Shown here: positions 1-64,000 of the stretch, piece after piece
Layout of the letters: each line of letters opens with the position of its first letter
Position numbering within the stretch: the first letter of the stretch is position 1
From: Candidatus Zixiibacteriota bacterium
Lineage (GTDB): Bacteria > Zixibacteria > MSB-5A5 > WJJR01
Length of the DNA stretch: 64,000 nt
Assembly: GCA_040752075.1 (NCBI GenBank)
Contig: JBFMFQ010000001.1
Location: 342 to 64,341 of the forward strand
Direction of reading: 5' to 3'
The notes under the pieces: model-generated
The model's input: only the letters and a program-made list of their open reading frames with translations
Databases searched by the model: none
What the model was told of the DNA's origin: nothing
Translations under genes and position numbers: made by a program

Positions 1-79
1 GGTGTCCGTTCACCGGCGGAATTGGTATTGTATCCGTTCTCCGGGTGCGCCCGGCCCGGCCGCACGGAAGTTTAAGCCG

Positions 80-889
80 ATGAATGAAATCGCCTTCACA
101 AAGTATGAAGCCCTCCGGAATGACTTCATTATTGTGCACCAGCCCCCACCGGGCTTCCGCTGGACCGCGACTCGTGTCGCTGCGATTTGCGACCGCCGGG
201 CCGGGGCGGGGGCCGATGGGCTTATCATCCTCGGCGCTCCCAAGGGGATGTCCGCGTCTTTCCGGCTGTTTAATGCCGACGGCGGCTCAGCCGAGTGGTC
301 CGGCAACGGCATTCGTTGTGCCATTGCCTGCCTTCAGGACACGAACGCCGTGACCGAGATGAACTTCAAGACCGCAGCAGGACCGATCAATGCGACCATC
401 GAACCGCGTGGCTGGCGCGAACGATGGGCTTCCTTTGAGAGACCCTTGCCGGAGGTACGTCTGGCGAAGATGAACTCGCGTTCGGCCATCCCCCTGATCG
501 CGGGACCGTTCCATGTTGATGCGGGCAACCCTCACCGGGTTTACATCGTGAAGGATTTCGGCTTCGACTGGGAGGACGTTGGCGCGAAGTGCCAGGACAG
601 CGCGCGACGGACAAGAGGAATCAATGTGGAGTTCGTCAGACTGGCCGGCCTGGCCCGTCTTGAGATGCGCCTTTATGAACGCGGTGTCGGACCGACCCCG
701 GCATCAGGTTCCGGAGCGCTGGCGGCCGTGACAGTTTGCCATGCCCAGGGGGAGATCGGCGCGAAGGGCATCGCCGCATCGGTGGGGGGGCTCCAGTCCT
801 ACGAGATTGATGACAAGCGTGGGAGCATACGGTTGCACGCTCCCGTGCGACACGTGTATTCGGGTCAATGGAGCCCAAACGTCAGATGA
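80..889 (+). CDS. Diaminopimelate epimerase family protein (DapF-like). Both canonical catalytic Cys positions appear as Ser.
   Basis: N-terminal RNDFIIV (GNDF-like motif). NADGGSAEWSGNGIRC resembles the NADGSE..CGNGxRC block, with S in place of Cys73. NPHRV is present. YERGVGPTPASGSGA resembles YERGAGETQACGSGA, with S in place of Cys217. ATG at 80. Its stop overlaps trpE via ATGA at 886-889. Confidence 0.75.
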   Translation: MNEIAFTKYEALRNDFIIVHQPPPGFRWTATRVAAICDRRAGAGADGLIILGAPKGMSASFRLFNADGGSAEWSGNGIRCAIACLQDTNAVTEMNFKTAAGPINATIEPRGWRERWASFERPLPEVRLAKMNSRSAIPLIAGPFHVDAGNPHRVYIVKDFGFDWEDVGAKCQDSARRTRGINVEFVRLAGLARLEMRLYERGVGPTPASGSGALAAVTVCHAQGEIGAKGIAASVGGLQSYEIDDKRGSIRLHAPVRHVYSGQWSPNVR

Positions 890-2385
890 ACTCCGGGGTG
901 GAATTCAGGGAATTCAAAAGCCGCCTGTTGCAAGACGGGCTGGTCGTGCTCAGCGCAGAGATCCCGGCCGAGCTCCTGACTCCGGCGGCGGTCTTCCTGC
1001 GATTGGGGGGTGAACGCGCACGTTCCTCGTTCCTGTTTGAGAGCGTCGAGACCGGAGGGCGCATCGGGCGCTATTCATTCATCGGGATCGATCCCATCGA
1101 AGAGATCCGGCTGTCCGAAAGTGGCGGACATCACCGGATCGGTTCCTGGATCGCGGCGTTCTCGCCCGCCGAATTCCCAACCGTGGTGCGCGCACCACTA
1201 CAGGGGCGGAGCCGCTTTCACGACGACCACACCCCGCAAGGGCTCGCGGGAGGATGGGTTGGGTTTTTCTCCTACGACTGGGTCCGAATGCTGGAGCGGC
1301 TGCCGGAGCACACCACCGATCATCTGCGTCATCCCTGGGTGAGTCTTGGACTCTATGATGAGATCATCGTCTTCGACCACGTGTACCAGACCGCCCATGT
1401 CAATCTCGCCGTCAGGGCCACAGGCGATACCGGGCTCTCCGTTCTGCGACGGGCACACGACACTGGGCAACGCCGCTTGGAACGCACTGTGCGTCGCTTG
1501 AGACAACCTCAATCCCTTCCATCCGTGGGAAGGCTGACGCCCCGTCCCATTCAGTCCAACACCACGCCGCGCGGTTTCACCGAGGCGGTCAGGACCATCA
1601 AACGGCACATCGGGCGCGGCGACATCTTCCAGTGTGTGCTGTCTCAGCGATTCTCGGTCGATGGCCCGGTACGGCCGTTCGATGTCTACCGTCGCCTGCG
1701 CCGCAGCAATCCGTCGCCGTACATGTACTTTCTCAAGACCGACAAGTTGGCGATCGCCGGTTCATCTCCTGAGACCCTCGTTCAAAAGTCCGGATCCTCG
1801 ATACGGACACGCCCGATTGCCGGCACACGCCCGCGCGGCGACGACTCGGGTGAAGATTCGCGTCTCGAAAGGCAGCTTCTGGCATCGCCGAAGGAAAACG
1901 CCGAACACATCATGCTGGTCGATCTCGGTCGAAATGATCTTGGGCGTGTCGGTCAGGCAGGGTCAGTCAAGACGACCAGTTTCCGCCGAATCGAACGCTA
2001 TTCCCACGTCATGCACATGGTCTCCGAGGTCGAGGGGAAGGCCAAGCCAAGGGTCGATGCCTTGGATGTGCTGGCGGCCACATTTCCAGCCGGCACGGTC
2101 ACCGGAGCCCCGAAGATCCGTGCGATGGAAATCATCGAGTCGGTCGAGCCCGAACGGCGCGGGATCTACGCGGGCTGCGTTGGTTACATCGACTGGTGGG
2201 GAAACCTGGACACGGCCATCGCCATTCGCACCGCGGTGATGGACCGCCGGGGCGCCCACACCCAGGCCGGAGCGGGCATTGTGGCCGACAGCGACCCGGA
2301 AAGAGAGTACCGCGAGACGCAGAATAAGGCCGCCGCGCCGCTCTCAGCGCTTGGTGGTGTGTGGAAGCGGGGGCAAAAGCCGTGA
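868..2385 (+). CDS. trpE: Anthranilate synthase component I
   Basis: LFESVE, YSFIGIDP and GDIFQCVLSQRF chorismate-binding family motifs. C-terminal GAGIVADSDPEREYRE. Alternative ATG at 886 overlaps the dapF-like stop (ATGA). Confidence 0.85.
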   Translation: MEPKRQMNSGVEFREFKSRLLQDGLVVLSAEIPAELLTPAAVFLRLGGERARSSFLFESVETGGRIGRYSFIGIDPIEEIRLSESGGHHRIGSWIAAFSPAEFPTVVRAPLQGRSRFHDDHTPQGLAGGWVGFFSYDWVRMLERLPEHTTDHLRHPWVSLGLYDEIIVFDHVYQTAHVNLAVRATGDTGLSVLRRAHDTGQRRLERTVRRLRQPQSLPSVGRLTPRPIQSNTTPRGFTEAVRTIKRHIGRGDIFQCVLSQRFSVDGPVRPFDVYRRLRRSNPSPYMYFLKTDKLAIAGSSPETLVQKSGSSIRTRPIAGTRPRGDDSGEDSRLERQLLASPKENAEHIMLVDLGRNDLGRVGQAGSVKTTSFRRIERYSHVMHMVSEVEGKAKPRVDALDVLAATFPAGTVTGAPKIRAMEIIESVEPERRGIYAGCVGYIDWWGNLDTAIAIRTAVMDRRGAHTQAGAGIVADSDPEREYRETQNKAAAPLSALGGVWKRGQKP

Positions 2386-2948
2386 TCTTGCTCGTCGACA
2401 ACTACGACTCTTTCACCTACAACCTCTACCAGTACCTTGCCGAGCTGGGTGCGCAGGTGAAGGTGCTGCGCAATGATGCCGTCGATGTGGAGAGCATCAG
2501 TGCAAAGTATGAAGCGGTGGTTCTCTCTCCCGGACCGGGCCGTCCCAGTGAGGCGGGCGTCACCCCGGAGATCATCCGCCGTCACTCCGGCGCAATCCCG
2601 ATTCTGGGTGTCTGCCTCGGGCATCAGGCCATCGGCGAGGTGTTCGGCGGCAAAGTGGTCAGGGCCGCGCGGCTGATGCACGGCAAAACGTCGATGATTC
2701 GGCACAATGGCCGTGGATTATTCACCGGAATGGAGAATCCCTTCGAGGCCACACGCTACCATTCGCTGGTCGTTGAGAGGCAAAGCTGCCCCAACGTGCT
2801 GAAGGTGACCGCCGAGACCGAGGACGGCACCATCATGGGATTGAAGCATGTCAAACACCCCACGGTCGGTGTCCAGTTTCACCCGGAGTCCATCCTGACC
2901 CGCGCCGGCAAAGGTCTGCTCAAGAATTTTCTGGAGGGGAAGTACTGA
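2361..2948 (+). CDS. trpG: Anthranilate synthase component II (glutamine amidotransferase)
   Basis: LLVDNYDSFTYNLYQYL. Catalytic GVCLGHQ Cys. HPES His-Glu. Alternative GTG start at 2382 overlaps the trpE stop (GTGA). Confidence 0.85.
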   Translation: MEAGAKAVILLVDNYDSFTYNLYQYLAELGAQVKVLRNDAVDVESISAKYEAVVLSPGPGRPSEAGVTPEIIRRHSGAIPILGVCLGHQAIGEVFGGKVVRAARLMHGKTSMIRHNGRGLFTGMENPFEATRYHSLVVERQSCPNVLKVTAETEDGTIMGLKHVKHPTVGVQFHPESILTRAGKGLLKNFLEGKY

Positions 2949-2970
2949 GATTCCCCGAGATGACGCCGCC

Positions 2971-3987
2971 ATGCTGAAACCGTTCATCAAATCCGCGATC
3001 GAGCGCATCAATCTCTCCGTTGACGATGCCGAGACGGCCATGGGCGTCGTGATGCGCGGAGATGCGACCCCGGCGCAGATCGCCGCATGGCTGGTTGCGC
3101 TCCGTCAAAAGGGGGAAACCCCGGCGGAGATCACCGGGTTTGCACGGGCGATGCGGGCCGCCATGGTGACGATCCCCACGGTGCCGGAAGGGGCCATCGA
3201 TACATGCGGCACCGGAGGAGACGGGCTCTCGACCTTCAACATCTCCACGGCAGCCGCATTGATCACCGCATCGGCCGGTGTCCCGGTCGCCAAGCACGGC
3301 AACCGGGCGGTGTCCTCCAATTGCGGTTCCGCGGATGTACTGCACGCCCTCGGGTTCGAGATTGATCCGGGAGTGGAGGTTGTCACCAGCGCCCTCAACG
3401 AGATTCGTTTCGCATTTCTCTTTGCGCCGCGATTCCATCCGGCGATGAAACATGCGGTCGGGCCGCGCCGGGAGATCGGGGTGCGCACGGTCTTCAATAT
3501 TCTCGGACCTCTCTGCAATCCGGCGGGCGTCAAACGGCAGATTGTCGGCGTCTATGATCCGGCGGGAATCACCCGCATCGCGGAGGTGCTTGGCGCTCTC
3601 GGGTCGGAGCGGGTAATTGTCGTGTCTGGCCCAGGTGGTGCCGATGAACTCCTGCCGACCGGTGAAAACCTGGTGGCAGAGTGGAATGACGGCTCGCTAT
3701 CGAATTACTCCCTCGGCCCCTCGGACTTCGGCCTGCCGGAGATCAGGTTGGCCGACCTCAAGGGCACCGATGCGGATGGCAACGCGGAGGTCATTCGTGG
3801 CATCGCCCGCGGCGATCGCGGACCGATGACGGAGACAGCCCTGCTGAACGCCGGCGCGGCAATCTGGGTTGCCGGACGGGCCGAGACTCTGCGCGAGGGA
3901 ATTGCGGCGGCCCGCGCGGCGGTGGCCGATGGCCGTCTCCACGCGCTGTTGGAATCAGCCGCGAGAGCTAGCCGGTCGCGTACATGA
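2971..3987 (+). CDS. trpD: Anthranilate phosphoribosyltransferase
   Basis: GETPAEITGFARAMR, DTCGTGGDG, VAKHGNRAVSS motifs. ATG at 2971. Confidence 0.85.
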   Translation: MLKPFIKSAIERINLSVDDAETAMGVVMRGDATPAQIAAWLVALRQKGETPAEITGFARAMRAAMVTIPTVPEGAIDTCGTGGDGLSTFNISTAAALITASAGVPVAKHGNRAVSSNCGSADVLHALGFEIDPGVEVVTSALNEIRFAFLFAPRFHPAMKHAVGPRREIGVRTVFNILGPLCNPAGVKRQIVGVYDPAGITRIAEVLGALGSERVIVVSGPGGADELLPTGENLVAEWNDGSLSNYSLGPSDFGLPEIRLADLKGTDADGNAEVIRGIARGDRGPMTETALLNAGAAIWVAGRAETLREGIAAARAAVADGRLHALLESAARASRSRT

Positions 3988-4003
3988 GCGCAGTGTCAAC
4001 CAA

Positions 4004-5353
4004 ATGACCAACGGCATCGATACAACTCCTCCGTCGACCGTCAGGCAGATGCCCGACAGGTCCCCAATTCCTCCGGGAGGGCGGCGGCACCTCCCGGCAT
4101 GGTGGGGGGAATACCTCGAGAATCTCCGACGAATCTCGGTGCCGGCCCGCTGGTTCTTGCTGGGCACGACACTGATCGGGATGGCGTGGGCCACCTTCAT
4201 GCTGCTTTTCAACCTCTATATGAAGGAGCGAGGCTTCGCCGAGGGAACGATTGGGCATGTTTTGTCCATGCAGTCGTTTGGCATGGTTGCCCTGGCCGTC
4301 CCGGCAGCAATGATGGTGGCGCGGCGCTCGGCGCGCGGCCTTATGATCATGGCGAGCATCGGGGTTGCCATGGGCTTCTTATGGCAGACGTTGGCGGGCC
4401 CCGCTTCCATCATCCTGCTGGCCTCGTTTGCCACCGGTTCGATGATCGCGTTCTCGCGTGTGATGGGTTCGCCCTTCCTGATGAAGCACTCGACGCACGC
4501 GGAGCGTACCCATGTCTTTTCGCTGAGTTTCGCGGCGACGTTGAGTTCCGGGTTACTCACGCATTTCGCCGCGGGCTCCCTTCACCGCGTGCTCACGGGA
4601 ATCTCCGGGTCGCCCTTGACCGCCTACCGCATCGTCCTCCTGCTCGGCACCAGTTGCGCATTGGGCGCGGCGCTTGCCTTCTCACGCATCCCGCGTGGTG
4701 TGGTTGGCGTGCGCGGCCCCCGCCTCCCCTTGCGGGAGTTCTGGCGTGTTAAGGGACGGCTTCTGTTCCGGCTGATCTTTCCCTTCTTCCTTGTTGGAAT
4801 GGGCGCGGGACTGATCATCCCGTTTCTGAATTTGTACTTCAACGACCGCTTCGGACTAAGCGCACAGACCATCGGCTTCTACTATGCCCTTGTGCAGGCC
4901 TCGATGATTGTCGGCGTCATGATCGGCCCGGAACTCGCCCGCCGGTTCGGCATGATCCGCACCATAGTCTTTTCCGAGTGGGCGTCTCTGCCCTTTATGG
5001 TCATCATGGCGTTTACTCACAACCTGCCCTTGGCCACCGCGGCCTTTGTTGTGCGCGGTGCGCTCATGAACCTGGGCGTGCCGATTTCCAACAACTACAT
5101 GATGGAACGGGTGGGGGAATCCGATCGCGCCCTGGCCAACAGCTGGTCAATGGTGTCCTGGTCACTCTCCTGGGCGATTACCACCTGGATCGGCGGCACA
5201 ATGATCGAGCATCTCGGATATGAGATTCCTCTCATCGCCGCCAGTGTGCTCTATGTCGCCTCCAGCGTCATGTACTACGTGTATTTCCGGAACGAGGACA
5301 TCCATGCCGGGCGGCCGCCGGTGTCCGGTGGCGTGCGACCGGGCGAGGAATAG
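4004..5353 (+). CDS. MFS-type transporter (about 12 TM) embedded in the trp operon
   Basis: Multiple hydrophobic helices. Located between trpD and trpC on the same strand. ATG at 4004 is 17 nt after the trpD stop. An upstream extension to 3869 would overlap trpD and is discounted. Confidence 0.6.
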   Translation: MTNGIDTTPPSTVRQMPDRSPIPPGGRRHLPAWWGEYLENLRRISVPARWFLLGTTLIGMAWATFMLLFNLYMKERGFAEGTIGHVLSMQSFGMVALAVPAAMMVARRSARGLMIMASIGVAMGFLWQTLAGPASIILLASFATGSMIAFSRVMGSPFLMKHSTHAERTHVFSLSFAATLSSGLLTHFAAGSLHRVLTGISGSPLTAYRIVLLLGTSCALGAALAFSRIPRGVVGVRGPRLPLREFWRVKGRLLFRLIFPFFLVGMGAGLIIPFLNLYFNDRFGLSAQTIGFYYALVQASMIVGVMIGPELARRFGMIRTIVFSEWASLPFMVIMAFTHNLPLATAAFVVRGALMNLGVPISNNYMMERVGESDRALANSWSMVSWSLSWAITTWIGGTMIEHLGYEIPLIAASVLYVASSVMYYVYFRNEDIHAGRPPVSGGVRPGEE

Positions 5354-5363
5354 CGGGCAACCG

Positions 5364-6167
5364 ATGGCTGATGCCAGACACACAACAATCCCGGCCGTCT
5401 TAAGGGACATCGTGGCCGCCGCGCAGCGCCGGGCGCAATCGCTGCACCAGACCTCGTCCTTCGGCGAACTGGAATCGAAGGGACGGCGGCGCCAGAAACG
5501 GCCGTTTGCCCTCGCGCTGGAGAAGTGCCGTCCGGCGATCATTGCGGAAGTCAAGAAAGCCTCGCCTTCGAAGGGCGTGTTTCGATCCGACTTCGATCCG
5601 ATCCGGCTGGCCGCGTCGTACCAGGATGGCGGCGCCGCCGCTTTGTCGGTGGTCACAGAGCCCGAGTACTTCCAGGGAAACACCGCCTGGATCGAAGCAT
5701 TGCGCAACTCGTGTCATCTCCCGATTCTGCGGAAGGACTTCCTGATCGAGCCGATCCAGGTGGCCGAATCCGCGGCGGCGGGGGCGGATGCGATCCTGCT
5801 CATCGCCCGGATCTTGACATCATCGCAGCTGGCCGAGTTGACCGAGTCCGCCAAAGCGCTCGATCTCGAGATCCTCTTCGAGGCTCACGATGAGGCAGAC
5901 TTAAGCAAGATTGCCGGCTTGAATCCCGAACTCATCGGGATCAACGCGCGCAATCTGGACGATTTCAGCGTCTCGATGGACACATTCGAACCGCTCCGGA
6001 CCGGGATTCCCGCAAACGCCATGGCGATCGCGGAGAGCGGGCTTGAGAATTACGCCCAGATTAGGGACTTGATGACCACCGGATACCGAGGATTCTTGAT
6101 CGGTGAATCTCTCCTCAAAAGCGGGGATCCGTCCACCCTGTTGCGTACCCTGCGCGGCGAGGGCTGA
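5364..6167 (+). CDS. trpC: Indole-3-glycerol phosphate synthase
   Basis: IAEVKKASPSKG and ALSVVTEPEYFQG motifs typical of TrpC. ATG at 5364. Confidence 0.85.
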   Translation: MADARHTTIPAVLRDIVAAAQRRAQSLHQTSSFGELESKGRRRQKRPFALALEKCRPAIIAEVKKASPSKGVFRSDFDPIRLAASYQDGGAAALSVVTEPEYFQGNTAWIEALRNSCHLPILRKDFLIEPIQVAESAAAGADAILLIARILTSSQLAELTESAKALDLEILFEAHDEADLSKIAGLNPELIGINARNLDDFSVSMDTFEPLRTGIPANAMAIAESGLENYAQIRDLMTTGYRGFLIGESLLKSGDPSTLLRTLRGEG

Positions 6168-6171
6168 TCCA

Positions 6172-6822
6172 ATGCGACGCACACGAATCAAGTTCTGCGG
6201 CATAACCCGCCCGGAAGATGCCCGTGCGGCGGAGGCGGCGGGCTGCGATGCGGTGGGAGTGGTGCTCTGGCCGGGGAGCAAACGCGCGGTGTCCAGAGAT
6301 CAGGCCAAAGAAATCGCCGGGGCTGTCTCGCCAATGATCGCCGTCGTCGGCGTCTTCGTCAGCCCCACCCCGGAGGAAGTTCAAAGCGCCGCGCTGGACA
6401 TCGGGTTGTCTGCTGCACAGTTATCCGGACCACTGGATGAACGCGGATGGGATTCAGTTAACGGGGTTCGACTCCTGCGGGTGATCGGCATGAACAGCGA
6501 CCTCCAGCGGCCGGAACCTTGGCGCGGACTGAGAGACTACGTGCTCGACACGCTCGATGCCAACCACCAGGGGGGAACCGGCCAGGCATTCGATTGGTCG
6601 CTGGTATCGCGCATCGACCACTCGTGGCGGATCTGGCTCGCCGGCGGCTTGAGCCCGGAGAATGTGGACACCGCGATACGGCAAGTCCGCCCCTACGGGG
6701 TCGATGTCTCAAGCGGGATCGAGTCTTCCGTCGGCATCAAGTCTGCCGATCTCATGCAGAGATTCGCGGAGCAGGTTCGCCGGGCGGATGAATCCCTTCG
6801 AACGGACAGGTTGGAACAATGA
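6172..6822 (+). CDS. trpF: Phosphoribosylanthranilate isomerase
   Basis: [13 protein letters not shown]-terminus and TIM-barrel PRAI pattern. ATG at 6172. ATGA overlap with trpB at 6819-6822. Confidence 0.8.
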
Positions 6823-8060
6823 CGCCTGCAAAACACACTCAGCCGGCATCCACCATCCGCGGCCGCGACTACCGTCGCCGACCCGATCGCCGGGGTCGTT
6901 TCGGACGTTTTGGCGGCCGGTACGTGCCTGAAACCCTCATCCCCGCGCTGGATCGGCTGACCCGTGATTTCGAGTCAGCCTGGCGGGACCGCTCATTCCA
7001 GCGCGAGTACCGCGATCTTCTGCGCGAGTATGCCGGGCGTCCGACGCCGCTCTATTTCGCCGAACGCCTGACACGGGAACTCAAGCGCGGCAGGATCTAC
7101 CTGAAACGGGAAGACCTCAACCACACCGGTTCGCACAAACTGAACAATGTGCTCGGGCAGGTTCTTCTGGCGGTGCGGGGCGGGCGCAAACGCGTGATCG
7201 CCGAGACCGGCGCCGGGCAGCACGGCGTCGCCACCGCCACCGTGGCGGCACGCTTCGGCCTCTCGTGCGATGTCTACATGGGGAAACTGGATGTGGAGCG
7301 GCAGGCGCCCAATGTGGCGCGCATGCGCCTGCTCGGAGCGCGGGTCATCCCGGTCGAATCGGGAGCGCAGACGCTGAAAGATGCGACCAACGAGGCGATC
7401 CGCGACTGGGTCACGAATGTGGAATCGACCTTCTATGTCATCGGTTCCGTGGTGGGCCCGCATCCATACCCGTATATGGTGCGTCAGTTCCAGCGGATCA
7501 TCGGCGAGGAAGCCCGGCGTCAGTTCAGGCGTCAGACCGGACGATTGCCGGACTGCCTGATCGCCTGTGTCGGCGGCGGCTCCAACGCGATCGGCTTTTT
7601 CACGGCGTTCCTGCCGGACCAACGGGTGGAACTAATCGGCGCCGAAGCAGCCGGCCATGGGATACGAAGCGGACAACACGCCGCGAGTCTCACTGCGGGG
7701 ACCATCGGGGTCCTGCACGGGTCCATGGGGTATCTGCTCCAGAGCGCAACAGGCCAGATCACCGTGCCGCACTCGATCTCCGCAGGGCTGGACTATCCGG
7801 GAGTAGGCCCCGAACACTCCTTCCTCAAGGACAGCGGACGGGTTCGGTATGTCGCGATCACAGATGATGAGGCGATCGGGGCGTTTCACCTTCTCTCAAG
7901 GCAGGAGGGTATTTTGCCCGCGTTAGAGTCGGCCCACGCCATTGCGGCCCTCTCGCGCCTCCCGCGCGACCGGTCCGGCAAGCGCACTATTGGTGTGTGT
8001 CTTTCCGGACGCGGCGACAAAGACCTGGCGACCGTGACGTCCACCGGAGAGGGGAAGTAG
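6819..8060 (+). CDS. trpB: Tryptophan synthase beta chain
   Basis: [24 protein letters not shown] (PLP Lys), [10 protein letters not shown] motifs. Confidence 0.9.
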
Positions 8061-8063
8061 CCG

Positions 8064-8852
8064 ATGGACTCGCCAATCTCCCGTCTTCGCTCGATCTTTA
8101 TTGATGGCCGGCCGATCATTCCGTTTCTGACCGCCGGTTTCCCGAAGCCGACAGTCTTCCTCGATGCCGTGACCGCCTGTGTCGATGCCGGCGCGGCCGC
8201 GCTGGAAATCGGCGTGCCGTTTTCCGATCCCCTCGCCGACGGACCCACGATTCAACACTCCTCCCAGGTCGCCCTGGCGCAGGGGGTTGATCTTGATGCC
8301 GTCTTCGATCTGACGCAGCGGGTGTGCACGCGCCACGATATCCCTGTCCTTCTGATGGGCTACTTCAACCCGCTTTTGAAGCGCGGACTGGACCGGTTCG
8401 CCTCGGACGTGCGATCGGCCGGCGCATGCGGAACGATTATTCCGGATTGCCCGGTCGATGAGGCGGTGGACTGGATGGCGGCGTCAAGGCGGGTCGGGCT
8501 CGCCAATGTCTTCCTGATCGCACCCACCACCACCGATGAGCGCATCACCGTCATTGACCGCCATTCAACGGCCTTCTCATATTGTGTGTCTGTGGCCGGG
8601 GTGACCGGCGCACGGAGTGGAGTGGCGGCGTCCACGCGTCGTTTCCTGAAACGGGTCGCCGAACGGGCCGAGAAACCCCACGTGGTGGGGTTCGGTATCT
8701 CGAATCCCGCCCACATTCGCGAGTTGCGCGGGCTCGCCGACGGTTTCGTGGTGGGATCGGCCCTGGTGAATACCCTGCGAGACGGAAAGGGTAGAGAACG
8801 CACTCACCGTCTGTCCAATCTTGTCGAGTCGCTGGTCCGGGCGGCTGAGTGA
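8064..8852 (+). CDS. trpA: Tryptophan synthase alpha chain
   Basis: IPFLTAGFP and ALEIGVPFSDPLADGP motifs. Confidence 0.85.
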   Translation: MDSPISRLRSIFIDGRPIIPFLTAGFPKPTVFLDAVTACVDAGAAALEIGVPFSDPLADGPTIQHSSQVALAQGVDLDAVFDLTQRVCTRHDIPVLLMGYFNPLLKRGLDRFASDVRSAGACGTIIPDCPVDEAVDWMAASRRVGLANVFLIAPTTTDERITVIDRHSTAFSYCVSVAGVTGARSGVAASTRRFLKRVAERAEKPHVVGFGISNPAHIRELRGLADGFVVGSALVNTLRDGKGRERTHRLSNLVESLVRAAE

Positions 8853-8873
8853 GTGGCGGTTGTCGGTAGCCGA

Positions 8874-10610
8874 ATGAGCCAGGTGCAATCAGCGACATAC
8901 TTCCAGGAGGTCTGTGACGCGACCGCTGACGCCCTCGTTCGAATGGGAGCGCAAGTCACCGTTCAGACCGTGGCTGATCTCTTTGAATTCCCCGGACGCA
9001 AGGATTTCGGCGATTCGGCGCTCCCCTGCTTTGTACTGGCGCGGGAGATGAAGTTGCCGCCCCCCAAGATTGCCGCAGCCTTGCAGGAGCACTTCCGGAA
9101 CCCAGCATCGGTCGTGCGCACCGCCGCGGTCGGGGGCTATTTCAACATCTGGTACGATCCGGCTGCCATCGCCGACGAAGTACTGCCCGCCATCAGAGCG
9201 GAGGGACGCGCCTATGGATCTTCGACCGAAGGAGCCGGCCGGACCATCTGCATGGATTACTCGCACCCCAACATCGCCAAGCCGTTCGGGGTCGGGCACC
9301 TGCGCTCCACCGTGATCGGGCACTCGCTCAAACGTGTATTCGAGAAGCTCGGGTATGCGACGCGCGGGATCAATCACCTCGGCGACTGGGGCACCCAGTT
9401 CGGACGCCTGATCGTGGCCTACCGGGATTGGGGCGATCCGGCCGAACTCGAGAAAGCGCCGATCCGGCACCTCTACGATCTCTATGTGCGATTCCACGCG
9501 CAGGCAGAGACCGACAAGGCGCTCGAAGAACGCGGACGACAGGAGTTCAAAAAGCTGGAAGACGGTGATCCCGACAATCGCCGTCTGTGGCAGCAGTTCC
9601 GCGACCTTTCGTTGGCGGAGTTCCAGCGGGTCTACCGTCGGCTCGGGGTGACGTTCGATTCGTACGACGGGGAGGCGTTCTTCGAATCCCGCCTGAGCCC
9701 TTTAATTGAACGCCTCACACAATCCGGGGTGGCCTCGGTCGGTGATGATGGCGCCCTGGTGATTCCCGTGGGGGAGGGCGATGAACCGCCGCTTCTCATT
9801 CGCAAGGCGGATGGCGCAACGCTCTACGCCACCCGGGACATCGCCGCGGCGGAATACCGCCACGAGACCTACGACTTCGACCAATGCCTGTACATCGTTG
9901 GCAGCGCGCAAGCGCTGCACTTCAAACAGCTGTTCGCCGCGCTAAAGCGGATGGGGTACGCGTGGGCCGAGCGCATGGCGCACGTCGATTTTGGCTGGGT
10001 CAAGCTCGGGGACACAATGATGTCCACGCGCCGCGGTAACATTGTGTTCCTGGACGAGGTCCTCTCCGAGGCGGTGGCTTTCATTCGTCGAGTCATTGCG
10101 GAGCGCAATCCCAACTTGGGCAACCCGGACCGGGTCGCCGAGGAAGTCGGGGTCGGAGCGGTCGTGTTCTGGATGCTGGCGGTCAAACGCCAAAAGGATG
10201 TGAATTTCGACTGGGCGGATGTCCTGTCGTTCGATGGGCGGACCGGACCGTATGTCCAGTACACGCACGCGCGTGTCAGTTCCCTAATCTCAAAGTGGGG
10301 TAAGCCCATTCCCGGCATTGACGACTGCGATTTCCAGGCATTGCGGACCGACGAAGAAAGACACCTGCTTTTGCAGCTGGCCGACTGGCCGCGCCGGGTT
10401 CGAATGGCCGCCCGTCAGTACGAACCGCAGATCCTGTCGGCCGCCCTGCTGGATATGGCTCAGGCGTACAACAAGTTCTATCAGACCGTCCGCATCCTGG
10501 ACGGCGAACCGGAGGCTGTTCCGGCGCGTGTCCTGCTGGCCGACTGTTTCCGGGAGGTGCTGGCCGATGGGCTGTATCTTCTTGGTCTGGCCGCGCCGGA
10601 GAGAATGTGA
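8874..10610 (+). CDS. argS: Arginine--tRNA ligase
   Basis: Class I aaRS. SHPNIAKPFGVGHLRS (HIGH-like region), MMSTRRGN (KMSK-like), C-terminal DALR-type anticodon-binding region. ATG at 8874. Alternative GTG at 8853 abuts the trpA stop. Confidence 0.8.
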   Translation: MSQVQSATYFQEVCDATADALVRMGAQVTVQTVADLFEFPGRKDFGDSALPCFVLAREMKLPPPKIAAALQEHFRNPASVVRTAAVGGYFNIWYDPAAIADEVLPAIRAEGRAYGSSTEGAGRTICMDYSHPNIAKPFGVGHLRSTVIGHSLKRVFEKLGYATRGINHLGDWGTQFGRLIVAYRDWGDPAELEKAPIRHLYDLYVRFHAQAETDKALEERGRQEFKKLEDGDPDNRRLWQQFRDLSLAEFQRVYRRLGVTFDSYDGEAFFESRLSPLIERLTQSGVASVGDDGALVIPVGEGDEPPLLIRKADGATLYATRDIAAAEYRHETYDFDQCLYIVGSAQALHFKQLFAALKRMGYAWAERMAHVDFGWVKLGDTMMSTRRGNIVFLDEVLSEAVAFIRRVIAERNPNLGNPDRVAEEVGVGAVVFWMLAVKRQKDVNFDWADVLSFDGRTGPYVQYTHARVSSLISKWGKPIPGIDDCDFQALRTDEERHLLLQLADWPRRVRMAARQYEPQILSAALLDMAQAYNKFYQTVRILDGEPEAVPARVLLADCFREVLADGLYLLGLAAPERM

Positions 10611-10740
10611 TGAGTGATACAGCCGATACAGTGAGAAGACAATCGAATGGGGATCGTCGAAGTCCTGTTTTGGGCCGGGTCCCCACTTTCCCAACTGGAG
10701 CCGGATCAACCCCGGACTCCGCCGCACCCGGAGCAAGATC

Positions 10741-11757
10741 ATGTTAATCGTCATGGACGCCCACGCCACCTCCCAGCAGGTCGATCATGTCTGCGAGGAG
10801 ATCAAGGGGATGGGATTGATTGCCCATCCGATGCCGGGCGCGCAGCGCACCGCCATCGGTATCACGGGAAATAAGAGCGCCGTGGATGCGTCGCGGCTCG
10901 AGCAGATGCCCGGCGTGGTCCAGGTCATTCATGTCACGGCGCCTTACAAACTGGTCAGCCGCGAATTCCATGAGCAGGACACGCTCGTGGATGTAAATGG
11001 CGTCAAGGTTGGCGGCGACCACTTCGTCATCATGGCCGGCCCCTGCGCGGTCGAATCGGCCGAGCAGATCGATGACATCGCCGGACGGCTGAAGTCCTCC
11101 GGGGCCCACATCCTGCGGGGCGGCGCATTTAAGCCGCGCACCTCGCCATACAGTTTTCAGGGCATGGGGGAAAAGGGGCTCCAGATCCTGGCGGAGGCCG
11201 GCAAACGCCACGGTCTTCCCACTGTGACCGAGGCGATCGACAACGAGTCGCTCGATCTGGTGGCCCGCTACGCCGACATGATCCAAATCGGCGCGCGCAA
11301 CATGCAGAACTTCTCGCTTTTGCGTCATGCCGGACGCAGCCGCAAACCGGTGCTCCTTAAGCGCGGCATGTCGGCGACTCTCGAGGAATTGCTGATGGCC
11401 GCCGAGTACATTGTCAACGAAGGCAACCCGAATGTCGTTCTCTGCGAGCGCGGTGTGCGCACGTTCGCGAATCACACGCGAAACACACTCGACTTGTCCG
11501 CCATTCCATTTGTCCAGCGCGCGAGCCACCTTCCGATCATTGCCGATCCCAGCCACGGTACCGGGCGTCGCGACAAGGTGATTCCACTGTCCTGTGCGTC
11601 CGTGGCCGTCGGCGCCGATGGGCTCATGGTGGAGGTGCATCCGCACCCCGATTCCGCGTTGTCCGACGGATCTCAATCGCTGTTCCCCGACCAGTTCGCG
11701 GAGCTGATGAAACGCGTTTCGGATATCGCGAAGGTCGTTGGCCGGCATCTCGCCTGA
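10741..11757 (+). CDS. 3-deoxy-7-phosphoheptulonate (DAHP) synthase, type I-beta, with N-terminal ferredoxin-like regulatory domain
   Basis: GPCAVES, LRGGAFKPRTSPYSFQG, DPSHGTG motifs shared with KDO8P/DAH7P synthases. About 90-aa N-terminal extension before the barrel. Confidence 0.8.
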   Translation: MLIVMDAHATSQQVDHVCEEIKGMGLIAHPMPGAQRTAIGITGNKSAVDASRLEQMPGVVQVIHVTAPYKLVSREFHEQDTLVDVNGVKVGGDHFVIMAGPCAVESAEQIDDIAGRLKSSGAHILRGGAFKPRTSPYSFQGMGEKGLQILAEAGKRHGLPTVTEAIDNESLDLVARYADMIQIGARNMQNFSLLRHAGRSRKPVLLKRGMSATLEELLMAAEYIVNEGNPNVVLCERGVRTFANHTRNTLDLSAIPFVQRASHLPIIADPSHGTGRRDKVIPLSCASVAVGADGLMVEVHPHPDSALSDGSQSLFPDQFAELMKRVSDIAKVVGRHLA

Positions 11758-13166
11758 TGCCCTCAACCCGACTGGATCCCATGCCAACCACCACACGAAG
11801 CGAACTGAAGATCGAACCGGCGCGCAAAATTGTCGGTCACTATTCCCCGCCGCCGGATAAGTCCATCGCGCATCGCGCGGTCATTCTCTCCGCTCTCGCG
11901 GAGGGCCGCTCGACGGTCGAGCCCCTCTCGCGCGCGGCCGATGTCGCCTCGACCGTGTCGTGCCTGCGTCAACTCGGAGTCTCGATTCAAATTGATGGAG
12001 ACACCTGTGTCATCGACAGCCCGGGCGTGGACAAATGGATGGCACCGGAGCGCGCGCTTGATTGCGGAAACTCGGGGACCACTTTGCGCCTCTTGGCCGG
12101 TTGTCTTGCCGGACGGAGATTCGACGCCACCCTGATCGGGGATGATTCCCTATCGACACGTCCGATGGGGCGCATTGCGCATCCGCTGGTTCAGATGGGG
12201 GCGCGAATCGACCTTTCCGAAGGGGACACAGCCCCCATGACCGTAAGGGGCGCACGGCTCCGGGGAATCGACTATCGTCTGCCGGTGGCGTCCGCCCAGG
12301 TCAAATCCGCAGTTCTCCTGGCGGGGCTTTCCGCCGATGGTCCGGTCTCGGTGGTGGAAGTCCATCCCTCGCGCGACCACACAGAGCGGATGCTGGCCGA
12401 GGCAGGAGTCGATTGCAGGACTCATTTGGCGCCGCGCCCGCCCGACCGCCGTGAAATCCTGGCGCAGGATATTCCATTGGATTCACTCCCGCCGGTCCCA
12501 GACTATCACCACCGGGTCGTGCTCGGCGACCGCCGGCAGCTCACCAGGAACGACTGGACAATCCCCGGCGATTTCTCGGCGGCCGCGTTTTTCATTGCCG
12601 CGGCGCTCGGGGCACGTCGGTCCGACCTCATCCTCGCCAACGTGGGATTGAATCCGACACGCACGGGTCTGTTGAAAGTCCTTCGCCGCATGGGGGCGGA
12701 AATGGAGGTCGAACGGACCAGCCACGGCGCCGGCGAGCCATTCGGCGTGATTCATGTCCAAAGCGCCAGTCACCTCAAGGCGGTCAAGGTTTCCGAATCC
12801 GAGATACCCTCCCTGATCGATGAACTCCCGGTTTTGGCCATGCTGGCGGCCCGTGCGGATGGCGTGACCGTCATTCGCGGCGCCGCCGAATTGCGAAAGA
12901 AAGAAACCGATCGGATTGCCGCGGTGAGCCGCAACTTGCGGGCCATGGGCGGCAAGGTGGCGGAGTTGGAGGATGGCTGGGCCATCGAGGGGCCGACCGA
13001 TTGGCACGGCGCCGAAATCGATCCCCAGGGAGATCACCGCATCGCGATGGCGTTTGCCATCGCCGCCCTGTGGGCGGATTCGCCCAGCATGATCCGAACG
13101 CCGTCGGTCGCCGCGGTCTCGGATCCGGATTTCTTCACGAGCCTAAGCGCGCTTGTGCACAATTGA
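11757..13166 (+). CDS. aroA: 3-phosphoshikimate 1-carboxyvinyltransferase (EPSP synthase)
   Basis: PPDKSIAHRAVILSAL (PGDKSISHR-like), LDCGNSGTTLRLL, RKKETDRI motifs. TGATG overlap with the upstream stop. Alternative ATG at 11781. Confidence 0.85.
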   Translation: MPSTRLDPMPTTTRSELKIEPARKIVGHYSPPPDKSIAHRAVILSALAEGRSTVEPLSRAADVASTVSCLRQLGVSIQIDGDTCVIDSPGVDKWMAPERALDCGNSGTTLRLLAGCLAGRRFDATLIGDDSLSTRPMGRIAHPLVQMGARIDLSEGDTAPMTVRGARLRGIDYRLPVASAQVKSAVLLAGLSADGPVSVVEVHPSRDHTERMLAEAGVDCRTHLAPRPPDRREILAQDIPLDSLPPVPDYHHRVVLGDRRQLTRNDWTIPGDFSAAAFFIAAALGARRSDLILANVGLNPTRTGLLKVLRRMGAEMEVERTSHGAGEPFGVIHVQSASHLKAVKVSESEIPSLIDELPVLAMLAARADGVTVIRGAAELRKKETDRIAAVSRNLRAMGGKVAELEDGWAIEGPTDWHGAEIDPQGDHRIAMAFAIAALWADSPSMIRTPSVAAVSDPDFFTSLSALVHN

Positions 13167-13196
13167 TTCCAGCCGCTTCATGCGCACCGGGCATTC

Positions 13197-14072
13197 ATGA
13201 ATCCCAGGACTCCCAATGAACGGGTCGAGCGCGCGGTCTACGGGGTTCTCGGTCATGAGATCGGATACTCGCTCTCCCCGAAGATATTTCGGACCGTATT
13301 CGATGCGTTGGAATGGCCGGCCGTATATGCGCTCTTTGATCGCCGACCAGCGGAGGTGCCTCGTTTCGTTTCGGCGGCAGCGACACTTGGAATTCTCGGA
13401 CTCAACGTGACCAAGCCATTCAAGGTGTCAATCGTCGCGTACATGGACCGGTTGGATGATTCCGCCCGTTGCACTGGGGCGGTCAACACAATTCGTTTCG
13501 AGGGACGGCGATCGACCGGTTACAACACGGACATTGCCGGGGTAATCGCCGCTCTCAAACCTCATGCCGCGCGGCTGCGTGGGCAAACGGCGCTGATCTT
13601 GGGCGCGGGCGGAGCGGCGCGGGCTGTTGCACTTACACTGGAGCGCACCTTCCGCATGCGCCGATTGACATTCGCAGTAAGATCCAGGCGGGCGGGGGAA
13701 CGAATGATCGACTCGTTCGCCACTGCCGCCGAACCATCGGCGATCCTTGAGACCATTCCTTACGAGGCAGACCCGATCCGGGACCGATTGAACCATTGCG
13801 CCTTGCTTGTCAACGCCACGCCGACAGGGACCTCCGGGCCTGCGTCCGGGAGCCCCCTGCCGCGCGGAGTGAAGTTGACAGCGGAAACGCTGGTCTTCGA
13901 TCTGGTCTACCAGCCCCGGGAAACTGCACTGCTAAAACTGGCGGTCCGCTCTGGTTGCCGGGCAGTCGGCGGCTGGCCGATGCTCGTTGCGCAAGCCGAA
14001 GAGTCGTTCCGCATTTGGACCGGACGACGCTTTCCGGTATCATCCCGTCGCAAACTGATGATGTGGAAATGA
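13197..14072 (+). CDS. aroE: Shikimate dehydrogenase
   Basis: YGVLGHEIGYSLSP, NVTKPFK (catalytic Lys), YNTDIAG and GAGGAARAV (NADP fold). Confidence 0.8.
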   Translation: MNPRTPNERVERAVYGVLGHEIGYSLSPKIFRTVFDALEWPAVYALFDRRPAEVPRFVSAAATLGILGLNVTKPFKVSIVAYMDRLDDSARCTGAVNTIRFEGRRSTGYNTDIAGVIAALKPHAARLRGQTALILGAGGAARAVALTLERTFRMRRLTFAVRSRRAGERMIDSFATAAEPSAILETIPYEADPIRDRLNHCALLVNATPTGTSGPASGSPLPRGVKLTAETLVFDLVYQPRETALLKLAVRSGCRAVGGWPMLVAQAEESFRIWTGRRFPVSSRRKLMMWK

Positions 14073-14521
14073 GCACGATCCCCCCAACACCAGTCGTCAC
14101 CAGCACCGCCGCGATCCTGAAGCTCGGAACCAGACGCGGGCTTGAGACATTCTGGATGTTGATGCGGATCATGATCCCGGTCTACATCATCGTCACGCTG
14201 CTTGATCACACACCGATCCTGCCGGCCATCGCCAGATTCTTCGAGCCGTTCATGGGGATCTGGAAGCTCCCGGGCGAAGCGGCGCTGGCGATGGTGCTGG
14301 GACATTTCGTGAATCTGTATGCCGCCCTCGCCGTTATTGCGGCCGGTGGATGGAATGCCACCGCGGTCACGGTCGCGGCCATTGTGTTGGGTGTGTCGCA
14401 CTCCCATGTCATGGAAGCGGCGATTTTCCGTCAGATGCGGGCGCCCGCGCTGATCCTGGTTGCGCTTCGCGTCACACTCGGCTGGTCCCTTGGGTGGCTG
14501 GTGGCGCTCCTTCTGCCATAG
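14069..14521 (+). CDS. Nucleoside-recognition (Gate) domain membrane protein, SpmA-like
   Basis: Hydrophobic 150-aa protein with the Gate-domain pattern (FFEPFMGIWKLPGEAALAMVLGHFVNLYAA). ATGA overlap with the aroE stop. Confidence 0.55.
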   Translation: MSTIPPTPVVTSTAAILKLGTRRGLETFWMLMRIMIPVYIIVTLLDHTPILPAIARFFEPFMGIWKLPGEAALAMVLGHFVNLYAALAVIAAGGWNATAVTVAAIVLGVSHSHVMEAAIFRQMRAPALILVALRVTLGWSLGWLVALLLP

Positions 14522-14538
14522 CAGAGAATTCGCAGAAT

Positions 14539-15012
14539 ATGGAACTCGTCAGGGAAATCGCTCAGGGGCTGGGAGGTCTGATGCTTAAGATCTTCCTCAT
14601 CGTGATGCCCCTGATTGTCTTTCTGGAATGGGCCAAGACCCGACGCTGGTTCTCACGGTTCATCGTGTCGTCTGAGCCGGTCTTCAAACCGATCGGCTTT
14701 CGCCCGCAGTCGTTATTCCCGCTTCTCATCGGGATCCTCTTCGGGATCTCATACGGCGCCGGGGTTCTCATCCCGCAGGCCCGTTCCGGCGAACTCGACC
14801 GAAAGCAGGTGTTTCTGATCGGTGCGTTCCTGAGTGTGTGTCATGCAATCGTGGAGGACACACTGCTGTTTGTCGCACTCGGAGGGAACGGACTCATCAT
14901 CGTGGGTGTTCGCATACTCATGGCGCTCCTCGTGGTGTTTGCCCTCTCACGGCTTAACTGGCCCGCTGAGGAGCCGGTCGTGATCGGAGAGGTTAGCAAG
15001 AAGGCCGCATGA
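14539..15012 (+). CDS. Nucleoside-recognition (Gate) domain membrane protein, SpmB-like
   Basis: Second Gate-type membrane protein (GISYGAGVLIPQARSGELD). Stop overlaps the aroK start (ATGA at 15009-15012). Confidence 0.55.
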   Translation: MELVREIAQGLGGLMLKIFLIVMPLIVFLEWAKTRRWFSRFIVSSEPVFKPIGFRPQSLFPLLIGILFGISYGAGVLIPQARSGELDRKQVFLIGAFLSVCHAIVEDTLLFVALGGNGLIIVGVRILMALLVVFALSRLNWPAEEPVVIGEVSKKAA

Positions 15013-15566
15013 TCGTCACCGCACGACGCCATCTGTATTTGGCCGGTTTCATGGGAACCGGAAAGACAGCCACCGGCCTCCACGTCGCGGATGCCCTCAG
15101 ACGGCCATTCTATGATCTGGACACGGTGGTGGAGCAAATCACCGGACGTCGCATTCCGGAAGTCTTTGCCATTGACGGCGAAGCGGCCTTTCGGCAGCGA
15201 GAATGCCGGGCGCTGCGCAGCATTGTTGGCGCCTCGTCATCGGTCATCGCCTTGGGGGGCGGCGCGCCAACGATCGGCGCGATCCGCGCGCTCGTGCGCG
15301 AGAGTGGAAGGGCGGTTCTTCTGACCGCGGATCTGCCATCGATGTGGTCGCGTCTGAGGGGAGATGAGTCGCGGCCTCTGCTCGAAGGCGAAGATGGCGA
15401 TCGACCAGCGTCGTTATCCGAGTTTACCGCGCGTGTGCAGCCGATCTTGAAAGCCCGGGAGGACGCCTACCGTGCGATTGCCGATTGGACTCTCGATACT
15501 TCGGCGCTGACTCCCGTGGAAGCGGGACGCCGTACAGCGGAGTGGTGGCTTGCCCAAGCTGACTGA
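15009..15566 (+). CDS. aroK: Shikimate kinase
   Basis: Walker A GFMGTGKT. LDTVVE. Size about 185 aa. Confidence 0.85.
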   Translation: MIVTARRHLYLAGFMGTGKTATGLHVADALRRPFYDLDTVVEQITGRRIPEVFAIDGEAAFRQRECRALRSIVGASSSVIALGGGAPTIGAIRALVRESGRAVLLTADLPSMWSRLRGDESRPLLEGEDGDRPASLSEFTARVQPILKAREDAYRAIADWTLDTSALTPVEAGRRTAEWWLAQAD

Positions 15567-15597
15567 GAAGAGGCGCGCGGGTGCGCGCAATCCGGAA

Positions 15598-16674
15598 ATG
15601 AAGGGACGGATTCCTGGGCGTCTCATTCCGGTTCACGCCGGAGCCGGACTGCGGTCCGCTCTGACCTCCCTGTTGGGTGAGGCGCGCACGATTGAATTGG
15701 TGACCGACCGTCATGTCGCGAAACACTGGCTGGTCCAGGTTCGCTCCATCCTCAAGCGTGCCAACTGCGCCGTGCACACGACGACGCTGCCGCCGGGCGA
15801 ATCCATGAAAAATGCCCGCACGGTCGCGCATCTGCATGATCTGTGGTTTCGGCACCGTTGCGATCGCGGCACTCCAGTCATCGCACTGGGGGGCGGGGCG
15901 GTCGGAGACACCGTGGGATTTGCCGCCGCCACATTCCTGCGTGGACTGCCGCTCTGGCAGGTGCCGACGACGCTTCTGGCACAGGTCGATGCCGCCATCG
16001 GCGGCAAAGTCGGCATCAACCACCCGCGTGGGAAGAACCTCATCGGGTGCTTTTACCAGCCGGCAGGAATCCTCATCGACCCTGAGTTTCTCACAACACT
16101 TCCCCCGGCCGAGGTGATTTCCGGACTGGCCGAGGTCGTCAAGTATGGCGTGATTGCCGATCCGGTGCTCTTCGAAAGGTGCGAAAAGAGCATCGGCTCG
16201 TGGATCTCCGGGCGTAAGGAAGTCGGGCTCGATGTGATCAAACGCTGCGTTCGCATCAAGCTGAGTGTGGTGGAGTCCGATGAAACAGACTCCGGTCTGC
16301 GGCGAATTCTCAATTTCGGTCACACGATCGGCCATGCGCTGGAACGCTGGGCCGACTATAAGGGAATTCGACATGGGGAGGCGGTGGCCGTCGGCATGAT
16401 CGGCGCCGGGTACATGGCGAGGGCCCGCCGTCTCTTCGACAGCGGAGAGTTCGACCGGCTCCTGAATGTCTGCCACCACTTGGCCCCAGTAGGGATGAGG
16501 CGATTTCCCGCGACTGAGATACTCCGTCATCTGGGCGTGGACAAAAAGCGCGCATCCGGCCGCAACATCTGGATCCTGCCGCGGGCGCTGGGTCGCGTTG
16601 AGATCACATCTCAAGTGACCGACAGAGAGGTTAGAAGGGCCGTCGCTTTTCTCAATGAGTGGATGACAAGTTAA
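15598..16674 (+). CDS. aroB: 3-dehydroquinate synthase
   Basis: ALGGGAVGDTVGFAAATF, GGKVGINHPRGKNLIGCFYQP, HTIGHALE metal-binding motifs. Alternative TTG start at 15550. Confidence 0.85.
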   Translation: MKGRIPGRLIPVHAGAGLRSALTSLLGEARTIELVTDRHVAKHWLVQVRSILKRANCAVHTTTLPPGESMKNARTVAHLHDLWFRHRCDRGTPVIALGGGAVGDTVGFAAATFLRGLPLWQVPTTLLAQVDAAIGGKVGINHPRGKNLIGCFYQPAGILIDPEFLTTLPPAEVISGLAEVVKYGVIADPVLFERCEKSIGSWISGRKEVGLDVIKRCVRIKLSVVESDETDSGLRRILNFGHTIGHALERWADYKGIRHGEAVAVGMIGAGYMARARRLFDSGEFDRLLNVCHHLAPVGMRRFPATEILRHLGVDKKRASGRNIWILPRALGRVEITSQVTDREVRRAVAFLNEWMTS

Positions 16675-16707
16675 ATGCATCGAGTACCGTCGAAGGAGTC
16701 CGCCCCC

Positions 16708-17145
16708 ATGAGCCGTCTGATTGTCGTCATCAATGGACCGAACTTAGACCGGCTGGGAAAGCGCGAGCCGGAGGTCTACGGTCGCGACACGCTGGAGGAC
16801 ATCAACGCCCGCATCGCGGCCCACGCCAAATCGGCCGGGCTGGATGTCGAGTTTTTTCAGTCGAACCACGAAGGCGACCTGATCGATTGCATCCACGACG
16901 CCGCCGACTCCGCGCTCGGGATCATTCTGAATCCCGGCGGGCTGACCCACACATCGGTTGCACTGCGGGATGCGGTCTCCTCGGTTTCAATCCCGGTCAT
17001 TGAGGTTCACATTTCCAACATCTTCGCCCGCGAACCGTTTCGTCACCAATCCATGGTCTCCGGCGCCTGCCGCGGGGTCATCTCCGGGCTCGGGGCAACC
17101 GGGTACATTCTTGCAGTCGATTACTTGAAGATCATCTCCGGCTAG
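16708..17145 (+). CDS. aroQ: 3-dehydroquinate dehydratase, type II
   Basis: LIVVINGPNLDRLGKREPEVYG and VHISNIFAREPFRHQS motifs. AGGAG RBS 9 nt upstream of ATG 16708. Confidence 0.85.
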   Translation: MSRLIVVINGPNLDRLGKREPEVYGRDTLEDINARIAAHAKSAGLDVEFFQSNHEGDLIDCIHDAADSALGIILNPGGLTHTSVALRDAVSSVSIPVIEVHISNIFAREPFRHQSMVSGACRGVISGLGATGYILAVDYLKIISG

Positions 17146-17233
17146 CGTCTCCGATTTCCGTAGTCTCGAATCGGCCGTTTCCACAGATTGGACAACCCTC
17201 CGGAATCTCGCCGGGAATTCGGGGGGGATTGCC

Positions 17234-18613
17234 ATGTCAACCAAGACGACATCCGCCGCCGAACGGGACATCCAGACCATTCTGACGGGGCATCCCTACC
17301 GCGCCATATTGCGGCTCGCATGGCCGGCCACCCTGGCCATGCTCCTGCACACGCTCTTTTCAATCACCGATGCGATCTGGGTCGGCCGGCTCGGCGCCGT
17401 GCCGATTGCAGCGGTGATCTCGGCGACTTTTATCGTGTGGATACTCCTGTCGTTGACGTCTGTTCTGTCCACCGGGGTGGTGGCCATGGTCGCCCGGCAC
17501 ATCGGCGCGGGAGACAGGGACACGGCGCGCGAGGTGGCGGAGGAGAGCTTCCGGTTTGCCCTCATTTACGCCTTCGCCATTACCGTAACCGGTCTCCTGC
17601 TGCGACGGTACCTCTTCGCGCTGATGGACCTGGCGCCGGATGTTGCCAGACTGGGCGAGTCGTACATGCAAGTTTATTTCAGCGCCAGCGTTCTGGTGGT
17701 CTTCGTCGAGTGGGCCGGATCGGTGTTTCGCGCCTCGGGCAATACCCGGCTGCCCTTGGTTGTGACATCAACGGCCGTGGTTCTCAATATCGGGCTCGAC
17801 CCGCTGTTGATTTTTGGCTGGGGGCCGGTTCCCCGTCTTGGCGCAACCGGGGCGGCGGTGGCGACCATGATTGCCTATCTGGCTGCCTCGGTGATCTTCG
17901 TCGTCCTCCTCCGTGGTTCGAAACTGCCCTTTCCGTTGCACCTCCGTCTCATTGGACCGATCGACTGGTCACGCATCCGACGTTTGGTGACGATTGGCCT
18001 TCCCATCTCGATTTCCGGCATATCCTTCTCCGTCATCTACCTCTTTGTCAACCGGATCACGGCCCAGTTCGGGACACCGGCGGTGGCGGCGCTGGGAATC
18101 GGCAACCGCATCGAGTCGATCAATTACCTGGTTGCCTACGGTTGCGCCACCGCCGTGGCCACCCTGGTCGGCCAGAACCTCGGCGCGCGGAATCCGGATC
18201 GCGCCGCCGAACTCACGAACAAGACTGTCCTCCTGGTCTCCGCGTTCACCGGAGCCATGACCGTGGTCTTTCTCACCTTCCCTGAATCGATTATGCGGAT
18301 CTTCGTGGACGACCCGGCGGTCCTCGAAGCGGGGAAGGACTACGTGCGCATCCTCGCCCTGTCCCAGATTTTGATGGGATGGGAGATCGTGTTGGAAGGC
18401 GCCTTCTCCGGCTCCGGCGACACCATCCCGCCGATGGCCGTGTCCATTGTCGGCTCGGTCCTGAGAATCCCGCTGGCCTGGTTTCTGGCCGTGTCGCTAG
18501 GATGGGGGGTTGCGGGGGTTTGGTGGGCAATCAGCATCTCCACCCTGATTAAGGGGACCGCGGTGTACATCTGGTTTTCGCTCGGTCACTGGAAGCACCG
18601 GACCGTCCATTAG
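17234..18613 (+). CDS. MATE family efflux transporter
   Basis: 12-TM protein with the MATE N-terminus pattern (ILRLAWPATLAMLLHTLFSITDAIWVGRLG). Duplicated halves. Confidence 0.7.
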   Translation: MSTKTTSAAERDIQTILTGHPYRAILRLAWPATLAMLLHTLFSITDAIWVGRLGAVPIAAVISATFIVWILLSLTSVLSTGVVAMVARHIGAGDRDTAREVAEESFRFALIYAFAITVTGLLLRRYLFALMDLAPDVARLGESYMQVYFSASVLVVFVEWAGSVFRASGNTRLPLVVTSTAVVLNIGLDPLLIFGWGPVPRLGATGAAVATMIAYLAASVIFVVLLRGSKLPFPLHLRLIGPIDWSRIRRLVTIGLPISISGISFSVIYLFVNRITAQFGTPAVAALGIGNRIESINYLVAYGCATAVATLVGQNLGARNPDRAAELTNKTVLLVSAFTGAMTVVFLTFPESIMRIFVDDPAVLEAGKDYVRILALSQILMGWEIVLEGAFSGSGDTIPPMAVSIVGSVLRIPLAWFLAVSLGWGVAGVWWAISISTLIKGTAVYIWFSLGHWKHRTVH

Positions 18614-18661
18614 GGCATTTCCGTTCTTGAGAGAACCGCCACGGCCACCTATCCTCACCCC

Positions 18662-19636
18662 ATGGCCGCCTCACCAACAGGCTGGGTGTCCGATGGCGAG
18701 TTCGTTCACCACAACGCCTCCATCGATCATCCGGAGCGCCCGGAACGCCTCGTCAGCATAACCGCACATCTGACACACACAGGGTTGTTGGAGCGATTGG
18801 TCGAGTGGCCCGCGATCCCTGCCGCCGATGAAGATTTGATGCGAGTCCACACCCGGGCCTACCTCACCATGATCGAGCGATCCGAGGGGCGCTGGTTGGA
18901 TCCCGACACCTACGTCGGCAGGAACTCGCCCGCCATCGCCCGGCTGGCCGCCGGAGCGGTTCAGAGTGCCGCGCTAGGCGTCTGGCGGGGCGAGCTGACG
19001 AACGCATTCTGCGCGGTGCGCCCTCCGGGGCACCACGCGCTTCCGGACCGTGCCATGGGGTTTTGTCTCTACAACAACATCGCCATCGCCGCGAAGTCCG
19101 TGCTGCATGCTGATCCCGATGCGCGGGTGTTCATCGTGGATTGGGATGTCCACCACGGCAACGGCACGCAGGCCATCTTCTACGAAGACGCGAGTGTCCT
19201 GTACGCCTCTGTTCACCAGTACCCTTTCTACCCGGGGACCGGCGCCCTGCACGAGACCGGGCGGGGTAAAGGCGCGGGCACGACGGTGAATCGTCCACTT
19301 CCGGCGGGAAGCGGGGACAAGGAATTCCTCGGAGCGATCACGGACATTATTGATAATCACGCCCGTCCATTTTGTCCGGATCTGGTCATGATCTCCGCCG
19401 GGTTTGATGCCCATGAGTCGGATCCCCTGGCCGGTCTGAATGTCACAACGCATGGTTTTGGCGTGGCGACGAGGCTGGTCTGCGAATTCGCGGCGGAGGT
19501 GTGCGCAGGGCGTGTGCTCTCGGTACTCGAAGGCGGGTACAATGTGCACGCGCTGGCCGAGTGTGCGGAAGTCCACCTCGAAGAGCTTCTGGCGGCGGCG
19601 ATGGCACGACACGGGAATCGGGCACACGCGAATTAA
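18662..19636 (+). CDS. Histone deacetylase-family protein (AcuC / acetylpolyamine amidohydrolase-like)
   Basis: DVHHGNGTQ, FYPGTG, GFDAHESDPL motifs of arginase/deacetylase-fold HDACs. Confidence 0.75.
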   Translation: MAASPTGWVSDGEFVHHNASIDHPERPERLVSITAHLTHTGLLERLVEWPAIPAADEDLMRVHTRAYLTMIERSEGRWLDPDTYVGRNSPAIARLAAGAVQSAALGVWRGELTNAFCAVRPPGHHALPDRAMGFCLYNNIAIAAKSVLHADPDARVFIVDWDVHHGNGTQAIFYEDASVLYASVHQYPFYPGTGALHETGRGKGAGTTVNRPLPAGSGDKEFLGAITDIIDNHARPFCPDLVMISAGFDAHESDPLAGLNVTTHGFGVATRLVCEFAAEVCAGRVLSVLEGGYNVHALAECAEVHLEELLAAAMARHGNRAHAN

Positions 19637-19665
19637 CCTCCCCGGTGATTGCCGGTACGCCTTGA

Positions 19666-20889
19666 TTGAACGATCACAGTGACTCGCAAATGCAAAACCA
19701 GAGGTCGACAATGCCGGAGATGAGACCACTCAGAGAGGCGACGATTTGTGCGATGGGGGCAAAAGACCAACCGCACGGCGTCGTCACGCCGCCGATCTAC
19801 CAGACCTCGACCTTTCGGTTTAACTCAACCGAGGAAGTCGCCGCTTATGCCAGGGGGGAGTCCGACAAGTTTCTCTACACCCGCTATGGCAATCCAACGT
19901 GGGAGCATCCGGAAAGCACCCTGGCAACTCTCGAGCATGGCGCACGAGCGTTCCTTTTCGCCTCCGGCTCGGCGGCGACCGCCGCCTGGTGCCATGCGCA
20001 CCTGCGTCCCGGGGATCGCCTCGTGGCCGCCAGCCAGTTGTATGGAGGAACCGCCTACTTCCTGCAGCAATACCTGAAGCCAGCCGGAATCATCATTCAG
20101 CAGGTGAACTTCGCGGACCTTTCCCAAGTCGAGGCGGCGCTTCGGGGAGCCCGGGCGTGCTGGTTTGAAACACCGACCAACCCGACGGTGCGTGTGGTCG
20201 ATGGGCCGGCGGTAGCCGCCCTGTGCCGCCGACACGGCGTCCTCTCCGCGGTCGACAACACCTTCGCCACACCCATCAACCAAAAGCCGCTCGACTGCGG
20301 CATCGACTGGGTGATGCACTCCACCACCAAGTATCTCAACGGGCACAACGATCTGATCGGCGGGGTCCTGATCGCCTCAAAGGATGTCGATCCTGAACCG
20401 GTGGCCGCCGCACGGCGCGGCATCGGCGGCATCATGGATCCGCATGCCGCCTTCCTGCTTGATCGCGGACTCAAAACGCTCGCGCTCCGTGTTGAGCGGC
20501 ACAATTCGAACGCCCTGTCCCTGGCATTGTACCTCGGGACCAAGACCGGGGTGGCACACGTGCACTACCCCGGCTTGCCCGAAGATCCCGGCCACGCTGT
20601 CGCCAAACGCCAGATGCGGGGCTTCGGTGGTGTTCTCGCCATCGATCTGGCCGGGGGCTACGAAGCCGTGGCAAGATTTGCCGACCGCCTGCGCATCATC
20701 AACAACGCCGCCTCTTTGGGGGGCGTCGAGTCTCTGATTTCGCTGCCGATCCTCACCTCTCATGTCCATGCCAGCGAGGACGAGCGGCGCGAAGCGGGCG
20801 TGACCGATGGCACCGCCCGCATTTCGGTGGGGATCGAAGACATCGATGATCTGAAAGCCGATGTCGATCAGGCGCTCTCGGCGATCTGA
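19666..20889 (+). CDS. Cys/Met-metabolism PLP-dependent enzyme (cystathionine gamma-synthase / gamma-lyase family)
   Basis: YTRYGNPT, GSAAT, HSTTKYLNGHNDLIGG (PLP Lys) motifs. Alternative start at 19711. Confidence 0.75.
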   Translation: MNDHSDSQMQNQRSTMPEMRPLREATICAMGAKDQPHGVVTPPIYQTSTFRFNSTEEVAAYARGESDKFLYTRYGNPTWEHPESTLATLEHGARAFLFASGSAATAAWCHAHLRPGDRLVAASQLYGGTAYFLQQYLKPAGIIIQQVNFADLSQVEAALRGARACWFETPTNPTVRVVDGPAVAALCRRHGVLSAVDNTFATPINQKPLDCGIDWVMHSTTKYLNGHNDLIGGVLIASKDVDPEPVAAARRGIGGIMDPHAAFLLDRGLKTLALRVERHNSNALSLALYLGTKTGVAHVHYPGLPEDPGHAVAKRQMRGFGGVLAIDLAGGYEAVARFADRLRIINNAASLGGVESLISLPILTSHVHASEDERREAGVTDGTARISVGIEDIDDLKADVDQALSAI

Positions 20890-20892
20890 AGG

Positions 20893-20898
20893 TATAAT
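20893..20898 (+). promoter_or_regulatory. Perfect TATAAT hexamer 21 nt upstream of lptD start (possible -10)
   Basis: ggTATAATcGGAGGActcgggcccggctATG. No convincing -35 found. Confidence 0.2.
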
Positions 20899-20918
20899 CG
20901 GAGGACTCGGGCCCGGCT

Positions 20919-23900
20919 ATGGACCGCCATCTCGCTTCGGCCAGTCATATCATCAAGGCGGGCGCGCGTCTTGCCACGATTGCCGCTATCCTGCTCCTTT
21001 TGTCTTCCCGCTTGGTCGGTGCACAAGAGACAGCCGAACCGCTGATTCTCGAAAGGGCCGATTCGTCGGAAGTGATTCAATCGGCTGCGGGCAGCGAATA
21101 CCACCTGTTCGGAAACGTCCTGTTCACGCAAGGCGAAACGCGCCTGACCAGCGACCGCGCTGTCTGGATTCAGGAAACAGGGGAGATTGAATTCGAGGGA
21201 CAAGTCGAGATCACGCAGCCCGACCGGTTTCTGCGAGCCGATCACGTCTGGTACCGGCGCGAGACACGATCGTTCCTCGCCCTGGGGGATGTCCTGGTCG
21301 AGGACACGGCGCAAAGCTTCTCCCTCAAATCGGAGCGCGCGCGGTTCGACCGGCGTCGCGAGACGGCGCGTGCCGATTCACTGCCGGCGATGCGCTGGGA
21401 TTTCTACCTCGACTCGGCCAGCCAAACCATCATCACCGCCGACACCCTGCTCTTCAACCGCTCGCTGCGCCAGGGGATTGGAATCGGCACGGTCCGAATC
21501 TACAAAGGCGACTGGTATGCGGAAGGAGAGTACGGCGAAAGCTGGCCCGATTCCGGACGCGCGTTCCTGACCGGGACACCCAGGGCCACGGGACTGGGCG
21601 GAGATATCGCCGGAGACACGCTTGTTCTGACATTCCGCGAGAACAAAGTGGAGCGGGTGCAGGCCATCGGGCGCGCCAATGGCGTTTACCGGGACTCCAC
21701 CGGGGAAACAGCAGGAACAAACAGGATTCGCGGGCAATCCGCCGACTTCTTCCTCCGCAATGACACCCTTCGTGCCATCCGTGTCGTCGGCGAAGCATAC
21801 ACCAACAACGAACCCAGCGATACCGTGTCCGGGCATAACCAGGCCTCCGGCGACTCTCTGTGGATGCGTTTCGAGGATGGACGTCTCCGGACCGTCACAA
21901 TCTCGGGCGGCGCACGCGGGACCTACCGGGCGGCGAGCGAGACCGGCGCGGGCCGCGAGGACACTGTTCAGTACAAAGGCGCTGAGATCGTCTTTACGCC
22001 GGACTCGAACCGGATCGACATCGTCAACGAATCGCAGCTTCAGTACGGCCGCGTTGTGCTCGATGCCGGCCGCATTTCGTACTGGACCGACTCGCGCAAT
22101 CTCGTGGCCCGCCCGGTGGAAGCGCCGACCGATTCCGCAAAGGAACTCCAGCGGCCTCATCTGGCCGACGGCGAGCAAATCGTCATTGGCGATACCCTGA
22201 CTTACAACATCGATTCCCGCCGCGGGCGTATCCGCGGCTCCCGCACGGAATTCGAGGGCGGATTCTACCGCGGGGATGATTTCAAGAAGTACACGGAGGA
22301 TGTCTTCTTCGTGGCCGACGGGATCTACACCACCTGCGACCTCGAGGAGCCGCACTTCCGTTTCGAAAGCGACGACATGGAGATCCTGCGTGACGACAAG
22401 GTCATCGCGCGTCCCGTCGTCCTGAAGATCGGCGAGCTGCCCGTGGCAATCCTGCCGTTCTACGTGTTCCCGATCAAGCGGGGGAGGCACTCGGGCTTTC
22501 TGCCGATCCGTTTCGGGAACTTTGACCGGGGAAACCGGTTCATCTCCAACGTCGGGTACTACTGGGCGGCATCCGACTATTGGGATGTCGAAGGGGCGCT
22601 CGACTTCAATGAAGAGTCCGGCCTGAATCTTCGATCAACGTTTAACTACGCGAAGCGATACCTCTACACGGGATCACTCTCCGGGTCGTACGCACGCGAG
22701 TCCCGGTTTACCAGCGCGGGACGGTCGCGCTCCACGGTCTGGACCCTGACCGGGAATCACAACCAGACGCTTTCGCCGACCGCAACGCTGGCGGGTTACA
22801 TGAACTTCATCTCCGACAAGAGCTACTACGACAACTACACCTACGACCCCAACGACCGCCGGCTACGGACAATCAGTTCGCGGTTGAATCTCAACAAGCG
22901 GTTTGCATGGGGGGCATCGTTGACCGCCGCCCTCGACGCGACCGAGAATCTCGACACCGAAACACGAACGCAGACTCTTCCGCAAGTGTCTCTGACCCTG
23001 CCAAGCCAGCGTCTGCTCAAGCCGGACTCCGGGCAGACCGCACGCTGGTATCACCAGGGGTACGTCTCCATGGGGTCGAGCTTTCGTCATTACTACAACC
23101 GGGTGCCCAAGTCCGGCGACACCACCGGCGCATTCGACGAGCGTCGGTACATGACCATGGACCACCGCGCGGGGATCAGTTTCCCGCAGACGGTGCTCAA
23201 GCACATCACGGTCTCGCCGGCGGCATCCCTGCAGGAGACCTGGTACTACGTCTTCCGTACACCGCTGGCCGTGGCCAATGGGGTGCCTGTCGAAGACCCC
23301 GCCCGCCGTCTGTCCGGGTCGCTCGGGGTCGGGTCCAACACCAATCTCTATGGGTTCTTAAACCCCCGGCTCTTCGGGCTCACGACCATCCGCCACACGC
23401 TCACACCAAGTGTCAGTTATTCCTTCACGCCGGCCATTTCGCAAAACAACGAAATCCGTTCCTTCACCGGCGCCGGCGGCGGGTCATCGCGACGCGCCCA
23501 GTCACTGTCCTTCGGGCTGGGGAACGTGTTCGATGCAAAGCTGGGAGAGGGGGAGACCGAACGAAGAGTCTCCCTCTTTAATGCGAGCCTTGGCGCCAGC
23601 TACGACCTCGAGAAATCGGAAGGCGGGTGGTCCCTTCTAAGCGGATCGGCGCGCACCAACTTGGCCCAGCGACTTGAGTTGTCCACCAACGCCACCTGGG
23701 ATCTTTACAACCAGACCACGGGCGACCTCCAATGGACCAATCCCCGGCTGTTGAACTTCGGCATCAGCGCCGGGATGAATCTCAAGGGCGAGGCCTCGGC
23801 GCTGACATCCGTGACCGAGCTGCGCGAGCATGCCAATGACACCCTCTTCTCGTCAGATCAGATTCCCTTCAACATCGGTTTGTCCTATCGGTACGACGAG

Positions 23901-24191
23901 TCCCGTGGGACATTCAGCGCCTACAAAACACACTGGATCAGCACACGCATCGACTTCGAGCCCACCAAGAACTGGACGGCCTCCATTCAGAATCGGTACG
24001 ATCTGGCAAATCACAAGATCACGGATCAGACCTTTGAGGTGACCCGCGACCTGCATTGCTGGTCGGCGCAATTTGTATGGCGGCCAGGCGGATCCGGGCA
24101 GGGGTATTACTTCCGCATCGGCGTGAAGGACATCCCCGACATCAAGATCGAACGCTCGGAGAGCGGACTGCGCGGGGCGATCTGGCGCTGA
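20919..24191 (+). CDS. lptD: LPS-assembly protein LptD/OstA family, unusually long (1090 aa) with an extended N-terminal OstA-like repeat region
   Basis: Signal peptide. N-terminal YHLFGNVLFTQGETRLTSDRAVW OstA/LptA-like beta-jellyroll segments, repeated about three times. Long C-terminal beta-barrel with alternating hydrophobics. Confidence 0.65.
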   Translation: MDRHLASASHIIKAGARLATIAAILLLLSSRLVGAQETAEPLILERADSSEVIQSAAGSEYHLFGNVLFTQGETRLTSDRAVWIQETGEIEFEGQVEITQPDRFLRADHVWYRRETRSFLALGDVLVEDTAQSFSLKSERARFDRRRETARADSLPAMRWDFYLDSASQTIITADTLLFNRSLRQGIGIGTVRIYKGDWYAEGEYGESWPDSGRAFLTGTPRATGLGGDIAGDTLVLTFRENKVERVQAIGRANGVYRDSTGETAGTNRIRGQSADFFLRNDTLRAIRVVGEAYTNNEPSDTVSGHNQASGDSLWMRFEDGRLRTVTISGGARGTYRAASETGAGREDTVQYKGAEIVFTPDSNRIDIVNESQLQYGRVVLDAGRISYWTDSRNLVARPVEAPTDSAKELQRPHLADGEQIVIGDTLTYNIDSRRGRIRGSRTEFEGGFYRGDDFKKYTEDVFFVADGIYTTCDLEEPHFRFESDDMEILRDDKVIARPVVLKIGELPVAILPFYVFPIKRGRHSGFLPIRFGNFDRGNRFISNVGYYWAASDYWDVEGALDFNEESGLNLRSTFNYAKRYLYTGSLSGSYARESRFTSAGRSRSTVWTLTGNHNQTLSPTATLAGYMNFISDKSYYDNYTYDPNDRRLRTISSRLNLNKRFAWGASLTAALDATENLDTETRTQTLPQVSLTLPSQRLLKPDSGQTARWYHQGYVSMGSSFRHYYNRVPKSGDTTGAFDERRYMTMDHRAGISFPQTVLKHITVSPAASLQETWYYVFRTPLAVANGVPVEDPARRLSGSLGVGSNTNLYGFLNPRLFGLTTIRHTLTPSVSYSFTPAISQNNEIRSFTGAGGGSSRRAQSLSFGLGNVFDAKLGEGETERRVSLFNASLGASYDLEKSEGGWSLLSGSARTNLAQRLELSTNATWDLYNQTTGDLQWTNPRLLNFGISAGMNLKGEASALTSVTELREHANDTLFSSDQIPFNIGLSYRYDESRGTFSAYKTHWISTRIDFEPTKNWTASIQNRYDLANHKITDQTFEVTRDLHCWSAQFVWRPGGSGQGYYFRIGVKDIPDIKIERSESGLRGAIWR

Positions 24192-24210
24192 TGGGCGATC
24201 ACCCGCAATG

Positions 24211-24240
24211 AGAACGGCCCGCCGCTTGGCGGGCCGTTCT
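24211..24240. terminator. Bidirectional hairpin terminator between convergent lptD and cytochrome c genes
   Basis: AGAACGGCCCGCC-gctt-GGCGGGCCGTTCT, a perfect 13-bp stem, followed by TCGTT. Confidence 0.6.
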
Positions 24241-24256
24241 TCGTTGATCGATTTGC

Positions 24257-24949
24257 CTAGTGGCTCCCCGCCTTGGTGTCTCCCATGGGAGCGGCCGGCG
24301 GCTCGTAATCAGGTACGAGGTTGTCAATCGGCGGAATTGTCTGCAAATAGGCGAAGATCGCCTTAAGGTCATCGTCGGTTGCCTTGGACAGATTCGGCCA
24401 CGGCATCGGCGGCATGATGGGACGCGAGGTCCCCATGTGTTTGCCGGTTCGCATGGCGCTGATGAACATCTCTTCGGTCCAAACAGCCAACCCCGTGGTC
24501 GGGTGCGGCGTCAGGTTGATCGAATACGTGATTCCCCAGGGCCCGGCCCAGGCAGTGAAGGTCGATGACGCGGCGCCAAGCCAAACCGATCCGTCCATTT
24601 TCGGCGGGGGGGAAACCTTAAGGTCGTGGGGATGCCCCGAGAGCATCCGCGACATGTCCGGAGCCGGACCGTGGTCGGTCATGATCCATGGGGTGTGGCA
24701 GTCATTGCACCCGGCGACCGTGACAAGGTATTCGCCCCTCTTGACCATGGCCGGATCCGGGGTCTTGCCGCCGGCCGTGGCATCCGACTGCGCCCGGCCG
24801 GTGCCCCACGCGGTCAGGCCAAATACCAGTGCACAGGCCGCCAACGCACCGCCGGCCATCCAGCGATTAGACCAGGTTCGCTTTTGTGAGTTCGTGCTGC
24901 TGATCACTTGTGATTCCTCCTTCGGCAGCGCCGTTTGGTTTGGGTTCAC
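24257..24949 (-). CDS. c-type cytochrome (mono-haem)
   Basis: CNDCH haem-binding motif. N-terminal TM/signal (WMAGGALAACALVFGL). AAGAGG RBS 5 nt before ATG at 24949. The ORF-track 5-prime extension to 25186 is discounted. Confidence 0.7.
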   Translation of the reverse strand: MNPNQTALPKEESQVISSTNSQKRTWSNRWMAGGALAACALVFGLTAWGTGRAQSDATAGGKTPDPAMVKRGEYLVTVAGCNDCHTPWIMTDHGPAPDMSRMLSGHPHDLKVSPPPKMDGSVWLGAASSTFTAWAGPWGITYSINLTPHPTTGLAVWTEEMFISAMRTGKHMGTSRPIMPPMPWPNLSKATDDDLKAIFAYLQTIPPIDNLVPDYEPPAAPMGDTKAGSH

Positions 24950-25169
24950 CATCCCCGCCTCTTCGCGTGGATGAAAAGATGACAAAACAACACAGAAACA
25001 GTCCTGTCTGTCAAGCCCGACATGAGGGCCGGGCATTGGGACGCCGCTGGCCCGTGCCTGACGAAATCCGCCTTTCCTGTTGACAGCCCGCCCGCAGGCC
25101 CATTGCTTGAAAGCGGTCCAAGGGGGGACCGTAGTTGCACCAAAACGGCCGGGAAAGGGGACCGCTTCC

Positions 25170-27494
25170 GTGAAGTGGTTTTCCAAGATTTCCTATAAAC
25201 GCAGAAGTGAGCTTTTTGGCTTTCTTCTCGTGCTGGTCGTCCTGTTTGCCATGCTGTCGCTGGCAACCCGGACCGAGGGGGACGACCGCTGGCTGGCGGC
25301 GGAGCAGGACGCCATCTGGATAGAAACCTACTACCCGCGCAACCTCGCGGGGATTCTCGGCGCGGTTGTTGCCTACTCCCTGTATGAATTGCTGGGATTT
25401 TCGGCTTGGGGGCTTTTGGCCTCGCTCGGCGCATTCGGCATCAAGCGGTTCTTCCTCGCCAAGAAATCCCGGATACCATGGTCGGTGGCCGGTGTTTCCC
25501 TCGGCGTTTTCATCGTGGGTGTCATGACGGATCTGCGCGATGCCTACGACGGTGTCGCTTGGACCGCCGGGATTGAGACAATCTCCGGACAGCTCGGCCG
25601 GAGCCTGGCGTCATTCGTGGCCGAGATCATGGGTGTTGCCGGCGGGACGCTCGTCTTGGGCGGAATTCTCGCCATTGCACTCTACTGGGTGATCCCGTGG
25701 AAGCCGCTTTTGGCCTTGGTCCCCGATCGCAAGAAAAAGCCCGAACCCCCGGTCAAACGGCGTCAGGATTCCCCCGGCTGGTCGCCTGTTGGCGCACTGA
25801 CGGCCAGAGTTCAGGCCGGGTGGGCCTGGATGACCGGGTTGTTGGATTCCTGGAGCAGGGAAGAAGCGATTACCGAACCGCCGACCGACGATCCGTGGGT
25901 ACGTGTCGAGCCGGAGCCGAAGCGCACGGAGATTCTCAATGATCTCCCGGCGCTCCCGCCCGAACTCGACTCCCCGGGCGAGGAGGACGAAGAGCGCGAC
26001 GAGCCGGAGTCCGTTCGTGAGCGGCCGCGTGAACGGCATGTGCTCCGCCTTCAGCGCAGCGCGTCCGACGGGGACTATGAATTCCCCGCGCTGGATCTCC
26101 TGGAGCCCGCGCGCGGGCACACGCGCCGCCGCGCGGATGTCCAAACCGCCGACACCCTGTTGCGGACACTCAAGACCTTCGACATTGGGGTGGATGGCGG
26201 GATTCAGACTTTTCCCGGCCCGGTCATCACCCGCTATGAATTTCGTCCCGCACCGGGTGTGAAGGTGAACCAGATCGTCAATCTCGCCGATGATCTGGCC
26301 CTCGCGCTTTCCGCCTCGCGCGTTCGTGTGGTGGCTCCCGTACCCGGCAAATCGGCGGTGGGCATCGAAGTTCCGAATGCCGATCCGGACATGGTCCTGC
26401 TTTCTGGGCTCATCGGGGATCGGTCTTTTGCCGAATCCAAGTCCATCCTGCCTTTGGCCCTCGGCGAAACGACCGAAGGTCAGCCATTTGTGGCGGATCT
26501 GGCCGGCATGCCGCACTTGCTCATCGCGGGCGCGACCGGATCGGGCAAGAGCGTTTGCATCAACGTGATCATTACCTCGCTTTTGTACCGCCATCACCCG
26601 CGCGATGTGCGATTGCTCTTTGTCGATCCCAAGATGCTCGAACTCTCGATGTACCAGGGAATCCCCCATCTTGAGCGCCCGGTCGTGACCAACCCCAGGG
26701 CCGCGGAGCGTCTGCTGGTGGATGCGGTGCGTGAAATGGACGATCGCTACAAGACGCTCGCCGGCGCCGGTGTCCGCAGCATCGCCGACTACAACCTCAA
26801 GGTCGAACCGAACGAGCGTTTGCCCTATATCGTGATTGTGGTCGATGAACTGGCCGACCTGATGCTCAGCCAGTCGGCGGCGAAGATCGAAATGACAATC
26901 ACCCGGCTGGCCCAGATGGCGCGCGCGGTCGGGATTCACCTGATCCTCGCCACCCAGCGCCCCTCGGTCGATGTCATCACCGGGCTGATCAAGGCCAATT
27001 TCTCCTGCCGTATCGCCTTCCAGGTGGCAACCAAGGTCGACAGCCGCACGATCCTCGATGGCAACGGCGCCGAAAAGCTCCTCGGACGCGGCGACATGCT
27101 CTTCCTCTCGCCCGGACGGGCCGAGCCGATCCGTGTGCACGGCGCGTTTATCTCCAGCGCCGAAACCACGGCCCTAGTCGAGTTTCTCCGCACCCAGGTC
27201 ATCCAGCCCGAAGCGATCCAGAACTTCTCGGAGACCGTCGAAGGCGAAGGCGGCGGCGAGGATGATTTCGGCGATGTTCTCTTCCACCAGGCCGCCGATG
27301 TGGTCATCCGTCATAAACAAGGCTCCGTCTCGCTTCTCCAGCGTCGTCTCGGCATCGGCTACCAGCGCGCCGCCCGTCTCATCGACAAGCTCGAGGAGGC
27401 CGGCGTGGTCGGCTCCTACGATGGCAGCAAGGCCCGCGAAGTCCTCTGGACCAGGGAAGACCTGGAGCAGAAGATGGCGGGGATGACCTCGTAG
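25170..27494 (+). CDS. ftsK: DNA translocase FtsK/SpoIIIE
   Basis: N-terminal TM helices. Walker A LIAGATGSGKSV. Walker B VIVVDELADL. C-terminal gamma winged-helix (VSLLQRRLGIGYQRAARLIDKLEEAG). Start uncertain: GTG 25170 or TTG 25080. Confidence 0.8.
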   Translation: MKWFSKISYKRRSELFGFLLVLVVLFAMLSLATRTEGDDRWLAAEQDAIWIETYYPRNLAGILGAVVAYSLYELLGFSAWGLLASLGAFGIKRFFLAKKSRIPWSVAGVSLGVFIVGVMTDLRDAYDGVAWTAGIETISGQLGRSLASFVAEIMGVAGGTLVLGGILAIALYWVIPWKPLLALVPDRKKKPEPPVKRRQDSPGWSPVGALTARVQAGWAWMTGLLDSWSREEAITEPPTDDPWVRVEPEPKRTEILNDLPALPPELDSPGEEDEERDEPESVRERPRERHVLRLQRSASDGDYEFPALDLLEPARGHTRRRADVQTADTLLRTLKTFDIGVDGGIQTFPGPVITRYEFRPAPGVKVNQIVNLADDLALALSASRVRVVAPVPGKSAVGIEVPNADPDMVLLSGLIGDRSFAESKSILPLALGETTEGQPFVADLAGMPHLLIAGATGSGKSVCINVIITSLLYRHHPRDVRLLFVDPKMLELSMYQGIPHLERPVVTNPRAAERLLVDAVREMDDRYKTLAGAGVRSIADYNLKVEPNERLPYIVIVVDELADLMLSQSAAKIEMTITRLAQMARAVGIHLILATQRPSVDVITGLIKANFSCRIAFQVATKVDSRTILDGNGAEKLLGRGDMLFLSPGRAEPIRVHGAFISSAETTALVEFLRTQVIQPEAIQNFSETVEGEGGGEDDFGDVLFHQAADVVIRHKQGSVSLLQRRLGIGYQRAARLIDKLEEAGVVGSYDGSKAREVLWTREDLEQKMAGMTS

Positions 27495-27537
27495 GGCACC
27501 CCCGCGGGCACGGCTTTATTGGAATTCCCGTCGTCAT

Positions 27538-28257
27538 TTGCTGTATCATAGGAGCATGGGCACAACCGCGCGCATCCGACCGTTCCTTCTAACCGCATCG
27601 ATCGTGGGTGCCGTACTCCTGCTGGCTGGATGGACGCCTGCCGACGCCTGCTCCGCCGACTCGATCCTTGCTCTCCTTGAACAGAAGATCGAAAGCCAAG
27701 TGACCATCCGGGTGGATTACTCCAAGGAGTCCCACTCCCTGCTGTTCGGGGACCGGCCTGAGGAGAACGGGATGTTGTGGCTGGGGCCGCCCCGGAGATA
27801 CCGGGTCGAGTCCGGGGATCAGGTCATTGTCCGGGGGGCGGACACCCTATGGACCTACAGCAAGGGAACCAAGCAGGTCACCATCCGGACCGGAGGATTG
27901 GACTCGCTCGAATTCGGCCCGGCGGGCTTTTTCGGATCTCTCCGAACCGACTTTGTCCCCGTGACCTGTACTGTTGATGAGATCGAGGACAAGCCGTTCT
28001 GGCGGGTCCGCCTGGTTGCCAAGACCGAGACCGCCGCCATCCAACGGCTCACCCTCTGGGTCGATCAATCCTCCCATTGGCCGGGCGCGGCGGAATATGT
28101 GGACTACAACGAGGAAACTTCCCGTCTGCGCTTCGGCGCCTATAAGACCGATCAAGCCAAAGACAGACAACAGTTTACGTTTTCTCCGCCGTCCGGAACA
28201 GAAGTCATCGTTTTTCCTGCGAAAAAAAACGAGCGCGAACCCGACTCCGGGCGTTAA
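27538..28257 (+). CDS. LolA-like outer-membrane lipoprotein carrier / sorting protein
   Basis: Signal peptide. About 230-aa periplasmic beta-sheet protein with a LolA-like pattern (RFSQ/LWVD-type segments). Contains an A8 run at 28222-28229. Confidence 0.45.
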   Translation: MLYHRSMGTTARIRPFLLTASIVGAVLLLAGWTPADACSADSILALLEQKIESQVTIRVDYSKESHSLLFGDRPEENGMLWLGPPRRYRVESGDQVIVRGADTLWTYSKGTKQVTIRTGGLDSLEFGPAGFFGSLRTDFVPVTCTVDEIEDKPFWRVRLVAKTETAAIQRLTLWVDQSSHWPGAAEYVDYNEETSRLRFGAYKTDQAKDRQQFTFSPPSGTEVIVFPAKKNEREPDSGR

Positions 28258-28296
28258 ATTAGGATTCCCGGTCAAGCTAAGGAGTTTTGAACGAAC

Positions 28297-29697
28297 TTGA
28301 TTCGTCCTATGCCTGTACGCAAAGTCCATCTGAAGACTCTCGGCTGCCCCAAAAACGAGGTTGATGGCTCCGTTCTGGAACGCCACCTCCGGGCCGCCGG
28401 ATATGTCTTTGTGGACTCACCGGACGAGGCGGAAGTTGAAATAATCAATACCTGCGGTTTTATCGAGGCGACCAAGCTCGAATCCCTCGAGGCGATCTGG
28501 GAGGCCATCGACCGCAAAACCGCCCTCCCGGAGGGCGCCAAGCAACTGGTCGTGACCGGCTGTCTCGCCCAGCGCTACGGCCCGCAACTGAAGGATGAGA
28601 TTGCCGGCATCGACTCGATCATCGGTTTCGACCGGCCCGATCTTGTCATGAAGGCATTGGACAGTTTCGGACAGGCCCCTCCGGCCTGCTGGGTCGAAAA
28701 GCCGGGACGGGAATTCCGCGACGACGCGGTACTCCAAGCCTGGCCTATCGGAACTCCGACGCCCCTTTCGGCCTACATCAAGGTTGCAGACGGTTGCGAC
28801 AATGCCTGTCGTTTCTGCGCAATCCCCCTGATCCGGGGGAGTATGAGATCCCGGTCATTGGACTCTATTGTCGCCGAGGTGTCACTACTGGCCGAGCATG
28901 GAACGCGGGAAGTCATTCTGGTAGCGCAGGATACGACCTCCTGGGGGATCGACTTGCCAGGCCAACCGGATCTGGCAGACCTCTTGCAATCTCTTGACCA
29001 GATCGGTCGGGATTTCTGGATTCGGATCATGTACGCCCATCCGGCATTTCTCACGGACCGTCAGATCGAAGCGATTGCCATGAGTCCAAAGGTGGTGCCA
29101 TACATCGACATGCCGTTGCAGCACATCTCCGATCGCATGCTTGGGATCATGAATCGTCACACCACCAAGGCGGCGACTCAGGAAAAGATCGACCGGCTTC
29201 GCTCAGCCAAGCCGGGGATGGCGCTCCGCACGACATTCATTGTTGGTCACCCCGGGGAGACCGAGGCGGACTTCGAGGAGTTGCTGGAGTTTGCCGAGTC
29301 CAACGCGTTTGAACGGATGGGCGCCTTCCCTTACTCGTCGGAGGAGGGGACTCCCGCAGCACGGATGACGGAGTTGGTACCCGACGAGGTCACACACGAA
29401 CGGATCGCGCGTCTCATGGACGCCTACGACCGCTGGTCGGCCGACCAATCGGTGGACAAGCTTGGACAGACCATTCCCTGTCTCATGGAAGGGCAGTCTG
29501 AGGGGATCTGGGAGGGCCGCACAATCCATGACGCCCCCGAAATCGATGGACGCATCACGGTGGCCGGCCCACTGCCGGGCCCGGGTGTCTATGATGTCCA
29601 GATCGAGAGCGCGGCCGGCGTCGACTTGATGGGCCGTGCGTGTCTTGCCGGGTTTTCCCCCGAGGGTGCGGAGGCATTGCTGAGGATGGCGGTATGA
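28297..29697 (+). CDS. rimO: Ribosomal protein S12 methylthiotransferase RimO (MiaB-family radical SAM, TRAM domain)
   Basis: N-terminal Cys triad (LGCPKN, NTCGF, TGCLAQ). rSAM CDNACRFC. C-terminal TRAM. TTG start at 28297. Alternative ATG at 28309. Confidence 0.75.
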   Translation: MIRPMPVRKVHLKTLGCPKNEVDGSVLERHLRAAGYVFVDSPDEAEVEIINTCGFIEATKLESLEAIWEAIDRKTALPEGAKQLVVTGCLAQRYGPQLKDEIAGIDSIIGFDRPDLVMKALDSFGQAPPACWVEKPGREFRDDAVLQAWPIGTPTPLSAYIKVADGCDNACRFCAIPLIRGSMRSRSLDSIVAEVSLLAEHGTREVILVAQDTTSWGIDLPGQPDLADLLQSLDQIGRDFWIRIMYAHPAFLTDRQIEAIAMSPKVVPYIDMPLQHISDRMLGIMNRHTTKAATQEKIDRLRSAKPGMALRTTFIVGHPGETEADFEELLEFAESNAFERMGAFPYSSEEGTPAARMTELVPDEVTHERIARLMDAYDRWSADQSVDKLGQTIPCLMEGQSEGIWEGRTIHDAPEIDGRITVAGPLPGPGVYDVQIESAAGVDLMGRACLAGFSPEGAEALLRMAV

Positions 29698-30392
29698 ACA
29701 TGAACGGCACCCCAGCCCCCGGGCGACGTCCGGGAGTCGTGATCGGACGTCCGATCGCGCTCATCATTGCGTTGGTCTGGGCCGCGCAAACAGTGGGGTT
29801 TGCGCTGGTCATCCGCGAGAATTCGACCCAGCAGCAGACAATCCACCGTCAGGAAGAGGAAATCCGGCGCCTCAAGGAGAGGCTCAAAGTTCTCGAGATC
29901 ATCGAAGACTACCAGACCAACATTTCCTCCGATGAGGCGGTCGAGCTCGCGCAACACATCAGCGACTGCGGCCGGATGTACGGTTTCGATCCCCTCCTCG
30001 TGTTGGCCATGATCCAGGTGGAATCGTCATTCGGAACACGCGCCGTGTCACACAAGGGCGCCTGCGGACTCATGCAGATGAAACCCTCGACCGCGCGGGC
30101 GGTCGTCACCAACCTGGGCTGGACCTGGGAGAACGACGAAGCTCTCTTCGAGCCGGTGACCAATGTCCGCCTCGGGACACAGTACCTCTTCGATCTGGTC
30201 CTCAAATTTAGGAGTGTCGAGAAGGCCATCATTGCGTACAATCACGGCGAGACCGCCGTGCGCGGCATGATCGCCGGCGGAATGAAACTGCCGCAGGCTT
30301 ATCTCGGACGAGTCCTCCGTGAATACCACCGCCTCCAGCGCCGGTACGATCCATCGCGTGTGCCGGGGTTCATTGGTCCGATCGCTCCGTAA
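29694..30392 (+). CDS. Lytic transglycosylase (SLT domain), membrane-anchored
   Basis: MIQVESSF (catalytic Glu) ... GACGLMQ ... AYNHG SLT motifs. ATGA overlap with the rimO stop. Confidence 0.75.
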   Translation: MNMNGTPAPGRRPGVVIGRPIALIIALVWAAQTVGFALVIRENSTQQQTIHRQEEEIRRLKERLKVLEIIEDYQTNISSDEAVELAQHISDCGRMYGFDPLLVLAMIQVESSFGTRAVSHKGACGLMQMKPSTARAVVTNLGWTWENDEALFEPVTNVRLGTQYLFDLVLKFRSVEKAIIAYNHGETAVRGMIAGGMKLPQAYLGRVLREYHRLQRRYDPSRVPGFIGPIAP

Positions 30393-31050
30393 AGTTTCTC
30401 TGACATTGGCCGCCATTCTCTTCTGGTTCGTGCCGGTCGGCGCGGCGGAGTTCGAACGTTATCCGTTTGCCGCCACCAAGGGGGACTCGCTTCCCGAAAT
30501 CATCACGCACGAGCAGTTTCTGCGAATGACCGTTCTATTGGCCGTGGATTCCCTCCTCGGGGAGTTCACCTTTTCCCGTCCGAAGCCAATCTGGATCGGC
30601 CCCGCTGATGGCGCCGACACCAACCGCTGGATCCATGATGCGGTGACGGCGACCCTGTTTGAGAAGGGCTATGTCATTTACGATGCCCCGCGAGGCGACA
30701 GCATGCAACGGCACTGGGAATTCCGCTACCGACTGGACCGGCTCGATCTCGCCCTGCCCGAGGTGGCCCGTCACGGATTCCTGAAACGCATCTGGGTCAA
30801 GCGCATCTCCGATGCGACCGTTCACGCCGACCTCTGGGATCGGGAAACAGGCGAGCTGATGTGGGCGGACACGGCCGAAACCCGTGTGACGGACTGGGTG
30901 CCGAAGCGCGACTTGCCGCATCTCGCGGGCGGGTCCGATCCCGTTGTCCCTCCCCCTCCGCCCCTGACCATGTCCGAGCGCCTGGCCGAACCGGTTGTCA
31001 TTACCGCCGCGGTCGGGGCGCTCACGATCCTCTTTTTCGCGGTTCGCTGA
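30319..31050 (+). CDS. Hypothetical exported protein with a C-terminal hydrophobic anchor
   Basis: ORF with N-terminal hydrophobic segment and proline-rich PPPPPLT before a terminal TM. No recognisable family. Start uncertain (overlaps the SLT gene). Confidence 0.35.
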   Translation: MNTTASSAGTIHRVCRGSLVRSLRKVSLTLAAILFWFVPVGAAEFERYPFAATKGDSLPEIITHEQFLRMTVLLAVDSLLGEFTFSRPKPIWIGPADGADTNRWIHDAVTATLFEKGYVIYDAPRGDSMQRHWEFRYRLDRLDLALPEVARHGFLKRIWVKRISDATVHADLWDRETGELMWADTAETRVTDWVPKRDLPHLAGGSDPVVPPPPPLTMSERLAEPVVITAAVGALTILFFAVR

Positions 31051-31139
31051 CCGCGCTGCCTGGCGCAACTCCCTGACAAACCCCGCGTATCCTCCTGGAA
31101 CGATGGCAACCCCGGTGTTTACAACTGTGCGGCTTTCAC

Positions 31140-31168
31140 TTGAAGGATTGACCACTGGCGCGTATGTT
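31140..31168 (+). promoter_or_regulatory. Candidate promoter TTGAAG-N17-TATGTT upstream of bamD-nadD
   Basis: Hexamers at 31140-31145 and 31163-31168 in the 145-nt intergenic region. Confidence 0.25.
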
Positions 31169-31194
31169 CACGCCGGAAAGCGAGCCACAGACCG

Positions 31195-32013
31195 GTGACC
31201 GGGCCTTCGACTCTCAAACGATTCTCATGCGCTTTACTGCTTCCGTTGCTCGGGATGGCGGTGTTCGCGTGCGCGGGCAAGACACCCCCGGTGGTGCTGA
31301 GCGCCCAGGATGGGTACACCGAAGCTCACGCGCTCTACGAAGCGGGCAAGTGGGAAAAGGCGCGCCTGGCTTTCGAACAGGTGGTCTTCAACCATCCGGG
31401 CAGTGCTCTGGTCGATTCGGCCCAGTACTTCCTCGGCATGTGCTACTTCAAGATGGAGGACCCGATCCTCGCAGCGGCCGAGTTCCAGCGGGTGCGCACC
31501 CAGTATCCGGCCAGCCCGCTGGTGGATGACGCCGACATCATGCGCTGCCGTTCGCTGCTTCTGTCCTCGCCATCGCACACCGGGCTTGATCAGGAGCCGA
31601 CGCGCGAAGCCGTCAACGAGCTCAGGTTGTTCCAGGACAATCACCCGTTCTCGGAGTTTCTGCCGGCGGCGGATTCGCTCCTGAAGGTTGCGTACGGACG
31701 GCTGTCCACGAAGGATTTCAAGACGGGAGTGCTTTACCAAAAGCTGGGCCGTTACGAGGCCGCACGCGTCTACCTTCAGGAGATGATCGACCGCTATCCG
31801 GAATCGCCTCTGGTGCCGGACGCGCTCTACCGCCTCGGCGAGGGACAGCGCCGCCAGGACTCGCTGGCAAGCGCGATTGAGTATTACGAGAAACTGATTT
31901 ACACATTCCCCGACCACGAGCGCACGGGAGACGCCCGCAAGCGCGTGGCCCGGCTGGCGCGCCAGCGCGCGGTGGAAGCGGCCGACAGCAGCGCCGACAC
32001 ATCGGGAGAATGA
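31195..32013 (+). CDS. bamD: Outer membrane protein assembly factor BamD-like lipoprotein (TPR)
   Basis: Signal plus Cys (MAVFACAG). TPR-like helical repeats. YxxGxxYF-type pattern (AQYFLGMCYFKMEDP). GTG start. Confidence 0.55.
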   Translation: MTGPSTLKRFSCALLLPLLGMAVFACAGKTPPVVLSAQDGYTEAHALYEAGKWEKARLAFEQVVFNHPGSALVDSAQYFLGMCYFKMEDPILAAAEFQRVRTQYPASPLVDDADIMRCRSLLLSSPSHTGLDQEPTREAVNELRLFQDNHPFSEFLPAADSLLKVAYGRLSTKDFKTGVLYQKLGRYEAARVYLQEMIDRYPESPLVPDALYRLGEGQRRQDSLASAIEYYEKLIYTFPDHERTGDARKRVARLARQRAVEAADSSADTSGE

Positions 32014-32017
32014 ACAA

Positions 32018-32599
32018 GTGGGCGCGCGCCGTCTCGGGATCCTCGGGGGGACCTTCGATCCGGTTCACCACGGGCACCTCCTTTTGGCGCTTCACGCCCG
32101 CGAACAACTTGCCTGCCGCGATATTCTGCTGATTCCAAACGCGCACTCCCCGTTTAAGGCGTCGGGGCCCAAGGCATCATTCAACGACCGGATGGCGATG
32201 ATCCACCTGGCCATCGAGGGGACCAGGGGGCTCGCCTGTTCCGATATCGAGGGCAAGCGCGGGGGTGTGTCCTACATGATCGACACGCTCCATGAGCTCC
32301 GCGCGCTTCATTCCCAAGCCGAGTTTGTATTGATCCTGGGAGGCGATGCCTATTGCGATCTTCCCTCATGGCGTGATTCGGCCGACATCCGGACATTGGC
32401 TCGAATCGCCGTCGTCGCCCGCGGCGGGGAATCCCCGGCGCTGGCGTCTTCTACCGATGAAGTCATCCAAATGCCGCGGTTTGACATCTCCGCGTCTGAC
32501 ATCCGCGCCCGGGTCCGGGCGGGTCGCCTGATCGACTTCCTGACGCCGGCGCCGGTCGCAAAGTACATCATCGATCACGGTCTTTATCGCACCACCTGA
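32018..32599 (+). CDS. nadD: Nicotinate-nucleotide adenylyltransferase
   Basis: GILGGTFDPVHHGH (HxGH). Around 190 aa. GTG start 5 nt after the bamD stop. Confidence 0.85.
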   Translation: MGARRLGILGGTFDPVHHGHLLLALHAREQLACRDILLIPNAHSPFKASGPKASFNDRMAMIHLAIEGTRGLACSDIEGKRGGVSYMIDTLHELRALHSQAEFVLILGGDAYCDLPSWRDSADIRTLARIAVVARGGESPALASSTDEVIQMPRFDISASDIRARVRAGRLIDFLTPAPVAKYIIDHGLYRTT

Positions 32600-32618
32600 C
32601 ATCCGCACCGGGGCGCCC

Positions 32619-32648
32619 TTGTTTTCTCTCGCGGGGGTTTGTTATAAT
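32619..32648 (+). promoter_or_regulatory. Candidate sigma70-type promoter (TTGTTT-N18-TATAAT) for the DUF2064-like gene
   Basis: Perfect TATAAT at 32643-32648 in a high-GC background. TTGTTT at 32619-32624. GAGG RBS and ATG 32667 follow. Confidence 0.4.
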
Positions 32649-32666
32649 CCGGGCGACGAGGTGCCC

Positions 32667-33425
32667 ATGCCGACCAAAGATGTCGTCATTGTTCAGATGC
32701 GCAATCCACCGGGGAAAGAAGAACCCTTCCCGGTATTGCGTGTGTTCGATGACGCGCAGATGCTCAAGTTGAAACGCGCCTTCTTCGAGGACACCATTCG
32801 CCAGGTTGCCGAGGTGCGCGGTGTGGACATCAAGCTGGCGGTTGCGCCGCCGGCGCGATTGTCCTGGGCGCAGGACGCCATCGAGAACCTGACCGCCCGG
32901 TACAACGGCCACGCCACGTACAAATCGCTCGCCGCCAGAACGGAGATCGTTCCGCAGGCGGTCGGACCGCTCGAGGAACGCACCGCGGAGAACATGCAAC
33001 GCTGTTTCGATGAGGGATACGAACGGGTCGTGCTGGTCGGGGGATTCACACCGACACTCGATCCGCAGCGCATCATCGATGCCTTCAAGCACCTGCGCTC
33101 CCATCCGCTGATTCTCGGCCCGACCATCGAAGGCGGCTGCTACCTGATCGGGCTCCGCTCCGATTGCCGGGAGGCAATCGGGCTCGTCTCGGTTGGATCG
33201 GATGTCGCCTACAAGAGATCCACCAGCGCGCTCACGGAAGCCGGGATCACGTGGCAGGAGATTGATCTCTCCTACGACGTTGGGCATCAGGAGGACTTGG
33301 AGTTCATCGTCCGCGAGATCAATCATTGCCGCTACACGGGCGATGAGGACACGGCGCTGAACACCGAGCGCGTGCTCGCCCAGTTCATCAACGAGTCGCC
33401 TGCAGAAGACCCGGCCAGCAACTGA
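32667..33425 (+). CDS. MobA-like/GT-A nucleotidyltransferase-fold protein (DUF2064/TIGR04282-like)
   Basis: N-terminal VVIVQMRNPPGK. Central VLVGGFTPTLDPQ, resembling the GxD.P block of DUF2064/MobA-like proteins. Weak, by-eye assignment. Confidence 0.4.
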   Translation: MPTKDVVIVQMRNPPGKEEPFPVLRVFDDAQMLKLKRAFFEDTIRQVAEVRGVDIKLAVAPPARLSWAQDAIENLTARYNGHATYKSLAARTEIVPQAVGPLEERTAENMQRCFDEGYERVVLVGGFTPTLDPQRIIDAFKHLRSHPLILGPTIEGGCYLIGLRSDCREAIGLVSVGSDVAYKRSTSALTEAGITWQEIDLSYDVGHQEDLEFIVREINHCRYTGDEDTALNTERVLAQFINESPAEDPASN

Positions 33426-33482
33426 TCGTTTCGCGCCGCCGCGTTCCATTCGCCGCTTTCCATCACGAATCCAGGGGGACAC

Positions 33483-34217
33483 ATGCCGACCTATTGGGAA
33501 GACCTGAATTGGGCCGAGTTCCAGAAGCGGGTGCCCGCCGATTTCCGCACCGCCATCATTCCGATCGGGACTGTGGAAGCGCACGGCGTCGGTCCGCTCG
33601 GCACCGACAACTTCATTCCCATCGATGTGGTCAATCAGATCGCCGATGATCTGGCGGCGTTAATCTGCCCGCCCATCCACTACGGCCAGGTCAAAGGCCT
33701 CGCCGGCATCCCGGGGGCCATCGCGGTCGACGAATCGATTTTCGCGACATACTGCGCGTCGGTCTTCGCAAGCATCGCGGAGTGGGGATTCGAACACCTG
33801 ATCGTGATCAATGGCCACGGCGGCAACACCTCTTCACTCAAAAACGCCGCCTGGGAGGTGCACGCCAAGACTGGGATCAAACTGCTCGTGGTGGACTGGT
33901 GGACCCTGGCGGGACCGGTCTGCGAGGCGGTTTACGGACAGGCGGGCGGCCACGCGGGTTGCGACGAAAACGGTTACATGCAGGCCCTCCGCCCCGAGAC
34001 CATTCACCGCGACATGATGAACGACGCCCTGATTTACAACTTCGCCCCCGGTGTTTCGGTCTATCCCTATCCCGGGACGATTCTCACCTACAAGGAAGGC
34101 CAGGGCGCGCCGGACTTCGATGACGCCAAGGCACACCGCTACCGCGAGGGCGCCATCGCCAAAGTCCGGGAATTCTGCCGCCAAACGCTCGATCAGTGGG
34201 ATGCGCTGGGCTACTGA
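33483..34217 (+). CDS. Creatininase-family amidohydrolase
   Basis: IIPIGTVEAHG and VINGHGGN motifs characteristic of creatinine amidohydrolase/MftE/ArfB family. GGGGG RBS before ATG 33483. Confidence 0.75.
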   Translation: MPTYWEDLNWAEFQKRVPADFRTAIIPIGTVEAHGVGPLGTDNFIPIDVVNQIADDLAALICPPIHYGQVKGLAGIPGAIAVDESIFATYCASVFASIAEWGFEHLIVINGHGGNTSSLKNAAWEVHAKTGIKLLVVDWWTLAGPVCEAVYGQAGGHAGCDENGYMQALRPETIHRDMMNDALIYNFAPGVSVYPYPGTILTYKEGQGAPDFDDAKAHRYREGAIAKVREFCRQTLDQWDALGY

Positions 34218-34289
34218 GATGACCCTCCGAGCGTCCAGCGGAACCGCAACGATCACGCACCCGCACTGCATAACGCACAAAAGGCAAAA

Positions 34290-34320
34290 CCCCGGCCACA
34301 ACAGCCGGGGTCACCGTTTT
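34290..34320. terminator. Hairpin terminator between convergent genes (CCCCGGC-N7-GCCGGGG, then TCACCGTTTT)
   Basis: 7-bp GC stem at 34290-34310, followed by a T-tract on the + strand. A-rich (aaaaggcaaaa) on the other side gives a U-tract on the - strand. Confidence 0.5.
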
Positions 34321-34340
34321 GGTGCGACGATGGTATCCGA

Positions 34341-35678
34341 TCAGACTCGGTAGGCGAACGTCACAAAGACACGCCGGGTTTTGTAATTCGCGAAGTATGT
34401 CCCCGGGTCCATGTCTCGCAGCTCATACCCGCCATGGACATAGGACATGTCGATCGTCATCACACGGTCGATGAGAAATCCCGCACCGAAGGTGAGGTAC
34501 TGCCGCTGGGACTCGACATACCGGTCATCGATGGGGAGCGGATCGAGAAAGTAGCCGGCGCGGACCGTCACACCTTCGTTGGGGAAAATGTACTCGGCGC
34601 CAAGGTTAACGCCGATTACTTCTCTGAGATTGTCCTTCACAAAGCGAAGTTCAGGCGAATTGTTCAGCAGATCGTCGTCATAATCGAAGTCCAACTGGGA
34701 CCAGTCGGAATACTTGAGGTCGAGCGCGGCTAGGAGATTTCCAGTGGCCCCCGAGGCCCCGATTCCGAAGGCAAAGGGGCGCGTCAGGTTGTAGAAGGAA
34801 ACCGTCTCATACGGCAACGATGGGTCGCCATCATACGGCCAGATGTACGGCGAGAAAAGCGTATCTACCGTATGGTCGTAGATGGAAAACTCTTCAGCGT
34901 CGAGATAAGTGGGTGTTTCAATTGTGACGCCGACCGAAAACGCCTGCGAGACCGTGTAGGTTAGCCCCGCCAATGCTGACACTCCGACATAGTCGATGTC
35001 AGTGTTGATGGATTCGCGTTCACTGATTGAATCGCCGAGATTCCCTTGTGCCACTCTTGCTTGCCAGTCGAAGTGGTCACTTCCAGTCAAGATGTTTAGC
35101 GTCAGCCCGGCGGCCAAGCGTGGGGAAATGTCCATCCCCGCACCGGCAGACCACTTCCACATTCCCCCGTGCTCGATCTCACTGCCGGTGTAGACGGAGT
35201 CGATTCCCGGGTAGGTTCGTTCTGAGTATGCACGGTCGAAACTGTTGAAACGGTGGACGCCTGTTGCGAACACGAGTGATCCTCGATACGTTGGGACTGG
35301 GAGCGTCAGGGACAATGAATTGATTCTCGTCTTACGGATGTCGTCTTCGGCATCTCCGGTCCTGTATCTTGAGCCGAGGCTGGTCTCATTCGACTGCCTG
35401 AAGTGGGAAACGCCGCCACGAAACTCAATGCGCCGAACTCGTGCGAGATTCGCCGGGTTATAGATCAGGGCAGAACCGTCGCGGGCCGACACGATTCCCG
35501 TGTTTCCCATCGAAGTCGAGCGTGCGTCACATCCGAAAAAGTCAGACGCAATGGCCCCTTGAAAGAGCGAGACATCTTCCACGTCCTGCGCAACAACGCT
35601 GGATGGTGAAGTGGCGGAGAACAATGTAATCGCCGCGGTGAAACGGGCTGAAATCAGCTTGAATTGCGAAAGACTCAT
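34341..35678 (-). CDS. Outer-membrane hydrophobic-compound channel, FadL/TodX family
   Basis: Signal peptide. ALIYNPANLARV (NPA hatch motif of FadL family). Amphipathic beta-strands. C-terminal FAYRV. GGAG RBS 5 nt before ATG at 35678. Confidence 0.6.
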   Translation of the reverse strand: MSLSQFKLISARFTAAITLFSATSPSSVVAQDVEDVSLFQGAIASDFFGCDARSTSMGNTGIVSARDGSALIYNPANLARVRRIEFRGGVSHFRQSNETSLGSRYRTGDAEDDIRKTRINSLSLTLPVPTYRGSLVFATGVHRFNSFDRAYSERTYPGIDSVYTGSEIEHGGMWKWSAGAGMDISPRLAAGLTLNILTGSDHFDWQARVAQGNLGDSISERESINTDIDYVGVSALAGLTYTVSQAFSVGVTIETPTYLDAEEFSIYDHTVDTLFSPYIWPYDGDPSLPYETVSFYNLTRPFAFGIGASGATGNLLAALDLKYSDWSQLDFDYDDDLLNNSPELRFVKDNLREVIGVNLGAEYIFPNEGVTVRAGYFLDPLPIDDRYVESQRQYLTFGAGFLIDRVMTIDMSYVHGGYELRDMDPGTYFANYKTRRVFVTFAYRV

Positions 35679-35685
35679 GAGGCTC

Positions 35686-36288
35686 CTATGGTTTGATCGT
35701 GCCACGTCTTGGGGCCTTCTTCCCTGGTTCAGGTTTTGGTGAGTTGGCGCCGGCAGTTGAGTCTGCGGGGTTGTTCGATGGGGTAACACGGACTTTGTCA
35801 CCTTGCGGAATCCCCGCGCCGGTTCCCGGTGTGCCGCCGCCTTTGGTGGCACCGGCGCCCGGCGCGATATACGTTCCACCTGTTGAGGGCACCGCCGGTG
35901 CCCCGCCGACGTAGGGGGGAGCCAACGAACCGCGCCGTCCGGCGCGCTCCCCTGGCTCGATGGGATTGCCGTTTTCGTCCACCCGACGGACGTCGTCGTC
36001 ATACCAGTAGTGGTCCCACCACCACGGGTACGCGTAGTAGTAACCCAGGCGCGGGTACTCGAAGTAGTAATCGGGGTACTCCCCGTAGAAGAAGCCGTAA
36101 GGGTAGGAACCGTAATCGGTGTGGCATTCCAGGCACCGGTCACGGTAATACTCCTGGTGATGCGCCGAATTCGAAGCGCCCTCCTCCGACGTGATCGGGT
36201 GCTTCAGGATGGTGTAGCATCCGACCAGCAGGAAGGCGAGCAGCATCGCCAGCGGTGCGGCCCAGCGCAGATGTACGGGTCGTGCCAT
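35686..36288 (-). CDS. Lipoprotein with extreme Tyr/Trp-rich acidic segment, CxxCH motif and Gly/Pro-rich tail
   Basis: Lipobox LLVGC. HHQEYYRDRCLECH followed by YPYGFFYGEYPDYYFEYPRLGYYYAYPWWWDHYWYDDD. Disordered G/P/T-rich C-terminus. Stop is 8 nt upstream of the FadL-like start. Confidence 0.55.
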   Translation of the reverse strand: MARPVHLRWAAPLAMLLAFLLVGCYTILKHPITSEEGASNSAHHQEYYRDRCLECHTDYGSYPYGFFYGEYPDYYFEYPRLGYYYAYPWWWDHYWYDDDVRRVDENGNPIEPGERAGRRGSLAPPYVGGAPAVPSTGGTYIAPGAGATKGGGTPGTGAGIPQGDKVRVTPSNNPADSTAGANSPKPEPGKKAPRRGTIKP

Positions 36289-36478
36289 AACGGGTGACAC
36301 CTCGTTGCCAGTTGATCCCATGGTCCCAGTTGTCCGACAGCACTGCCCTGAACGCTCAGGTTGTCCGACGCGACAACCGTTTTACGCCCAAGCCCGGCAA
36401 TGCGTTGCCTTGTATTTGGATAATCGGCAGTTCACCCCCTCGGGTGACCGCCTGCAAGTCGTTGTCGCTGGCCATCCG

Positions 36479-36518
36479 AAAAAACCCTCGGCACACCGGC
36501 AGGCCGGTGTGCCGAGGG
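36479..36518 (-). terminator. Rho-independent terminator (perfect 15-bp stem, 4-nt loop, U6) for the upstream beta-barrel gene
   Basis: CCCTCGGCACACCGG-cagg-CCGGTGTGCCGAGGG at 36485-36518, preceded on the + strand by A6 (36479-36484), giving U6 on the - strand transcript. Confidence 0.75.
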
Positions 36519-36558
36519 AATTGACAACTCTTGGGTCTAAACCGGCCGGCGGCCGTGT

Positions 36559-37374
36559 CTACAGCCTTTCGACATAGATAAGCCGCAGTTCGCGTCCGAA
36601 GGAGTCGGTGTCGCGACGGTTTTCCAAGAGGTCCTTCATGACCCCCTCGACATAGACCTGATTGAGAATCAGCCACCGAACCCCGAAGTTCAGGTACCCG
36701 CGTCCCTTCCCAAGCGAATGCGGCGTGCGATCATCGTTGAGCGCCATGTCGTATTCAGCGACCATCCCCAGGCTGTTGTCGAAGCGGACATCGCCGCCGA
36801 AGAAGAAGTTAACGTCCTTGTCATGCTTGTCTTCGCGCGAGTAGTTGATACCACCATGAATCGAGGAGGTGAACCCGGAGGTGCGGTACCCCTTCGACGC
36901 CACCGCGTAAAAGCCCTTGGACTTGATCTGGTAACGGTTCAGGGAATCGATCCAAAGGCCGAAACCCTGCTCTTCGTAGCCGACCGATATCCCCGGCCAG
37001 ACCATGTTCTCACCGAGAATCTGGAGTTTGGTGAGAAACTGCATCCGCGGGTTCCAGGTCGGATCGTTGGAGGAGATGACATCGGTCCCGCCATAGCTGA
37101 ACCCGATTTGCCAGCGGTTGGTCAGGCCGAATTGCAGGATGCCAAGGACGCCGCCGTCCGGAAACGCCCGCAGTTCGGTGTCGAAGGACCCCTTGCTCAG
37201 GGTCCCCGCCGTGGGCGCGTCGATCATTCGCCGCGGCGGCGGATTCAACTCGTCGGATGCCGGCACCTCCGGTCGCGGCGACCGGCGCCACTGCGCCGAG
37301 GCATCGGCGGAAACCAGCAGAACGACCAACATGGCGGGCACAAGCCCGCCCCAGCGTGTGATGGAAGATTGCAT
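36559..37374 (-). CDS. Hypothetical outer-membrane beta-barrel protein
   Basis: Signal peptide (LVPAMLVVLLVSADASAQ). Alternating hydrophobic beta-strand pattern rich in G/Y/F/N. GAGGGG RBS 6 nt before ATG 37374. No family recognised. Confidence 0.45.
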   Translation of the reverse strand: MQSSITRWGGLVPAMLVVLLVSADASAQWRRSPRPEVPASDELNPPPRRMIDAPTAGTLSKGSFDTELRAFPDGGVLGILQFGLTNRWQIGFSYGGTDVISSNDPTWNPRMQFLTKLQILGENMVWPGISVGYEEQGFGLWIDSLNRYQIKSKGFYAVASKGYRTSGFTSSIHGGINYSREDKHDKDVNFFFGGDVRFDNSLGMVAEYDMALNDDRTPHSLGKGRGYLNFGVRWLILNQVYVEGVMKDLLENRRDTDSFGRELRLIYVERL

Positions 37375-37464
37375 TTTTAACCCCTCTCGGATAAACCCTG
37401 CCGCCGGAAAGGTCCCCGGAGGGGAGTTTCTTGTCAATAGAAAAGCGGGACCGCCAAAGGGGGA

Positions 37465-38349
37465 TTAAGGCAGCATCGAACGGAGGTCTCGTTCAACCGC
37501 GCGGCGGTAGTCGGCCTTTAATGTCTCGAAAACCCGCAACGCCCGGGCGGTCAGGCGCAGTCTTTTGCTCCCCAGCCGGCGAGCCAGCCGCAGTCCGCGC
37601 ACAGACGACGTCAAGAATACCCCATCCGCCGTTTCAAGCGACCGGAGTGTCAGGCCGCCGGTCCGTACAGGAATGCCCCGCTCGTGGGCGGCGTCCAGGA
37701 TTACTTGTCGCACCACGCCGGCCAGTGCGCCATCCCTGAGGGAGGGGGTACGCAGCGTGCCGTTTTCAATGGCGAACACCGTCGCCTGCGCGCCATCCGC
37801 AATACGGCCGCGCGAATTGACCACGATCGCATCGTCGCATCCCTCCGCGGCGGCCATCTCCGATGCGAACACATTCGGGAAGTACGCCAGGGTCTTGCAG
37901 CCGATCATCGGATTGATGGGATCAATGCGCCATGGCGCAACCCAGACATTTCCTGCCTGCACCAAGGGGTTGGTTTGCGGCCTGACAATGATGACTCTTC
38001 TCGGCTTGAAGTCTGGTGCGAATCCGCGAGTGGTGATCAGGTTTGCCGCGCCCTCGCCGGCTCCGCTGCGGACAATCAACCGCTTGAGATGCCGGCGCCA
38101 CCAGTTTGTGTCGCCCATGTCGATCTGGAGGCGCTCTCCGCCCGCCCGCATCCGGTCCAGGTGCTGCTGCAGGAACAGGGCGTGACCACGGTGAATCCGG
38201 ATTGTCTCAAACAACCCCCAGCCAAATCGGAATCCCCAGTCTTCAATTGAAATGGCGGGGCGATCAGGGGACAGGATTCGCCCGTCGATTGACGCGAAAT
38301 CGCGCGACTTAACGGGCTTCGACCGTGGGTTTTTCGTGGATGATGTCAT
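37465..38349 (-). CDS. pabC: Aminodeoxychorismate lyase (class IV aminotransferase fold)
   Basis: Fold-type IV PLP enzyme pattern (WGFRFGWGLFETIRIH ... GCKTLAYFPNVFA). Immediately downstream of and overlapping pabB. Start ATG 38349 overlaps pabB by about 41 nt. Confidence 0.6.
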   Translation of the reverse strand: MTSSTKNPRSKPVKSRDFASIDGRILSPDRPAISIEDWGFRFGWGLFETIRIHRGHALFLQQHLDRMRAGGERLQIDMGDTNWWRRHLKRLIVRSGAGEGAANLITTRGFAPDFKPRRVIIVRPQTNPLVQAGNVWVAPWRIDPINPMIGCKTLAYFPNVFASEMAAAEGCDDAIVVNSRGRIADGAQATVFAIENGTLRTPSLRDGALAGVVRQVILDAAHERGIPVRTGGLTLRSLETADGVFLTSSVRGLRLARRLGSKRLRLTARALRVFETLKADYRRAVERDLRSMLP

Positions 38350-39667
38350 GCGTCGTTGTCTCGATCCCGCTCGGCAACAATGAATCCAACATCGGCGCGA
38401 TTTTGACCAGCGATTCCTCGTACTCGGCGTCACAATCCGAGTCGGCCACGATTCCGCCGCCGCCGTGGACACGGAGCGTGGGTCCGATTTTCACCGCTGT
38501 GCGAATCGCCACGGAAAAGTCGGCGTCCCCGGCCGCATTCACCCAGCCGATGGCGCCGCAATAGACCCCGCGCGGGGTGGACTCCACCTCGTTGAGAATC
38601 TCGACGGAACGGCGCTTTGGCGCCCCGGTGATGGACCCGCAGGGGTGCATGGCCCGCATCACATCATGCCACTGCAATCCCGGAGCGAGCCGGGCGCGAA
38701 CGATTGATTCGAGGTGCCAGACCGATGCATAGGCGCGCGGCCGTCTGAGGGCCGCGACACGAACACTGCCGATCTCGGCGATCGTCCCCAGATCGTTTCG
38801 CTCAAGATCCGTGATCATCAGCAATTCGGCCCGGTCCTTCCCACTTTCGAGCAGGGCTCTGAGATTCGCCCTGTCGGACAATGGGTCATTTCCACGCGCC
38901 CGGGTGCCCTTGATGGGACGGGACTCCACGACGTTCCCGGATTTTCGCCAGAATCGTTCCGGCGAACATGAGATCACTTCGATTCCGGGGTAAGCCGCAT
39001 CGATTGATCCATCGCGCATGCGACCGGGAGGGAATCGGAGATAGGCCGAAAACGGCGCCGGATTGGTCCTCGCGAGACGTTCGTAGAGCTCCCGGCCCGG
39101 GGTGGTCGTTTCGGATTCGAATGCCTGCGTGAGATTGGCCTGGTAGATGTCCCCTTCGGCGATGTGCTCTTTGATTTTCCGCACGGCATCGCGGTAATCC
39201 GATTTTGCCACCAGCGGTTTCCATCCATACAGCGATGGGTGCCTGCAGGGAGCCTTAATCCCAGTGTGTCGCGCCGAACTCGCGGGGGAGACGGTTTCAA
39301 GCTGGCCGAAGAGCAGGAATTGGATCGGGGGATATTCCGCTCGTCTTGGTGAGCGCAGCCCAAGCATCGCATGCCCGAATTCATACGACACGTACCCGAT
39401 CATTCCCCCTTGGGGAAACTCACCGGCCACGTTCTCCCGAAGCCGTTCGAGCGCGTCAAGGGTGTCACCGTTTCCTGATGCCCCAGTGCCATCTTGCCAT
39501 CTGACGGCCCAGTGGGCATCATCCGCCGCGAATCGCCCCAGCAAACCCCGCCCGATAACATGGCCTACCCCCAGTCCGGGCCGGCGCCAGCGGCTCTCCA
39601 GGATGGCCATGCCACCAATTCCGTCTTGGAGGGGCGATGGAGGAGCGAAGGTGGATTCGAACATCAT
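38309..39667 (-). CDS. pabB: Aminodeoxychorismate synthase component I (TrpE/PabB family)
   Basis: Chorismate-binding motifs GDIYQANLTQAF, PFSAYLRF, GSITGAPKRRS, GGGIVADSDCDAEYEE. Paired with pabC-like. Start ATG 39667 or GTG 39784. Confidence 0.65.
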   Translation of the reverse strand: MMFESTFAPPSPLQDGIGGMAILESRWRRPGLGVGHVIGRGLLGRFAADDAHWAVRWQDGTGASGNGDTLDALERLRENVAGEFPQGGMIGYVSYEFGHAMLGLRSPRRAEYPPIQFLLFGQLETVSPASSARHTGIKAPCRHPSLYGWKPLVAKSDYRDAVRKIKEHIAEGDIYQANLTQAFESETTTPGRELYERLARTNPAPFSAYLRFPPGRMRDGSIDAAYPGIEVISCSPERFWRKSGNVVESRPIKGTRARGNDPLSDRANLRALLESGKDRAELLMITDLERNDLGTIAEIGSVRVAALRRPRAYASVWHLESIVRARLAPGLQWHDVMRAMHPCGSITGAPKRRSVEILNEVESTPRGVYCGAIGWVNAAGDADFSVAIRTAVKIGPTLRVHGGGGIVADSDCDAEYEESLVKIAPMLDSLLPSGIETTTHDIIHEKPTVEAR

Positions 39668-39874
39668 GGCGGGTGAGAAACATCGGAATTTCCCCCCGAT
39701 CAAGGTGTATTGAGGACAGGAGGGCCGACAGCCGCGATTCCGGTCCGAAGTTGTCAGGGATCGGCTCCGGCGCCGATCCGACACTGAAATCTATCTAAAT
39801 GTATTGCAACGACTTATGAAATTGGCGCAATTTGACTCTAAACCCGCATCCGGGTTACCCGTATCAAATAGCAC

Positions 39875-39900
39875 GGAACGTCACGCCCACTCGATTGTAT
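39875..39900 (+). promoter_or_regulatory. Candidate ECF-type promoter (GGAAC -35 element) in AT-rich divergent region upstream of ECF sigma gene
   Basis: GGAAC at 39875-39879, followed 16 nt later by TGTATT. Region 39785-39947 is conspicuously AT-rich relative to the window. Confidence 0.25.
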
Positions 39901-39947
39901 TAAGGCGTGAGAGCTATTCGTTGCGACCGAACAAGGGAGCTACAATA

Positions 39948-40544
39948 ATGGACTCACAAAAAGCCATCGACCATGCCCTGATGCGTCAGGTGCAGCAGGA
40001 TGACTTTGAGGCCTTTGAAAAGCTCGTTGACCGATACAAGGGCCGGCTGGTCAATGTCATCACGCGTATGCTCAATGACCAGAGCGAAGCAGAGGATCTT
40101 GTCCAAGAGACGTTCCTGCGGGTTTGGACGCACCGTCAGGATTACGACTTCTCCTACTGCCTGTCGACGTGGATTTACACCATTGCGCTGAATCTGGCCA
40201 AAAACGAGCTGCGCAAGCACCGGAAGTTCAAATTCTTCAACCTGATCGAGATGGCGGAAAAGGGGATTGAAATCCCCGACCCCAAGATGGGCCCATCGGC
40301 CTTGGGGCACATGCTTGATCAGGCCATCACAACCCTTCCGGTGAAGTACAAGACGGCATTCTTGTTGCGCGATGTCGAGCAGATGTCCTACGAGGAAGTC
40401 GCGCAGATTCTTGGTGTCCCGCTGGGGACCGTGAAGTCCCGTGTGAATCGGGCCAGGGCGGTCCTGAAAGACCAACTCAAACCGAAACTGGAGCAATCAC
40501 GTGCGCTGTCGCAAGGCTCGCTGGTTCCTGTCCGCACGATGTGA
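39948..40544 (+). CDS. ECF RNA polymerase sigma factor (sigma-70 family, sigma-E-like)
   Basis: Region 2 (DLVQETFLRVWTHRQDYD) and region 4 HTH (SYEEVAQILGVPLGTVKSRVNRAR). GGAG RBS before ATG 39948. Confidence 0.85.
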   Translation: MDSQKAIDHALMRQVQQDDFEAFEKLVDRYKGRLVNVITRMLNDQSEAEDLVQETFLRVWTHRQDYDFSYCLSTWIYTIALNLAKNELRKHRKFKFFNLIEMAEKGIEIPDPKMGPSALGHMLDQAITTLPVKYKTAFLLRDVEQMSYEEVAQILGVPLGTVKSRVNRARAVLKDQLKPKLEQSRALSQGSLVPVRTM

Positions 40545-41106
40545 CGGGACTCTTTCCGAGCGCGAGCGTCTGCGCTTGGAAGACCATCTGAAGGGCTGCG
40601 CCGATTGCCGGCGGGAGGCGTTTTACTTCTCGGAGATTGCCGCCTGCGCGGGGCGTCTTGAGAAGGCTCCGGTCCGCCCGGACTTCAATGTTCGTCTCCG
40701 CGCCGCCATACGCCGGTCCGAGGTCGCCGCATCGACTCCCAAGCCGTGGTACCGTCCAACCCTTCAGCCTCTGTTCCGCCCGGTACTGGCTTTTGGCCTT
40801 CTGGTTCTGACCTTGGGCGGGGGAGTCACGGGTTACGTCCTGACGCATAACAGCGAATCCGGCCCAATGGACTCCACGGAGGCCATCGTGGAATGGCAAC
40901 CAGTGATCCAACCGGGAATGACCCCGGTGGGGGATATGACCGCCGAAGACCAGCGTGTCCGGCAGTACATCGACACGAACGGCGCCCTGAGTGATTTTGT
41001 GATCGAGACCTACAGCGTGGAGGATCCGAACACGGAAAAGCATCTGCCGCAATACCTTAATCCGGTTGTCCCAGCGGAGCAGATGGCCCGTCAAGTGAGC
41101 TATTGA
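40501..41106 (+). CDS. Anti-sigma factor with ZAS zinc-binding motif, single TM
   Basis: HLKGCADC (HxxxCxxC). One TM (VLAFGLLVLTLGGGV). Overlaps the sigma gene end. GTG start. Confidence 0.65.
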   Translation: MRCRKARWFLSARCDGTLSERERLRLEDHLKGCADCRREAFYFSEIAACAGRLEKAPVRPDFNVRLRAAIRRSEVAASTPKPWYRPTLQPLFRPVLAFGLLVLTLGGGVTGYVLTHNSESGPMDSTEAIVEWQPVIQPGMTPVGDMTAEDQRVRQYIDTNGALSDFVIETYSVEDPNTEKHLPQYLNPVVPAEQMARQVSY

Positions 41107-41130
41107 TTCCCACCCCGAATTTGTCCTTTC

Positions 41131-41158
41131 AAGGCCGCTCCCAGCGGCCTTTTCTTTT
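41131..41158 (+). terminator. Rho-independent terminator after anti-sigma gene (AAGGCCGCT-ccc-AGCGGCCTT + TTTCTTTT), followed by a second GC hairpin at 41161-41177
   Basis: 9-bp stem, 3-nt loop, T-tract, 25 nt after the stop at 41106. Confidence 0.6.
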
Positions 41159-41293
41159 GCTCCCGGCCCTTGGCCGGGCCTGTCAAAGGGTATGTGTTTC
41201 TGTCGATTCTGGTGGTACGGACGCGTCCAATCGGGGTAGAACCATTGGTGCAAAGGAGACCGGATTGGCGAGGATTCCGGAGGGTTGGATTGA

Positions 41294-42688
41294 TTGGTGG
41301 GTGAAAGGTTGTTAGACAACAGGAAAACCGCGGGGAGCCCGCTGCGGCCGTGGAGGATCACGGCGGCGGCGGTCATTGCCGGTGCGATCTGGCTGGCCGG
41401 TCACGGCACCATGGCGCGTGCCGACTCCACCGACACATCACCCTTCAGCATCCTGCGCGCACTCGAATCGGAAATGCGATCGATTGTGGAGTCCGTCGCA
41501 CCATCCGTGGTGACCATTCGAGCCACTCACTCCGCCTCCGGTGAGTTTCCGGTCGGTATCGACCGGTCCATGTCGGTCGGCTCGGGAGTCTTCCTGGACT
41601 CGACCGGTCTCATTATGACCTCAAGCGGCGTGGTCAGCGGCGCCGATGATTTCTGGATCGAGACCTACGATGGCCGGCTGTACCAGGGGATCCTTCTTGG
41701 CGCAAGCGATGAGATCGCCCTTTTGCAGATCAAGGGTTGCCGCATTGTGCCGGCGCACTTCGGCGATGCTCTGGACCTTGGTGTTGGATCGATGGTCGCC
41801 GCGGTGGGAAACTCCTACGGTTATGCCTGTGGCGTTTCATGGGGGGAGGTCAACGGCTTCCGGCCTGACGGCACAATCCAAATGACACTCGGCATCTCCG
41901 CGGGCAGCTCCGGCGGAGCGGTGGTCAACACCGCCGGCCGGATCGTCGGGTTGGTCAGGGCTAAGATATCCGAACCATTCTATCTCGATCCGGTGTACTG
42001 CCAGACGGGGAAAGACAAGACACCCATCAGCCTCCCCGGGCGCCGCCTCGAACTGCCGACCTCGGCGGTGTCTCTGGCGATTCCCATTCAATCGGCATTG
42101 CGCAGCGCCCACCGGATACTCGAGGCGGGGACCGAGCCACGCGCCTACCTCGGCGTCTATGTCGACGACCTTCGCGGGTGGTATGCCGCGCATTTCAAAA
42201 CCTCAGAAGGGGTTTTGGTTACGGGCGTGGTTGGTCAGACCCCCGCCGAGGCCGCTGGACTTCGCCAGGGTGATCTGATCACCGCGATCGATCACCAGCC
42301 GGTGGGGTCGATGTTGCGTTTTCGGCAAGTCGTGGCGCAAACATCTCCGGGACAGCGGCTCCAATTCGATGTCGTGCGAAGCGGCCAGAGTCTGAAGATC
42401 GTTGTTGAGGCGGGGCGTGCGGACGCGCCGCACCTGGCCGCGACCGATCGCAAGTCGCGTCCCTTCCCCGTGAGCCCCGCGGCGAGTGTGTATTCCGAAT
42501 CCAAGGCGACCCCGGTCTCCGCGGAGGAGGTCGTCCCGGCGAGGCGTCAGACCGTGGCGGCGAAGACCGGTCAACACCAGCCCGGCGGTGCGTCGGAAGA
42601 CTGGGTTGCCAGACTCAACGCCATGCAGTGCATCATCGATTCACTGCGCCAGGAACTGCTCATTCTGCAGACCCAAGCCCCCCGCTGA
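41294..42688 (+). CDS. HtrA/DegP-like PDZ serine protease homologue (canonical His position appears substituted)
   Basis: N-terminal TM. GSGVFLD...TSSGVV, where HtrA has TNNHVV. SDEIALLQI (Asp region). GSSGGAV (GNSGGPL Ser motif). PDZ (GVLVTGVVGQTPAEAAGLRQGDLITAID). TTG start. Confidence 0.7.
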   Translation: MVGERLLDNRKTAGSPLRPWRITAAAVIAGAIWLAGHGTMARADSTDTSPFSILRALESEMRSIVESVAPSVVTIRATHSASGEFPVGIDRSMSVGSGVFLDSTGLIMTSSGVVSGADDFWIETYDGRLYQGILLGASDEIALLQIKGCRIVPAHFGDALDLGVGSMVAAVGNSYGYACGVSWGEVNGFRPDGTIQMTLGISAGSSGGAVVNTAGRIVGLVRAKISEPFYLDPVYCQTGKDKTPISLPGRRLELPTSAVSLAIPIQSALRSAHRILEAGTEPRAYLGVYVDDLRGWYAAHFKTSEGVLVTGVVGQTPAEAAGLRQGDLITAIDHQPVGSMLRFRQVVAQTSPGQRLQFDVVRSGQSLKIVVEAGRADAPHLAATDRKSRPFPVSPAASVYSESKATPVSAEEVVPARRQTVAAKTGQHQPGGASEDWVARLNAMQCIIDSLRQELLILQTQAPR

Positions 42689-42797
42689 TCCCCGCGCCGC
42701 AACACCTCATCTGGACTTGCTCCGCCCCGGCGGTGCGGGTATTCTGAGCTGCATGCCCCGTGTGGTATAACAGGGTTGGAAGGCAGAGCATTAGACG

Positions 42798-45700
42798 GTG
42801 CGTAAGAGGTTTAAAATTCCACTCCTGACGCTGGTCCTGCTCGTTGTCGGCGCCGGCGTTATCCTGCTTCTGCTCATCAAGACCGATTGGCTGCCGCGTC
42901 GGGCCTCCGGCCTGATCAACGAGGCATTGGAGCACACCGCCGATCTGCACATTGAGATCGGCGACTTCGGCGGCAATCTCCTCTCCGGCATGGCCGCTGA
43001 GAATGTGGTCGTCACGCGCGCCGATGCCCCCGCCGACACGGTGGTTGTCATCGCACGGGTGTCGGCGGAGTATGACATACGCGATCTCTGGAATCGCCGC
43101 TGGGTCATCCGGTCGGCGGTCGTCGATTCACCAAAGGTGTACCTTCCGCAAGATTCGCTCCGCCAGTTCTTCGCCTCATTCGCGAGGAAGGACACGGCCG
43201 CATCCCGGCAGACCAGGCCGCTGGTGCTTTTCGACTTCGACCTCCACGACTTCGTCATCCAGGGTGGTCAGGCGTACCGGCGCAGCACATCATCGATCAT
43301 GGTCGATTCGTTCAACTTGCAACTTTCGGCGGCGAGCCATGGCAGTGTGATCGCTGCCCGACTGCGGGGCGCGGAGGCCGTCATCGATGGTTACGGACGG
43401 GTCTCGGCCAGCGGGCTTCTGCACTCCGAAAGCGGCGCCTGGAAAGTCGACTCAGTCGAAGTGTCGACATCCCGATCGCGCATCCACGCGTCCGGATCCA
43501 TGCGGGAATGGGTGCTTCGGACAGACCCGCTGGATTTGGCCGACGCCGCCTTCATCACAGGCGGGATCAAGGGAAGTGTCGAATTCGACGGTACGATCAA
43601 ACCGGACACATCGCTGACCCAATGGTCGATTCAGGGCCGCACCTCGGGTGTCCTCGAAGGTTACACGCTCGAGAGCGTCGCAATTCAAGTTGAGGTGCGC
43701 GGCCGGCAGATCGCCATCGACTCCGTTGCCGGCCGTGTGTCCGGCGCCCTTTGGAATGGTTCGGGTGCGTTCAATCTGGGAGTGAAACCGGAACGGTACA
43801 GCTACGGGGGTTCAGTCCGCGGCTTCGATCTCAACCGGTGGGCGGACGGTACTTTCTCCACGGACCTCAACGGCGCGATTGCGGTCGAGGGCGAAGGTCT
43901 CACCGATGAAACTCTGTCGTTGGATCTTGATGTTCAGTTGGCGCCAAGCCGCTTTGATAACGTTCGAATCGACTCGGCATTTGGACGTCTCACCGTGACC
44001 ACACGCGATGCGATATTCGACGACGACTTCCAGATGTATACCAACGCAACAGAGCTGACCGGCGGCGGGAGCATCTCGTATGCGGACTCCATCGACATGT
44101 TCGCCAACGTGTACTTTGAAGACCTCCGACGCTGGGACTCCCTCGTCTTTGTTGACTCGCTGGCGGGCCGGGCGTACGCGTACATTTACCTGTCCGGCTT
44201 GACCGAGGATCCGGATCTCGCCGGACGTCTTCTGTCCGATTCGCTTCGGTTGTTCGACATGCGCAGTTCATCGGTCGAGGGATGGTTTTATGCTCCGAAC
44301 TTTCTCTCGCGCCCTTCCGGGGATGTGAACTTCCGATTTGGCGCCAGCGATGCGTGGGGATGGGCGGTGGATTCGGTCGTCTTGCGCGCGAGCCTCCTGG
44401 ATCGCCGTGTGGGGATAGACTCGATGGCGGTGTTCACACCCGCCCTGACCGCCCAGGGACGCGGCTGGTTGGACTGGTCCCATGGCACCATTCCTGTCCG
44501 ACTTCTGCCGCTCACGGCCGTGTGGGAAGACCAAATCTTCCGGGCCACCGACACGATCGCTGTTAGCGTCGATTCCCTCGGGTTCGAGTTTTCTGAGGTG
44601 GCGGTGGAAAGCGGACTGGGGGAAGTTGCGGCCAGTGGGCGTGTCAACTACGATGAGTCCACTGATCTCGATTTCTCCATTGAGGGAGTCCGCATATCCA
44701 GCATCGCCCGTCGGCTGTTCCCCAATCTCAGGGCCGATGGCCTGATTGCGGCCTCGGGCCACCTTGAAGGGACGCTGGACAATCCGATCCTCACCCTTGA
44801 CGGGACAATTCGCGAACTTGAGTACGATGGCATTCCCGCCGGCGATCTTTCCGGCGCGGTCGCCTATCGCGACAATCGCCTGCGAACAGATGAGTTGCAG
44901 CTCATGCACCCGAACTACCGTGCGGTGCTCGCGGGCGAATTCCCTGTTTCACTCGACTTAAGCGGCGGAGGGGCACATGTTCTCGAAGAGCCGATGTCGG
45001 GGCGTCTCAGTGTCTCCGGAGAGGCGCTTGAGCTGGCGGCGCAACTGCTGCCCGAGACCGTGGAGTCCGTGAGCGGCCCATTCTCGATTTATGCCACGCT
45101 CGGCGGCACGCCCCGCTCCCCTCTGGTCACCGGAGACGCGCATCTCCGGAACGGTACGATCAAGGCGATCGAGATCGCCAATCCCATCGAGAATTTGCAG
45201 GTCGATGTCCTGCTCAGCCAGGATACAATCAAAATCGAGCGGGCGGAGGGCATCATCAAGCAGGGCCGGCAGACCGGAAAAGTCTCCGTGACCGGCGACA
45301 TGAAGATTCTCTCGTACAACCTCTTCGACTACGACCTGAAAGTCACCGGCCGCGATGTGCCCGCCCGCTTCGAGTTCGAGGATTTCTACGTCGAAACCGA
45401 CTTCGACCTGAATGTCAACGGCAGTGATCCACCGCTGGTGAGCGGGACCATTCAGCCCACCCGCGTCGAAGACCGCATGCCATTCGAGGATGAGGACACC
45501 CCGGAGGTGATCGATCCCGACGGGTGGGACTGGGACTTCACCGTGGAAATGCCGGGAAACTACTGGATTCACAACGAGCAGATTGATGCGGAGTTGTCTG
45601 CAGACCTGAGGATTTTGCGCGAGGAGGGACGGCCGACTTACCTGGGGCAGGCGGAGATCATTCGCGGCAAGGTATACCTCTTCGACAAGATCGGTCGCAT

Positions 45701-46274
45701 CCAGTCGGGCATTCTGACTTTCGACAACGTGAACGGGCCCGACCCGAGCCTGGATATCGATGTCCTCTTCGTTATCCGCCAGCCCAGGCCCGACCAGGCG
45801 CGTCAGAGCGAGGGGTCGCAGTCGCTCGACGTAAACCTGCATGTCGGCGGGCGCGCCTCCGAGCCCCTCATCCAGCCCGAACCGCCCTACACGGAGCAGG
45901 ATGTGCTCCTGCTCTTGACCGCGAACACCAATTTCGGCGGCGGGGAGCCGACCTCGGCATCCGATCCCTGGGCCGACCGGCTGAAGTTTGCGGCCACGGG
46001 CTTGCTGTTCTCCGAAGTGCAGCGGGTGGCCGCCCGCAAACTCGGGCTGGAGACTCTCGAGATCAGTTCGGAGGGTGATCCGACCGATGCGGAAATCACC
46101 GTGGGCCGGTACTTCTCGCCGCATCTCTACCTGTATGGTTCCAGCCAGGTCGACGCGGGCGGGGGGCAGGAAGTGGGGTTTGAGTACCGCTTCAACCGTC
46201 ATTTGTTTCTGGAAGGCAACCGTGACAGTGAGAATCTTTACCGGCTCAACCTGCATTTCAACTGGGACTATTGA
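42798..46274 (+). CDS. tamB: Translocation and assembly module protein TamB (AsmA-like, DUF490 C-terminus)
   Basis: N-terminal TM anchor. Over 1100-aa beta-rich repeat protein. C-terminal DUF490-like end (...YRFNRHLFLEGNRDSENLYRLNLHFNWDY). Confidence 0.7.
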   Translation: MRKRFKIPLLTLVLLVVGAGVILLLLIKTDWLPRRASGLINEALEHTADLHIEIGDFGGNLLSGMAAENVVVTRADAPADTVVVIARVSAEYDIRDLWNRRWVIRSAVVDSPKVYLPQDSLRQFFASFARKDTAASRQTRPLVLFDFDLHDFVIQGGQAYRRSTSSIMVDSFNLQLSAASHGSVIAARLRGAEAVIDGYGRVSASGLLHSESGAWKVDSVEVSTSRSRIHASGSMREWVLRTDPLDLADAAFITGGIKGSVEFDGTIKPDTSLTQWSIQGRTSGVLEGYTLESVAIQVEVRGRQIAIDSVAGRVSGALWNGSGAFNLGVKPERYSYGGSVRGFDLNRWADGTFSTDLNGAIAVEGEGLTDETLSLDLDVQLAPSRFDNVRIDSAFGRLTVTTRDAIFDDDFQMYTNATELTGGGSISYADSIDMFANVYFEDLRRWDSLVFVDSLAGRAYAYIYLSGLTEDPDLAGRLLSDSLRLFDMRSSSVEGWFYAPNFLSRPSGDVNFRFGASDAWGWAVDSVVLRASLLDRRVGIDSMAVFTPALTAQGRGWLDWSHGTIPVRLLPLTAVWEDQIFRATDTIAVSVDSLGFEFSEVAVESGLGEVAASGRVNYDESTDLDFSIEGVRISSIARRLFPNLRADGLIAASGHLEGTLDNPILTLDGTIRELEYDGIPAGDLSGAVAYRDNRLRTDELQLMHPNYRAVLAGEFPVSLDLSGGGAHVLEEPMSGRLSVSGEALELAAQLLPETVESVSGPFSIYATLGGTPRSPLVTGDAHLRNGTIKAIEIANPIENLQVDVLLSQDTIKIERAEGIIKQGRQTGKVSVTGDMKILSYNLFDYDLKVTGRDVPARFEFEDFYVETDFDLNVNGSDPPLVSGTIQPTRVEDRMPFEDEDTPEVIDPDGWDWDFTVEMPGNYWIHNEQIDAELSADLRILREEGRPTYLGQAEIIRGKVYLFDKIGRIQSGILTFDNVNGPDPSLDIDVLFVIRQPRPDQARQSEGSQSLDVNLHVGGRASEPLIQPEPPYTEQDVLLLLTANTNFGGGEPTSASDPWADRLKFAATGLLFSEVQRVAARKLGLETLEISSEGDPTDAEITVGRYFSPHLYLYGSSQVDAGGGQEVGFEYRFNRHLFLEGNRDSENLYRLNLHFNWDY

Positions 46275-46279
46275 GAGTG

Positions 46280-48178
46280 ATGCGACTGCCGGCCGCACTC
46301 CTGCTAGTGGCGATCATCCTATCGCTCCCCGCCGCATCGCGGGCGCAGGATAGCACACTGACGGGCGAGGAATTGTCCCGCTGGGTGCGTCGACGGCCCA
46401 ACATCAGTCGCATTGAGGTGACCGGCAACACCGCTCACAAGTCCGGACGAATCAGAAACGTGATGCAGCTGAAGACGCCCAGCTTCTGGGCGCACTTCGG
46501 ACTTCGGGAACGTCCCCGGCTGCTGCCGCTCACCATGGAGCGCGATGCCGCGACGATCGACCGGGAGTATCGCGCGATCGGCTACTGGGATGCCGTTACC
46601 AAAGTGACCGCCAGGCCGGATAAGGATGGCGAATCGGCGGTGGTCTCGGTCGCGATCACCGAAGGTGCGCGATCTCACTGGGGCGCGATAACGATGACGG
46701 GCGACCACGGGGAACTGCTCTCGCGCACTTCGCGCTTTGCCGGGCCGTTGGGAAGGGGGAAGCCCGCCGATTCGATGGCATTCGCACTCGCCCACGCGAG
46801 AATGCTCGCCGAGTGCGCCAATCAAGCACATCCCGCCGCCCGGGTACTGCCGACAATTAGCCGTCGGCAAGATTCCATCGACGTTCATTTCGAACTGAAA
46901 AGCGGCCCGCGGGTGGTCCTGGGAGAAGTCCACATGGAGGGACTCGAACACACCCGGGAAAGTGTGGTCCGGCATGAACTGCGTCTTCAGCCAGGACAGC
47001 CCTACTCCCGCCGCCAGCTGGATGAACGCCAGCAGGACATTTACGCCACCGGTTTGTTCACCTTTGTCCGTCTGGAGCCGCGCTACGCGGACTCCGCCGC
47101 CGGCCAAAGCGAGCGTGTCGCCGATCTGAACTTGCGGCTTGTTGAACGGGCGCCGTCGTTCATCGGATTCCGCACCGGCGCCGGGCAGGATGACTATCGC
47201 GATCTGACGTTTGATTATGCGCTGGAGTGGGGAAGCCGTAACTGGATGGGAACAGCGCGCAAGTACACGCTGACGGCGACCTCGAGTTTTGTCGTGGTCA
47301 CCGAATGGCGTGTTTTGCATCACCGCTTCTCCGGCAGCTACACGGAGCCTTATATCTTCGGTCTCCGCCTTCCCACCACGCTCGAACTGGCGTACGAGCC
47401 GCCGCTGCGATCCGCCACCCAGGATTACCGTGTCGAGCGGATGTCGGGACAGTTGAGTGTAACCCGCCGGTTCCGGCGGGTCCACCGGCTCTGGTCTTCG
47501 CTGGTCTACGAGCGGGTGAATATCAGCGACGTGCCCGAGGATCGCCGGGAGGACATCCTCGAAGAAGAGGGCAACACGATCAACCGTCGGTGGAACTTCG
47601 CGCTGGAGCGCGACACACGGCCCAACCTGTTTGTTCCGACCGCCGGCGCCCTGACCCGGTTCTCCACCGAGTTTGTCGGGGGATTCCTGGGTGGACGGAG
47701 CGACTTCTACAAGCTCGACTTCTCCTGGGCGAAGTATCAGATCATCAGCGATCCCACGGTGCTGGCCAGCCGCATCCGTGTCGGCTGGGCGGGCGTCCAT
47801 TCGGGAGGCGATTTCGTCCCTTCGCTCGACCGGTTCTACCTCGGCGGTGCGAACTCGATCCGCGGGTACTCGGAGAACACCGTCGGCCCGGTGGATTCCC
47901 TCGGTGTGGCCGTGGGCGGCGAGGTCATCGCCCTGTTCAACCTGGAGTTGCGCACCCCGGTGAGCCGAAAATTCTGGTTTACGATCTTCGGCGACTTGGG
48001 CAACAACTGGGCCAGTTTTCATGACATCGAACTCGAGGAAACATTGCTGTCGATCGGAATCGGCTGGCAGTACATCGCGCCGGTCGGCCCGCTCCGCCTG
48101 GACTATGCACGGCGGGTGCTCCACAAGCGGCATCCCCCCTCCGATCGACTGCATCTTTCCATTCTCTTTTCATTCTAG
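46280..48178 (+). CDS. tamA: Omp85-family outer-membrane assembly protein (TamA-like, about 3 POTRA)
   Basis: Signal peptide. POTRA-like repeats. C-terminal surface-antigen barrel ending LSILFSF (terminal Phe). Start ATG 46280, GTG 46277 or TTG 46271, overlapping the tamB stop. Confidence 0.7.
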   Translation: MRLPAALLLVAIILSLPAASRAQDSTLTGEELSRWVRRRPNISRIEVTGNTAHKSGRIRNVMQLKTPSFWAHFGLRERPRLLPLTMERDAATIDREYRAIGYWDAVTKVTARPDKDGESAVVSVAITEGARSHWGAITMTGDHGELLSRTSRFAGPLGRGKPADSMAFALAHARMLAECANQAHPAARVLPTISRRQDSIDVHFELKSGPRVVLGEVHMEGLEHTRESVVRHELRLQPGQPYSRRQLDERQQDIYATGLFTFVRLEPRYADSAAGQSERVADLNLRLVERAPSFIGFRTGAGQDDYRDLTFDYALEWGSRNWMGTARKYTLTATSSFVVVTEWRVLHHRFSGSYTEPYIFGLRLPTTLELAYEPPLRSATQDYRVERMSGQLSVTRRFRRVHRLWSSLVYERVNISDVPEDRREDILEEEGNTINRRWNFALERDTRPNLFVPTAGALTRFSTEFVGGFLGGRSDFYKLDFSWAKYQIISDPTVLASRIRVGWAGVHSGGDFVPSLDRFYLGGANSIRGYSENTVGPVDSLGVAVGGEVIALFNLELRTPVSRKFWFTIFGDLGNNWASFHDIELEETLLSIGIGWQYIAPVGPLRLDYARRVLHKRHPPSDRLHLSILFSF

Positions 48179-48245
48179 ATGTCCGGACAACGATTGTGCA
48201 TCCGCCCCCGTATTCCATCCTGAGCCGGGGGGAGACCAATTGCCG

Positions 48246-49019
48246 ATGAATGACCGACCTGCCATCCTCATGACGTTGCGGGGTGAACCGCCCGTGGAAA
48301 CGCCGCGCGAGCCATCCTCCTTCGAGTACGAGTGGTGCCCAAGCCCGTTCGCCGCCGCCATAGTCCGGGCCGGCGGAATTCCTGTTTTCCTCTCCAATGA
48401 GTGCCCGGCCGATTGGGTGTCCGAGGCGCTCGCGCGCTGTGATGGGCTCTTCCTGACCGGGGGGGAGGATGTGGCCCCCGAGCACTTCGGGGAGACCGAC
48501 TCGGTCGGCAATCTGATGCTTAACCCGAAGCGCGATGCCGTGGAATTGGCGGCAATCGCCGCGGCCGACCGGATGGCGATGCCGATCCTCGGGGTCTGCC
48601 GCGGGGTGCAGGTGCTTAACATCGCACGGGGCGGCACGGTGTACCAGGACCTCAATCAGCAGTTTGACCGCGCCCCGCGCGACCACTCCCGTGGCGGCAA
48701 GGGGCCCCGGGTGCAGTCACATGATGTCGAGCTGACGCCGGGGTGCCGGCTTCAAGACGTGCTGGGCCGTGCGCGTTTCGCCGCTGCCACCAGTCATCAT
48801 CAGGCCATCCGCGACGTCGGGCGGGATCTCGTCGTGGTCGCCCACTCGCCCGAGGACGGCGTCATCGAAGCGGTGGAGGGACCCGGTGACCGCTTTGTGG
48901 TCGGCGTACAGTGGCATCCCGAAGTGACCGCCCATGACGAAACCACCCTGCGGCTGTTTAGCGAATTCATCAGTGCGTGCCGCTCCTTTGCCGTCACGCG
49001 TTGCACGGGAGCTGCCTGA
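48246..49019 (+). CDS. Class I glutamine amidotransferase-like peptidase C26 (PuuD/gamma-glutamyl hydrolase-like)
   Basis: GVCRGVQVLN (nucleophile Cys) and GVQWHPE (His-Glu) motifs. Confidence 0.7.
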   Translation: MNDRPAILMTLRGEPPVETPREPSSFEYEWCPSPFAAAIVRAGGIPVFLSNECPADWVSEALARCDGLFLTGGEDVAPEHFGETDSVGNLMLNPKRDAVELAAIAAADRMAMPILGVCRGVQVLNIARGGTVYQDLNQQFDRAPRDHSRGGKGPRVQSHDVELTPGCRLQDVLGRARFAAATSHHQAIRDVGRDLVVVAHSPEDGVIEAVEGPGDRFVVGVQWHPEVTAHDETTLRLFSEFISACRSFAVTRCTGAA

Positions 49020-49040
49020 CATCTCCTTACAGACTATTCG

Positions 49041-50213
49041 ATGGTGACCCCGATGCGCACGATCTATTGCGATTACAACAGCACGACCGCCACCGACCCT
49101 CGTGTCATTGAGGCGATGAACGCGGCGCTGGCGGTAGGCGGCGCCAACCCGTCATCGGCGCATTCACTGGGGCGCCGGGCGCGTGTCATTCTCGATGAAG
49201 CCCGGCAGAACATCGCCTCCCTGATCGGTGCGAAAGCCTCCGAGATCATCCTGACCGGAGGGGGCAGTGAAGCCGATAATCTGGCGATCCTTGGGAGCCT
49301 GTACTCCGCCGATGCCCATGGTAAACACTGCGTGACCGTCGCCACCGAGCACCATGCCGTCTTGGCGTCGGTCGAATGGGCGAAGCGCAATGGATTCGAT
49401 GTGACGGTTCTCCCGGTCGACGGCCAGGGGCACGTGGACATGGGCCGATTCCAGGACTCTTTGCGGCCCGATACACAGATCGTCTCCGTCATGCTGGCGA
49501 ATAACGAAGTCGGAACGCTGCATCCGATCTCCGAGTTGGCCGCCATCGCCCGCGATCGCGGCATCTGGTTTCACACCGACGCGGTGCAAGCATACGGAAA
49601 GGTCCCGGTGCATGTGGCGCAGCTGGGGGTCGACATGCTCTCTTTGGCCGCGCACAAATTCTACGGTCCGAAGGGGGTCGGAGTGTTGTACGCGCGCGGT
49701 GGGATTCGCCTGGCCCCGGTGGTGCATGGCGGAGGGCAGGAACTTGGACGGCGTGCGGGCACCGAGAACATCGCGGGCGCGGCGGGCACCGCCAGGGCGA
49801 TGAGCCTCTGCGCCGACGATCCCGGCGAAGTTCCGCGCATCAAGGGTGTGACGGATGACTTCCGCCGGCGGCTGGCGGCGCAGGTCGGCGACATTCAGAT
49901 CTTCGGCGATCCTCGAAACAGTCTTCCCAACACCGTGGGTGTCGGGTTCGCCGGGGTTGATGGCGGCACTCTGATGATGGCCCTGGATCTGAGGGGGATA
50001 TGCGTATCCACCGGTTCGGCGTGCGCGACCGGTGCTTCCCACCCCTCGCACGTACTGGAAGCCATGGGAATCGACCGCCGATATCTCGGGGGCACAATCC
50101 GATTTTCATTCGGCCGGGGGAGTCTCCCGGAAGACGCTGCCGTGATCGCGGATGCCGTGGCCGAAGAAGTCGTCAGGCTGCGCGCCATGACGCCGGCCGC
50201 CGCGCACCATTGA
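49041..50213 (+). CDS. iscS: Cysteine desulfurase
   Basis: SAHKFYGPKG (PLP Lys) and STGSACA (persulfide Cys) motifs. Alternative ATG at 49053. Confidence 0.85.
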   Translation: MVTPMRTIYCDYNSTTATDPRVIEAMNAALAVGGANPSSAHSLGRRARVILDEARQNIASLIGAKASEIILTGGGSEADNLAILGSLYSADAHGKHCVTVATEHHAVLASVEWAKRNGFDVTVLPVDGQGHVDMGRFQDSLRPDTQIVSVMLANNEVGTLHPISELAAIARDRGIWFHTDAVQAYGKVPVHVAQLGVDMLSLAAHKFYGPKGVGVLYARGGIRLAPVVHGGGQELGRRAGTENIAGAAGTARAMSLCADDPGEVPRIKGVTDDFRRRLAAQVGDIQIFGDPRNSLPNTVGVGFAGVDGGTLMMALDLRGICVSTGSACATGASHPSHVLEAMGIDRRYLGGTIRFSFGRGSLPEDAAVIADAVAEEVVRLRAMTPAAAHH

Positions 50214-50216
50214 ATC

Positions 50217-51347
50217 ATGAATGATCTCACACCCCAGAAGTGCCGCGCCCTTGTCGGCGACCAGTGGGCCGGTCGACGAGTCGCTGTGGCCATGTCCGGC
50301 GGCGTCGATTCGTCCGTCGCGGCCGTCATCCTGAAGCGCGCCGGATGCGATGTCATCGGCTTCACGATGAAATTGTGGAACTACGCCGATGTCGGCGGGG
50401 ACAGCGCCCGCGACGGGCGTTGTTGCACCATCGAAATGTTCAACAATTGCCGCATGGTTGCCGGCGCCCATGGATTCCCGCACTACACCCTCGACTTGAC
50501 CGGCCGGTTTGAACAGGATGTCATCGGGTACTTTGTGGAAGAGTACCGGCAAGGACGCACCCCGAATCCGTGCATTGTCTGCAACTCGCGGGTGAAATGG
50601 CCGGCCCTCTGGGAACGGGTGGCGCCGCTGGGCTGCGAGGCCATCGCCACCGGTCATTACGCGATACTCGATTCGGACGTCGATGGGACCGTCCGTCTGC
50701 ATCGCGCCGTCGATCCCGATCGCGACCAGACCTACTTTCTCTGGCAGGTGCCGAATGAGTTTCTAAGGCGCACCATCTTCCCGCTCGGAACACTTCACAA
50801 GTCGGATGTTCGCGCGCTGGCGGCGGCATGGAATCTGCCCAACGCGGTCACTCCCGAAAGCCGCGACATCTGCTTTGTCGCCGACGGAAACATCAACCGG
50901 TTCATGGCCGACCGGGGTTGCCCGACCACGCCGGGACTGGTCGTCGATCAGTCGGGGCGCGAACTCGGCCGGCATGCGGGATTCGAATCTCTGACGATCG
51001 GCCAGCGGAAGGGACTCGGGATTGCCTTCGGACGCCCGCAGTATGTCACCCGGATCGATCCGAAGGATGGGACCGTGGTGATCGGCGACGATGCCGACCT
51101 CTACCATTCCAAGTGCCGGATTCGTGACGCGAACTGGCTTGTCCCCATGCCGGAATCACTGAGCGATGTTTCGGTAAAAATCCGGTACCTTCACGAGGCC
51201 GCACCCGCCACGCTGCTTAGCCTCGCGAACAACACCGCTGTCATTGAATTCGAGTCACCGCAACGCGCCATCACGCCGGGGCAGTCGGCAGTCGCTTACC
51301 AGGGAGACCGGCTCTTGGGCGGTGGAATCATCGATTCCGTCGAATGA
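50217..51347 (+). CDS. mnmA: tRNA-specific 2-thiouridylase
   Basis: PP-loop VAVAMSGGVDSSV. NPCIVCN catalytic Cys. DQTYFL. Confidence 0.85.
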   Translation: MNDLTPQKCRALVGDQWAGRRVAVAMSGGVDSSVAAVILKRAGCDVIGFTMKLWNYADVGGDSARDGRCCTIEMFNNCRMVAGAHGFPHYTLDLTGRFEQDVIGYFVEEYRQGRTPNPCIVCNSRVKWPALWERVAPLGCEAIATGHYAILDSDVDGTVRLHRAVDPDRDQTYFLWQVPNEFLRRTIFPLGTLHKSDVRALAAAWNLPNAVTPESRDICFVADGNINRFMADRGCPTTPGLVVDQSGRELGRHAGFESLTIGQRKGLGIAFGRPQYVTRIDPKDGTVVIGDDADLYHSKCRIRDANWLVPMPESLSDVSVKIRYLHEAAPATLLSLANNTAVIEFESPQRAITPGQSAVAYQGDRLLGGGIIDSVE

Positions 51348-51359
51348 ACTCTGGCCCTT

Positions 51360-51548
51360 CTACGCGAAGGCGCCACCCTCGGTCTCGGCTTCCAGTTTCT
51401 CTGTCTTCAAGGGCTCAAAGGTGTCACCGTGCCAGAGTACCAGGCACCGCGGGCACAAAAGCGCGCCGCCGTTATCGCGTGAATGCTCCAACTTGTTTTT
51501 GCACATCGGGCAACGGCGGCGGGAACGCGGGCGCTTGAAGAAGCTCAT
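51360..51548 (-). CDS. Small zinc-ribbon protein (62 aa)
   Basis: CPMC...CPRC (two CxxC pairs 17 residues apart). Convergent with mnmA. Confidence 0.4.
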   Translation of the reverse strand: MSFFKRPRSRRRCPMCKNKLEHSRDNGGALLCPRCLVLWHGDTFEPLKTEKLEAETEGGAFA

Positions 51549-51566
51549 GACCGGAACTCCTCGGGT

Positions 51567-51896
51567 TCACTGCGAGCGAAACAGCATGACGGCCGTGGTC
51601 ACGGTGACAAGAACCGGGAATGACTTCATGGGCGAGAATCCGGGAAAGAGCATGACCAGCGCGACCGAGATGGCCGCGGAGGGCAGGAGTACCCAACGAA
51701 GGAAATTGAACGTGAGCTTGGCCGCCTTGCCCGCCAGGAGGAGTCCGAACGCGGCCGCGAGAACCCAGAACGCCCACTTGCCCGCCTCGCCGAAGTGCGT
51801 CGCGATGAGATCATTCAGCGCGCCGACCCGTGTGCCCAGGGATTCAACGAATACCTGGACCGACCCGAGGACATAGGCAAGCAGGCCCAGCATCAC
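51567..51896 (-). CDS. Small integral membrane protein (3-4 TM), hypothetical
   Basis: 109 aa, hydrophobic helices. 4-nt overlap with the upstream small ORF. Confidence 0.45.
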   Translation of the reverse strand: MMLGLLAYVLGSVQVFVESLGTRVGALNDLIATHFGEAGKWAFWVLAAAFGLLLAGKAAKLTFNFLRWVLLPSAAISVALVMLFPGFSPMKSFPVLVTVTTAVMLFRSQ

Positions 51897-52156
51897 ACGG
51901 CCTTCGAGGCGCCCGGTGGAGTCTGCGTGGCGCCGGCATCGATGGGTTCAATGGTCAGGGACGACTCGCCGACTTCGGAGAGCCCGTTCATCCGTTCGGT
52001 GAGGAAGTTCCGCGAGGTGATCCACTTCTGCGAAAGGCGCATGATCTCGTCATGGCTGGTGTCGTCTTCCCAATCGACGACCACGCTGTCGAACCGCTCG
52101 CCATGCACCAGGAGATCATCCATCGTCAGTATATAGCGCACCCGCATCGGCCACAC
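51893..52156 (-). CDS. Hypothetical small protein
   Basis: 87-aa ORF (alternative start giving MRVRYILTMDD...). Operonic with the membrane protein. No family recognised. Confidence 0.3.
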   Translation of the reverse strand: MWPMRVRYILTMDDLLVHGERFDSVVVDWEDDTSHDEIMRLSQKWITSRNFLTERMNGLSEVGESSLTIEPIDAGATQTPPGASKAV

Positions 52157-52350
52157 TCCTCCACGGCGGACGTCGTGTCCGCCCCATCTTCCTCTCTGGC
52201 AATGGGGATGCCGAGTTCACGCCTGCGAGCCAGGAAGGGGGAGGTAGCCGTAACATGCAGTCTCGCATGCGATTACGGGCAAGCATGACGGGTTCCATTG
52301 AATGACCGATTGGGCCGTGACCAACGATGCGACTTGGATTGGGGGATGCG

Positions 52351-52370
52351 TCCAACAATGTGTTGTTGGA
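52351..52370. repeat. AT-rich palindrome TCCAACAA-tgtg-TTGTTGGA
   Basis: 8-bp inverted repeat in the intergenic region between the NUDIX gene stop and the small-protein operon. Confidence 0.4.
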
Positions 52371-52404
52371 ATGCCGTGTGCCGCACCGGGTTTCAGCGAC
52401 CTGT

Positions 52405-52977
52405 TTAACGGCCGTGACGGAATAGATGGTGGAGGCGCGCCACCTGCTCATGGAGTCGCGCCCGGTACTGCAGACCGCCTCTCTCCGACCGTCGCATGAT
52501 CAGATCGAAGTCCCGGAATTCGCCCGGGTCCGCCCATCGCGCTTCCCGGATCTCGTGATGGTCGGTTGGTGCGATCAGCCGATCGGGCGTCGATGCAGAG
52601 AACACATGCGTGTGCCACGCAATATCGCCGAGGCGGCTTGTGAAGGCGACGTGTGCGCGAAGCAGGTACCTCTCCAGTCTGACAGTCAAGCCCGTTTCCT
52701 CCAGCCCTTCACGCGCGGCGCCGGTCTCAAGATCTTCATCCGGATCAAGACCGCCGGATGGCGCCCGGTAGAGCCCGGGAGGGTAGAATGGCTTGGCAAT
52801 GACCGCGATCTTTCCATCACCCTCGATGTAGAGCGTGATGTCATGCCGGCGTCCATGACGCTGGCTGTGCGATATGACTTGGTGATCTTCATCGGAGATC
52901 GACTGCACGTCTGTCCACTCCACAGGTGTGCCGTAACGCCCCTCCCAGCCCTTGATGGATGCCGCACTGACAAACAT
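52405..52977 (-). CDS. NUDIX hydrolase
   Basis: Nudix box GGLDPDEDLETGAAREGLEETGL. Confidence 0.75.
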   Translation of the reverse strand: MFVSAASIKGWEGRYGTPVEWTDVQSISDEDHQVISHSQRHGRRHDITLYIEGDGKIAVIAKPFYPPGLYRAPSGGLDPDEDLETGAAREGLEETGLTVRLERYLLRAHVAFTSRLGDIAWHTHVFSASTPDRLIAPTDHHEIREARWADPGEFRDFDLIMRRSERGGLQYRARLHEQVARLHHLFRHGR

Positions 52978-53000
52978 GACGATGCTCCGAAGAGGCCCGA

Positions 53001-53396
53001 TTAGCTGACGGGGAACACAAGCATGGTGAAAATCCCGACGGCCGCCGGCTCGCTCTCACCCTTCTGGATGATCCGAACTTCGGCTACAGCGATCCGGCGT
53101 CCCAGTCGCAGTGTGCGCGCCAGCGCGGTCGTACGGCCCTTCCTGAGGGGGGCAAGGAAGTTCATCTTGAATTCGATCGTCACCACATCCGTCTTCTCGG
53201 GGATGCGGGTCAAGACAGCAAATGTCGCCGCCGTGTCGGCCAGCGATGAAATCGCCCCGCCGTGCACAAGCCCCTGATACTGGTGGAGAGCCGGTTTGGC
53301 CGCCATGCTGATGGTGGCCGTGCCATCCTCGAGCGCATCCAAACGCATCCCGAGGTGGCGAATAAACGGCACGCCGCGAAATCGCGTGGTGAGCAT
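53001..53396 (-). CDS. PaaI-family hotdog-fold thioesterase
   Basis: HGGAISSLADTA motif. About 130 aa. Confidence 0.7.
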   Translation of the reverse strand: MLTTRFRGVPFIRHLGMRLDALEDGTATISMAAKPALHQYQGLVHGGAISSLADTAATFAVLTRIPEKTDVVTIEFKMNFLAPLRKGRTTALARTLRLGRRIAVAEVRIIQKGESEPAAVGIFTMLVFPVS

Positions 53397-53458
53397 TCGA
53401 CGGCGCGAGGGCGAAGGAAATTGCCCGACCCGGCCGCTGGGAAGTCGTTCCTGCGGCA

Positions 53459-54634
53459 TCAGGTCAAAGTCACCAGTTCGGTTTGGATCGGCAGGGTGGT
53501 GACTTCCGCCTGGCCGTTGGTAATGAGGACATCGATCTCAGAACGGATTCCGAACTCCGGCAGATACACCCCGGGCTCGACGGAGAAGCAAACCCCTTCC
53601 CGGAGCCGCCGGTGATCCTGCGTTTCGAGGTTGTCGATGTTGGGCCCGACTCCATGCACGTTCGTTCCAATCGAATGCCCGGTCCGGTGAATGAAATACT
53701 CCCCATATCCCGCGTTTCGAATGACCTCCCGGACCGCATCATCCACCTCGCCGCCACGCACGGGCTTCTTCGATCTGAACCGGTCGTGGAGAAAACTCAC
53801 CGCCCGATCGCGCGCGGAAGTCACCACGTTGAAGACCTCCTCGATCTTGCCGGGCACGGCACTGCCGGTGTAGCCCGTCCAGGTGATGTCGGCATAGACC
53901 GAATCCGGCGTCTTCTCCTTGGCCCAGAGGTCGAGAAGGACAAGTTGATTCGGACCAATCGGGGCGGAGCTGGTTGGCGACGGTTCGTAGTGCGGTTTAC
54001 CGGCGTTCGCGTCGACCGCACAGATCGGCCCTTCATCTGTCGTCATTGACCGCCGCTCGAACTCCGCAAGCACGAACGCGACAACATCGTGCTCCCGGAG
54101 CGATCGCTTCTGTCTTACGGCCTCGCCGATCATTGAGAAGGCAAGATCCTTGATTTCGTTGAGGGCACGGGCGGCTCGCCGGTGACCGGCAATCTGTTCC
54201 GGCGTCCAAACCGCGAGGAAGCTGGCGATCAGGTCGGCGGAGGTGACAATCTCCAGTCCCCATCCCCGGATTTTCTCGATGGTGCCGGCATCGGTCAAGG
54301 CGACATAGGGAATCCCGTTGTCGGGTGAGTACTCCATGGCAATCCGTCGCGCCCCGCCGAGCGCGGTCTTCAACACCGAATCCAGTTCGCGCCATCCAAG
54401 GTAGGGGTGGTGGACTGCGTCGAATCCCTCGAAAGGCTGACTCTCAATCCGGTGATATATAATGTGGCAGGCGCCTGCCTTGGGAACAAACAGGCACCAG
54501 CGACGGGTGACCATCCCACGGACGCCGGTGACATCGCGCGCAATCGCATTCAAGCCGTGAAAATCGAAGAGCAACCAGCCGTCGAGACCTTCCTCGACCA
54601 AAGCCGCCTGGATCTTTCCCACCGGAACCCGCAT
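53459..54634 (-). CDS. M24-family Xaa-Pro aminopeptidase / creatinase-fold peptidase
   Basis: Pita-bread fold metal-ligand motifs (HRTGHSIG, FSVEPGVY). Confidence 0.7.
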   Translation of the reverse strand: MRVPVGKIQAALVEEGLDGWLLFDFHGLNAIARDVTGVRGMVTRRWCLFVPKAGACHIIYHRIESQPFEGFDAVHHPYLGWRELDSVLKTALGGARRIAMEYSPDNGIPYVALTDAGTIEKIRGWGLEIVTSADLIASFLAVWTPEQIAGHRRAARALNEIKDLAFSMIGEAVRQKRSLREHDVVAFVLAEFERRSMTTDEGPICAVDANAGKPHYEPSPTSSAPIGPNQLVLLDLWAKEKTPDSVYADITWTGYTGSAVPGKIEEVFNVVTSARDRAVSFLHDRFRSKKPVRGGEVDDAVREVIRNAGYGEYFIHRTGHSIGTNVHGVGPNIDNLETQDHRRLREGVCFSVEPGVYLPEFGIRSEIDVLITNGQAEVTTLPIQTELVTLT

Positions 54635-54813
54635 GATCGATGACCTCACCTTTGTCTGTTCAATCTCCCGTGACAAAAAAGCGCGACCATTCCTCCGGAA
54701 CAAGTGATATGCCCCTGAATTTCGACTCCGCGCCTGATTTCTGATTGACAGTTTTCGCCACCGCCGATATCATCGACCACGAGCGGTGAAACGCACCGTT
54801 CGGGGTTCCCTCC

Positions 54814-55107
54814 ATGCCGATCTCACGCGATGACGTGGCCCATGTGGCCCGTCTGGCCAAATTGGAATTGACCGAAGCCGAAATGGAACAATTCGGCCGG
54901 GAACTGGCCGCGATCACGGGGTATGTTGCGCAGTTGACGGAAGCGGCTTTGTCAGGCGGTGATGCCCCGCCGGTTCTGCCATTGATCGCCGAAGCGGTCG
55001 CGCTGCGCGAAGACATCGTGCAACCCTCCTTCAATGCGGAGTCCGCCGTGGGGCAGGCGCCGGCCCAGGCGGGCCACTTCTTCCGGGTACCCAAAGTCAT
55101 CGGGTAG
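54814..55107 (+). CDS. gatC: Asp/Glu-tRNA amidotransferase subunit C
   Basis: DVAHVARLAKLELTEAE, the typical GatC N-terminus. 97 aa. Confidence 0.8.
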   Translation: MPISRDDVAHVARLAKLELTEAEMEQFGRELAAITGYVAQLTEAALSGGDAPPVLPLIAEAVALREDIVQPSFNAESAVGQAPAQAGHFFRVPKVIG

Positions 55108-55176
55108 CGAATTGATGGACAATCGAGGCGCTCAGGAGGGCCGGGATGATGGAAGTCGCACCGGCGCCCCCGGCGG

Positions 55177-57596
<2,420 letters not shown>

Positions 57597-57691
57597 AGTG
57601 GGCACACGGCGGCTGATTTGTCGCGCTTCCTCAATCGCCGCTGTTGCCCTATATTCCTGCGGTCAGGGTGGAAGGATGGCGGGGCTGGACG

Positions 57692-58549
57692 ATGGCGACT
57701 TCTCACCAGGTAAGTGCATTCCCCATCGGGTCTCACACCGTCGGCGCGGGCCGGCTGGTGTGGATTCTGGGCCCCTGCGTGCTCGAAAGTATGGACATGG
57801 CGCTTCAGGTGGCCGATGTCCTGGCGAAGGCCGGAGAACGTCAAGGTCATCAGATCGTGTTCAAGGGCTCGTACACCAAAGCGAATCGCCTGCGTGCCGA
57901 CTCCTACACCGGCCCGGGGATCGAAGAGGGCCTGCGAATCCTCGAATCAGTTAAGCGCCAAACCGGCCTGCCCGTGACAACCGATGTGCACACCACCGCG
58001 GAAGCGGAGATGGCCGGCGCCGTCGCCGACTTGATCCAGATCCCGGCGTTTCTGTGCCGCCAAACGGATCTCGTTGTCGCGGCTGCCAATACGGGAAGGC
58101 CGGTGAACATCAAGAAGGGCCAGTTCCTGTCGCCGGCGGACATGGGGCACATCGCGGACAAAGTGGTCCGAACAGGCAACCGCAAAGTCTTGCTGACGGA
58201 GCGGGGCACAACCTACGGCTACGGCGATTTGATTGTCGATTTCCGTTCCCTGCCGATCATGCGATCCACCGGACACCCGGTCTGCTACGATGCCTCGCAC
58301 GCGGTCCAGACACCGGGTTCCGGAGGCGGGCACTCGGGGGGAAAGCGCGAGTTCCTGCTCCCGCTTTTGAGAGGCGCCCTGGCCGTGGGGGTGGATGCCA
58401 TCTTCTGCGAGATCCACCCCGATCCATCCTCGGCAAAAAGCGACGCCCAGACACAGTGGCCGCTGGCAGACGCACAGGCTCTCTTTGATTCCGCCGAGCG
58501 CGTGCTTGGCCGTACCGAAGTAAATGGAGAGGCCGCGCATGCCGGCTAA
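57692..58549 (+). CDS. kdsA: 2-dehydro-3-deoxyphosphooctonate aldolase (KDO8P synthase)
   Basis: GPCVLES, FKGSYTKANR, IPAFLCRQTDL motifs. Confidence 0.85.
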   Translation: MATSHQVSAFPIGSHTVGAGRLVWILGPCVLESMDMALQVADVLAKAGERQGHQIVFKGSYTKANRLRADSYTGPGIEEGLRILESVKRQTGLPVTTDVHTTAEAEMAGAVADLIQIPAFLCRQTDLVVAAANTGRPVNIKKGQFLSPADMGHIADKVVRTGNRKVLLTERGTTYGYGDLIVDFRSLPIMRSTGHPVCYDASHAVQTPGSGGGHSGGKREFLLPLLRGALAVGVDAIFCEIHPDPSSAKSDAQTQWPLADAQALFDSAERVLGRTEVNGEAAHAG

Positions 58550-59081
58550 ACGCCGCCCCACCAAGGCGCGTTTGGCGCGGGTACGGATGATCATCTTCGA
58601 CTTCGATGGTGTGCTGACGGACAACTACGTGTTCGTGGGTGAGAACGGTGAACGATTCAAGAGATTCTGGGTGCCCGACGGTGTTGGGATTTTCCTGGCC
58701 CACAAGGCGGGGATCAAGTTCGCGATCATCACGGGCAATCAGGACAAATCAACGCGTGTCCGGGCCGAGTACCTGCGCATTGACGATGTGTTCCAGGGCA
58801 TTCTGGACAAGGCGGAGGCGTACGACGAAGTCAAACGGCGGCACCGGTTGAGCGACGAGGAATGCCTCTATATCGGCGATGATCTCCCCGACCGTCCGGT
58901 GTTTGAGCGCGTGGGGATCGCGGTTGCGCCGTCGGACGCCAACCCGCTGATGAAACGGCTGGCCGATTGGATCGGCAGTTACCCAGGCGGACGGGGTATC
59001 GTGCGTGAGACCATCGACGCGGTCCTGGAAGCCCGCACCAATGGAACCGGAAAGCCGAAGAGTGGGAAGAGACCCAAATGA
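58539..59081 (+). CDS. kdsC: KDO 8-phosphate phosphatase (HAD family)
   Basis: IIFDFDGVLTD and YIGDDLPD motifs. Alternative start at 58524. Confidence 0.8.
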   Translation: MPAKRRPTKARLARVRMIIFDFDGVLTDNYVFVGENGERFKRFWVPDGVGIFLAHKAGIKFAIITGNQDKSTRVRAEYLRIDDVFQGILDKAEAYDEVKRRHRLSDEECLYIGDDLPDRPVFERVGIAVAPSDANPLMKRLADWIGSYPGGRGIVRETIDAVLEARTNGTGKPKSGKRPK

Positions 59082-60094
59082 CCAAATCGGCGATGTCCAA
59101 TACGTCCACCCGTTCGGCCGCCGTGGCAGAGTCCCGCCGGGTCCGCACCGGTCGTGATGTGATCCGCCTCGAGGCCGAGGCGGTGGCCACCGTGGCCGCG
59201 CGCCTGGATGATCGCTTCGACACGGCCGTGGACATCCTCTTGCGCGCCGAGGGACGCGTCATCGTGAGCGGCATGGGAAAGTCCGGGTTGATTGGACAGA
59301 AGATCGCCTCCACGTTGTCATCGACCGGCACACCCGCTGTGTTCCTGCACCCGGTCGAGGCCGGCCACGGCGACATCGGCGTGGTGGGCGCCGGCGATGT
59401 CCTTCTTGCCATCTCGAAATCGGGCAATTGCGAAGAGATCGGCGAACTCCTCCCGTTCTTCAAGCGCATGGGCACACCGATCATTCTGATCACCGGCAAC
59501 ATGAACAGCGAACTGGCCCGCCGCGCCGACATCGCCCTCGATGCCTCCGTGGAGGGCGAAGCCGAACCCAACGATTTGGTTCCGACCTGCTCGACCACCG
59601 CGGCTTTGGCCATGGGCGATGCCCTCGCCGTAACGCTGCTTTCCGAGCGCGGCTTCACGGCGGAGCAATTCGCGCGATTGCATCCCAAAGGGGCGCTGGG
59701 GAGGCGGCTCCTTCTTACGGTTGCGGACTTAATGCATGCGGGCGATGAGGTGCCGCTGGTGGCCATCGACGCGCCATTTAAGGATGTCCTCGTCGAAATG
59801 ACCCGCAAGCGATTCGGGGCCACCGGGGTGGTCGATGCAAATGGGTGCCTTATTGGGGTCTTTACGGATGGCGATCTGCGCCGTCAGGTGGAGCGTCACA
59901 TCGATCTGATGAAGGCAAGCGCCGCCGATGTGATGACCCGAAACCCCAAAACCATATCGTCCAACGAACTCGCGGTTGCGGCGGTCGCCAAGATGGAGGA
60001 CCACCGAATCACCTCGCTGTTCATTGTGGACGACAATCGCAAGCCGCTGGGGATTCTGCACCTCCATGATATCCTCCGCTCGGGAGCGGTGTAA
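59078..60094 (+). CDS. kdsD: Arabinose-5-phosphate isomerase (SIS + tandem CBS)
   Basis: VSGMGKSG SIS motif. C-terminal CBS pair. ATGA overlap with kdsC. Confidence 0.85.
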   Translation: MTKSAMSNTSTRSAAVAESRRVRTGRDVIRLEAEAVATVAARLDDRFDTAVDILLRAEGRVIVSGMGKSGLIGQKIASTLSSTGTPAVFLHPVEAGHGDIGVVGAGDVLLAISKSGNCEEIGELLPFFKRMGTPIILITGNMNSELARRADIALDASVEGEAEPNDLVPTCSTTAALAMGDALAVTLLSERGFTAEQFARLHPKGALGRRLLLTVADLMHAGDEVPLVAIDAPFKDVLVEMTRKRFGATGVVDANGCLIGVFTDGDLRRQVERHIDLMKASAADVMTRNPKTISSNELAVAAVAKMEDHRITSLFIVDDNRKPLGILHLHDILRSGAV

Positions 60095-60102
60095 GACAAA
60101 AG

Positions 60103-60681
60103 GTGGCCGTGAGGAAGAGTGCGTCTCGGCCGGTATCGTGCCGCAAATGGCTGGCCGCAATTTGCCTGCCTGCGCTCGTGGCTTCCAGCTGCACTTATGA
60201 AGAACCGACCGTGCGGCCCTCCTCCCAGACATTCCCAACCTCTGAAGCGACCAACGCCACGACTGAGTTTCTGACCGGCTCGATCGTCACGACCCGGCTG
60301 CACAGCGGACGGATCATTCAGTTCGCCGAGAGTGATTCGGCTTGGGCCTATGTGCTCCATGCCGACTTCTATGACTCGAGTGGGGTTCACACCTCCACCC
60401 TTACAGCGGACTCGGCGCTGGTCCGCGAGGGCCGGCGGCTCATGGAAGTGTTCGGTCAAGTCCATGTCCTGACCGACAAAGGGACGACCCTGGAATCATC
60501 CCACCTTGCCTGGAATGATTCGAGTCAAACTGTTTCGACGGATTCGTTTGTCGTGGTTACCCGTGGGGAGGATGTGATGTCGGGGTACGGCTTTCAATCC
60601 GACCCCGACCTCACCCGCATCATCTTTCGCCGTCAGGTGTCCGGACGAATCGCCGACCCCGAGACGCTCGAAGAAGAATAA
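60103..60681 (+). CDS. lptC: LptC-like LPS export protein (membrane-anchored periplasmic)
   Basis: N-terminal anchor (WLAAICLPALVASSC). About 190-aa beta-rich periplasmic domain. Conserved position directly after kdsC-kdsD. Weak sequence-level assignment. Confidence 0.45.
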   Translation: MAVRKSASRPVSCRKWLAAICLPALVASSCTYEEPTVRPSSQTFPTSEATNATTEFLTGSIVTTRLHSGRIIQFAESDSAWAYVLHADFYDSSGVHTSTLTADSALVREGRRLMEVFGQVHVLTDKGTTLESSHLAWNDSSQTVSTDSFVVVTRGEDVMSGYGFQSDPDLTRIIFRRQVSGRIADPETLEEE

Positions 60682-60687
60682 ACTTCG

Positions 60688-61806
60688 TTACAGCTTCCTG
60701 GCCACCGCCTCGGCCATCTCCAGCGAAGTGTTTGATCCGCCCATGTCGTAAGTGCGGACCTTGCCCTCCCTAATAACGGTCGCGATCGCGCCTTCCAAAC
60801 GGCTGGCCATGGAGATCTCCTCCAGCCAGTCAAGCATCAGCTTGACGGTCAGGAGCATCGCCATCGGGTTGACCTTGTATTGCCCCGCGTACTTGGGCGC
60901 CGACCCGTGGGTGGGCTCGAACACCGCGTAATCGTCACCGATGTTTCCGGAGGAGGCGAATCCAAGTCCCCCGACCAACTGGGCGCAGAGATCGGAGATG
61001 ATGTCGCCGAACATGTTGGATGCAACAAGCACGCCGTAGTCCTGGGGATTTTTGATCAGCCACATGCACATGGCGTCGATGTTCGTCTCCCAGAGGGCGA
61101 TGCCGGGATAGTTTTTGGCCACTTCACGAGCGGTTCGGACCATCAGACCGGACGTTTCACGGACGACGTTCGGTTTCTCAACAATCGTCACGGTTTTGTA
61201 CCCGAACTTCTTGGCGTACTCAAACGCCGCGGTGACAATGTTGCGGGAGGCCTGGCGGCTGATGATGCGGCAGGAAATGGCCAGATCGCCCGCCGCCACC
61301 GAATCGAACTTCTTCATCTTCTTGTTGTTTTTCGACAGCACTTCGCGCACATCGTCCGGCACCGGATGGAATTCAACGCCCGCGTACAGGTCCTCGGTGT
61401 TCTCGCGGAAGACGACGAGGTCAATGTCCTCACGGAAATTGAGAGGATTGCCCGGATATGCTTTGCAGGGGCGCAGATTCGTTCGCAGGTTGAACGCCTG
61501 ACGGAGGCCGACGATCGGCGACGAATACACAAGGCCCTTTCCCTTCAAGTCCGGGACCAGTTCCGCCTCGGCCTCTTCCTTCGGCTTTGAAGTGATGGCG
61601 CCGAACAGGGCGCAATCGGTCTCGCGCAGGGTTTTAAGCGTCCGGTCAGGCAGTGGATTGCCCTCCTTGCACCAGTATTCCCAGCCAATGTCCGCGTGGG
61701 TGTAGGTGGCATCCAGTTTCAAGGCATCCAGCACGATCCGCGCGGCGTCCATGACGTCCTTGCCGACACCGTCTCCGGGCATCCAGGCAATCTTGTATTT
61801 CGCCAT
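60688..61806 (-). CDS. Isocitrate/isopropylmalate dehydrogenase family protein (probably NAD-dependent isocitrate dehydrogenase)
   Basis: GDGVGKDV, NLRTNLRPCK, GSAPKYAG motifs. GGAGAG RBS 5 nt before ATG 61806. Confidence 0.75.
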   Translation of the reverse strand: MAKYKIAWMPGDGVGKDVMDAARIVLDALKLDATYTHADIGWEYWCKEGNPLPDRTLKTLRETDCALFGAITSKPKEEAEAELVPDLKGKGLVYSSPIVGLRQAFNLRTNLRPCKAYPGNPLNFREDIDLVVFRENTEDLYAGVEFHPVPDDVREVLSKNNKKMKKFDSVAAGDLAISCRIISRQASRNIVTAAFEYAKKFGYKTVTIVEKPNVVRETSGLMVRTAREVAKNYPGIALWETNIDAMCMWLIKNPQDYGVLVASNMFGDIISDLCAQLVGGLGFASSGNIGDDYAVFEPTHGSAPKYAGQYKVNPMAMLLTVKLMLDWLEEISMASRLEGAIATVIREGKVRTYDMGGSNTSLEMAEAVARKL

Positions 61807-62102
61807 TTGGTCTCTCCTCAAATCACGGGTTTAGGGCAGGCCGCCAATCATGCCAACGCGGAAAACGGCATTCAAGCGAAATCGGCAAGGCGTTGCGATC
61901 TTCGGCCGAAGTTTGTCAGAATGGAAATCCTGAAAGCGGAAAGGCCGCACAGCGGCGCGGAGAGGGCGTCGCAACGCGATGCCGGTCAAGTCCAATCGGC
62001 CTTGGCTACGGGGGCTGGGTCCCCATGAATTGCCTCGACGGCCCGACTTGGCAAAACCGCTTCTGCGCCGGGCAACTCTTGCGCCACGCCGGCGGCTCCC
62101 GA

Positions 62103-62131
62103 TTGACTTGGCCGCATTCCCGCTTCATACT
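62103..62131 (+). promoter_or_regulatory. Candidate sigma70 promoter TTGACT-N17-CATACT upstream of the SucC-like gene
   Basis: TTGACT at 62103-62108, 17-nt spacer, CATACT at 62126-62131. Start codon about 30 nt downstream. Confidence 0.35.
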
Positions 62132-62160
62132 TGCGGGCCGTCCCGCCTCCGCGGGGTGAG

Positions 62161-63723
62161 GTGCTCGACGTGGCCAGATTACACGAATACCAGGGAAAGA
62201 AACTTCTGCGCGACGCGGGATTCAGTGTGCCCAAAGGCGCGGTGATTCGTGCCGGGGATGACATGCGGGCCGCCGTAACCGCGTCCGGTCTGCCGGCGGT
62301 CATCAAGGCCCAGGCGTGGACAACCTCGCGGGCGGCACAGGGCGCCATCGCCTTTGCCGACACGGACGCGGATGCGCAGGCGGCGATCAGCCGCATGCTG
62401 TCGCTCACTTTCGCCGGGTTCCCCGTTTCCGAGGTCCTGGTTGAAGAAAAGGTCGACATTGCGCGTGAATTCTACGCGGGTGTGGTGATTGATGATGCCA
62501 ACAAGACACCGGTCGTGATCTTCTCCTCCGTTGGGGGTTCCGGCATCGAGGATCTGGCGAAGCGATTCCCCAAGAATGTGGCCAAGACACCCGTCGATGT
62601 CCGTTTCGGTCTGCGCGAATACGAGGCCCGGGACACCGTGCGCAAAACCGGGGTCAGCGGCAGTCTCCAAGCCGAGTTGGCGAAGGCGTTGATGCGCCTC
62701 TACGGTGTCGCCCGCAAGTGGGAAGCCCGGTCCGCGGAGATCAACCCGCTGGTCCTGCGTGGCGACGGGTCCATCGTCGCCTGCGACTGCCGCATCACGG
62801 TGGACGACAATGCCGTCTTCCGTCACCCCGAACTCGGCATCGAGATCGCCCGTGAATTCGGCCGGCCTCCCTCGGAATTGGACCGCATCGCATGGATGGT
62901 CGAGAAAGATGACTACCGCGGGACTTTCTACTTCATCGAGATGGCGCGTGGCTATGCACGCGGCGAGAAGTATCTCGGATTCCACGGCGCCGGGGGCGGT
63001 GGCTCGATGATGTCGATGGATGCCTTGGTGAAGCGCGGCTACAAGATCGCCAATTTCACCGATACATCCGGTAACCCCCCCGCCTCAAAAGTCTACCGGG
63101 CGGCCAAGATCATCCTGTCGCAGCCGAACATCGACGGCTACTTCGGCTCGGGCTCCGGGGTCGCCTCACAGGAGCAGTTCCACTCCGCCCGGGGGTTGGT
63201 CAAGGCCTTCTGGGAGGAGAATCTCTCGATTCCCGCTGTGATCCGGCTGGGCGGCAACAGCGAGGACCAGGCGATTCGCATCCTGACCGAATACACGAAG
63301 AATCTCCCGGCTCCCGTCGAGGGATACAAGAAGGACGACACCGCGGATTTCTGCGCCGGGCGGATGGATGCACTCATTCAGGAGTCCAAAGACCGTGCCA
63401 GGACGCGTGCTCCGATCGTGCCCTCCTCACCGCCATTCGAGGCGAAGGAGCCGTACACCTTTGAGACGCCGACCGGGCAGGTCGTCCTCGATCATGCGCT
63501 TTGCCGCGATTGCAAGACAAAGATCTGTGTTGAAACATGTGTCCCGCAGATTCTGCGGGTCGAAAACGATGCGGTTGTCCTGAACATCTCACGGGAAGAT
63601 GCCAAGGCGGGCAAGTGCACCGAGTGCCTCGCGTGCGAGGTGGAGTGCCGGGTCGGGGGCAACGGCGGTGGACGCGTCATCCTGCCCATCGCGGGATTGG
63701 ATGAGTACAGATCCAAACCGTAA
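62161..63723 (+). CDS. Succinyl-CoA ligase beta-subunit-like ATP-grasp protein with C-terminal 2x[4Fe-4S] ferredoxin-like extension
   Basis: [10 protein letters not shown] (SucC N-terminus), EINPLVL, CoA-ligase region ([27 protein letters not shown]). Then [15 protein letters not shown] and [11 protein letters not shown] Cys clusters in the last ~90 aa. Followed by sucD. Confidence 0.7.
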
Positions 63724-63764
63724 CGGCGCGGGCCGCCGATACGATTGAGCCATGCTGGGAAACC

Positions 63765-64000
63765 ATGTCGATCCTCGTTGACGAAACCAAGAAGGTCGTG
63801 GTCCAGGGAATCACCGGACGCGAGGGCATGGCGCGCACCAAGCTGATGCAGCGCTACGGGACCCGTGTCGTGGCGGGATGCACACCGGGCAAGGGCGGGC
63901 AGGACGTGCTTGGTGTCCCGGTTTACGACACGGTCCTGGAGGCGGTCGAGGTCTGCGAGGGTCTCGATGTCTCGGTGATCTTTGTCCCCGCGCCGCTGGT
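63765..64000 (+). CDS. sucD: Succinyl-CoA ligase alpha subunit (partial, continues beyond window)
   Basis: [19 protein letters not shown]...GCTPGKGG. CoA-binding N-terminus. Confidence 0.8.

Follow-up and report, generated by a model that had tools for sequence, protein, structure and literature searches.

The stretch of DNA analysed here (hereafter the window) comprises 64,000 nt of a Candidatus Zixiibacteriota MAG (GCA_040752075.1, contig JBFMFQ010000001.1, positions 342-64,341 of the forward strand); coordinates below are those of the window, and the features described all lie on its + strand. Three genes follow one another at the locus, encoding an ECF sigma factor (39948-40544), a ZAS anti-sigma factor (40501-41106) and an HtrA-like protein (41294-42688). 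An earlier interpretation made from the letters alone (the sequence-only reading) had placed the three ORFs at these positions, and the Pfam domains of each agree with it. The sigma factor (198 aa) has sigma-2 and sigma-4 regions only (Sigma70_r2, 1.3e-19; Sigma70_r4_2, 8.7e-19) and scores 116.7 bits against the sigma70-ECF family TIGR02937 (cut-off 42.9), as expected of an ECF (group 4) sigma factor; its best named relatives are SigW and RpoE. It matches its orthologues at core-clade loci with 324-383 bits and is 47-50% identical to the sigma factors of distantly related loci carrying the same three genes (hereafter distant trios), which implies co-inheritance. An ECF-type promoter (GGAAC-N17-GTATTA, 39875-39902), which we take to resemble the SigW-type consensus, precedes the gene and is conserved in related loci, with GGAAC-N17/18-GTATA(T) found 45-75 nt before the sigma start in all 11 that hold the region. 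We rejected TTG 39804 as the sigma start since this promoter falls within the longer ORF, which supports ATG 39948 as the true start.

The anti-sigma gene starts 44 nt before the sigma gene ends. Its product (201 aa) contains a zf-HC2 domain (7.8e-10; 39.1 vs. 22.2 bits) with an H29-x3-C33-x2-C36 motif that is invariant in anti-sigma homologues. The AF2 model shows confident cytoplasmic helices, a transmembrane helix at residues 92-116 and a periplasmic part (117-201) of low-confidence coil. The H-x3-C-x2-C motif, the single predicted membrane span and the position of the gene directly after sigma point to a ZAS protein of class I.

Downstream of the anti-sigma gene is a predicted intrinsic terminator (41131-41159), in which a GC-rich hairpin with a 9-bp stem and a 3-nt loop (41131-41151) is followed by a T-tract (TTTTCTTTTG). 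A hairpin with a T-run recurs 25-30 nt past the anti-sigma stop in 12/12 related loci that hold the junction, and this conserved position, together with the stem and T-tract, is consistent with Rho-independent termination. The second hairpin (CCCGGCCCTTGGCCGGG, 41162-41178), taken from the MFE structure, has no T-run and is not evidently conserved among relatives. Folded jointly, the two reach an MFE of -34.1 kcal/mol (z = -3.7), which none of 200 shuffles equalled, so the strong terminator and second hairpin described previously are real by this measure. Further on, a conserved -10-like box (GGGGTAGAAC, 41233-41242) precedes the HtrA-like gene. Ten of the 12 related loci have a GGGGTACAAT-like box between terminator and start codon; none was seen in L001 and L002, where the spacers are longer. 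The sequence 17 nt before the box is GGAAC in L010, L011 and L013, matching the sigma factor's own -35, and GGCGC or GCGTC in the others. We therefore discarded a single -35 consensus for this promoter, and because the element varies by subclade, dependence on the sigma factor is only suggested. Separate transcription of the HtrA-like gene, as the sequence-only reading had proposed, is thus supported for the Zixibacteria core clade by the terminator (in the window and in 12/12 loci) and the -10-like box, but does not extend to distant relatives, in which gaps of 8-94 nt between the three genes suggest co-transcription.

The HtrA-like protein (464 aa) consists of a hydrophobic N-terminal helix (residues 19-36), a protease fold (72-264), a PDZ domain (285-372), a disordered linker (379-429) and an amphipathic helix (433-461). 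It matches Trypsin_2 (PF13365, 63.8 bits; cut-off 27.6) and PDZ_2, and a Foldseek search with its model returned DegP, DegQ, AlgW and DegS at the top (E 1e-24 to 1e-20), with DegS and AlgW among the closest structural matches. The chymotrypsin fold and the C-terminal PDZ domain with its carboxylate-binding loop identify a homologue of the HtrA/S1C family, and the NCBI entry for the identical protein is named 'S1C family serine protease'. The protein nevertheless scores below the NCBIfam cut-offs for DegP/Do (TIGR02037, 148 vs. 416), DegS (TIGR02038, 111 vs. 423), DegQ (93 vs. 756) and MamO (15 vs. 800 bits). The PDZ domain (42146-42409; PDZ_2, 1.6e-13) has an intact carboxylate-binding loop, Y285-L-G287-V, by the motif definition of PMC11642142; residues Y285, G287, Y289 and D292 are invariant, and the domain is modelled with pLDDT >90. 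Compared with the canonical HtrA profile, a clade-specific L2-loop region (41966-42067) holds an insertion of ~25 residues with the motifs ISEPFYLDP and PGRRLELPTS; it follows an invariant Lys224 and is modelled with beta-strands, and A223, K224, E253 and P255 are all invariant in the core clade. The C-terminal amphipathic helix (RL..L...IDSL..EL..L, 42590-42676), possibly a coiled coil, occurs throughout that clade.

We located the active site with three independent alignments: phmmer against solved DegP, DegQ and DegS chains, MAFFT on 120 homologues plus DegS, and a profile derived from 49 canonical HtrA sequences (high posterior probability). In each of them TNNHV aligns with TSSGV, placing Gly112 (41627-41629) at the catalytic His, and GNSGG with GSSGG, placing Ser206 (41909-41911) at the nucleophile with the oxyanion-hole glycines kept. 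They thereby uphold the original observation of a Gly at the His position beside a retained Ser motif and PDZ domain, the latter matched by PDZ_2. All three also set the catalytic Asp on Glu140 (41711-41713; Asp139 adjoins it) within SDEIALLQI, a change that the sequence-only reading had missed. Of the His-Asp-Ser triad of S1C endopeptidases, Ser206 alone remains.

These substitutions are shared well beyond the window. Among 38 aligned core-clade sequences, the His-position column contains R (23), L (8), S (5) and G (2) and no H. His is absent there from all ~60 full-length core homologues and from every more distant His-less relative examined, and Arg is the usual replacement; canonical HtrAs from the same searches show H/D/S. 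The Asp column reads D27, E9, Q1, N1 in the core clade and is mostly Asn in distant members, and the nucleophile column is S25, T13, with A, V, M or G in some distant members. G204, G207 and G208 are invariant. Column conservation across the 38 core sequences revealed no conserved alternative His in the protease domain: H79 (ATHSASG) is outside the six commonest residues of its own column and H155 (VPAHFGD) occurs in 2/38 sequences, so that neither histidine, both previously named as possible replacements, rescues a triad. Chance is no plausible explanation for a loss of His that every clade member shares. Purifying selection is evident from 45 invariant columns at 31-64% identity, which include the PDZ loop and the new motifs NGFRPDGTIQ, AKISE and ELPTS. 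Lineage-wide loss of catalytic residues, with selection maintained elsewhere, is the mark of a pseudoenzyme, and the invariance of the PDZ domain and of many new motifs, with no other conserved His, indicates that the pseudoprotease is a selected one. The alignments thus strongly support the view that 41294-42688 encodes a catalytically dead HtrA/DegS-type pseudoprotease in which all three triad positions drift; a pseudoprotease was one of the two options that the sequence-only reading had raised from the His position.

The real finding at this locus is a conserved three-gene unit that includes a dead HtrA. The order sigma, anti-sigma, HtrA-like gene is found in all 11 core loci that reach far enough upstream and in 9/9 distant His-less members, whose flanking genes are unrelated; none of three canonical HtrA controls is beside a sigma/anti-sigma pair (Fisher exact p ~0.005, hand calculation). 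At the loci examined in Zixibacteria and related uncultured bacteria, the dead HtrA is always next to a sigma factor and its membrane inhibitor. The genes that follow in the window, encoding a TamB-like protein (42798-46274; Pfam TamB, 5e-35) and a TamA/Omp85-POTRA protein (46271-48178; Omp85, 6.4e-49), are immediately downstream in 13/13 core loci, though downstream in 0/9 distant trios (adjacency is lost in eight; in L022 the genes adjoin). Synteny in the core clade extends over all 15 kb of the region, and neighbouring positions there are therefore weak evidence. Given also that the adjacency is lineage-specific and that tamB has its own sigma70-like box (42716-42745), we rejected TamB/TamA as part of the functional unit.

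A second conserved element is the C-terminal tail of the anti-sigma factor, a stretch of 17 residues (YLNPVVPAEQMARQVSY-COOH, 41053-41103) shared with 76 homologues. All 76 end in an aromatic residue (Y in 66, F in 10), compared with 2/203 control proteins, and 50 end in VSY. The pattern [YF][VILM]xP sits exactly 17 residues from the C-terminus in 68/76; the window's own YLNP is a variant outside this strict pattern. We summarise the tail as [YF]-V-x-P-x-V...Phi-x-[YF]-COOH, of fixed length and carried on a periplasmic segment predicted to be disordered. The motif persists in distant trios, where three of nine anti-sigmas have non-aromatic ends (...TFSP, ...ESH and ...RGGL). Since it contains the Phi-x-Phi-COOH pattern of PDZ ligands, the tail looks like an HtrA substrate or PDZ ligand, and would be a bait for the dead protease.

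We propose that the sigma factor, the ZAS anti-sigma factor and the dead HtrA form a three-component unit in which the HtrA-like protein is a tail-binding guard or sensor that gates sigma release, a model we regard as evenly poised between right and wrong. That the dead HtrA alters anti-sigma control is something we infer from the linkage statistics and the conserved, PDZ-ligand-like tail. The dead HtrA would bind the tail as a protease binds a substrate, without cutting it: the PDZ pocket would take up the aromatic residue at the C-terminus, and the inactive cleft would accommodate the hydrophobic YVxPxV strand. The complex may then shield the anti-sigma factor from a genuine site-1 protease, as RseB shields RseA. 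Competitors for PDZ and cleft could be the C-terminal aromatic peptides of unassembled outer-membrane proteins (OMPs) and other unfolded clients; by displacing the tail they would expose the anti-sigma factor to degradation and so release sigma. Elements of this scheme are known separately: C-terminal OMP peptides are ligands of DegS-type PDZ domains, the ectodomain of RseA is guarded by a periplasmic partner, RseB (PMC8103513), and HtrA variants that lack activity continue to bind clients and serve as chaperones (PMC11642142). In the Zixibacteria core clade the HtrA-like gene appears to have gained an upstream terminator and its own, possibly sigma-dependent, promoter, which would let the amount of guard be adjusted apart from sigma and anti-sigma. 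As a counterpoint, the reader of the tail could be a different PDZ protease, for example Prc/Ctp, RseP or a true DegS.

A more far-reaching version, which we put forward tentatively and consider somewhat doubtful, is that the unit represents a new class of ECF control, in which a built-in mimic of an HtrA substrate, made up of a hydrophobic strand and an aromatic C-terminal residue at the fixed 17-residue spacing, is permanently held by a dead HtrA and envelope stress is read by competitive displacement. The C-termini of unassembled OMPs would evict the tail, with no allosteric activation of an HtrA site-1 protease. In evolutionary terms such a module would turn DegS/RseA around, and it would span the several uncultured lineages that carry the trio.

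Other explanations share parts of this evidence. The HtrA-like protein may be a chaperone only, a periplasmic holdase for unfolded OMPs that belongs to the sigma regulon, does not regulate the anti-sigma factor and, in Zixibacteria, would work with the adjacent TamB/TamA assembly machine. Proteolytically inactive DegP/HtrA variants do keep chaperone function (PMC11642142), the oxyanion hole and PDZ domain are retained, and the promoter-like box after the terminator, with its ECF-like -35 in three loci, is compatible with regulon membership. The constant proximity of TamB/TamA in the core clade, and in L022, fits as well, yet the 15-kb synteny lessens its weight, tamB has its own promoter box, a terminator separates the HtrA-like gene from tamB in three loci, and in distant trios this adjacency is mostly gone whereas that to sigma and anti-sigma never is. 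A generic chaperone also leaves the strict linkage and the substrate-like tail of fixed spacing unexplained, and we consider this reading rather unlikely. We think it unlikely, too, that the protein is an adaptor or activator that promotes cleavage, presenting the tail to an active HtrA (possibly in a hetero-oligomer) or to another site-1 protease. The HtrA-family pseudoprotease MamO, with Thr at its nucleophile position, activates MamE-dependent proteolysis (PMC4794232), and HtrAs are obligate oligomers (PMC11642142). The linkage and tail evidence applies equally to an adaptor and to a guard, and the present data fit positive and negative regulation alike; however, the profile of 49 HtrAs detected no second, canonical or active, HtrA gene in the 64-kb window, and none was present in the sampled trios.

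It is much less probable that the protein still cuts the tail in DegS-like site-1 cleavage through non-canonical chemistry, for instance with Ser/Thr206 and Lys224 as a dyad or with the substrate providing the base. Ser or Thr is at the nucleophile in 38/38 aligned core members, the oxyanion-hole glycines and (in the core clade) Lys224 are invariant, and Thr-Lys and Ser-Lys catalysis occur in other folds. We know of no Ser-Lys dyad in the chymotrypsin fold, though, and the distant trio members with A, V, M or G at the nucleophile argue against this reading, as does the AKISE motif, which roughly half of the nearer wider-family representatives (P0121-P0134) lack. Arg, which most often stands in for the His, would serve poorly as a general base, and the periplasmic part of the anti-sigma factor has no conserved His that might complete a triad in trans. 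Pseudogene decay, or an error in sequencing or assembly that affected one codon, can be set aside with near certainty. Gly is rare at the His position even within the clade (2/38) and Arg to Gly is a single-base change, but the ORF is intact, NCBI holds an identical protein, and the absence of His in every clade member from independent assemblies, with strong conservation elsewhere, effectively refutes both possibilities.

The textbook account of how bacteria perceive outer-membrane stress is regulated proteolysis by DegS, and the E. coli sigma-E/RseA/DegS system resembles the guard model in several respects: an ECF sigma factor is held by a single-pass anti-sigma factor, and a membrane-proximal HtrA-family protein with a single PDZ domain, DegS, reads C-terminal aromatic peptides. 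The systems also differ: DegS cleaves RseA with a complete H96/D126/S201 triad, while His is absent clade-wide here; RseA is not a ZAS protein; and the aromatic C-terminus here belongs to the anti-sigma factor itself. Because E. coli degS is active and unlinked to rpoE, in contrast to the strict linkage here, the sequence-only reading's description of a classical envelope-stress cassette does not hold. The Mycobacterium tuberculosis sigE/rseA-htrA-tatB locus has the same order of ECF sigma, ZAS anti-sigma and HtrA homologue, but its RseA is cytoplasmic and no TatB gene follows the trio here. A promoter separates sigE from rseA there, and why the genes are linked has been called unexplained; its HtrA, unlike ours, is described as a serine protease that is essential and breaks down a cell-wall amidase (PMC10027907).

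Among degenerate HtrAs, the magnetosome protein MamO (HtrA/trypsin_2) also has a degenerate active site, with Thr at the nucleophile position, and diverged from active relatives to be kept for non-catalytic roles (PMC4794232). In MamO, His and Asp are retained but the glycine of the oxyanion hole is gone, a di-His motif binds metal, and the protein activates MamE; the protein described here instead keeps the glycines, loses His, has a PDZ domain and is tied to a sigma/anti-sigma pair rather than to biomineralisation. The chaperone mode of DegP S210A likewise shows an HtrA scaffold binding unfolded clients uncut (PMC11642142). That variant was engineered from a cage-former with two PDZ domains, whereas the proteins described here arose naturally, carry a single PDZ domain and a C-terminal helix, and have a remodelled L2 loop and shorter LA and L3 loops.

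Our analysis suggests that the three-gene unit senses envelope stress in a manner not described before. Catalysis has been lost throughout a lineage of DegS/HtrA homologues that nonetheless remains closely linked to a sigma/anti-sigma pair; should the dead protease bind the tail, this would illustrate how a protease and its substrate can turn into a receptor and its ligand. The guard model, if true, would give ECF signalling a new kind of input, assign a role to genes annotated 'S1C family serine protease', and provide a compact three-part sensor from phyla without cultured members. The main text of the ECF reclassification paper mentions neither HtrA, trypsin, PDZ nor TamB. The model would also call for an annotation correction, in that His-less HtrA proteins should probably not count as active peptidases. 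Searches for Rosetta-stone fusions of anti-sigma and HtrA found none among the longer matches, which were multi-PDZ proteins. Covariation between the tail and PDZ column 300 was set aside as evidence, since a single phylogenetic split explains it; F-ending tails go with Y or F, not H, at that column.

Three genes lie on the forward strand within 39948-42688 of the window (G+C ~62%): an ECF sigma gene (39948-40544; Sigma70_r2/r4_2; TIGR02937 score 116.7 bits, cut-off 42.9), a ZAS anti-sigma gene (40501-41106; zf-HC2) overlapping it by 44 nt and, after a 187-nt spacer, a gene for a 464-aa HtrA-like protein with Trypsin_2 and a single PDZ domain (41294-42688), here called pseudo-HtrA. We refer to the three genes as the trio. 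An identical protein from a Candidatus Zixiibacteriota MAG is named 'S1C family serine protease' at NCBI. The AF2 model of pseudo-HtrA (mean pLDDT 78, and >90 across most of the protease and PDZ domains) comprises a hydrophobic N-terminal helix (residues 19-36), a protease fold (72-264), a PDZ domain (285-372), a disordered linker (379-429) and a C-terminal helix (433-461), and its Foldseek neighbours are DegP, DegQ, AlgW, DegS, MucD and HhoA (E 1e-24 to 1e-20).

The sequence-only reading had held that this protein lacks the catalytic His, and this is borne out by three independent alignments, made with phmmer on solved HtrA chains, with a profile from 49 canonical matches, and with MAFFT on 120 database homologues plus E. 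coli DegS, whose H96/D126/S201 motifs fall at the expected places. All three put Gly112 at the His position (TSSGV versus TNNHV) and Glu140, adjacent to Asp139, at the Asp position, and retain the nucleophile Ser206 within GSSGG. The canonical profile also showed shorter LA and L3 loops and an insertion of ~25 residues in the L2 loop. Lacking the catalytic His, the protein does not qualify as an HtrA enzyme by its triad. The fallback offered earlier, that H79 or H155 substitutes in the triad, fails, as both are essentially window-specific in the alignment columns.

Loss of the His extends from this one protein to a family. Our first search returned a clade of homologues (P0001-P0064) at 215-1014 bits, separated by a sharp gap from generic HtrAs at ~110 bits. 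No clade member covering the site has His there (0/60), while the canonical matches of the same search carry H/D/S almost without exception. The 38-sequence core alignment has R23, L8, S5 and G2 at the His position, D27, E9, Q1 and N1 at the Asp position, and S25 and T13 at the nucleophile position; column conservation revealed no conserved His in the protease domain, and the only His-majority column, H300, lies inside the PDZ. Clade-specific motifs include GNSYG, WGEVNGFRPDGTIQ, AKISEPFYLDP, PGRRLELPTS and a C-terminal IDSL..EL..L helix. Because 45 columns, among them the oxyanion-hole glycines, the PDZ carboxylate-binding loop and positions in these clade-specific motifs, stay invariant at 31-64% identity although the catalytic His is gone clade-wide, the pattern indicates a pseudoenzyme under selection, not decay, which supports the earlier pseudo-protease interpretation.

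A profile search run exhaustively over 1.84 billion representatives showed that the family reaches beyond this core to more distant single-PDZ relatives. Their His position is occupied by S, N, G, A, L, D or T and their Asp position mostly by Asn, while the nucleophile is Ser in most cases and A, V, M or G in some; family-wide, drift thus affects every position of the triad. Other degenerate HtrA homologues with multiple PDZ domains also matched (P0131, 663 aa with three PDZ domains and P/N/V at the triad positions; P0146, 1293 aa with nine PDZ matches and R/D/Y; and P0134), and these seem to represent pseudo-HtrA lineages of their own.

Catalytic His loss goes with trio membership. Among 13 core loci (GTDB species representatives of Zixibacteria-type MAGs, a few labelled Ignavibacteria or Acidobacteriota), the order sigma, anti-sigma, His-less HtrA, TamB, TamA is kept wherever contigs permit, upstream in 11/11 and downstream in 13/13. 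Synteny across these loci spans a whole 15-kb region that also takes in pabB-like, aminotransferase IV and peptidase C26 genes, so gene order there is by itself weak evidence of a functional link. The deciding comparison was the genomic context of distant members, six at 31-38% identity to the window protein (P0064, P0124, P0130, P0133, P0156 and P0126) and three at 26-30%, with scores no better than those of canonical HtrAs (P0071, P0092 and P0067). In all nine, genes for an ECF sigma and then a ZAS-type anti-sigma lie directly 5' of the His-less HtrA gene, with gaps of 8-94 nt. Their sigma factors share 47-50% identity with the window sigma in the six for which it was computed, and match it at phmmer E 1e-31 to 1e-53 in the remaining three. 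None of three canonical H/D/S controls from the same match list has such a neighbour (9/9 versus 0/3; hand-calculated Fisher exact p ~0.005, the nine being not fully independent, as loci L020 and L027 share some neighbours). The distant trios sit among unrelated genes, namely those for a TonB receptor, M16 peptidases, a spermine-synthase-like protein, PAP2 together with type II secretion or pilus components, TPR with shikimate genes, or PLD with a sulfatase maturase. Since TamB/TamA adjacency is limited to the Zixibacteria core and one distant locus, L022, the trio is the conserved unit. The genomic linkage of the His-less HtrA to an ECF sigma and ZAS anti-sigma is obligate in these loci.

Transcription appears to be arranged differently in core and distant loci. 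A conserved promoter, GGAAC-N17/18-GTATA (39875-39902, +), precedes the sigma gene, and its position supports the ATG at 39948 as the sigma start. Past the anti-sigma stop, a GC-rich hairpin with a T-run, a putative terminator (41131-41159, +), occurs in the window and in all 12 related loci holding the junction. Directly after its T-tract comes a second hairpin with a perfect 7-bp GC stem (41162-41178, +), which lacks a T-run and whose conservation in relatives is not evident; together the two fold at -34.1 kcal/mol (z = -3.7). A GGGGTACAAT-like box (41233-41242, +) lies 5' of the pseudo-HtrA gene in the window and 10/12 related loci, with none visible in L001 and L002; the sequence 17 nt 5' of it is GGAAC, the sigma factor's own -35, in three loci and GGCGC or GCGTC in the others. 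A conserved sigma70-like box, CTTGC..N..GGTATTCT (42716-42745, +), precedes tamB, and three loci have a terminator 3' of the HtrA-like gene. Given the terminator hairpin, the box downstream of it and tamB's own box, the core-clade pseudo-HtrA gene is most likely its own transcription unit, and the separate transcription proposed from the window alone is supported for the core clade. The short intergenic gaps of the distant trios argue for a three-gene operon there, probably the ancestral state.

The AF2 model of the anti-sigma has a confident cytoplasmic ZAS domain, a TM helix (residues 92-116) and an 85-residue periplasmic part predicted as low-confidence coil. The end of this coil is constrained: the last residue is Tyr in 66/76 homologues and Phe in the other 10, most commonly as VSY-COOH, while control proteins end in Phe in 2/203 cases and in Tyr in 0/203. 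Exactly 17 residues from the C-terminus, 68/76 have [YF]-[VILM]-x-P; the remaining eight differ in their residues at this site, as does the window (YLNP), and their final 28 residues align free of insertions and deletions. A [YF][VI][LMQ]P-type motif recurs near the C-terminus in 7/9 distant trios, L024 and L026 having only the related YVLD and YVLK, and 6/9 tails end in Y/F (exceptions TFSP, ESH and RGGL). Ligands of the DegS and DegP PDZ domains are C-terminal aromatic or hydrophobic peptides (PMC8103513; PMC11642142). As a strong lead from these sequences, a free Phi-x-Phi-COOH whose spacing from a hydrophobic strand is constant would look like an HtrA substrate to a PDZ-plus-cleft reader. 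PDZ column 300 (window nt 42191-42193) is Tyr/Phe instead of His in 6/7 aligned members of the Phe-tail subclade P0056-P0063; it may co-vary with the anti-sigma C-terminus, in what is a single phylogenetic split.

Our data thus comprise a conserved triad-less HtrA fold, with PDZ and oxyanion hole intact, and an anti-sigma ectodomain modelled as disordered with a fixed, PDZ-ligand-like tail. We give an even chance to a model in which the dead HtrA would hold this tail as an uncleavable substrate and, in the manner of RseB with RseA, gate access of a true site-1 protease, sigma release being triggered when C-termini of unfolded OMPs, or other clients, compete for these binding sites. DegS/RseA/RseB would be the closest system in working, though pseudo-HtrA differs in lacking the His and in reaching none of the NCBIfam equivalog cut-offs. 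Gene order resembles that of the sigE / rseA-htrA-tatB locus of mycobacteria; the HtrA there is reported to be an essential serine protease, and the linkage is called unexplained (PMC10027907). Our literature search found no paper tying a pseudoprotease to an anti-sigma factor.

Other roles are conceivable for the same protein. It could be purely a chaperone within the sigma factor's regulon, which we consider possible but rather unlikely, or act on an active protease as an activator or adaptor in the manner of MamO, which we doubt; MamO, the only HtrA-family pseudoprotease found in the literature (PMC4794232), differs in residues lost, domain make-up and context. Proteolysis by a non-canonical Ser/Thr206-Lys224 pair seems very improbable; position 206 is Ser or Thr throughout the core alignment and drifts beyond it. 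A pseudogene or sequencing error is scarcely credible against the invariant columns of the clade.

Directly 3' of pseudo-HtrA are TamB-like (42798-46274, +; 1158 aa) and TamA-like (Omp85/POTRA; 46271-48178, +; 635 aa) genes overlapping by 4 nt. The pair adjoins pseudo-HtrA in 13/13 Zixibacteria-type loci, and in L022 it is divergent, upstream of the sigma gene. Divergent from the window sigma gene are an aminotransferase class IV gene (37465-38472, -) and a chorismate-binding, PabB/TrpE-like gene (38309-39784, -), which look like a pabB-pabC pair; the two ORFs as listed share 164 nt, which makes an internal start codon probable for the downstream gene. Beyond them, a 292-aa ORF (36559-37437, -) with a signal-peptide-like N-terminus and no Pfam match is very well conserved (358-419 bits), is syntenic in most related loci and may encode an outer-membrane protein outside recognised families. 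A 600-aa ORF (34341-36143, -) has a weak FadL/Toluene_X match below cut-off and adjoins a creatininase-family gene (33483-34217, +). L022 likewise has a creatininase gene close to its trio, which hints that this locus belongs to a relative of Zixibacteria. Finally, L002, L008, L009 and L010 are labelled 'uncultured Ignavibacteria' and L012 'Acidobacteriota'; since they show full Zixibacteria-type synteny and their proteins share 38-56% identity with those of the window, these labels are probably wrong or outdated.

What the first reader, a model, noticed from the sequence alone, without database searches (positions are those of the whole stretch)
61807..63723. Succinyl-CoA synthetase beta-like protein fused to a C-terminal two-cluster ferredoxin-like domain
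The ORF has a full SucC-type ATP-grasp plus CoA-ligase body ([44 protein letters not shown]) and is followed by sucD. It continues about 90 aa beyond the normal C-terminus with [15 protein letters not shown] (Cx2Cx4Cx3CP) and [11 protein letters not shown] (Cx2Cx2Cx3C). That is the signature of a 2x[4Fe-4S] ferredoxin domain. Several residues around the usual SucC phosphate-binding region are also divergent ([14 protein letters not shown] in place of the HAGGRGKAGG block). An Fe-S domain on an acyl-CoA synthetase subunit suggests redox sensing or electron-coupled function (for example partnering with 2-oxoacid:ferredoxin oxidoreductase) and is not a described architecture for SucC. A TTGACT-N17-CATACT promoter precedes it, divergent from an IDH-family gene.
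Basis: seen in the sequence. Interest (0 to 1): 0.7.

Follow-up and report, generated by a model that had tools for sequence, protein, structure and literature searches.

The report
Citrate-CoA ligase subunit carrying iron-sulfur domain
A gene annotated as ordinary succinyl-CoA synthetase is in fact the large subunit of a citryl-CoA-synthetase-like enzyme that carries a conserved two-cluster iron-sulfur (ferredoxin-like) domain, an architecture found in hundreds of uncultured bacterial species but apparently never described or annotated.

Summary
The gene (62170..63723, +, 517 aa from a GTG start) encodes a SucC-type ATP-grasp and ligase body, a variable ~28-residue linker, and an ~85-residue domain with eight cysteines (Cx2Cx4Cx3C ... 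Cx2Cx2Cx3C).

It is not a frameshift or assembly artefact:
- All 118 full-length homologues keep the eight cysteines.
- At least 592 species-representative genomes from about ten phyla encode the full-length fusion.
- Some related ligases carry the same module as a separate 85-92 aa gene between the beta and alpha genes.

The "SucC" label is only partly right:
- The protein fails the curated SucC cut-offs.
- Its substrate-binding half is closest to Hydrogenobacter citryl-CoA synthetase CcsA.
- It heads a conserved operon: ccsA-Fd, ccsB (SucD-like), citryl-CoA lyase, an HD-domain protein, an aconitase-family gene and an Iso_dh-family gene.

My best reading is an ATP-dependent citrate/citryl-CoA ligase that interconverts citrate with acetyl-CoA and oxaloacetate. 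Its 2x[4Fe-4S] module most likely acts as a redox/O2-sensing or structural element rather than in catalysis.

Substrate, direction and the role of the clusters remain inferred. No literature or database description was found. I rate it a new variant of a known kind, of moderately high interest.

The parts
62170..63723 (+). ccsA-Fd gene: 517-aa large (beta-type) subunit of an SCS-superfamily acid-CoA ligase with a C-terminal ferredoxin-like domain
   Evidence: ORF. GTG start supported by the NCBI model P0001 (517 aa, 100% identity) and by alignment with the ATG of relatives. AF2 gives pLDDT 91.4 and pTM 0.85.
62176..62859 (+). ATP-grasp nucleotide-binding domain (residues ~3-230), including the divergent T-loop [13 protein letters not shown] (62305-62346)
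   Evidence: Pfam ATP-grasp_2, E=1.3e-43. K46, Q48, T52, R54, E190-I191-N192-P193 and D206 are invariant in the family. The xTGR-type loop is shared by the whole clade.
62860..63369 (+). Substrate/CoA-ligase-like domain (residues ~231-400) with motifs [30 protein letters not shown] (63049-63090) and [17 protein letters not shown]
   Evidence: Most conserved segment (0.85). Best PDB sequence match is H. thermophilus CcsA 6HXQ_B (6.3e-15), ahead of Thermus SCS (2.4e-12). Pfam Citrate_bind scores 25.4 bits, just under the gathering score of 26.8, and Ligase_CoA gives no hit.
63370..63453 (+). Variable Pro/Lys-rich linker (residues ~401-428); it follows a helix that carries the invariant Cys395
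   Evidence: Column conservation 0.33, against 0.69-0.85 elsewhere. Alignment.
63454..63699 (+). Ferredoxin-like 2x[4Fe-4S]-type domain (residues ~429-510): Cx2Cx4Cx3C at 63502-63540 and Cx2Cx2Cx3C at 63616-63648
63765..64000 (+). N-terminal 78 codons of the small (alpha/SucD-like, CcsB-like) subunit; the gene runs off the window
   Evidence: 85% identical to the L001 orthologue. The full-length L001 orthologue keeps the phosphohistidine motif FSHAGAI, and its best PDB match is archaeal SCS-alpha 2YV2 (4e-79), with CcsB 6HXQ_A at 1e-46.
60688..61806 (-). Divergently transcribed Iso_dh-family (isocitrate/homoisocitrate-type) dehydrogenase, part of the conserved module
   Evidence: Pfam Iso_dh, 5e-83. 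No NCBIfam model passes its cut-off; the best is homoisocitrate DH AksF2 at 334 against 540. An Iso_dh gene is found in 29 of 44 loci with enough flanking sequence.
62103..62131 (+). Sigma-70-like promoter match TTGACT-N17-CATACT, about 38 nt upstream of the GTG start
   Evidence: 1 match against 0.1 expected. This is a consensus match only. Relatives carry a better TTGACA-N17-GATATT at a different aligned position.

Best explanation
The gene encodes the large subunit of a heteromeric, ADP-forming acid-CoA ligase of the succinyl-CoA-synthetase superfamily. It works like citryl-CoA synthetase.

Proposed reaction scheme:
- The ATP-grasp domain phosphorylates a histidine on the SucD-like partner subunit.
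- The phosphoryl group activates citrate bound to the C-terminal half of the large subunit.
- CoA then forms citryl-CoA.
- The citryl-CoA lyase encoded two genes downstream interconverts citryl-CoA with acetyl-CoA and oxaloacetate.
- Together with the aconitase-family and Iso_dh-family genes of the operon, this forms a citrate/2-oxoglutarate module. It can run as ATP-dependent citrate cleavage or, in reverse, as ATP-conserving citrate synthesis.

Role of the extra domain:
- The C-terminal domain, joined by a flexible linker, binds two [4Fe-4S] clusters.
- The ligase chemistry needs no electrons. I therefore infer that the clusters act as a redox/O2-sensitive regulatory or structural element. 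Such an element would tie enzyme activity or assembly to anoxic, reduced conditions, for example to avoid a futile cycle with citrate synthase.

Shown: the conserved fusion; the CCS-like substrate domain; the conserved operon with citryl-CoA lyase; the ferredoxin fold with eight invariant Cys; the split-gene variants.
Inferred: citrate as substrate; cluster binding; the regulatory role; the direction of flux.
For: Fusion real and conserved:
- The top 120 homologues in each of two searches are mostly 504-535 aa and, apart from a few truncated entries, cover 96-100% of the query.
- At least 592 GTDB species genomes encode it; the 80 loci shown all include the tail.
- 118 of 118 keep the eight Cys.

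Ligase competence:
- ATP-grasp_2 scores 1e-43 with invariant K46, E190-N192 and D206.
- The partner subunit keeps the catalytic His.
- Foldseek TMt is 0.89 to Thermus SCS-beta.

CCS-like rather than SCS:
- It falls below the SucC cut-offs.
- The substrate half is best matched by CcsA 6HXQ_B, sharing GGGGS and ANFTD.GNPPA.K.Y..KIILS.P.
- The downstream gene passes NCBIfam citryl-CoA lyase NF004869 (233.4 > 212) and matches H. thermophilus Ccl 6HXP at 3.7e-47, with the GxGHR, HGGA and NVDGA motifs kept.

Operon statistics: SucD-like 71/72, CCL 61/65, HD protein 42/58, aconitase family 30/44, Iso_dh 29/44.

Fe-S domain.

The module is integral to the enzyme clade. Non-fused relatives have a separate 85-92 aa homologue between the beta and alpha genes (L088 and L089).

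Precedent for a non-catalytic ferredoxin-like domain controlling assembly: archaeal RNAP Rpo3 (PMC5300874, listed).
Against: - Overall, both subunits are more similar to bona fide SCS than to Aquificae CCS. For beta: 3UFX_B 5e-59 against 6HXQ_B 3e-32. For alpha: 2YV2 4e-79 against 6HXQ_A 1e-46.
- In a rough NJ tree the family is a third clade, not an orthologue of CcsA.
- Where CcsA has G-TANNT and VRRNGP, this family has GVASQEQ and IRLGGN. These positions correspond to the ACLY citrate contacts N346, T348 and R379 (numbering from my memory). The known citrate contacts are therefore not conserved.
- The operon's aconitase-family gene passes the NCBIfam 'homoaconitase' cut-off, and the Iso_dh gene scores best as homoisocitrate dehydrogenase. 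A citrate homologue could be the true substrate.
- In a Cloacimonetes genome the gene stands alone, without ccsB or ccl nearby.
- Nothing here shows that clusters are bound, and no redox partner is encoded in the operon.
- The regulatory role is inference by exclusion and analogy.
Confidence: 0.55

Rival explanations
1. It is a genuine succinyl-CoA synthetase beta subunit (as most databases name it) that happens to carry an accessory Fe-S domain. The enzyme would make or use succinyl-CoA in the TCA cycle, perhaps next to 2-oxoglutarate:ferredoxin oxidoreductase.
For: - The best full-length PDB relatives are SCS beta and alpha subunits.
- Sources name it succinyl-CoA synthetase beta.
- The IRLGGN motif resembles SCS VRLEGN.
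- The operon context is TCA-related.
Against: - It fails both curated SucC models by about 150 bits, and the alpha subunit fails SucD cut-offs (289 against 353).
- The SCS motifs GNGAGL, ANFLD[IV]GGGA and NIFGGI and the GGRGKAGG loop are all replaced by family-specific invariant motifs.
- A citryl-CoA lyase gene follows in 61 of 65 genomes. A succinate ligase has no use for it.
- The related cultured bacterium C. abyssi is annotated with an SCS, citrate synthase, aconitase and IDH, but I did not establish whether it carries this operon or whether that SCS is distinct from this family.
Confidence: 0.12
2. The ligase/lyase pair acts on a citrate homologue, most plausibly homocitrate (homocitryl-CoA <-> acetyl-CoA + 2-oxoglutarate). 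With the homoaconitase-like and homoisocitrate-dehydrogenase-like genes it would form a 2-oxoadipate / alpha-aminoadipate-lysine module.
For: - The L001 aconitase-family protein passes NCBIfam homoaconitase TIGR00139 (743 > 530).
- The window's Iso_dh scores best as homoisocitrate DH, although below cut-off.
- The ACLY/CcsA citrate-contact residues are not conserved.
- The C. abyssi paper notes homologues of AAA-lysine pathway enzymes inside 'TCA cycle' loci (PMC5317091).
- L006 carries two LeuCD-like pairs.
Against: - The CCL-like protein keeps the motifs of the characterised citryl-CoA lyase at about 45% identity and passes a citryl-CoA lyase model.
- No lysW/X/Z/Y-type genes were seen in the annotated flanks.
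- C. abyssi has its own homocitrate synthase in the lysine locus.
- LeuCD/LeuB-type enzymes often serve as aconitase/IDH in anaerobes (general knowledge).
Confidence: 0.12
3. The ferredoxin-like domain is a true electron carrier. It would be a tethered ferredoxin that passes electrons to or from a partner such as pyruvate:ferredoxin or 2-oxoglutarate:ferredoxin oxidoreductase in an rTCA metabolon, or that reduces a regulatory disulfide in the ligase (for example one involving the conserved Cys207 or Cys395).
For: - The closest folds are electron-transfer modules: FixX, the PFOR and OOR delta subunits, NfnA and FwdF/G.
- The flexible linker suggests a mobile domain.
- The extra conserved cysteines C207 (>=90%) and C395 (invariant) lie in the ligase body.
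- Acetyl-CoA, the product of CCL, is the substrate of PFOR (general knowledge).
Against: - No oxidoreductase is conserved in the operon.
- The ligase and lyase reactions involve no redox step.
- The host lineages are mostly regarded as heterotrophs (my general knowledge; not tested here).
Confidence: 0.15
4. The fusion is an artefact: a frameshift or mis-assembly that joined a sucC-like gene to a separate small ferredoxin gene.
For: Related systems do encode the module as a separate 85-92 aa ORF directly after the beta gene, so a single-base error could in principle create a fusion.
Against: - The same in-frame fusion, with a variable linker, occurs in thousands of independent assemblies from many phyla and sources.
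- It includes a 100% identical NCBI protein model.
Confidence: 0.01

Closest known systems
Citryl-CoA synthetase CcsA/CcsB with citryl-CoA lyase Ccl of Hydrogenobacter thermophilus (PDB 6HXQ, 6HXP; Aoshima et al. 2004)
   Same: - Two-subunit SCS-type ligase plus a separate ~258-aa citrate-synthase-like lyase.
- The substrate-domain motifs GGGGS and ANFTD.GNPPA.K.Y..KIILS are shared.
- The lyase is 3.7e-47 to 6HXP with catalytic motifs kept.
   Different: - CcsA is 429 aa and has no Fe-S domain.
- It is only ~27% identical and falls in a different clade.
- The positions TANNT and VRRNGP of CcsA are GVASQEQ and IRLGGN here.
- Here the genes form one operon with HD, aconitase-family and Iso_dh-family genes, and occur in non-Aquificae, mostly uncultured phyla.
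Succinyl-CoA synthetase SucC/SucD (e.g. Thermus aquaticus 3UFX, E. coli 2SCU)
   Same: - Overall fold (TMt 0.85-0.89).
- ATP-grasp catalytic residues.
- A phosphohistidine-bearing alpha subunit.
- Highest full-length sequence similarity.
   Different: - Fails the curated family cut-offs.
- The GGRGKAGG loop and the succinate-site motifs are replaced.
- Has an extra ~130 residues with eight Cys.
- Is linked to a citryl-CoA lyase gene.
ATP-citrate lyase (AclAB / ACLY)
   Same: - Same superfamily and the same net reaction if coupled to CCL.
- Weak Pfam Citrate_bind and Citrate_synth_N hits.
- An 'SG.P' in the citrate loop, like ACLY's YSGAP (ACLY sequence from memory).
   Different: - The CCL module is not fused to the alpha subunit.
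- Similarity is much weaker (AclB 1.5e-20, ACLY 1e-3).
- The citrate contacts N346, T348 and R379 are not conserved.
- ACL has no Fe-S domain.
Ferredoxin-like [4Fe-4S] domains in non-redox proteins (archaeal RNA polymerase subunit D/Rpo3, PMC5300874; B. subtilis PurF, endonuclease III, from general knowledge)
   Same: A clostridial-type ferredoxin fold or cluster attached to an enzyme whose chemistry needs no electrons. There the clusters control assembly, stability or O2-dependent turnover. RNAP subunit D appears among the Foldseek hits.
   Different: There is no sequence relationship beyond the Cys motifs. The role here is untested.
Small 2x[4Fe-4S] subunits FixX and PFOR/OOR delta
   Different: Those subunits shuttle electrons inside oxidoreductase complexes. 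Here the partner is a ligase.

Membership tests
Succinyl-CoA synthetase beta subunit (SucC; TIGR01016 / NF001913) | Score above the curated whole-protein cut-off of the family model | tested here: not met
   226.6 bits against 370 (NF001913) and 223.4 against 375.55 (TIGR01016).
Succinyl-CoA synthetase beta subunit (SucC; TIGR01016 / NF001913) | ATP-grasp N-terminal domain plus Rossmann-like C-terminal domain; pairs with an alpha subunit bearing the catalytic His | tested here: met
   Pfam ATP-grasp_2 at 1.3e-43. Foldseek 3UFX at E 4e-38 and TMt 0.89. The alpha orthologue keeps FSHAGAI.
Succinyl-CoA synthetase beta subunit (SucC; TIGR01016 / NF001913) | Conserved SucC motifs: GGRGKAGG loop, GNGAGL, ANFLD[IV]GGGA, NIFGGI | tested here: not met
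   Replaced by [27 protein letters not shown] and [11 protein letters not shown], which are invariant in the family.
Citryl-CoA synthetase large subunit (CcsA, H. thermophilus type, EC 6.2.1.18) | Substrate-binding domain homologous to characterised CcsA, more so than to SCS | tested here: met
   For residues 231-405 the best PDB sequence hit is 6HXQ_B at 6.3e-15, against 2.4e-12 for Thermus SCS, with shared motifs.
Citryl-CoA synthetase large subunit (CcsA, H. thermophilus type, EC 6.2.1.18) | Orthology (same clade) with Aquificae CcsA | tested here: not met
   In the NJ tree of 80 representatives, CcsA-like sequences (identified by blastp with the 6HXQ_B fragment) form a different clade from the Fd-bearing group. 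The tree is rough: NJ with midpoint root.
Citryl-CoA synthetase large subunit (CcsA, H. thermophilus type, EC 6.2.1.18) | Genomic or functional partnership with a citryl-CoA lyase | tested here: met
   A CCL-like gene lies within 4 kb downstream in 61 of 65 species loci. It passes NF004869 and matches 6HXP at 3.7e-47.
Citryl-CoA synthetase large subunit (CcsA, H. thermophilus type, EC 6.2.1.18) | Conservation of the citrate-contact residues known from ACLY/CCS structures (ACLY G309, N346, T348, R379) | tested here: inconclusive
   The Gly is kept (TSG301NP). The other three positions differ from CcsA in the alignment (ANNT -> ASQE; RR -> RL). Residue identities in ACLY are from memory, because the primary papers were not held.
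Citryl-CoA synthetase large subunit (CcsA, H. thermophilus type, EC 6.2.1.18) | ATP- and CoA-dependent formation of citryl-CoA from citrate | not testable with these tools
   Needs an enzyme assay.
Bacterial-type 2x[4Fe-4S] ferredoxin (Fer4 dicluster) domain | Two cysteine motifs providing eight ligands | tested here: met
   Cx2Cx4Cx3C-(25/26)-Cx2Cx2Cx3C in 118 of 118 homologues. Motif 1 has a 4-residue middle spacing instead of 2, and CxP instead of CP.
Bacterial-type 2x[4Fe-4S] ferredoxin (Fer4 dicluster) domain | Pfam model above the gathering score | tested here: not met
   Fer4_9 21.1, Fer4_7 20.6 and Fer4_10 16.2 bits, against gathering scores of 25.5-27. This is why no database lists the domain.
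Bacterial-type 2x[4Fe-4S] ferredoxin (Fer4 dicluster) domain | Ferredoxin fold | tested here: met
Bacterial-type 2x[4Fe-4S] ferredoxin (Fer4 dicluster) domain | Actual binding of two [4Fe-4S] clusters | not testable with these tools
   Needs anaerobic purification with UV-vis, EPR or Mossbauer spectroscopy.
ATP-citrate lyase beta subunit (AclB) | Close homology to AclB, with the CCL module fused to the alpha subunit | tested here: not met
   AclB 6HXJ_A scores only 1.5e-20. The alpha-like gene is ~300 aa and the CCL is a separate 258-259 aa gene.

The most novel reading that the evidence does not exclude
A whole, previously unrecognised clade of succinyl-CoA-synthetase-superfamily ligases obligately contains a ferredoxin-like Fe-S subunit. 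The subunit is fused to beta in the citrate (CCL-linked) branch and encoded as a separate gene between beta and alpha in other branches. Under this reading the clusters make the ATP-dependent citrate-cleavage / ATP-conserving citrate-synthesis step directly responsive to the cell's ferredoxin or O2 state. That would be a redox-gated switch for the direction of the TCA cycle in widespread anaerobic and microaerobic phyla: Zixibacteria, Calditrichia, Marinimicrobia, Anaerolineae, Acidobacteriota and KSB1.
Probability: 0.3. Interest if true: 0.8.

Novelty: new variant of a known kind. Interest (0 to 1): 0.66.

Why it matters
Citrate cleavage by ACL or CCS/CCL is used as the diagnostic marker of the reductive TCA cycle in genome surveys. 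This family is abundant: at least 592 species genomes and thousands of 90%-identity protein clusters. It is annotated as "succinyl-CoA synthetase", "acetate-CoA ligase family" or "ATP-grasp protein", and none of the homologues' precomputed Pfam listings includes a Fer4 domain, so the Fe-S domain goes unlisted.

If the enzyme is a citrate ligase, metabolic reconstructions of many uncultured phyla miss a citrate-cleaving or ATP-yielding citrate-forming route.

An Fe-S module on an acid-thiol ligase is mechanistically unexpected. It would be a new example of Fe-S-based control, or an unrecognised electron-dependent step, at a central metabolic branch point.

The split-gene variants linked to other lyases suggest the module is a general feature of a ligase clade with several substrates.

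Tried and rejected
Literature:
- Searches for a described Fe-S-bearing CcsA or SucC found nothing relevant (papers read).
- The primary structural papers on the ACLY and CCS citrate sites were not held. The residue-level comparison with ACLY therefore rests on memory plus the CcsA alignment.

Tools that gave little or were unavailable:
- The afdb50 fold library was unavailable. I could not list UniProt entries or cultured organisms with this architecture.
- A homologue search with the 85-aa split ferredoxin-like protein found only 2 proteins, because of the word index.
- The P0129 contig had no DNA available.
- Model coordinates are not exposed. I could not measure where the Fd domain docks, or the Cys-cluster distances.
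- Foldseek of the full model against the PDB found no chain covering the Fd part.

Ideas rejected or left open:
- Frameshift artefact: rejected on conservation.
- Membership of SucC proper: rejected on cut-offs and motifs.
- Orthology with Aquificae CcsA: rejected on the tree.
- I tried to infer Iso_dh substrate specificity by hand from the S-x-N/R85 loop. The window has YSSPIVGLRQ, with a Ser113-like residue but no Asn115 or Arg85 equivalent. It was ambiguous and I dropped it.

Context:
- Pfam annotation of ten nearby window genes showed only housekeeping functions: KDO/LPS, TamB/Omp85, IscS-like, MnmA and CTP synthase. None bears on function.
Full report
**What is there**

The ORF listed mechanically as 62131..63723 (+) most likely starts at the GTG at 62170.
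- A GAGG lies 8 nt upstream.
- Relatives have their ATG at the aligned position.
- The identical NCBI protein model P0001 is 517 aa.

The finding's start coordinate (61807) is the end of the neighbouring gene; 61807-62169 is intergenic.

The product has four parts:
- an ATP-grasp domain (residues ~3-230);
- a substrate/CoA-ligase-like domain (~231-400);
- a variable linker (~401-428);
- a Cys-rich domain (~429-510) with Cys445/448/453/457 (Cx2Cx4Cx3C) and Cys483/486/489/493 (Cx2Cx2Cx3C).

A SucD-like gene starts at 63765 and runs off the window. An Iso_dh-family gene (60688..61806) is transcribed divergently. The TTGACT-N17-CATACT match is real (62103-62131; 1 match against 0.1 expected), but it is only a consensus match. 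Close relatives have a better TTGACA-N17-GATATT at a different aligned position.

**Is it real and more than chance?**

Yes.
- A search of 5.8 billion proteins returned thousands of relatives. The top 120 are mostly 508-535 aa (range up to 607) and, apart from two truncated entries, cover 96-98% of the query. A second search, started from an Anaerolineae member, gave 5870 clusters with E<=1e-50. Its top 120 are nearly all 508-535 aa.
All 80 loci shown match through the C-terminal domain. They come from Zixibacteria, 'Ignavibacteria', Gemmatimonadetes, Calditrichia, Marinimicrobia, Acidobacteriota/Aminicenantes, KSB1, Sumerlaeota and many Anaerolineae/Chloroflexota.
- All 118 full-length homologues keep the complete eight-Cys pattern.
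- The domain is as conserved as the ATP-grasp domain (0.73 against 0.69 mean majority frequency), while the linker is not (0.33).

A frameshift or assembly artefact is therefore excluded.

**The Cys-rich domain**

- Pfam dicluster models hit below threshold: Fer4_9 21.1 and Fer4_7 20.6 bits, against a gathering score of 27. This is consistent with none of the homologues' precomputed Pfam listings showing a Fer4 domain.
- AlphaFold2 models are confident: full length pLDDT 91.4 and pTM 0.85; domain alone pLDDT 88.
- Foldseek finds HgcB, OOR, HdrA and archaeal RNAP subunit D, but with E>0.1.
- No solved chain covers both the ligase body and this domain.

Binding of two [4Fe-4S] clusters is thus strongly suggested, but not shown.

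**What kind of ligase?**

The body is SucC-like in fold (TMt 0.89 to Thermus SCS-beta), and its overall best PDB sequence match is SCS (3UFX_B 5e-59). It nevertheless fails the curated SucC models: 226.6 against 370 and 223.4 against 375.55.

The SucC hallmark motifs are replaced by family-invariant ones:

| SucC motif | This family |
|---|---|
| GGRGKAGG | WTT.RA..G |
| GNGAGL | HGAGGGGSM |
| ANFLD[IV]GGGA | [12 protein letters not shown] |
| NIFGGI | [11 protein letters not shown] |

When only the substrate-binding half is searched, the best solved relative is the large subunit of Hydrogenobacter thermophilus citryl-CoA synthetase (6HXQ_B, 6.3e-15). Thermus SCS follows at 2.4e-12. The shared motifs are GGGGS and ANFTD.GNPPA.K.Y..KIILS.P. 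Pfam gives a near-threshold Citrate_bind hit and no Ligase_CoA hit.

**Genomic context**

The window ends inside the alpha-subunit gene, so relatives were used. In an 80%-identical Zixibacteria contig with the same upstream synteny (pyrG, kdsA, kdsC, kpsF, lptC, Iso_dh) the gene order is:
1. ccsA-Fd
2. a SucD-like gene (308 aa)
3. a short citrate-synthase-like gene (259 aa)
4. an HD-domain protein (177 aa)
5. an aconitase-family gene (645 aa)

The same order recurs in other phyla. Over the 80 species loci, counting only loci with enough sequence:

| Gene | Loci with it |
|---|---|
| SucD-like, directly downstream | 71 of 72 |
| CCL-like, within 4 kb | 61 of 65 |
| HD-domain protein | 42 of 58 |
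| Aconitase-family | 30 of 44 |
| Iso_dh | 29 of 44 |

- The short citrate-synthase-like protein passes NCBIfam citryl-CoA lyase NF004869 (233.4 > 212). Its best PDB match is H. thermophilus Ccl 6HXP (3.7e-47), with the HGGA, GxGHR and NVDGA motifs kept.
- The SucD-like partner keeps the phosphohistidine motif (FSHAGAI).

This is the gene set of a two-step ATP-dependent citrate cleavage system (CCS + CCL), joined to the next two TCA steps.

**Position in the superfamily**

An exhaustive HMMER search of 1.84 billion cluster representatives, followed by a rough NJ tree, separates three groups:
- canonical SucC;
- Aquificae-type CcsA-like proteins, identified with the 6HXQ_B fragment;
- a third clade that holds the Fd-fused family, more divergent Fd-fused members (29-52% identity) and non-fused relatives of about 405-425 aa.

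The protein is therefore CCS-like in its substrate domain and its context, but it is not an orthologue of the characterised CcsA.

Two of the three non-fused relatives I could inspect encode a homologous ferredoxin-like protein as a separate gene between the beta and alpha genes:
- L088: a 92-aa protein, followed by SucD-like, HpcH/CitE-like lyase and PrpD-family genes.
- L089: GntR, beta, then an 85-aa protein with all eight Cys, then alpha.

The Fe-S module is thus a hallmark of a ligase clade, whether fused or split. It is not confined to the CCL-linked branch.

**How it most likely works**

Shown:
- a catalytically intact ATP-grasp/phosphohistidine ligase;
- a CCS-type substrate domain;
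- an obligatory citryl-CoA-lyase neighbour;
- a conserved ferredoxin-fold domain with eight Cys.

Inferred:
- The enzyme converts citrate + ATP + CoA to citryl-CoA, and CCL interconverts citryl-CoA with acetyl-CoA + oxaloacetate.
- With ΔrG'm of about -8 kJ/mol for ATP-dependent cleavage (table in PMC13147460), the pair can run either way. In the operon it sits where a citrate synthase sits in citrate-to-2-oxoglutarate operons. ATP-conserving citrate synthesis is therefore as plausible as cleavage.
- The chemistry needs no electrons and no oxidoreductase is conserved nearby. The clusters are therefore most simply a redox/O2-sensitive regulatory or structural element. The ferredoxin-like domain of archaeal RNAP Rpo3 is a precedent (PMC5300874). 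Such an element could, for instance, prevent a futile ATP-wasting cycle with citrate synthase. This last step is the weakest.

**Evidence against, and rivals**

- Both subunits are globally closer to SCS than to CCS.
- At the positions where CcsA has G-TANNT and VRRNGP, this family has GVASQEQ and IRLGGN. By my memory of the ACLY sequence, these correspond to the citrate contacts N346, T348 and R379. The known citrate-binding solution is therefore not conserved.
- The aconitase-family gene passes the NCBIfam homoaconitase cut-off (743 > 530), and the Iso_dh gene scores best, below cut-off, as homoisocitrate dehydrogenase. A homocitrate-type substrate therefore remains possible.
- A Cloacimonetes genome has the gene without ccsB or ccl nearby.
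- A genuine electron-transfer role for the domain cannot be excluded.

**Comparison with the known, and novelty**

The nearest known systems are H. thermophilus CCS/CCL, SCS and ACL. None has an Fe-S domain.

I found no paper describing such a fusion, and no specific database name. Sources call it 'ATP-grasp domain-containing', 'acetate-CoA ligase family', 'succinyl-CoA synthetase beta' or 'hypothetical'.

I classify it as a new variant of a known kind, widespread but so far seen only in uncultured lineages. Its interest lies in the unexpected Fe-S module on a central-metabolism ligase. It also lies in the likely mis-annotation of a citrate-cleaving or citrate-forming route in many phyla.

Noticed in passing
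L001:13661-14194 (and L004, L005, L006 equivalents); not in the window, which ends too early: A 176-177 aa HD-domain protein (Pfam HD at 6e-5 to 1e-8; weak HDIG) is conserved between the citryl-CoA lyase and the aconitase-family gene in 42 of 58 species loci. Its role in the module is unknown.
   Followed up: partly
L001:14247-16184; L006:13801-15551 and 16776-18553: The operon's 'aconitase' is a 645-aa fused protein that passes the NCBIfam homoaconitase cut-off (TIGR00139, 743 > 530). In other phyla it is replaced by split LeuCD-like pairs, and L006 has two such pairs flanking the Iso_dh gene. True substrate specificity (citrate or homocitrate) is unresolved.
   Followed up: partly
L088:3239-3517 and L089:2299-2556: Stand-alone 92-aa and 85-aa homologues of the ferredoxin-like domain lie between the beta- and alpha-like ligase genes. 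In L088 the ligase is linked to HpcH/CitE-like lyase, PrpD-family, cupin, DUF1847 and flavoprotein genes, so it probably has a different substrate. The L088 copy has only 7 Cys, because the first Cys of motif 2 is missing.
   Followed up: partly
window ~61868-61885 (intergenic between the Iso_dh gene and ccsA-Fd): The block GACAAGCGAAATCGG is conserved in all five aligned Zixibacteria-like intergenic regions. On the minus strand it could be the -35 region of the Iso_dh promoter, or an operator shared by the divergent genes.
   Followed up: no
L002:10001-11572 / L003 (Cloacimonetes): The Fd-fused gene stands alone next to a carboxyltransferase gene. No SucD-like or CCL-like gene lies within 10 kb, unlike nearly all other loci.
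   Followed up: no
L022:9524-10513; L084:9576-10319: In several loci about 0.9-2 kb is inserted between ccsA-Fd and ccsB. In L022 the insert is a 329-aa DPPY-motif DNA-methyltransferase-like ORF. In L084 it is a 247-aa DUF3800-like ORF. Both look like selfish or defence-type insertions inside the operon.
   Followed up: partly
window 63352-63354 (Cys395) and 62788-62790 (Cys207): Two further cysteines in the ligase body are conserved. Cys395 is invariant, in the helix DFCAERL just before the linker. Cys207 (>=90%) directly follows the Mg-binding Asp206 of the ATP-grasp site. They are candidates for a redox-sensitive thiol pair, but distances could not be measured.
   Followed up: no
window 55177-60681: An LPS/KDO gene block (kdsB-like, pyrG, kdsA, kdsC, kpsF, lptC) lies upstream and is syntenic with the 80%-identical contig L001. 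Further upstream are TamB, Omp85, a class-V aminotransferase (IscS/NifS-like) and MnmA. These are ordinary housekeeping genes.
   Followed up: yes
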